From positions 1 through 21,568 of the forward strand of contig JAWBKB010000024.1 in assembly GCA_038831915.1 (NCBI GenBank): a stretch of 21,568 bases of DNA, in the 5' to 3' direction. The position numbers and the translations under genes were made by a program. The notes under the pieces are model-generated. The model was given only the letters and a program-made list of their open reading frames with translations. It made no database searches and had not been told where the DNA came from. Source of the stretch: Candidatus Caldarchaeum sp. (GTDB lineage: Archaea > Thermoproteota > Nitrososphaeria_A > Caldarchaeales > Caldarchaeaceae). Below are positions 1 through 21,568 of the stretch, one piece after another (the stretch's first letter is position 1; each line of letters starts with the position of its first letter).

Positions 1-1126
1 GGTCTGGGTTGTCCCCCTCTCGGCGTGCGAGCTTACCCCGCACACCCCACTCCCGGCATCTACGGCGTCTGCGGATTCGGAGTTCGAAAGGATGGCGGGC
101 CCTTTCGAGCCCTTACCACCCCATCGGTGCTCTACCCCGCAGACCACCTCCGCCGAGGCTGTCCTGCGAGACACTTCGGGGGGAACTAGCTATCACCGGG
201 CTAGATTGGTTTTTAGCCCCTAGCCCCAGGTCAACGCACCGAATTGCACGTCAGGACGCGTTCGGGCCTCGACCGAGCTTTCGCCCGGCTTCACCCTACC
301 CAGGGCTAGATCGCCCGGTTTCTAGCCTCACCGCCGTGGCTACGGGCCCTGTTCGGACCCGGCCCCTCACCGGCTTTCGCCGGCTGCGGGCTTCTCGGTT
401 TCCCCACGCCTACCCGCTTTACGCGGTTAAGCTCGCCACGACGGTGAACTCCCCGGCCCGTGTTTCAAGACGGAGCGGACGACGCCGGATAATCCGTTCT
501 CCACGTCTACGCGACGTGTTCGAACGGAGTACCTTGCGCGCGGCCCTCGTCCGTTACCAGCCGGTTTCAACCGCTTTTCACCCCCCTCTCGGGGTAGTTT
601 TCAACTTTCCCTCACGGTACTGCTGCGCTATCGGTCTTGGGAGGTACTTAGGCTTAGAAGCCAGTGGCTCCTTCCTTCCCACACCATATCCGAGGTGCGG
701 TACTCGGGTACCAGCCCATCTCCACGCCCGACTTCCTCTACGGGGCTTTCACCCTCTACGGCGGACCATTCCAGGTCGCTTCGAGTCGCCGGGCAGAGGA
801 GGGCGGCTGGCCCACACTCCACATTCCCGCGTGGTTTCCCACACGGGTTCGGGTTGGCCTGATCCCCTTTCACTCGCCGTTACTCGGGGAGTCTCGTTTT
901 GATTACCTTTCCTCGGCCTACTTGGATGCTTCCGTTCGGCCGGTTCCCACTCCACAGCTCAAAGCCGTGGAGCGACATCCCACGCCGAAGCGCGGGATGC
1001 CGGGAAATCCCATTCGGGGATCCCCGGATCAACGCCTGCTTGCGGCTACCCGGGGCTTTTCGCAGCTTGCCGCGCCCTTCGTCGGCCCCCAAGCCGAGTT
1101 ATCCACCGGCTGGCGTATTCTGGCCT
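1..1126 (-). rRNA. rrl: 23S rRNA, 5' portion (continues beyond window start); 5' end approximate
   Basis: Minus strand reads TACGCCAGCCGGTGGATAACTCGGCTTGGGGGCCGACGAAGGGCGCGGCAAGCTGCGA..., and includes conserved LSU motifs GAAGCATCCAAGTAGGCCGAGGAAA, CAGTACCGTGAGGGAAAGTTGAAA, CCGTCTTGAAACACGG and GATAGCTAGTTCCCCCCGAA. The 5' end is placed by analogy with archaeal 23S 5' ends. Confidence 0.97.
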
Positions 1127-1165
1127 AAGGCGTCTGCCGTCCAGTTGGCGACGCATCCAAACCCT

Positions 1166-1235
1166 ATGGACGCGGTCATCGAATGATGATTTTCTACCGC
1201 TTCAGGCATCCATCCACGGATGGACGCCGTCATCG
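1166..1235 (-). repeat. Two 16-nt direct repeats, each opening a hairpin, in the 23S 5' leader
   Basis: Minus strand CGATGACGGCGTCCAT (1235-1220) and CGATGACCGCGTCCAT (1181-1166), 15/16 identical. Each is followed by TGGATGC, which can pair with GCGTCCA. Confidence 0.7.
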
Positions 1236-1264
1236 TCACGCAAATACTATGTGTGTTTTGGTGG

Positions 1265-1280
1265 TTTATAAATTTGTTTA
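1265..1280 (-). promoter_or_regulatory. BRE + TATA box promoter of the 23S rRNA gene
   Basis: Minus strand TAAACAAA-TTTATAAA (TATA at 1265-1272), predicting a TSS near 1240 and a ~115 nt leader before the mature 23S. It abuts the stop codon of the zinc-ribbon gene. Confidence 0.75.
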
Positions 1281-1457
1281 CGGGCCCTTGAAAAAGCATG
1301 TCGGACATACGTATGGTTTCGCGAGTTCTCGGCAGATGCGGCATCGCCAGATGGTTGATTTTCCGCAGTTTGGACACGGGAAGGAGACTGCTGATTCGCT
1401 CGGGATGATTGGTCGGTGACACCATGTGCACTGTGGAAGCGTCAGCTGGCCGCTCAT
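1278..1457 (-). CDS. Small zinc-ribbon protein (HVO_2753/DUF1610/COG2888-like, predicted RNA-binding)
   Basis: 59 aa with four CxxC pairs (CTWC, FPCPNCG, RCRICR, YVCPTCFFKGP) and the family-typical GP terminus. ATG at 1457 is preferred over the TTG at 1469. Confidence 0.9.
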   Translation of the reverse strand: MSGQLTLPQCTWCHRPIIPSESAVSFPCPNCGKSTIWRCRICRELAKPYVCPTCFFKGP

Positions 1458-1485
1458 CGACTTGTTCAACCTGTTTGTGAATAAT

Positions 1486-2625
1486 TTAAACGTATGCGTG
1501 GGATTTGATGAAATGCTTTAATGCAGTTGCCGCCGTCTTGAAAATGGCCGGCGATAAAAGAGCTTTGAACGCAGTTGTCGATTGTCGGTCCATGTCGCCG
1601 ACTCTTTTCAATACGTTTGAGAAATATGAATCCTGCATTGATGAGATTATGAGATGGATTTGTTTTGGAGATAGTTTTTCGTAGAGCTGACGGATGCGAT
1701 ACATGCCTTGAAGCTCAGCCTCAAGAGGTCTGAGAAGCGATTCGTATAATCCTTCACCTGCGATGTGTTTTGCGGCGGCGACTGACGCCAGTCCACCCGT
1801 AATCACTCCGCCTCCAGTTGTTGCTTTAACTTGGCCTGCGACATCTCCGACCAGCAAGGCGTTTTGGTTTCGCACTTTCTTCAGAGGCCATCCAACGTAA
1901 ATAGACGAGGATGAAAACCCAGTGATTTTCGCTTTGGGAAAAAATTCTTCCAAAATTTTTCGCACATAGAGTTCAGGATGTTTCGATGCTGCAACGCCCA
2001 CCTTGCCTGTTTGGTCGTCGACGGGAACAAGATAGCCAAAGTAGTCTGTTAGATATTTTCGGAAAAAAAGATATACAAAATCGGGGTCGTATCCATGGTT
2101 TGTTGCTTGAAGCTGAACTATCGGAAGCCATTTTCCGCATCGATAGTCAGGGAAAAGCTGTTTCGCGACTGTAGCGGCCCTCCCTTCAGCGTCGATAACA
2201 TAGTTGGCGGTCACGATGTGTTTACTCGTTTTTACTGTAGCTGTTGTACCGTTTGTGACAGCTGAAGTTACTCGGTCATCGATGAAGATGTCGGCTCCGT
2301 CTTTTACAGCTTGTTCAGCTAAGAACAAATCAAGCCTTTCTCGATTCAGCACTGCGGCTACAAATTTTCCAAAATCAACTTCGAATCTTTTTCCAAAAGG
2401 TGAGACGAAAACAGCTCCCCTGATTTTGTTTTGAAGGTAGGGGCCGTCTACCGGGATTTCTAATAAACGAAGTCCTTGGATGCTGTATAACCCTGCGCAT
2501 TTTTCAGGTCTTCCAATCACCGGGTCTTCTTCGAAGACTGCAGTTCGGAGTCCACGTTTGGCTGTTTCTCGAGCTGCTATCAGCCCGGTTGAGCTTCCGC
2601 CTACAACAGCGACGTCGTAATGCAT
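1486..2625 (-). CDS. Geranylgeranyl reductase family FAD-dependent oxidoreductase (DGGGPL reductase-like)
   Basis: N-terminal YDVAVVGGSSTG dinucleotide-binding motif, KCAG, LNRERLD, DAEG and LLVGDVAGQVKATTGGG; 379 aa. Confidence 0.88.
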   Translation of the reverse strand: MHYDVAVVGGSSTGLIAARETAKRGLRTAVFEEDPVIGRPEKCAGLYSIQGLRLLEIPVDGPYLQNKIRGAVFVSPFGKRFEVDFGKFVAAVLNRERLDLFLAEQAVKDGADIFIDDRVTSAVTNGTTATVKTSKHIVTANYVIDAEGRAATVAKQLFPDYRCGKWLPIVQLQATNHGYDPDFVYLFFRKYLTDYFGYLVPVDDQTGKVGVAASKHPELYVRKILEEFFPKAKITGFSSSSIYVGWPLKKVRNQNALLVGDVAGQVKATTGGGVITGGLASVAAAKHIAGEGLYESLLRPLEAELQGMYRIRQLYEKLSPKQIHLIISSMQDSYFSNVLKRVGDMDRQSTTAFKALLSPAIFKTAATALKHFIKSHAYV

Positions 2626-2673
2626 GATAAATGCCTCACGAAATTTTTATTCCAATGTATTATAGGTGTTGAC

Positions 2674-2952
2674 GTGGCTCGCGTAGCTGTCAGGGTGAAG
2701 ATTTACGGGAAAGTTCAAGGAGTCTTCTTCAGGGTCTCGATGAAAGAAATGGCGGACCTGCTGAAAGTCGACGGATGGGTCCGCAACAACCCAGACGGCT
2801 CCGTTGAGTCCTTCATTGTCGGCGAAGAATCACAGGTTCGAGAACTGGTCGAATGGTGTAAAAGAGGCCCGCCGCTCGCAAGGGTTACTAAAATTGAGAC
2901 GTGGAACGAAGAACCGGTATTGGAAAAGCGGGGTTTTCACATCATCAAATGA
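2674..2952 (+). CDS. acyP: Acylphosphatase
   Basis: Motifs GKVQGVFFR, GWVRNNPDGSVE and GPPLARV. The GTG start at 2674 follows an AGGTG SD and gives the typical 92 aa. The ORF-track start at 2620 overlaps the divergent gene. Confidence 0.95.
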   Translation: MARVAVRVKIYGKVQGVFFRVSMKEMADLLKVDGWVRNNPDGSVESFIVGEESQVRELVEWCKRGPPLARVTKIETWNEEPVLEKRGFHIIK

Positions 2953-3011
2953 AATTTCGTAGTGCGGTAAAAATTTAATTAGGGTCGCCAATTATATATT
3001 GTAAAAAAGGT

Positions 3012-4067
3012 ATGTTTAGGATGATTTCTGAAGATGGAACCCTTTCAGACCGTTTGACAATTGAACCTTCGGTTTTGAAGGAAATATACCGCGACATGGT
3101 AATGTCACGCGTCCTGGATGCATGGTTGCTTAAGCTTCAACGGATGGGTAAAATCGGCATTCATGCTCCTTCGGAGGGTCAAGAGGCGGTGGGCGTAGGC
3201 ACGGCCTACGCGTTGGAAAAAGGAGATTGGATTTTTCCTCTTTATCGCGAGCTTCCAGTTTTCGTGGCAAGAAAAATTCCTCTGAGGGAAATCGTGAACA
3301 GGCACATGGCTAATTCTGAGGACCCTTTGAAAGGCAGTGATTTTGCAGTTTACGGAAACATTCGGCATAGAGTTGTTGCGGCACCGGTGTCTGTTGGACT
3401 GAACATCAGCGTTGCTGTGGGTTTTGCGTTGGCGTTTAAGCATCGTGGAGAAAAGAACGTGGTGGTGAATTATTTCGGAGACGGTGCGACGTCTAAAGGC
3501 GAATTCCACGAAGCTCTGAACTTTGCCGGCGTCTTCAAAGCACCCGTAGTGTTCATTTGCAGCAACAATCATTATGCGATTTCAACACCTTTTTCACGGC
3601 AGACCGCTTCGAAGACGATTGCGGAAAAAGCCAGAGCTTATGGGTTTGAAGGTGTCAGAGTGGACGGCAACGACGTGTTGGCATGTTACCACGCTACACG
3701 TGAAGCCTTGGGAAAAGCAAGGAACGGAGGAGGGCCAACTCTGATTGAAGCCGTAACATACCGGTTAGGGCCTCACACCACGGCGGACGACCCGTCTAGA
3801 TACCGCGACGAAACAGAGGTAAGAACTTGGCGAGAAAAAGACCCGATACGAAGGTTGAAAAAATTTCTCATGTCAGTTGGATTGTTGACAGAAGAAATGG
3901 ACCAAAGACTATGGGAAAGTTGTCAATTCGAAGTGCAGAAAACAGTCGAAGAATGTGAAAAGGTACCACCTCTCAACCCAACCATTATTCTGGAAAACGT
4001 GTACAAAGAGAACCCTTGGCATCTCGTCGAAGAACACAACGACCTTCTCGAACAGCTTGAAAAATAG
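3012..4067 (+). CDS. pdhA: 2-oxoacid (pyruvate/branched-chain) dehydrogenase E1 component alpha subunit
   Basis: GQEA, YRE, the TPP-binding FGDGATSKGEFHE...NN motif, VDGND and the YRLGPHTTADDPSRYR loop. Substrate specificity cannot be determined from sequence alone. Confidence 0.92.
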   Translation: MFRMISEDGTLSDRLTIEPSVLKEIYRDMVMSRVLDAWLLKLQRMGKIGIHAPSEGQEAVGVGTAYALEKGDWIFPLYRELPVFVARKIPLREIVNRHMANSEDPLKGSDFAVYGNIRHRVVAAPVSVGLNISVAVGFALAFKHRGEKNVVVNYFGDGATSKGEFHEALNFAGVFKAPVVFICSNNHYAISTPFSRQTASKTIAEKARAYGFEGVRVDGNDVLACYHATREALGKARNGGGPTLIEAVTYRLGPHTTADDPSRYRDETEVRTWREKDPIRRLKKFLMSVGLLTEEMDQRLWESCQFEVQKTVEECEKVPPLNPTIILENVYKENPWHLVEEHNDLLEQLEK

Positions 4068-4075
4068 CTCTCACG

Positions 4076-4486
4076 TCAGGATAGTGATGTAAACATTTTG
4101 ATGTCCCAAATGCTGCCTACCCTGTTTTCCTGGAACACCGGTTTCACCCTGAGATTTAGTTTCGGCTCGATGACGGGGTCGAGTAGATGAAGTATTCCGC
4201 CATGGGTTTCTTCGAAGCGGGCGAAAATCCATGTCTTCATAACTGTCTTCGAAGGCTTGAGAATCGTTAACGGGGACCTACTATACGTTATGACGCGTGC
4301 CACGGACTTAACTTCAACATACCGAATAGTGGTTGTGAAACATTCGGGACAGTGGGCCCGTGGTGGAACACGTCGGTGACAACATTTCATGCATTCGCTA
4401 GCCATGATTTTCTCCTCTCTAAGTCCGTTGAGAAAAACCGAAAGAGCTACGCCGGCCGGATATTCATAGTAGTTATCGATATTCAT
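4076..4486 (-). CDS. DUF35-family Zn-ribbon + OB-fold protein
   Basis: CMKC...VPPRAHCPEC, followed by an OB-fold with GGILH and RVGSIWDI; ATGA overlap with the upstream gene. Confidence 0.88.
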   Translation of the reverse strand: MNIDNYYEYPAGVALSVFLNGLREEKIMASECMKCCHRRVPPRAHCPECFTTTIRYVEVKSVARVITYSRSPLTILKPSKTVMKTWIFARFEETHGGILHLLDPVIEPKLNLRVKPVFQENRVGSIWDIKMFTSLS

Positions 4487-5139
4487 GGCGCGTTCACCTT
4501 CGGCTTGAAATACGCAATGTCGAGGATGCTCCCGACTCGTTCTTCAGGTTTCCTCCAAACAGGGACAACATGCATCCCTATCCGGACTTTGTCGGGGATT
4601 GTTTCTCCGATGATGTGAAGAATTCCTCCGGCGTGTGTCGTTGTGTGTGAGGATGGCTTGTGCTTGATTGTGTCGACGAACCATATTACGGCGACTATTG
4701 TGGGCTGTTGAAGCCGTATGCTTGGGTCAGTTCCGATGTATGAAACCGAGTAAGTGGAGACTATTCCTTCGCCGGTGTGTTCGACCTCTTCCGAAACGTG
4801 GGTGAAACACATTTCGCAGAATGACCGTGGCGGGATGAGGATTCGGCCGCATCCCGAGCATCGCGTGCCGATTATCTTGCCTTCACGAAGGCCTGCGAGA
4901 AACTTGCTGTACGCCATTCCCGGGCGATGAAGGTTTTCTATGAAAATCCTCCAATAGCTTAACACCAGTTGTTCGATTTTCAGGCCATCAAGTTCAGAAT
5001 ATTTTTTCTCAAGTGCCGATAGCCATGCATCGCCTTTGCCATAGCTGATATTTAGCTGCCTTTGTCTAATGTATTCTTGAACGTCTTCGGGTAGCTGTTC
5101 GAGATACTTATCGTCGATTCGTGAGGAAATTGTTTTCAT
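4483..5139 (-). CDS. DUF35-family Zn-ribbon + OB-fold protein with N-terminal extension
   Basis: GTRCSGCGRILIPPRSFCEMC, GGILH, IGMHVVPVW and RVGSILDIAYF. ATG at 5139 overlaps the thiolase-like gene stop (ATGA). Confidence 0.9.
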   Translation of the reverse strand: MKTISSRIDDKYLEQLPEDVQEYIRQRQLNISYGKGDAWLSALEKKYSELDGLKIEQLVLSYWRIFIENLHRPGMAYSKFLAGLREGKIIGTRCSGCGRILIPPRSFCEMCFTHVSEEVEHTGEGIVSTYSVSYIGTDPSIRLQQPTIVAVIWFVDTIKHKPSSHTTTHAGGILHIIGETIPDKVRIGMHVVPVWRKPEERVGSILDIAYFKPKVNAP

Positions 5140-6290
5140 GCGCGGCACACCACCACTTGCCCAACCTGCATCAAATCACCCCACGCTTGAGCAACGCCAA
5201 CGTAGGCGTTGGGAACTTGTCGTTTACCCGCTCTTCCGCTCAGCTGCCAGTAAAGCTCCGCAATCTTCAGCAGTCCAGCCGCGGCGATTGGGTTTCCAAC
5301 TCCGAGCAGCCCTCCTGAAGGACAGGTCGGGTAATCTCCGTCTCTCTCGAGCATGCCTTCCTCGAGAAGCTTCGGAGCAAGGCCGGGCTTACCCAGCAAT
5401 CCGTCGAGGTGATGAAGCTCCTTATAGGTGAACGGGTCATAGGGCTCGAACACATCGATTTGTTTCAACGGGTTTGTGATACCTGCCATCTTGTATGCTT
5501 GCTGTGCGGCTAAATACACATAATATGGATAGGCGAGGTCACGGTTTGTCCAGAACTGGCTGTCCAAACAAGCTCCGACACCGTCAATCCAGACGGGAGT
5601 ATCGGTGATTTTTCTCGCTTCGTCGTCCGACGCCAACATCAGGGCCACGGCTCCGTCCGACGTTGGGCTGATGTCAAGCCTGTTAACAGGCCAAACCAAG
5701 ACAGGTGAATTCAACACGTCATCGACGGTTATTTTTGTTCCGAGCTGGGCGTATGGATGGTCTAAGGCATTTGCTTTGTTCTTGACCGCCACCTTGGCGA
5801 TAAGCTCTTTCTCCAAGTTGTTCATCTCCATGTAGCGTCTCATTTCAAGAGCGAAAATCCAGATGAGGTTCGGGCCAAGTGGTTGCTCAAGCGCGGGGTC
5901 GAAAATGGACTGGAAAAGCTTTTGAGCATGTGGGTAGGGATGACTCATCTTTTCCCAAGCCACGAGCAACACTTTATCGAATACGCCTGACTTGACATGC
6001 CACCATCCTGCTACTCCAAGGCCTACGCCGGTGCCGCCGCCGACGAAGATTCTCGAAAATGGTTTTCCAAAGGCGTCGGACGGCTCGGCCGCAAGCAACC
6101 CTTTGTGATGATATCCGTCGAATGCGTCGGGAGCAGAGCCCGCAACGACTGCGTCAACATCTTTTGGCTCAAGCCCGCAGTCTTCTAGGCATTTTCTCAC
6201 CGCTTCAAAAACCAGTTCCTGCGAAGTCAGCGGGGACAAAGAACGGAAATAAGTCATGCCTGCACCAACTATAGCCACACGTCTCGTCAT
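5136..6290 (-). CDS. Thiolase-fold (SCP2-type) protein, Ltp3-like; lacks the catalytic Cys, putative retro-aldolase subunit
   Basis: VAIVGAG, AWEKMS, VKNKANALDHPYA, SPTSDGAVA, PSGGLLGVGNPIAAAG. VGGGTG stands where thiolases have xCxSG, and EPYDPF replaces the SCP2-thiolase HDxF. Confidence 0.88.
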   Translation of the reverse strand: MTRRVAIVGAGMTYFRSLSPLTSQELVFEAVRKCLEDCGLEPKDVDAVVAGSAPDAFDGYHHKGLLAAEPSDAFGKPFSRIFVGGGTGVGLGVAGWWHVKSGVFDKVLLVAWEKMSHPYPHAQKLFQSIFDPALEQPLGPNLIWIFALEMRRYMEMNNLEKELIAKVAVKNKANALDHPYAQLGTKITVDDVLNSPVLVWPVNRLDISPTSDGAVALMLASDDEARKITDTPVWIDGVGACLDSQFWTNRDLAYPYYVYLAAQQAYKMAGITNPLKQIDVFEPYDPFTYKELHHLDGLLGKPGLAPKLLEEGMLERDGDYPTCPSGGLLGVGNPIAAAGLLKIAELYWQLSGRAGKRQVPNAYVGVAQAWGDLMQVGQVVVCRA

Positions 6291-6293
6291 GTT

Positions 6294-7397
6294 TCACGCC
6301 TCCGATTCAAGCAAGACCACTGCACCACCGTCCACAACCTCGACTTCAAACGAACCAACCAAACACGACCGAAAACCGCCTTGACGCAGCTGTTTGACAG
6401 CTTGAACCAATCTTTGAAGACCAGCCGCGTTGAGAGGATAGCCCATCCCTAAACATCCACCCGACGAGTTGACTGGAACTGCGCATCCGCTGTCAAAGTC
6501 ACCACGACGAAGAAGCCTGACGACCGGCTCCCTGAAGACCCCAAGCCCGTCCAAAAACATTAGCTCAGACGATGCGAACGGTTCCGAAACTTCGACAAAA
6601 TCAAAACGAAGCGAATCAGCCATTTTTTCCACCTGTTTCACCGCCGGCCTCACCCACGAAGCTGTGCCGAATTCCCGAGCCGAGAAATCAGTAGTCGACA
6701 ATCCGCTTGAAAACCCAAATCCTTTGACAAGCACTTTCCCGAGAGAACTGTTGTTTGTCAGGACTACGACGGCGGCGTAGTCGCATAAACGTGCTACATG
6801 CCCTTCACGTAGAGGCTCGGCGTATAGGTCTGAGCGGTCCAAAGCATCGGGTGAAACCTGCATGCCGTAAGCGGCTGACTCGTTTTTCAACGCGTTTCCA
6901 TGATTCTTCGAAGCGACAAGTGAGAAATCATGCAGATTTCCTCCAACTCTGTTCAAGAATGCTTGCGCATCAAGTCCAGCAACGACGCCGTGATGCATCA
7001 ATAAAGGTCTTACCAGATGAGGGTCCCACGAGTTGAGCACGACTTCAGCATAGTTAGGAATCTCCGATGGTTTGCTGAAAACAGAGACAGCAAGGGTTCG
7101 AAATTTTCCGGTTTTCAACAACATGCAGGCGTGGATAAACGCGTTCAGCGAATCGTTTGTGACTGATGTGTTGAATTTGAGCCTTCCACCAACTTGGTCG
7201 GGCGTGTAAGAGTCGGTGATGCTTATGCCTTCAAAGAAATCGAACCCGCTTGCAACGATACCGTCGATGTCGGAGCGAGAAATTCCCGCGTCCCTGTAAG
7301 CAGTCTGAGCGGCTTGGAAAAGCATTTCACGGAAATCGATGCCCTCATAGCTTTGTTTGCAAGGAATTTCTCCAACACCCGCAACCCAGACCTTCAT
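6294..7397 (-). CDS. Thiolase-fold protein, Ltp4-like, degenerate active site
   Basis: SGFDFFEG, KNHGNALKN, DYAAVVVL and VNSSGGCLGMGYPLNAAGL. No nucleophilic Cys (TNDS) and no HDxF/YDxF (SEPF). Confidence 0.85.
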   Translation of the reverse strand: MKVWVAGVGEIPCKQSYEGIDFREMLFQAAQTAYRDAGISRSDIDGIVASGFDFFEGISITDSYTPDQVGGRLKFNTSVTNDSLNAFIHACMLLKTGKFRTLAVSVFSKPSEIPNYAEVVLNSWDPHLVRPLLMHHGVVAGLDAQAFLNRVGGNLHDFSLVASKNHGNALKNESAAYGMQVSPDALDRSDLYAEPLREGHVARLCDYAAVVVLTNNSSLGKVLVKGFGFSSGLSTTDFSAREFGTASWVRPAVKQVEKMADSLRFDFVEVSEPFASSELMFLDGLGVFREPVVRLLRRGDFDSGCAVPVNSSGGCLGMGYPLNAAGLQRLVQAVKQLRQGGFRSCLVGSFEVEVVDGGAVVLLESEA

Positions 7398-7406
7398 CCC
7401 AACACC

Positions 7407-8540
7407 TCAGTAAGATTTCGGAAGACCGAGAACATGCTGTCCGATATGTGCGAGAACAAGCTCGTTCGTGACCGGCGCGGTAAGAAACAAGCGGATGATG
7501 GGATAAAGCGTGATTACATCAGTTTTGCGGTCGAAGGCGTTTCCTCCAAAAACCTGCATAGATGCTTCAAAGGCTTCAAGCCCGGCCTCCGCCGCGACAA
7601 GTTTCGCCATGTTCGCGACACCGCCCGCCGGCTCTCCAACATCATACAAATTGGCCGCGTGATAGTTGAGAACGCGAGCGGCCTCGACATGTGCCTTAGC
7701 CCTCGCCATTCTGAACTGAAGACCCTGATAGGAGCCGACCGGCCTGCCGAACACCACACGCTGTTTACCATATTCAACAGCCCGGTTCAACACGTGATCT
7801 CCAAGCCCGACGCTGCACGCGGCAATCAACATTCTTTCGACGTTAAGCCCGTCAAACAGTACCTCGACACCGCGGTCGGGGCGGCCTACCAAATTTTCAT
7901 CAGTCAACTCCACGTCGTCGAAATACACCGTGTACTGGGTTTCGGGAGAATAGAGCTCGATATCCAAGGGTTCAAACGTGACACCACTCCTACGCGATTC
8001 AAAAACAAAAATTCCCAAGCCGTGCTTCTTGTCGGAAACTTCTTCGAAACGCTTCGTCCTTGCTACAACAAGCATGAAATCCGATTCACGGGCACCTGTG
8101 ATGTAGGTTTTCTGGCCTGAAAGATAATATACACCATTCTGTTTGCGAGCGAGGGTCGTTATCTTCCATGTTTCAGAGCCGGCGACAGGCTCTGTTAGAG
8201 CAAAGCTGATCTTCTTGCCTTTCTCAAAAGTTGGTGCGACGAATTTTTCGAATTGCTCTTTGGACCCGTGGCGAGCTATCATAACCCGCGAAAAATGCGT
8301 AGTCAGGAACTGGAGAAGTGGGATTCCGGTTTTGGCCAACCCCTCCTGGACAAGAACGGCGTCCAAACATCCGGAACCCTCATGGACACCAACTCCGAGC
8401 AAACCGGCTTTCAGCAGGTCATCCCAAAGACGGTCAGGTGTTCTCTTTTCAGCGGCGCATTCCAGCCATGCTTTCCGACCAAATCTTTCACCAATCTTTT
8501 GAGCAGTTTGATAGATTAGAAGATGCTCATCCGAAAGCAT
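7407..8540 (-). CDS. Acyl-CoA dehydrogenase
   Basis: FALTEPVAGSE, LSGQKTYITGA, VYFDDV, LNVERM, RVVFGRPVGSYQGLQF, MAK and MQVFGG. Confidence 0.95.
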   Translation of the reverse strand: MLSDEHLLIYQTAQKIGERFGRKAWLECAAEKRTPDRLWDDLLKAGLLGVGVHEGSGCLDAVLVQEGLAKTGIPLLQFLTTHFSRVMIARHGSKEQFEKFVAPTFEKGKKISFALTEPVAGSETWKITTLARKQNGVYYLSGQKTYITGARESDFMLVVARTKRFEEVSDKKHGLGIFVFESRRSGVTFEPLDIELYSPETQYTVYFDDVELTDENLVGRPDRGVEVLFDGLNVERMLIAACSVGLGDHVLNRAVEYGKQRVVFGRPVGSYQGLQFRMARAKAHVEAARVLNYHAANLYDVGEPAGGVANMAKLVAAEAGLEAFEASMQVFGGNAFDRKTDVITLYPIIRLFLTAPVTNELVLAHIGQHVLGLPKSY

Positions 8541-8571
8541 AAATCAATAATATCTATTCAGTAAATAAGCT

Positions 8572-10539
8572 TTAGTCAGATTGAAGCATCGGCGTAATCA
8601 TCTCAAAAAATTTAAGTGATTCAGGGTTGATGATCGAATCGCGGTTTGTCACTTTCCTACCGTTGATAATGTTCGACACGGCGATTTCGACTTTTTTCAT
8701 GTTAAAGGTGTATGGAATGTCGGGCGCCTCTAGAATCAGGGCCGGAACATGACGGGGTGAAGCCTTAGCCCGAAGCTCCTCTTTTATTCGTCGCTTAAGC
8801 TCCTCGGTGAGTTGATGTCCTTTAGCCATCTTGACGAATAGAATGATGCGTTGGTCTTCTTTCCAGTTTTGGCCGACGGCTAAGCTGTCCGCTATTTCGT
8901 GGAAAGATTCTACGATGGCGTATATTTCAGCTGTGCCTATTCTCACACCGGATGGCTTGAGAACCGCGTCCGACCTTCCCAAGAAAGTGATGCCACCTGT
9001 GTCGCTGTGGAAAATCACAAAATCACCATGCCGCCAAACACGTTTGTGTCGATAAAATCGGAAATACGAATCGAGATACTTATCGTTACCCGGGTCGTTT
9101 AGAAAGTAGATCGGCATAGGCGGCGCCGGCGCTTCACATACCAGCTCTCCTTCTTTGTCATAGACAGCGTTGCCGTTTTCGTCGTAGCATTTGATTTTCA
9201 TGCCAAGAGCTGGTGACTGAATTTGGCCGGCGTACACGGGCAGAACGGGCGAGCCGTTGGCAAAGGTTCCGTTGATGTCAGTGCCTCCTGAAATCGAGTT
9301 GAAGTGATGGTCTTCCTTCACGTGTTCATACACCCATTTGAAACCGTCTGGCGAAAGGACAGAACCAGTCTGTGAAATCTCTCGTAATGATGAAAGGTCA
9401 AAGTATTTCCCCGGCTCAGCTCCGGCTCCTCTGAGTGAATTGATGTAGCTCGCGCTGCAGCCGAAGATGGTGATGCGAAACTCATCTACAAGTTTCCACA
9501 TGGTTCGCCAATCCCTGTAATTCGGGTCACCATCGTAAAGCACGATTTGTGCGCCCACAGCTAGCGCTGGCATAATCCAGTTCCACATCATCCAGCTCGG
9601 CGTCGTGATGTACGTGATGGCATCATCTTTCTTCAAATCGCTATGAATGACCAAATCTTTCAGCTGGTTAACCAAGATTCCTGCCAAAGGTTGGGCCATG
9701 CATTTTGGTTTACCAGTAGTTCCAGACGAAAACATGATGTAGACAGGGATGTTAGAAGGTACCTGTGCAAAGTCAAACCAAGTTTTTGAAGGGCCTTTGA
9801 ACTCGTGGTATCCCACGCCTTTCGGAATACTTGGCTGACCGTCCGAGCTGGCATACGGTACTAAAATCACTTTTTTAATCGAGGCAACCTTTTCGACGAC
9901 CTTTTCAACTCTTTCCTGAATCGAATACTGTTTACCCTTGTAAAAATAGCCGTCTACGGTGAATAGGATCTTTGGTTGAATTTGTTCGAGTCTGTCGACC
10001 ACTGTGACTGTTCCCAGCTCGGTTCCAACGGAGGACCACGTGGCGCCGAGAGCTGTTGTTGCGAGCATCGCGACAACTGTTTCGACGGTGTTCGGCATGT
10101 AGCCCGCCACGACATCGCCATGGCCTACCCCGGCTTCACGAAGACCTTCAGCAACCGATACCGCTTCACGGAAAAGGTCAAGATACGATAATCGCCTGAC
10201 CAGTCCATCTTCTCTAACAGCCGTCAAAGCAGTTGAATGATCACGAATTTTCAGCAAATTCTCGGCAAAGTTGAGGCTGGCGCCAACGAACCATGACGCA
10301 CCCGGAAATTTTGAGAGGTCGTCAACGACTTGTGTGAAAGGCTGTGAGGCTTTGATGTCGAGAAAATTCCATGTTGCGGCCCAAAATTCGTGGAGGTGTT
10401 CAACGGACCAGTTGTATAGCTGAAAGTAAGCCTTTTCACGCAACGGGTCGATGTCAAGGCCCTCCCGTTCAGACACGAATTGAATGAATTTTGTCATGTT
10501 GGCGTTTTCGACGATGTCTTCAGATGGCTTCCACAGCAT
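8572..10539 (-). CDS. Acetoacetate--CoA ligase (acetoacetyl-CoA synthetase)
   Basis: LWKPS, LNFAENLL, YIMFSSGTTGKPKC, WMMWNW, SISGGTDI, WRHGDF, GRSDAVLKPSGVRIGTAEIY, SPRHVP and KKVE. Start is ATG 10539 or TTG 10542. Confidence 0.93.
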   Translation of the reverse strand: MLWKPSEDIVENANMTKFIQFVSEREGLDIDPLREKAYFQLYNWSVEHLHEFWAATWNFLDIKASQPFTQVVDDLSKFPGASWFVGASLNFAENLLKIRDHSTALTAVREDGLVRRLSYLDLFREAVSVAEGLREAGVGHGDVVAGYMPNTVETVVAMLATTALGATWSSVGTELGTVTVVDRLEQIQPKILFTVDGYFYKGKQYSIQERVEKVVEKVASIKKVILVPYASSDGQPSIPKGVGYHEFKGPSKTWFDFAQVPSNIPVYIMFSSGTTGKPKCMAQPLAGILVNQLKDLVIHSDLKKDDAITYITTPSWMMWNWIMPALAVGAQIVLYDGDPNYRDWRTMWKLVDEFRITIFGCSASYINSLRGAGAEPGKYFDLSSLREISQTGSVLSPDGFKWVYEHVKEDHHFNSISGGTDINGTFANGSPVLPVYAGQIQSPALGMKIKCYDENGNAVYDKEGELVCEAPAPPMPIYFLNDPGNDKYLDSYFRFYRHKRVWRHGDFVIFHSDTGGITFLGRSDAVLKPSGVRIGTAEIYAIVESFHEIADSLAVGQNWKEDQRIILFVKMAKGHQLTEELKRRIKEELRAKASPRHVPALILEAPDIPYTFNMKKVEIAVSNIINGRKVTNRDSIINPESLKFFEMITPMLQSD

Positions 10540-10585
10540 CAACGCCCCGCATAATTACACCTCGTAGCCAGCTATAAAGACTATC

Positions 10586-10597
10586 AATTTTTTAAAT
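10586..10597 (+). promoter_or_regulatory. TATA box for a leaderless gene starting at 10618
   Basis: AATTTTTTAAAT about 21-28 nt upstream of ATG 10618. A divergent CTTTATAG (minus strand, 10572-10579) may serve the ligase. Confidence 0.55.
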
Positions 10598-10617
10598 TCC
10601 CCACGCCAAAGAAGTTC

Positions 10618-11229
10618 ATGAATGAATCATTCGACCCGGCCGCAGCTGTGGTTATTGTTGCCATCATCTTTTTTAGTTTCTACGTCGTGGGTTCGACGGC
10701 AAGCCGAAAAAAGATCGCGAAAATCGGTTCTTCTATTCAACAAGCAGTTGCCGAGCTCGGCGGAAAAACAACAGCGGCTCGATTCGGCGTTTCAGCGGCC
10801 GTCCTATCTTTCAAAGGTCTGGGGAATATGGAACAATTTTCCGTCGTCGTGGGGATATCGTCGTGGGCCAACCCATTGAGCTATGTTATTTCCAGAGTCA
10901 TGAAGAAAAAAGACCTGCTGATTCTACGGGGGAAAATTTCAAAGCCGCCATCATCTTCATTTACTCTTATTCACAAAGATTCACCCGCGATGCGTTACGC
11001 AGACCGGTGGGGAACTTTCGTGGACAGAATCGACTCTTATGTTTTGTTCTCAGTCGAGGAGAACGCGCCGAAGAACTTCGTTGAACAGGTTGTTTCAGCA
11101 CTTCGTCCCCTCGACATACTATATTTGGTGTCCTTTAGCAAGGAATTGCCGCATCTACACGTCTATGCTTCGCCCTCGGAGCCGGAAAAGATAAAAACAT
11201 TACTTTCTATTCTAAAAAAGCTTATATGA
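10618..11229 (+). CDS. Hypothetical protein with an N-terminal transmembrane anchor
   Basis: 203 aa ORF filling the gap. A hydrophobic AAAVVIVAIIFFSFYVVG segment is followed by basic RKKIAK, and a TATA lies at leaderless distance. Confidence 0.8.
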   Translation: MNESFDPAAAVVIVAIIFFSFYVVGSTASRKKIAKIGSSIQQAVAELGGKTTAARFGVSAAVLSFKGLGNMEQFSVVVGISSWANPLSYVISRVMKKKDLLILRGKISKPPSSSFTLIHKDSPAMRYADRWGTFVDRIDSYVLFSVEENAPKNFVEQVVSALRPLDILYLVSFSKELPHLHVYASPSEPEKIKTLLSILKKLI

Positions 11230-11259
11230 GTTCAATATATGTTTTATCACGATTAGAAA

Positions 11260-13050
11260 ATGGTTTTCGACACACCATTCGGTTTCACGGTCGTCGGCAT
11301 TGTTGTATTTCTGTTCGCATACATGGTGTATAGCAAGATCATCGACCGAAAGGTGTGGAGCCCTGACAGGTCAAGACCAACGCCAGCCCACATGTACGCC
11401 GACGGAGTCGAATTCTTTCCAGTAGGTCGCTTCGTTCTCTACGGGTTTCAGTGGAACAGCATCGCGGCTCTGGGGCCCATAATCGGGCCGGGCACAGCGG
11501 CCCTCGCCTTCGGATGGCTACCGGCATTTCTGTGGATTTTGTTCGCGGCGCTTTTGATAGGATGGGTTCAAGACTATAGCGCGATATTTCTGTCGGTGAG
11601 GAAAGAAGGAAGGTCTTTCGGGCCGCTCGCATACGAAATGCTGGGCCCGACTCCGCGAAGGCTGCTGCTCGGTTTCCTGCTCCTGTATCTACTGCTGATT
11701 AACGCTGCGTTTCTGTTCGTTGTGGCGACAACGATGAACGCTTTTCCCGGGTCATTCTGGTCGTTGCTGGTGCTTGTCATCGCGGCGATGATAACAGGTC
11801 ATTTGCTTTTCAGACTAAAAATGAGCGTGGGCCCAGTAACCCTTCTCGCCGTGTTCCTCCAAGCGGTTGGAATCGCGTTGGGTGCGACCATTCTTTCGAA
11901 CGTGCCGCCGCCGGGAACCTTTGTCTTCACACCGCCACCGCCAGGAGTGACACCAGCAGCAAACCCATACACCTATTGGCTCGTCCCACTTGTCGCCATC
12001 CTCATTTTAGGCTCTCTACTACCCATGCCCCGTCTCATCACGCCCATGAACTACATCGCGTACTACTCGTTGATACCCGCGGTGCTTCTTCTGACCATCG
12101 GAGCCCTCGTATCTCCGCTGACTGGAGTGAAACTTCAAGTTCCTGAATTCCGCGGATGGGCCGAAGTGGTCACCGTGGGGCCTCTCTGGCCTGCGCTGTT
12201 TGTGACTATTGCATGCGGAGCGATATCTGGATGGCACAGCCTCGTCAGCACAGGACTAACATCGAAACAGATTGACGTCGAAACAGACATCAGACCCGTC
12301 GGGGCAGGAGCCATGATCACGGAAAACTTAGTGGGCCTCTCAGCTCTCGCAGCATGGTCTTCAATACCGCTTTTAACCATCGCTGGCGAAGCTTCACCCG
12401 GAAACTTCGTTCTAGGAGCAACAACGCTAACTTCTTTCCTTGTAGGCGGTGAAGCGGCCGTCCCGTTCTTACGAGTATTCTTCGCAAACTACATGGTCGG
12501 CATGGCGGTCACCATACTCACAATTCTCGGAAGGTTCTGGAGAGTAACGATGGCTGAAGTATTCGGAGGCACACCGCTTTCGATACTCGGAAATAAATTC
12601 ATCGCCTCTGTTCTCGGCTTCGTCTTTCCAATCGCCTTCGTTCTGACAGGCAGCTGGACAAACATCTGGCTGTACTTCGGTGGAACGAACCAGCTTCTCG
12701 CCGGATTCGCATTACTCATCGTTGGCCTCTTCCTTTACACACAGAGAAAATTCCATTGGTACACAACCATTCCTGGCATCTTCATGATGGTCACGACCTT
12801 GGCCGCCATCGCTTACCAGACGTCGATTTTCGCCAGAGCTCTCGCAGGTGAAAATCTAAGAGGTCTCGGACCCGGACTGCTGCACGCAACACAGAGTATT
12901 GTTCTTAACGCAGCTGGTCCTGGAGGGTTGATTGCCATCAACGCATTTTCGACGGTGGTAGGTGCATTGATGTTCGTCATCGGGCTGGCGATGACCTTGT
13001 ACTTCATCAGAGGATTCCGTAAAGCGGCGAAGGTTGAAGTTAAGGCATAA
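11260..13050 (+). CDS. cstA: Carbon starvation protein A (CstA) family peptide/pyruvate transporter
   Basis: TPAHMYADGVEFFP, SIAALGPIIGP, FGWLPAFLWI, LFVTIACGAISGWHSLVS, GAMITE and FGGTNQLLA; many TM helices; 596 aa. Confidence 0.95.
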   Translation: MVFDTPFGFTVVGIVVFLFAYMVYSKIIDRKVWSPDRSRPTPAHMYADGVEFFPVGRFVLYGFQWNSIAALGPIIGPGTAALAFGWLPAFLWILFAALLIGWVQDYSAIFLSVRKEGRSFGPLAYEMLGPTPRRLLLGFLLLYLLLINAAFLFVVATTMNAFPGSFWSLLVLVIAAMITGHLLFRLKMSVGPVTLLAVFLQAVGIALGATILSNVPPPGTFVFTPPPPGVTPAANPYTYWLVPLVAILILGSLLPMPRLITPMNYIAYYSLIPAVLLLTIGALVSPLTGVKLQVPEFRGWAEVVTVGPLWPALFVTIACGAISGWHSLVSTGLTSKQIDVETDIRPVGAGAMITENLVGLSALAAWSSIPLLTIAGEASPGNFVLGATTLTSFLVGGEAAVPFLRVFFANYMVGMAVTILTILGRFWRVTMAEVFGGTPLSILGNKFIASVLGFVFPIAFVLTGSWTNIWLYFGGTNQLLAGFALLIVGLFLYTQRKFHWYTTIPGIFMMVTTLAAIAYQTSIFARALAGENLRGLGPGLLHATQSIVLNAAGPGGLIAINAFSTVVGALMFVIGLAMTLYFIRGFRKAAKVEVKA

Positions 13051-13077
13051 ACTCTCCTCATATTTTTATCATTGCGG

Positions 13078-13095
13078 CGAAACACTTTTTAAATA
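13078..13095 (+). promoter_or_regulatory. BRE/TATA promoter for the small protein-ATPase-ATPase operon
   Basis: CGAAACAC-TTTTTAAATA ending ~20 nt upstream of ATG 13115 (leaderless spacing). Confidence 0.55.
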
Positions 13096-13114
13096 AGTTA
13101 AAGCTTGTATTTAC

Positions 13115-13396
13115 ATGTCTGAGGAACGCAAGGGCGGCGTTTTGTCGGGCATCAGGAAAGCCGTCGGGGACATGTTCTATGGGGTGGCGCTACATCAACA
13201 AGTCACTTCGGTGCTCAAAACCCGAATGTACATGGAGCATTTGTTCATACTGATGGTAATGGGTGACATGCTTGGTTTTCCAATTCTTCCACCATATTAT
13301 TCGCTTCGTCTCCTACCCTACGCGATTCCAAACGTCAAAGCCTGGAAACACCGATTTTACCGTGAAAGAGATTTCACGGACGTGATTTATGGTTGA
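13115..13396 (+). CDS. Small CstA-associated protein (resembles the cory-CC-star family but lacks the C-terminal Cys-Cys), paralog A
   Basis: 93 aa with LFILMVMGDMLGFPILPPYYSLRLLPY...W..R. It lies between cstA and an ArsA-like ATPase, the context known for this family. Confidence 0.8.
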   Translation: MSEERKGGVLSGIRKAVGDMFYGVALHQQVTSVLKTRMYMEHLFILMVMGDMLGFPILPPYYSLRLLPYAIPNVKAWKHRFYRERDFTDVIYG

Positions 13397-14376
13397 AAGG
13401 GTTTAACTCGTTTCTAGCGTCAAAACCAAATCTCAAGATGGTGATTTTCGCCGGTAAGGGAGGGTTGGGCAAAACAACATGCAGCGCCGCGTTATCCTAC
13501 GCGGTTTCGTCAAGCAAAAAGGTTCTCTGTTTCAGCACAGACCCACAAGCCTCTCTCAGCGATATTTTCGAGCAGAACATTTTCGGTAAAGGCGAAGTCG
13601 AAGTAAGGCCCAACCTTTTCGTTGTCGAAATAGATGCCGACACGAAGATTGCGCGATACATAGAAGAAATTAAACAGAAAATCCGTGACATGTATAAAAT
13701 GGAGGTTCCACCTGAAATCGAATCTTACATCGACAGCTCAGTGGCGGAACCCGCCATGTACGAATCGGCGACCTACGATGCGATGGCCGAATATCTCGCC
13801 GCGGGAAACTACGGACTATACGTTTTCGACATGCCTCCTTTCGGCCATGGAATAAGGATGATCACTATGGCTGACATCCTCAGCGCATGGGTTGAAAAGC
13901 TAACCGAGGCGCGGGAAAAAGCAAGGGAATATGATGAAATCGCGCGAAGACTTAAAGGTGAAAAACTGGTCAAAGAAGACGAAGTGTTGACGGAGCTCTA
14001 CGACATCAAGAAAAAGCTCACGACCTTCACTGACGTGATGAAGGACAGAGAAAAGGCTGCTTTCTTCATGGTTATCACGCCAGAGCGCATGTCGATCATC
14101 GACACCGAGAAAGCGTTGGAGATGTTTAAATCAGTTGGAATCGAGCTTGCAGGCATCGTTGTCAACAAAGTTCTACCGCCCGAAATGACTTCAAACCCGT
14201 CTCCTTTCATCGCAAACAAACTCAAACAACAAAAAGAATGCATGACCGAGATAATGGACAAATTCGGCAAACTCGTGATATCCATAATTCCCATGTTTCC
14301 CCGAGAACCACGAGGCATCGAAGGAATCGCCGCAGTTTCAAAACACCTGATGAGCGGAGGAATCGAATGGACATGA
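13393..14376 (+). CDS. ArsA/Get3 (TRC40)-family ATPase, intact catalytic motifs
   Basis: Deviant Walker A GKGGLGKTT, switch I STDPQASL, switch II DMPPFGH, VITPE and VVNKV. The TTG start overlaps the previous stop. Confidence 0.92.
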   Translation: MKGFNSFLASKPNLKMVIFAGKGGLGKTTCSAALSYAVSSSKKVLCFSTDPQASLSDIFEQNIFGKGEVEVRPNLFVVEIDADTKIARYIEEIKQKIRDMYKMEVPPEIESYIDSSVAEPAMYESATYDAMAEYLAAGNYGLYVFDMPPFGHGIRMITMADILSAWVEKLTEAREKAREYDEIARRLKGEKLVKEDEVLTELYDIKKKLTTFTDVMKDREKAAFFMVITPERMSIIDTEKALEMFKSVGIELAGIVVNKVLPPEMTSNPSPFIANKLKQQKECMTEIMDKFGKLVISIIPMFPREPRGIEGIAAVSKHLMSGGIEWT

Positions 14377-15365
14377 AGCAGGGCATCAACCTCGGCAAAG
14401 CAAAATACATATTCGTAGGTGGGAAAGGCGGAGTCGGAAAAACCGTTTCTGCCGGAGCACTCGCTATCGATTCCGTAAGGCAAGGTAAATCGGTTTTGCT
14501 TGCGAGCCTAAACCCAGTCCATTCCCTAAGTAGTTTGTTTATGCAAGACCTTTCCGGCGGAACCTTTAAGAAAGTCGAGGGAATACAAGGGCTGACGACG
14601 GTCGAAGTCGAGATATCAGACCTTGTTGATAGATACCGAGCGAACATGGCATCAAGACTGAAAGAGTTCTTCAAATGGGCTGAAATACCGATAAACCCCG
14701 ACCCCTTCATCCAAATCGCTACGACGAATCCCGCGTTTCAGGAATCAGCAATGTTCGACAAAGTCATGGAAATAATGGTGACGGAAGGAGAAAAGTATGA
14801 CGTGGTCGTTTTCGACACAGCCGCAGTCGCGAACGCTGTAAGGCTGATTGGGCTAAGCAAGCTCTACGGTCTGTGGCTGGCGCGGATGATACAATCTCGG
14901 AAAGAAGCACAAGAATACAGGCTGCGTCTATCAGTTCGAAAAGAAAAAATCATGGAAGAAATCAAGAAAGACCCCGTGGTCGCAGACCTCATCAACCTCT
15001 ACGAAAGATTCAACAAAACCCGCCAGTCCATCACCGACCCCGAGAAAACTCTGTTCTACTTCGTAACAACGCCTGAAAGCCTGCCCATATCAGTGGTTAG
15101 AAGATTCATTTCGATGGTACAGTCTTTCAACATTCCAGTTGGTGGCATTTTCGTGAACATGGTTCTTGACCGCGGCGACGTTGCAACAGACCCCACGGGA
15201 TATCTTTCGTCAAAATGGGAAGAGCAAAGACACTACCTCGAAATAATCGAAAGAGACCTCGGCCAGCATGTTCGAGGATTTATTCGGATGTATCCGACCG
15301 AGATCCGAGGAATCAACGCCTTGGAAAAAATCATCGACGACATTTCGCAGTTCGTGCCCGCCTAG
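14367..15365 (+). CDS. ArsA/Get3 (TRC40)-family ATPase paralog with degenerate switch motifs
   Basis: GKGGVGKTV, SLNPVHSL, FDTAAVAN, VTTPESLP and FVNMV. A GGAGG SD at 14356-14360 supports ATG 14367 (or 14373 with ATGA overlap), not the ORF-track start at 14238. Confidence 0.9.
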   Translation: MDMKQGINLGKAKYIFVGGKGGVGKTVSAGALAIDSVRQGKSVLLASLNPVHSLSSLFMQDLSGGTFKKVEGIQGLTTVEVEISDLVDRYRANMASRLKEFFKWAEIPINPDPFIQIATTNPAFQESAMFDKVMEIMVTEGEKYDVVVFDTAAVANAVRLIGLSKLYGLWLARMIQSRKEAQEYRLRLSVRKEKIMEEIKKDPVVADLINLYERFNKTRQSITDPEKTLFYFVTTPESLPISVVRRFISMVQSFNIPVGGIFVNMVLDRGDVATDPTGYLSSKWEEQRHYLEIIERDLGQHVRGFIRMYPTEIRGINALEKIIDDISQFVPA

Positions 15366-15667
15366 TGAACGGCTGGGCCTTCGTGTAACAGTTCAAGGAT
15401 GTCCACATCGCGTAAAAGTCTTTTCTTCGCTTCTTCGAGCTGCGGAAGGAAGTAGGGAATCAGCCTTATGGTGAAGTAGTTTCCAAGAACAGGTATTCCC
15501 AAAAATTCTCCCATTACGAGAGAGAAGAAAATGTCGTCGTATTTGTGCTTAAAGCTGACAACGCTTTGGTAAAGGCTGAGCATTAACGCTCCGAAAAGAA
15601 AATCTTTTACAGCTTGTTTTAGTCCGCCGGTCCTCGTCCCCACTACGGGCTCGCTTTTTTCAGCCAT
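15362..15667 (-). CDS. Small CstA-associated protein, paralog B
   Basis: 101 aa with DDIFFSLVMGEFLGIPVLGNYFTIRLIPY, aligning end to end with 13115..13396. Confidence 0.82.
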   Translation of the reverse strand: MAEKSEPVVGTRTGGLKQAVKDFLFGALMLSLYQSVVSFKHKYDDIFFSLVMGEFLGIPVLGNYFTIRLIPYFLPQLEEAKKRLLRDVDILELLHEGPAVH

Positions 15668-16050
15668 GCCTGCTCAACCGCCGACCGGAGTTTTTCCCAT
15701 TCAATTTTTCCGTCGCAAACCTTTTTACCGTCAACGACTATCGCCGGCCTTCTCAAAATTCCATGCCTTATGCTGCGGAAAAAACCAACCGGCGAAATCA
15801 AGTTAACCATTTCAACTTCGACGTTCATGTTTTTTCCGACAAAATTGTTTCTAAGAAATTTCACAATTTCCGCTGCTTTGCGGTGGTTGGCTATAATGTC
15901 GTCCGGATATTCCGTGGCTTGGGTGGAAAGCTCGCAAAATTCAGCGCCCATCGCATACATTTCCGCTGAAAGAAGGTTGTAGTGCGGGCAGTGACCGAGC
16001 GTCATTGGGTAAATTTCGTAAAGCTCCACCTTGACGGACTTCAAAACCAC
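15643..16050 (-). CDS. Hypothetical protein, probable thioredoxin-like fold (paralog 1)
   Basis: 135 aa. The C-terminal GILRRPAIVVDGKKV resembles the cis-Pro/beta motif of glutaredoxin-like proteins, and there is an N-terminal HCPHY. Confidence 0.75.
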   Translation of the reverse strand: MVLKSVKVELYEIYPMTLGHCPHYNLLSAEMYAMGAEFCELSTQATEYPDDIIANHRKAAEIVKFLRNNFVGKNMNVEVEMVNLISPVGFFRSIRHGILRRPAIVVDGKKVCDGKIEWEKLRSAVEQAWLKKASP

Positions 16051-16105
16051 CGATAATTATTTTAGTTTTAAGCTTTATTAACGTTTCCAACCATCTACTT
16101 GCTGG

Positions 16106-16483
16106 TTGCGTCAACGTGTTTACCTGGTCGGACTGTTTCCGTCTATATTTTCAGCTACGGCGCGTTACCCTCTGTTGAGCATGCGTGACTTCATCTCTCA
16201 GTTAAAAGAATATCCTCCCGAATTAACATCGAGAATGGATTTCATCAGAAATTTCGTCAAAAGGTTGACCGCTGAAGGCTTCGACGTTAAAATCGTTCAT
16301 TCTGTTTCTCCACTCGGTGTTTGGCTTTCGATGCGTTACCGGCTTAACTCCAGTTTCTACTGTATCGTAAACGGCCAGAGAATCAGGCTGGTCGGCGACC
16401 TCGACTGGCTTATTAGAGAGATTAAAGCCGCAGCACATAAGGAGAGGAGGAAATTTTTCGGAGGTTTTCGAGTGGTGAAGTAA
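16106..16483 (+). CDS. Hypothetical protein, divergent paralog of 15643..16050
   Basis: 125 aa sharing Q..EYP, V..V...SP.G...S.R and IV.G with the divergent gene. TTG start is uncertain. Confidence 0.72.
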   Translation: MRQRVYLVGLFPSIFSATARYPLLSMRDFISQLKEYPPELTSRMDFIRNFVKRLTAEGFDVKIVHSVSPLGVWLSMRYRLNSSFYCIVNGQRIRLVGDLDWLIREIKAAAHKERRKFFGGFRVVK

Positions 16484-16957
16484 ATGGCGAGAAAATTCGA
16501 ACTGGCGACAGGTAACTTGTTGATGGGAAGGTTTCTATGGCTTTTGTTGGACGTGCCAGAAGGATGGACCGTAAAAGTCGGCGACATTCCATCGGATGTC
16601 TACTACACAACGATAGTCGAAGGCAACGGATGGATAACAGACGGCTCGACAAGCTATTTCCTAGTAAATCTGGTGAACGGGGAAGTATACGACCTCGAGC
16701 TCAAAGTCAAAAAAGGCGTTAAGGAGCTGGGCAGGTTGATGACGTCGGGCGGAGAAAAGACAGTGGTTAACGGACACATAGCCTCGGTTGTTCACCGCGA
16801 GGTCAAAAAAGGGTTCCGCCGAACACCGATGAAACAAATGGCCATCACCGTTCCTTGCGACAGAACAATGCGGACCATCGAGCTGACAGTTACAGGGAAA
16901 AATTCCGACGGGCTCGACCAGATTAAACAAAGCTTAGCAAACTCGCGATGCCATTAA
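16484..16957 (+). CDS. Hypothetical protein
   Basis: 157 aa ORF starting immediately after the previous stop (TAAATG) with a GGTGA SD. It has C-terminal VPCDRT and CH. Confidence 0.75.
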   Translation: MARKFELATGNLLMGRFLWLLLDVPEGWTVKVGDIPSDVYYTTIVEGNGWITDGSTSYFLVNLVNGEVYDLELKVKKGVKELGRLMTSGGEKTVVNGHIASVVHREVKKGFRRTPMKQMAITVPCDRTMRTIELTVTGKNSDGLDQIKQSLANSRCH

Positions 16958-17023
16958 GCCCCCGCATTTTGCTTCGCGAGACCATCACTCTTCCAAACCT
17001 CCGTAATCGTAGAGTAAAATCAA

Positions 17024-17127
17024 CGGGCCCGATGGGACTTGAACCCACGACCTCCGGCTCCGAAGGCCGGCGTTCCAAAGACATCTCGTATGGAATGTCT
17101 TCTCTGTCCAAGCTAAGCTACGGGCCC
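17024..17127 (-). tRNA. tRNA-Arg (anticodon UCG) with a 29-nt non-canonical intron at position 24/25; CCA not encoded
   Basis: The spliced sequence GGGCCCG TA GCTT AGCTTGGACA GAG|C G CCGGC CT TCG GA GCCGG AGGTC GTGGG TTCAAGT CCCAT CGGGCCC G folds into a 75-nt cloverleaf. Anticodon at 17061-17063. Confidence 0.95.
17073..17101 (-). other. tRNA intron with a relaxed bulge-helix-bulge (HBh') motif
   Basis: Intron AAGACATTCCATACGAGATGTCTTTGGAA. Helix AGACAT/ATGTCT, bulges AG|A and AA|C, central helix ACAG/TTGG (3 of 4 pairs). Confidence 0.85.
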
Positions 17128-17148
17128 TTAATATATGCGGTTCTTCCA

Positions 17149-17156
17149 TTTATAAA
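17149..17156 (-). promoter_or_regulatory. TATA box of tRNA-Arg
   Basis: TTTATAAA 21 nt upstream of the tRNA 5' end. Confidence 0.7.
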
Positions 17157-17311
17157 TATCTACAACCAGCGTCAATAAGCAGTAACAACATATTTCTGAC
17201 CATAACCATCAACAGCAACCAAAAAGCGAAGCCTGAAATCAAGTGATTTTGCATTTCGACTCAAAAAATCGCGACATCAAAGCATGTCAATGAAAAAATT
17301 TTGCTAAGCTA

Positions 17312-18613
17312 TTATCGATGTAAGCGTTGATTCGCCAATACTTCCCTGTCTGGATTCAAAAATGCAGCGAAACTGTTTTCTTTACCTTGCACAATGTCAG
17401 CCACGACCTTAGCGGTCGACGCCGCCATAGTAAGACCGAGCCTGCAATGACCGGCCGCGACTAAGAGGTTGTCGTATTTGGTCCTACCTACGTATGGCAG
17501 CCCATCAGGGGTGCATGGCCTTGCTCCCAACCATTTCTCTACTATCTTTAACTTGCCGAACACGGGAATATACTGGGCAGCCTTTCGAGAAAGCACATCG
17601 AACCTCTTTTGAATTGCTTGGTTTATTTCATGTCTTAGCTCAAAAAACCCTGTGGCACGCAGTTTTCCTTCTGATGTCTGTGACATCGCGACCCTAAATT
17701 CCCCTCCCGCGGTAGGCCAGCGCATTTTCTCTGCAACGGGTTCTGTCATGACCATGTAGCCGTAAGCGGGCATGATGGGGAGCACTATTCCAAGCTGAGA
17801 CAAGAGCTGTCTCGTGTTAATGCCGGCGCAGACCACGTAAGTTGATGCAGTTAACATGGATTGGTCTGACAGCTTGACTGAAGAAACAATGTGACCATCT
17901 TTGTGAATTTTCTCCACCTCTTTGTCGACGATACTTATTCCCATCAAATTAGTGAGAGCTTCGCGGAGGGATAAAACAAGTTTTGCAGGGTCAAGCGAAA
18001 GGTCCTCTTTGAAAAGAATTCCGCCGGCGATGTTCTCGGATAGCAAAGGATTGTTTTCCAAACATTCTTTTTTGTCGAGATGTATGAAATCTATTCCAAG
18101 CTGAGTGATGTTCTGGAGGAGGTTGAGATGTTCCGTTAATTTTTGGTTGCTGAGGTAAACTTCGAGAATTCCACCGTGCTTTAAATTGGCTGAAACTCTT
18201 AGCTCTTCCATAACCTTCTTCATTGTCTCAACCCCATCAACACACATCTGCCTCACTAGCGAAGCATGACCCAGGGTTGATAATTGCCGTGATTTCCGCA
18301 AATATTTTGACAACCAACCTTTGGGCGTTATTTCTTTCAAAAAGAATTTTGTTGAGATTTTGATGGGTGAGTCAAAAGTAATCATCCATTTGATAATTTG
18401 GGATATGCTTTCTGCTGATGGAATGGGTGAGCCGAAGCCAGCGGCTAGATATCCAGCGTTTCCCCAAGAGGCGGATTTTGTTACATCCTTCCCTGCGATA
18501 ACGGTAACATGCAGCCCCTGGTGCCGTAACATATACGCAGTAAGCAACCCAACAATTCCGCCTCCTATCACTAATGCGTCTTGTCTGTGTCCGTCGGTCA
18601 TAAATTGTAACAC
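17312..18613 (-). CDS. FAD-dependent D-amino acid dehydrogenase/oxidase (DadA-like)
   Basis: VIGGGIVG, ASWGNAG, WLGARPCTPDGLPYVG and GHCRLGLTMA. Start is GTG 18613 or ATG 18601. Confidence 0.88.
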   Translation of the reverse strand: MLQFMTDGHRQDALVIGGGIVGLLTAYMLRHQGLHVTVIAGKDVTKSASWGNAGYLAAGFGSPIPSAESISQIIKWMITFDSPIKISTKFFLKEITPKGWLSKYLRKSRQLSTLGHASLVRQMCVDGVETMKKVMEELRVSANLKHGGILEVYLSNQKLTEHLNLLQNITQLGIDFIHLDKKECLENNPLLSENIAGGILFKEDLSLDPAKLVLSLREALTNLMGISIVDKEVEKIHKDGHIVSSVKLSDQSMLTASTYVVCAGINTRQLLSQLGIVLPIMPAYGYMVMTEPVAEKMRWPTAGGEFRVAMSQTSEGKLRATGFFELRHEINQAIQKRFDVLSRKAAQYIPVFGKLKIVEKWLGARPCTPDGLPYVGRTKYDNLLVAAGHCRLGLTMAASTAKVVADIVQGKENSFAAFLNPDREVLANQRLHR

Positions 18614-18623
18614 CCCCTTCTTT

Positions 18624-19073
18624 CTAACGACGTCTAACTATCCATTTCTCCCTTACATGATTTTCGTTCTTGTCGAAAAACAAGTCATAAATTTCCGCGT
18701 CGTAGCCGAGCTCCTCCAAGGCTGCAAACATTGTGTTAGTCATGATGTGTGAAGGCGATTTTCCTTCGTCAACCAATCTTATCGATGAGTCCAAAACCGA
18801 CACGTCATACATGTCCACTACCAGTTCGTTGTCGCCCGTCTTCGTCACAGTGATTTTACCCATGTACCCAGACTTTTCTAAATAGTCGACTATGTTCTCA
18901 AGAGTCTTTATCGGGTCAGGGTCCTGATTCACCATTCCCCTTTTCCTCAACTCGCTGTAGTGTAACTTTCCCATCGTTCTGAAGAGCTTGGCGGCCTCCT
19001 CTTTACCTAAATACTTGTTGACGGCATCGCATATGCAATAGTTTAGTATGTCGAAGAATTTCGCGTCAACCAC
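18624..19073 (-). CDS. Hypothetical protein (possible V4R/H-NOX-like small-molecule-binding fold)
   Basis: 149 aa. The helical N-terminus with YLG...LFRTMG followed by beta-strands is reminiscent of V4R-like domains, but the fold guess is weak. It is co-oriented 10 nt upstream of the DadA-like gene. Confidence 0.7.
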   Translation of the reverse strand: MVDAKFFDILNYCICDAVNKYLGKEEAAKLFRTMGKLHYSELRKRGMVNQDPDPIKTLENIVDYLEKSGYMGKITVTKTGDNELVVDMYDVSVLDSSIRLVDEGKSPSHIMTNTMFAALEELGYDAEIYDLFFDKNENHVREKWIVRRR

Positions 19074-19145
19074 GAATACCTTTTAGGAGAATGGGATTTA
19101 AGCCTTTTTACTCAGAACACTGACTCTGACCAGTAGGCGGATTTG

Positions 19146-19168
19146 TTTTGCCCCTGATAAGGGCAAAA
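19146..19168. promoter_or_regulatory. Inverted repeat, candidate transcription-factor operator in a divergent promoter region
   Basis: TTTTGCCC-N7-GGGCAAAA immediately upstream of TTTTTAAT (TATA-like) in front of livG. Confidence 0.45.
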
Positions 19169-19219
19169 ATTTTTTAATGTTTATTATAGGGTCTGACCGC
19201 GACTAAACAACGTTAAAGC

Positions 19220-19942
19220 ATGGAAGAGGTCATCCTTTCGCTGAAAATGTTGGAGAAAAAGTTCGGCGGTGTAGAAGCTCTCAGAGGTGTTGAGATGGAT
19301 GTCATGAAAGGAGAGATTGTCGGCTTAATCGGTCCGAATGGTGCCGGCAAAACGGTTCTCTTGAACATTATCTCAGGAATATATCCTCCCGACAAGGGTC
19401 AGGTTCTAATCAAAAGTAGAGATGTGACGCTATTTCCGTCATATTTAATCGCTAGGCTCGGTGTAGCGCGAACCTTTCAAGTCCCAAAAGTTTTCCCAGA
19501 GATGACAGTTTTGGAGAACGTGCTAGTGCCTATCTATGCGATGAGCAAGGAGCTTCGTGGAGGAGAAGGGAAGAGACAGGCGATGAAGGCTCTAGAGTTT
19601 GTTGGACTAGACCAAATGTCAAACCTAAAAGGAAAGAACCTCAGCGGTGGACAGAAAAAACTTTTGGAGTTTGCAAGAGGAATTGCCATGAAAGCAGACT
19701 TGTATTTGATGGATGAACCCTTCGCCGGAGTGAACCCAGTCATCATAAAGAGAATGATGGAGGCCATTACGGAGATTGCTAAAAATGGCTCTACGGCGGT
19801 TATCGTTAGCCATGAAGTGGGAATAATTTCTAAGCTATGTTCTCATGTTGCAGTTCTTGACAGAGGTGTGAAAATCGCGGAGGGGCCGCTCAAGGAACTA
19901 GCGCTGTTGGCCGAAGTTAAGAGGGCTTACCTTGGCGGATGA
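19220..19942 (+). CDS. livG: Branched-chain amino acid ABC transporter ATP-binding protein (LivG-type)
   Basis: KKFGG, GLIGPNGAGKT, ARTFQ, LSGGQKK, DEPFAG and AYLG. Confidence 0.92.
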   Translation: MEEVILSLKMLEKKFGGVEALRGVEMDVMKGEIVGLIGPNGAGKTVLLNIISGIYPPDKGQVLIKSRDVTLFPSYLIARLGVARTFQVPKVFPEMTVLENVLVPIYAMSKELRGGEGKRQAMKALEFVGLDQMSNLKGKNLSGGQKKLLEFARGIAMKADLYLMDEPFAGVNPVIIKRMMEAITEIAKNGSTAVIVSHEVGIISKLCSHVAVLDRGVKIAEGPLKELALLAEVKRAYLGG

Positions 19943-20672
19943 CTACATCCTCAAGGTAGAGGATTTATGGGCAGGGTATGAGGAAGACATAGCTGTAGTA
20001 AAAAAAATTACCATGGTTCTACAAAAAGGGTTGTTAACAGCAGTGGTAGGAGCAAACGGCGCAGGAAAAAGCACACTACTTAAAACAATCTACGGTTTTT
20101 TGAAACCATTTTCGGGGAAAATATTGTATAATGGAGCTGAAGTGACCGGCTGGTCGTCTCATGAAGCCAAGAAAGCAGGAGTAGCCTACATTCCTCAAGA
20201 CCTAAGCCATTTTCCTGACATGACTGTAGAGGAAAACCTTCGGCTGGGATGGTGGATATGGAGAGGGAAAAGAGGGTTATCTGAACAGCTCGAATGGGTT
20301 TACGAGTTGTTTCCAAATCTTCTCAAAAAAAGAAACATGAAAGCATCTTTTCTCAGCGGCGGTGAAGTCAAAATGTTAGACATTGCTCGCGGCATTCTAG
20401 TGAAACCCCAGCTTCTTCTAGTGGATGAGCCGAGTGTCGGTCTATCACCAAAGCTTGCCGAGGAAGTTTATAGAGTTCTGCAGAGGCTTAGGGGCGAAGG
20501 CATAACTGTCCTACTTGTAGACCAGAACGTCAAAAGAGCTATCGAGATATGTGACTATGCATACGTGATGGACACCGGAGAAATAATAAGCCACGGCTCT
20601 TCGGATGTTATCCGACACCAAATCGAGCAGATAATCGAAGCCTCTCTGATGGGTGATTTGATTAAGTTTTAA
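19932..20672 (+). CDS. livF: Branched-chain amino acid ABC transporter ATP-binding protein (LivF-type)
   Basis: GANGAGKSTLL, ELFPNL, LSGGE, DEPSVGLSP and LLVDQN. Confidence 0.92.
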   Translation: MADDYILKVEDLWAGYEEDIAVVKKITMVLQKGLLTAVVGANGAGKSTLLKTIYGFLKPFSGKILYNGAEVTGWSSHEAKKAGVAYIPQDLSHFPDMTVEENLRLGWWIWRGKRGLSEQLEWVYELFPNLLKKRNMKASFLSGGEVKMLDIARGILVKPQLLLVDEPSVGLSPKLAEEVYRVLQRLRGEGITVLLVDQNVKRAIEICDYAYVMDTGEIISHGSSDVIRHQIEQIIEASLMGDLIKF

Positions 20673-20678
20673 ATTAAT

Positions 20679-21386
20679 CTATGACACCGAGTTTTCCGCA
20701 AGACGCACCAATGCCAAGTAATCATACACTGGTAGTCCTGTGATGCTCTTAACCTCTTCCCTAAACGGCGCTAGATTAGTGCATTCGCATACAACCGACC
20801 CGATTTCAGGATGGTCAGAGATTAGCTCTTCGGCAGCAGCCCGTATGTCCCTCCTCATGTTCTCTAGATTCATGTCTGGCGAATCCTGAAGGATGACCCT
20901 TCTAAATTCAGGTTTTCCCTCAAGCCCTTTAACGTAGAGTGGAATTGTATCGGAGACATTAGCTGCTTCAAAATGTCTTCGAGTAAGTGCTTGAGAATTT
21001 GCTGTTAATATGCCTACAGGCTTTCCTGTAGCCATGAAAGCCAGAGGAATAAGCAGTAGCGTGGATGTGTAGACGGGCACTTTCACCGATGTCGCCAAGT
21101 CTTTCTGTAAAAGGGCGAGGAAGCCGCATGATGTGGTGATTGCAGAAACTCCGTATGCTTCAAGCTCCTTAGCAGCTCTTACAAGCGAGCGAACGACATC
21201 CTCATCTATTGATTTCTTAACAATCTCCGATACGGTTGCCTTTTCCACAACCTTAAATATGACAGGGCAATCATAGGTGGCAGCATTTCCAGGGTCTCCG
21301 ACTATCCTCGGAAACCTCGTGTTTAGCAGCAGCACACCCAATTTGTATCCGTAGAATGGTCGGCCTCCAACCACCAAATTTTCCAT
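20679..21386 (-). CDS. Aspartate/glutamate/hydantoin racemase family protein
   Basis: FPRIVGDPGN, with both catalytic-type Cys motifs (AITTSCGF, ECTNL) and GLPVYD. ATG 21386 lies ~26 nt downstream of TTTTATAT (21412-21419), implying a leaderless start. Confidence 0.88.
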   Translation of the reverse strand: MENLVVGGRPFYGYKLGVLLLNTRFPRIVGDPGNAATYDCPVIFKVVEKATVSEIVKKSIDEDVVRSLVRAAKELEAYGVSAITTSCGFLALLQKDLATSVKVPVYTSTLLLIPLAFMATGKPVGILTANSQALTRRHFEAANVSDTIPLYVKGLEGKPEFRRVILQDSPDMNLENMRRDIRAAAEELISDHPEIGSVVCECTNLAPFREEVKSITGLPVYDYLALVRLAENSVS

Positions 21387-21433
21387 CGACGACAAGGCAT
21401 TGGTCAAACAAATATAAAATTTTTTGGGTGTTT

Positions 21434-21568
21434 GGGACTGTCAGCTTAAGGTCATCCATGACCTTATCCACTTTTCTGATACCTTAGGACTGTATGTTGG
21501 GAAGCATGTGTTGAACTGTTTTATTCTTCTCTTGAGCTTGCTGAACCAAGACTCTATCGTGTTTCTCT
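21434..21568 (-). mobile_element. IS6-family insertion sequence, right end (truncated by window)
   Basis: Terminal GGGACTGTCAG at 21434 resembles IS6-family ends (GGCACTGT...). The transposase stop codon lies inside this repeat. Confidence 0.75.
21441..21566 (-). CDS. IS6-family DDE transposase, C-terminal fragment (partial)
   Basis: Manual translation RNTIESWFSKLKRRIKQFNTCFPTYSPKVSEKWIRSWMTLS* contains the N-x-I-E-x(6)-K-R-R signature around the final DDE glutamate. Not in the ORF track. Confidence 0.8.
   Translation of the reverse strand, partial: RNTIESWFSKLKRRIKQFNTCFPTYSPKVSEKWIRSWMTLS

Follow-up and report, generated by a model that had tools for sequence, protein, structure and literature searches.

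A conserved CstA permease module with two dissimilar Get3/ArsA-like ATPases and small helper proteins in Caldarchaeales

The window analyzed here (the whole stretch of 21,568 nucleotides on Candidatus Caldarchaeum sp. contig JAWBKB010000024.1) carries a further copy of a widely conserved module that combines a CstA-family permease with two unequal ATPases of the Get3/ArsA type and small helper proteins. The nine genes may encode one CstA-based multi-subunit membrane complex with a half-active ATPase heterodimer coupled to CstA, a reading to which we give an even chance. ORF calling and Pfam searches resolve positions 10618-16957 into these nine genes:

10618..11229, forward strand: CstY, a 203-aa ORF with an N-terminal TM helix
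11260..13050, forward strand: CstA-family permease (cstA), 596 aa (Pfam CstA PF02554, E 4.7e-99)
13115..13396, forward strand: CstX-A, a small conserved partner of 93 aa (DUF7990 in Pfam 38.1)
13393..14376, forward strand: Get3/ArsA-type ATPase subunit 1, 327 aa (ArsA_ATPase, E 8.7e-68)
14373..15365, forward strand: Get3/ArsA-type ATPase subunit 2, 330 aa (ArsA_ATPase, E 8.5e-51)
15362..15667, reverse strand: CstX-B, a CstX-A paralog of 101 aa, convergent with ATPase subunit 2
15643..16050, reverse strand: T-A, a thioredoxin (Trx)-like accessory protein of 135 aa (Thioredoxin_3, E 0.02, below cut-off)
16106..16483, forward strand: T-B (g8), a Trx-like protein of 125 aa, divergent T-A paralog
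16484..16957, forward strand: g9, an accessory protein of 157 aa with a Mog1p/PsbP-like beta-sandwich

The stop codon of CstX-A overlaps the start of ATPase subunit 1 by four bases (TTGA), and the two ATPase genes share a four-base stop/start overlap (ATGA); subunit 2 has an alternative in-frame start (ATG) at 14367. Pairwise alignment confirms all three paralogous pairs that had been read from the sequence alone, namely CstX-A/CstX-B (28/91 identical, 31%, E 3e-18), the ATPases (81/298 identical, E 9e-38) and T-A/T-B (29/116 identical, 25%, E 1e-7), and the two proteins which that sequence-only reading had left as unknowns do not align with each other at E≤100. The genes of its "eight-gene CstA locus" exist as described, but they number nine, and the small proteins said to flank cstA actually lie on either side of the ATPase pair. 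These proteins, called hydrophobic, are only moderately so (best 19-residue Kyte-Doolittle means of 1.54 and 1.43, vs 2.46 for the TM helix of CstY). The claimed absence of arsB/acr3, arsC, arsD and arsR is borne out, in that the 22 window proteins gave no Pfam family match to ArsB, Acr3, ArsC, ArsD or ArsR.

Conserved co-occurrence of the genes, which had been proposed as a check, was found by gene-neighborhood and phylogenetic profiling in Caldarchaeales, Archaea and Bacteria, and supports the view that the nine genes are one conserved functional set. CstX is present in 20 of 41 Caldarchaeales genomes and CstA in the identical 20; full-length ArsA homologs (E<1e-30) occur in 19 of these 20 and in none of the 21 remaining genomes, two of which belong to the same genus and are 99% complete. 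The host genome has a single cstA, and its only ArsA-family genes are the two described here. In relatives, 18 regions keep the genes together in rearranged order. Across a wide set of 80 loci (45 from Archaea and 35 from Bacteria), CstX is found in 80, the ATPase family in 77, CstA in 69, CstY in 45, g9 in 36 and T in 30, with all six families together in 12 loci; of the bacterial loci, 12 contain CstY, 7 contain g9 and 12 contain T, and the accessory counts are limited by contig ends and the 10-kb flank. Because the gene set recurs in shuffled order across Archaea and Bacteria, its association is far above chance. The argument that paralogy ties the transcription units into one locus does not always hold, as the second CstX paralog is far from the module in three relatives (G027, G034, and G036), and its flanks in G027 and G034 (L033 and L040), as fetched, contain no other module gene. 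In a close relative, cstA, X, both ATPases and g8/g9 are represented among the contigs of an RNA library, a weak argument, since DNA may have been carried over into the library.

The ATPases are adjacent in 71 of the 80 loci, and two further pairs are split solely by N runs. At the switch-I position, all 70 first subunits compared have Asp and all 70 second subunits have Asn, and the P-loops are intact in both sets. Subunit 1 of the window carries the P-loop, switch-I Asp50 and P-x-G-H, and is predicted from these motifs to be catalytically complete; subunit 2 retains an intact P-loop and has Asn47 for the switch-I Asp and A-N for G-H. Second subunits form one pure clade in the tree (all 71, support 1.0). 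With this clade, the earlier proposal of an A/B ATPase pair is upheld, and sequence comparison shows an ancient, near-universally paired A/B set in which one partner keeps the complete catalytic site and the other carries a fixed Asn. Subunit 1 scores 210 bits against TIGR00345 (cut-off 135) and aligns end to end, insert region included, with archaeal Get3 (3zq6, E 2.3e-47; 3ug6). The region aligned with the Get3 insert is four residues shorter and charged, and the CxxC site of Get3 is replaced. Subunit 2 of the window has no cysteine at all, and neither ATPase family alignment contains an invariant Cys or anything else that looks like a soft-metal site.

Judged by its score against the NCBIfam equivalog for E. 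coli CstA (158 bits, cut-off 1188), which is named pyruvate/proton symporter, the window permease is far from that protein. CstX-A has 3506 homologs at E≤1e-3, the bacterial ones being 54-58% identical, and the CstX family has 20 invariant columns in a 34-sequence alignment. Orthologs of CstX-B are found in relatives, at times at a separate locus. Since its hydrophobicity does not mark CstX as a clear TM protein, it is uncertain how far it extends into the membrane; about 25 charged residues follow the hydrophobic stretch. Among 20 long CstX homologs, natural fusions join X to ArsA (4), a Trx-like protein to X (5) and X to X (3), and none joins CstX to CstA. These rare fusions, with CstX N-terminal to the cytoplasmic ATPase in the X-ArsA ones, hint at a link between the small proteins and the ATPases, and the four-base overlaps of CstX-A with ATPase subunit 1 and of the two ATPase genes are a further hint of coupling.

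CstY is predicted to be a single-pass membrane protein in which an N-terminal TM helix (residues 8-26) is followed by a cytoplasmic alpha/beta domain. Its AF2 model (mean pLDDT 95.0) matches CCDC47 chain 7tm3_4 in VIA-align with Z 16.2 (rmsd 2.7, 199 aligned), followed by 9i78_4 (Z 14.9) and TtfA 6t84 (Z 11.8), with unrelated rows at 8.3 or below; according to its paper, structure 9I78 contains CCDC47 residues 76-447. The structural match covers CCDC47 chain residues 135-390. Of 40 CstY family members, 10 hit Pfam CCDC47 at E≤10 (best 2.8e-7, one above cut-off), within profile positions 8-201 of 326, whereas the CstY of the window gives no hit. By its modeled fold, CstY is related to CCDC47 and TtfA but shorter. 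A literature search found no paper pairing CCDC47 with Asgard or TtfA with CCDC47.

The T family (30 of 80 loci) and g9 (36 of 80) are conserved accessories. T-A reaches 15.4 bits against Thioredoxin_3 (cut-off 24.8), and T-B orthologs adjoin T-A in genus relatives. A CxxC at the thioredoxin active-site position is present in 15 of 27 aligned T members, often as H-C-x-H-C, and in none of the nine Caldarchaeales rows; in this lineage the former CxxC site of T-A reads HCPHY, and T-B lacks Cys at the equivalent site. In g9, Cys125, Cys156, and Arg130 are invariant and His98 and His157 near-invariant (34-sequence alignment), His157 being part of a C-terminal Cys-His motif. The AF2 model of g9 (mean pLDDT 94.5) resembles Tsi3/PsbP in Foldseek (E 3e-4, TM about 0.5), and a wide VIA search gave BT_1490 (Z 11.2), PsbP (9.7), LpqN (9.1), Mog1 (8.6), and SciW (7.3). 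The structure of SciW has been solved bound to a transmembrane domain.

Going from the linkage of these genes to products that energize, gate or insert CstA, as the sequence-only reading did, is a step of inference. In the proposed complex, the two ATPases would pair as a heterodimer of the Get3/ArsA kind in which only one site hydrolyzes ATP, and to which CstX-A and CstX-B may bind, and CstX-A/B together with membrane-anchored CstY would couple this dimer to CstA. ATP binding and hydrolysis would then drive or gate CstA transport, as ArsA does for ArsB, and the Trx-like proteins and Cys/His-bearing, PsbP-like g9 would be cytoplasmic accessories, perhaps in substrate hand-over, sensing or assembly. 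However, CstX is neither fused to CstA among the 20 long homologs nor a clear TM protein, its second gene lies away from the module in three relatives, CstA-family carriers function elsewhere without any ATPase, the accessories are absent from many of the 80 loci, and energizing of transport leaves the Trx-like, PsbP-like and CCDC47-like proteins unexplained.

A dedicated module for membrane-protein biogenesis or quality control, which we consider unlikely, would account for some of the same features. The Get3-like heterodimer would hold hydrophobic stretches of its clients, CstX and CstA perhaps among them, and pass them to the membrane at CCDC47-like CstY, aiding insertion, folding or assembly of multipass CstA, with capture and release timed by ATP hydrolysis as in the GET pathway. 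In eukaryotes, Get3 and CCDC47 both serve in membrane-protein biogenesis, which favors this explanation, as do the full-length alignment of ATPase 1 with archaeal Get3, the whole-length match of CstY to multipass-translocon CCDC47 and the Pfam CCDC47 hits within the CstY family; the small, moderately hydrophobic CstX and the inclusion of SciW in the g9 fold class are also consistent with it. However, most CstA homologs manage without such helpers, and a seven-family system for one permease would be costly. Of the 41 relatives, the 21 without CstA also lack the ATPases, which are thus not general targeting factors, and CstX, with its charged stretch and N-terminal fusion to a cytoplasmic ATPase, is not a classical tail-anchored client. 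The shortened, charged insert region, the replaced CxxC site of Get3 and the missing C-terminal CCDC47 part of CstY also argue against it.

Rather improbable is a thiol or metal pump with the hand-over logic of ArsD-ArsA-ArsB, in which the Trx-like protein and g9 would capture a thiophilic substrate or metal and deliver it to the paired ATPases, to be exported via CstA. ArsD is a Trx-fold chaperone of ArsA, and the CxxC that T proteins have in most lineages, the conserved Cys and His of g9, the T-CstX fusions and the Fe-S DUF2148 genes that flank 7 of the 80 modules would suit such a route; yet the ATPases show no evident soft-metal site, both T copies have lost CxxC here while the module is kept, and T and g9 are absent from more than half of the loci. 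That the module is an arsenic pump is very unlikely, and a role of the ATPases as ArsA proper in arsenite/antimonite resistance, which automatic annotation would assign, has only the slightest probability. Matches to Pfam ArsA_ATPase and the NCBIfam GET3_arsA_TRC40 subfamily, and PDB relatives named "arsenical pump-driving ATPase" by depositors, point that way, but the ATPases are single-domain, have no conserved cysteines and reach 92 and 80 bits where the ArsA equivalog TIGR04291 has a cut-off of 650. With ars genes also absent nearby and, according to Castillo and Saier (PMC2963123), from all cst operons, the earlier warning that such an annotation is probably wrong is well founded.

Returning to the CstA-coupled complex, several known systems share parts of it. 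Mycobacterial BagA/BagB (NCBIfam NF053622/NF053621) are likewise encoded by two adjacent Get3/ArsA-like ATPase genes; the window ATPases match them in the P-loop region only, at 36-39 and 28-29 bits (cut-offs 400 and 521), and orthology was rejected. CCDC47 (PAT complex/multipass translocon) and TtfA (a mycobacterial MmpL3 accessory factor) share with CstY a TM helix and a globular cytoplasmic domain, but CstY, at about 200 aa, lacks the lumenal N-terminal and the C-terminal parts of CCDC47, and the likeness lies in the predicted fold and in the low-scoring Pfam CCDC47 hits that recur within the CstY family. Get3/TRC40 and archaeal Get3 resemble subunit 1 in fold, length and possession of the deviant Walker A, switch I and switch II. 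Unlike the symmetric Get3 homodimer, the module has an obligate pair of diverged paralogs, found only where CstA is present among the 41 Caldarchaeales genomes, and subunit 2 naturally carries the change of yeast Get3 D57N, which binds ATP and does not hydrolyze it (PMC12506534). The ArsA-ArsB(-ArsD) pump also joins a secondary-type carrier to an ATPase of the Get3/ArsA fold whose two nucleotide-binding halves are unequal, and a Trx-like Cys protein adjoins the module in some lineages. Here, in contrast, the halves are two genes without metalloid-binding cysteines and far under the ArsA equivalog cut-off, the carrier is CstA and not ArsB/Acr3, and CstX, CstY, and g9 are extra subunits.

Closest are the cstA-cstX-(cstY)-arsA-homolog clusters that Castillo and Saier (2010; Int J Microbiol 2010:187373, PMC2963123) described from gene context, proposing that the ArsA homologs energize CstA with CstX as linker. 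They counted 26 instances and suggested for the ATPases that these "may function as homodimers"; the word heterodimer is absent from their paper. Its clusters are alike in the CstA permease, CstX of about 90 aa, single-TMS CstY of about 210 aa in archaea, single-domain ArsA homologs of about 330 aa (in some genomes adjacent pairs, 25-31% identical), paralogous CstX pairs and absence of arsenic genes. The association, both kinds of pairs and the linker idea are already there, so the system is not "undescribed" as had been suggested, although the conserved set, the A/B ATPases and the non-arsenite role in that interpretation stand. CstY, archaeal in the earlier clusters, is additionally found here in 12 of 35 bacterial loci. 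New relative to the text available are the near-universal ATPase pairing, the invariant Asp/Asn difference between the two subunits, the accessories that resemble Trx and PsbP, the natural fusions and the CCDC47-like fold predicted for CstY.

The analysis establishes that the module genes form one conserved system with an asymmetric ATPase pair. The window is archaeal, and the names attached to near-identical proteins indicate Candidatus Caldarchaeum as its source. Nine ORFs lie within positions 10618–16957 of the window.

Features of the module and its surroundings in the window (coordinates, strand, description)
1–1130, −, archaeal LSU rRNA
10618–11229, +, CstY, 203 aa, N-terminal TM helix
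11260–13050, +, CstA-family permease, 596 aa, PF02554 E 4.7e-99
13115–13396, +, CstX-A, 93 aa
13393–14376, +, ATPase 1, ArsA/Get3-type, 327 aa, PF02374 E 8.7e-68, TIGR00345 210.4 bits
14373–15365, +, ATPase 2, ArsA/Get3-type, 330 aa, PF02374 E 8.5e-51, TIGR00345 184.9 bits
15362–15667, −, CstX-B, 101 aa
15643–16050, −, T-A (Trx-like family), 135 aa, Thioredoxin_3 15.4 bits, below the cut-off of 24.8
16106–16483, +, T-B (Trx-like family), 125 aa
16484–16957, +, g9, 157 aa
17024–17127, −, tRNA (Rfam 50.2 bits; missed by ARAGORN)

The three paralogue pairs claimed in the sequence-only reading are borne out by pairwise comparison: CstX-A and CstX-B are 31% identical (E 3e-18), the two ATPases 27% (E 9e-38), and T-A and T-B 25% (E 1e-7). 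CstY and g9, which the same reading had set down as two unknowns, showed no relationship on comparison. CstX-A (93 aa) ends in a stop codon that shares bases with the TTG start of ATPase 1 (TTGA), and the ATPase 1 stop likewise overlaps the ATG of ATPase 2 (ATGA). TATA-like boxes of TTTTTAAAT type are located at positions 10589–10598 and 13087–13096, about 20–25 bases upstream of the CstY and CstX-A ATGs; the box ahead of CstX-A means that the CstX–ATPase genes may own a separate promoter inside the plus-strand unit. A common motif upstream of the transcription units was considered and dropped, the pattern being seen once only and equalled by 8 of 100 shuffles. The considerable length of the tRNA (104 bases) suggests that it is an archaeal tRNA with an intron.

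Among 41 Caldarchaeales genomes, the window's own included, CstX is present in 20 and CstA in exactly those 20. Full-length ArsA homologues (E<1e-30) are found in 19 of these 20, the exception being a 78%-complete genome, and in none of the 21 genomes without CstA. Those 21 yield short P-loop matches only; two of them belong to the genus of the window and are 99% complete. In the window's own genome, which is 95.6% complete, cstA is single and the ArsA-family genes number just these two. The ATPases are therefore no housekeeping Get3; they appear and vanish together with CstA. Across 18 regions of relatives, each of the nine gene types is seen again, in varying orders and orientations. A second CstX paralogue lies far from the module in three genomes (G027, G034, and G036), which speaks against strict clustering; the fetched flanks of two such lone CstX genes, at locus L033 (G027; about 10 kb on each side) and locus L040 (G034; about 5 and 10 kb), contain no other module gene.

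At E≤1e-3, CstX homologues number 3506, and those from bacteria retain 54–58% identity. When a collection with a single genome for each of 185,579 species was scanned, at least 599 stretches matched CstX, at least 596 of these were confirmed, and the best 80 loci were kept. As assigned by record title, the 45 archaeal loci come from Caldarchaeales, Bathyarchaeia, Thermoproteota, Sulfolobales, Desulfurococcales, Thor- and Promethearchaeota, and Methanoperedens, and the 35 bacterial loci from Anaerolineae, Syntrophales-type bacteria, Thermodesulfobacteriota, Armatimonadota, Methylomirabilis, Rokubacteria, and one betaproteobacterium. Families were counted with profiles refined iteratively on ORFs from the 80 loci; contig ends and 10-kb flanks make the counts lower bounds, and, as the profiles were built from the loci that they count, weak members may be under- or over-counted.

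Module families in the best 80 loci (all loci; Archaea; Bacteria)
X (CstX): 80/80; 45/45; 35/35
Ars (ATPase): 77/80; 44/45; 33/35
CstA: 69/80; 40/45; 29/35
CstY: 45/80; 33/45; 12/35
g9 (157-aa family): 36/80; 29/45; 7/35
T (Trx-like family): 30/80; 18/45; 12/35

All six families occur together in 12 of the best 80 loci. The co-occurrence that the sequence-only reading had put forward as a check on the locus was thus found, both as the shared presence of CstX and CstA in the same 20 of 41 Caldarchaeales genomes and, in the best 80 loci, as recurrence across Archaea and Bacteria.

Two adjacent ATPase genes are present in 71 of the 80 loci. Of the remaining nine, two have pairs separated by nothing but N runs, six are truncated at contig ends, and one (L097) shows no ATPase in its remaining 1.2 kb. 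A tree of 142 ATPase sequences places all 71 second-position subunits in a single pure clade (support 1.0), which indicates that the duplication is older than the spread over both domains. Both subunits retain GKGG[LV]GKT. First subunits carry S-[TV]-D-P-Q-A-S-L and P-x-G-H (70/70); in second subunits, Asn replaces the switch-I Asp and A-N replaces G-H (70/70). As judged by motif, the first-subunit Asp is the switch-I residue, which we take to be D57 in yeast Get3 numbering. The Asn mutant of the yeast Get3 switch-I Asp binds ATP and does not hydrolyze it, according to an excerpt of PMC12506534. No invariant Cys is found in either subunit (35-sequence alignments), and window ATPase 2 has no Cys at all. 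Complex prediction for ATPase 1, ATPase 2, CstX-B, and CstX-A, run with alignments and with CstX-A set as the partner, gave a score of 0.12 against a mark of 0.32, which speaks neither for nor against binding.

CstX corresponds to DUF7990 of Pfam 38.1. In CstX-A, 20 columns are invariant (34 sequences), with the core G-D-x-x-G-x-P-x-x-P-P-Y-Y-x-L-x-L-L-P. The top 19-residue hydropathy values (1.54 for CstX-A and 1.43 for CstX-B) are marginal for a TM helix, and the middle of the stretch is occupied by an invariant acidic residue. A set of 20 CstX homologues longer than 163 aa comprises three X–X, five T–X, and four X–ArsA fusions and eight proteins with unassigned extensions; a CstX–CstA fusion is not among them. 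Nearly all of the 20 are single sequences, so that gene-calling errors may account for some; one T–X fusion is a single open frame of 214 aa (L096:6844–7488 (+)), with Trx-like residues 1–124 and CstX residues 119–213. Fusion to soluble partners at both ends suggests that both CstX termini would be cytoplasmic. Weak matches to Nup85 in 10 of 34 members (best E 0.0022) were taken as chance, and none of the 34 matches Asterix. CstX-A and CstX-B also weakly match NCBIfam NF041419 "cory-CC-star protein" (E 1.3e-7 and 7.5e-7, under the 80-bit cut-off), and this small Corynebacterium family may therefore be a distant relative of DUF7990.

Proteins of the CstY family begin with a TM helix, after which come basic residues and a domain of about 170 aa. 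With the AF2 model of CstY (mean pLDDT 95.0), the best Foldseek matches were 7tm3_4 (E 2.5e-7), 9i78_4, and 6w6l_7, for which VIA-align gave Z scores of 16.2 (rmsd 2.7, 199/203 residues), 14.9, and 11.2, respectively; TtfA (6t84) reached Z 11.8, and unrelated rows were at or below 8.3. The 9I78 model contains CCDC47 residues 76–447 according to its paper, in agreement with a chain of 371 residues and with the range that is aligned. Given this agreement, 7tm3_4 and 6w6l_7 are presumably CCDC47 as well. Ten of 40 CstY family members match Pfam CCDC47 (PF07946) at E≤10; the best (2.8e-7, 30.4 bits, profile positions 8–201 of 326) is the sole one over the cut-off of 27.7 with 39 relatives scanned, and the window CstY has no match at E≤10. 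A PDB sequence search with the CstY profile returned nothing at E≤10. In a profile search of 1.84 billion representatives, the best 150 matches were all 146–240 aa, and none of 7998 candidates of 458–2000 aa, examined for longer CstY relatives that might lead to eukaryotic CCDC47, matched at E≤0.01. CCDC47 is "conserved across eukaryotes" (excerpt of the McGilvray paper). Literature searches pairing CCDC47 with Asgard or with TtfA found nothing, and no prokaryotic homologue was seen in the portions of the CCDC47 literature sampled.

In the T family, 15 of 27 rows carry CxxC at the position of the thioredoxin site, often as H-C-x-H-C, and none of the nine Caldarchaeales rows does; six of the 27 members match Thioredoxin_3 weakly. 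The AF2 model of g9 (pLDDT 94.5) is all-beta with one helix, and its fold belongs to the Mog1p/PsbP class by VIA (BT_1490 Z 11.2 with 125 aligned, PsbP 9.7, LpqN 9.1, Mog1 8.6), with Foldseek (E 3e-4, TM about 0.5) and Atlas leads concurring; no sequence family was found for it. Cys125, Cys156, and Arg130 of g9 are invariant, His98 and His157 are near-invariant, and the C-terminal end is Cys-His; these residues may form a candidate metal site.

An AMP-binding, ACAS_N-type acyl-CoA synthetase gene (window 8572–10542, −) adjoins cstY–cstA divergently, with thiolase-like and acyl-CoA dehydrogenase genes farther upstream. The synthetase is also found beside cstY–cstA in three genus relatives (L027, L029, and L039; 66–71% identical); this arrangement, seen within the genus alone, may hint at a carboxylate substrate. 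Recurrent neighbors naming a substrate were sought in the 80 loci, and those found, namely generic ABC ATPases (14/80), DUF2148 (7), and PanE/ApbA (5), are too few to decide. The DUF2148 ferredoxin-domain Fe-S gene (E ~1e-33) adjoins the module in L064, L071, L072, L085, L090, L098, and L110, loci that include both Anaerolineae and Asgard archaea; the gene near the module in the five PanE/ApbA cases is of 2-oxoacid-reductase type. Metatranscriptome contigs from one library of a close relative cover cstA, the cstA–X junction, both ATPases, and the g8/g9 junction (g8 being T-B), with possible DNA carry-over. Parts of the stretch have no cover in the first RNA run and the second run yielded nothing, which does not imply silence. 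One RNA-library contig (run X1) jumps back 696 bases in cstA, joining 13006 to 12311; the contig is short, and the jump probably arose in assembly.

The most economical mechanism, to which we would give an even chance, applies the ArsA–ArsB logic to CstA. The two ATPases would form a heterodimer with one hydrolyzing site, CstX and the membrane-anchored CstY would tie this heterodimer to CstA, and the heterodimer would drive or gate CstA transport. A role in biogenesis or assembly is the main, though unlikely, rival; kinship with Get3 and CCDC47 favors it, and the strict dependence on one permease and the polar insert region of the ATPase speak against it. Hand-over of thiols or metals would explain T and g9, but it is a rather improbable variant; the ATPases show no obvious binding site for it, and the lineage of the window no longer has CxxC. 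Arsenic resistance is all but ruled out. The window ATPases would probably be labeled "arsenical pump-driving ATPase" by automatic annotation; the sequence-only reading had stated that annotation as arsenite resistance would probably be wrong and that arsenic-resistance genes were absent, and both statements stand, with ArsA equivalog (TIGR04291) scores of just 92 and 79.9 bits against a cut-off of 650, no invariant Cys, and zero ars-family matches among the 22 window proteins scanned.

A further and decidedly doubtful reading sees the module as a prokaryotic machine for handling membrane proteins, one in which forerunners of two ER systems of eukaryotes are combined. A half-active Get3-type heterodimer and CstY, as a CCDC47-type membrane chaperone, would act with DUF7990 proteins on the multipass CstA, which would be a client or membrane partner and not simply an energized carrier, and eukaryotic CCDC47 would have descended from an archaeal CstY-like protein. 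The module is found in Thorarchaeota and Promethearchaeota loci. CstA-family carriers are viewed as plain proton symporters, and Get3/ArsA ATPases are taken for either motors of arsenic pumps or factors that target tail-anchored proteins. The module fits neither picture. It joins a carrier of the CstA type with a Get3-like pair that is obligate and half-active, and it includes a shortened CCDC47 relative; its elucidation would reveal either a new coupling of ATP to secondary transport or a prokaryotic root of the ER factors for membrane-protein biogenesis. Understanding it would also correct the depositors' label "arsenical pump-driving ATPase" on related PDB entries.

The sequence-only reading took the system to be undescribed, which does not hold, because clusters of cstA, cstX, sometimes cstY, and an arsA homologue were already reported in 2010 (Castillo and Saier, 2010; PMC2963123; here from excerpts). 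According to these excerpts, cstA occurs with an ArsA homologue in 26 instances and CstX in 24 of them; CstX has about 90 aa, CstY (archaea) has about 210 aa and a single TMS, and the ArsA homologues are single-domain proteins of about 330 aa. Adjacent ArsA pairs (25–31% identical) were noted in two genomes and paralogous CstX pairs in two, arsenic genes were absent from cst operons, CstX was proposed as the linker through which ArsA homologues energize CstA, and the ATPases "may function as homodimers" (Castillo and Saier, 2010). Thermococcus kodakarensis is among the organisms given there, with cstA, two cstX genes, cstY, and arsA. Our searches found no post-2010 literature naming CstX, nothing relevant on "carbon starvation protein" together with ArsA-type names, and no bench test of the module. 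The window module shares the CstA permease (PF02554) with those clusters. As far as the excerpted descriptions go, its 93-aa and 101-aa paralogues fit the CstX beside cstA and the ArsA homologue, its 203-aa CstY with one N-terminal TM helix (KD19 2.46) fits CstY, and its ATPases of 327 and 330 aa, with no ars genes among the 22 window proteins, fit the single-domain ArsA homologues.

The window ATPases lack the conserved metalloid-binding cysteines of ArsA, and Pfam detects no ArsB/Acr3 carrier family in the window. Scores for the BagA/BagB models NF053622 (cut-off 400) and NF053621 (cut-off 521) are 36.5/39.3 and 29.3/28.2 bits. The thioredoxin CxxC active site has no counterpart in T-A, which reads HCPHY, or in T-B, which has no Cys at this position. 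The modeled CstY shares the TM helix and globular cytoplasmic domain fold of CCDC47 and lacks the C-terminal part past the globular domain, the aligned portion being chain residues 135–390 and profile positions 8–201 of 326. Both ATPases pass the Get3/TRC40 subfamily model TIGR00345 (cut-off 135), and ATPase 1 aligns end to end with the archaeal Get3 structures 3zq6 (E 2.3e-47) and 3ug6 (E 2.1e-46). The CxxC zinc site at the Get3 dimer interface in these structures aligns to S-P-F-I in ATPase 1; CxxC is also missing from some functional Get3 groups (excerpt of a review). Of the Get3/TRC40 hydrophobic client groove with its TRC40 insert, the insert region is present in ATPase 1 and, when aligned with 3zq6, is four residues shorter and charged. 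Whereas the Get3/TRC40 dimer is symmetric with a switch-I Asp in each subunit, the window pair has Asp in subunit 1 and Asn in subunit 2.
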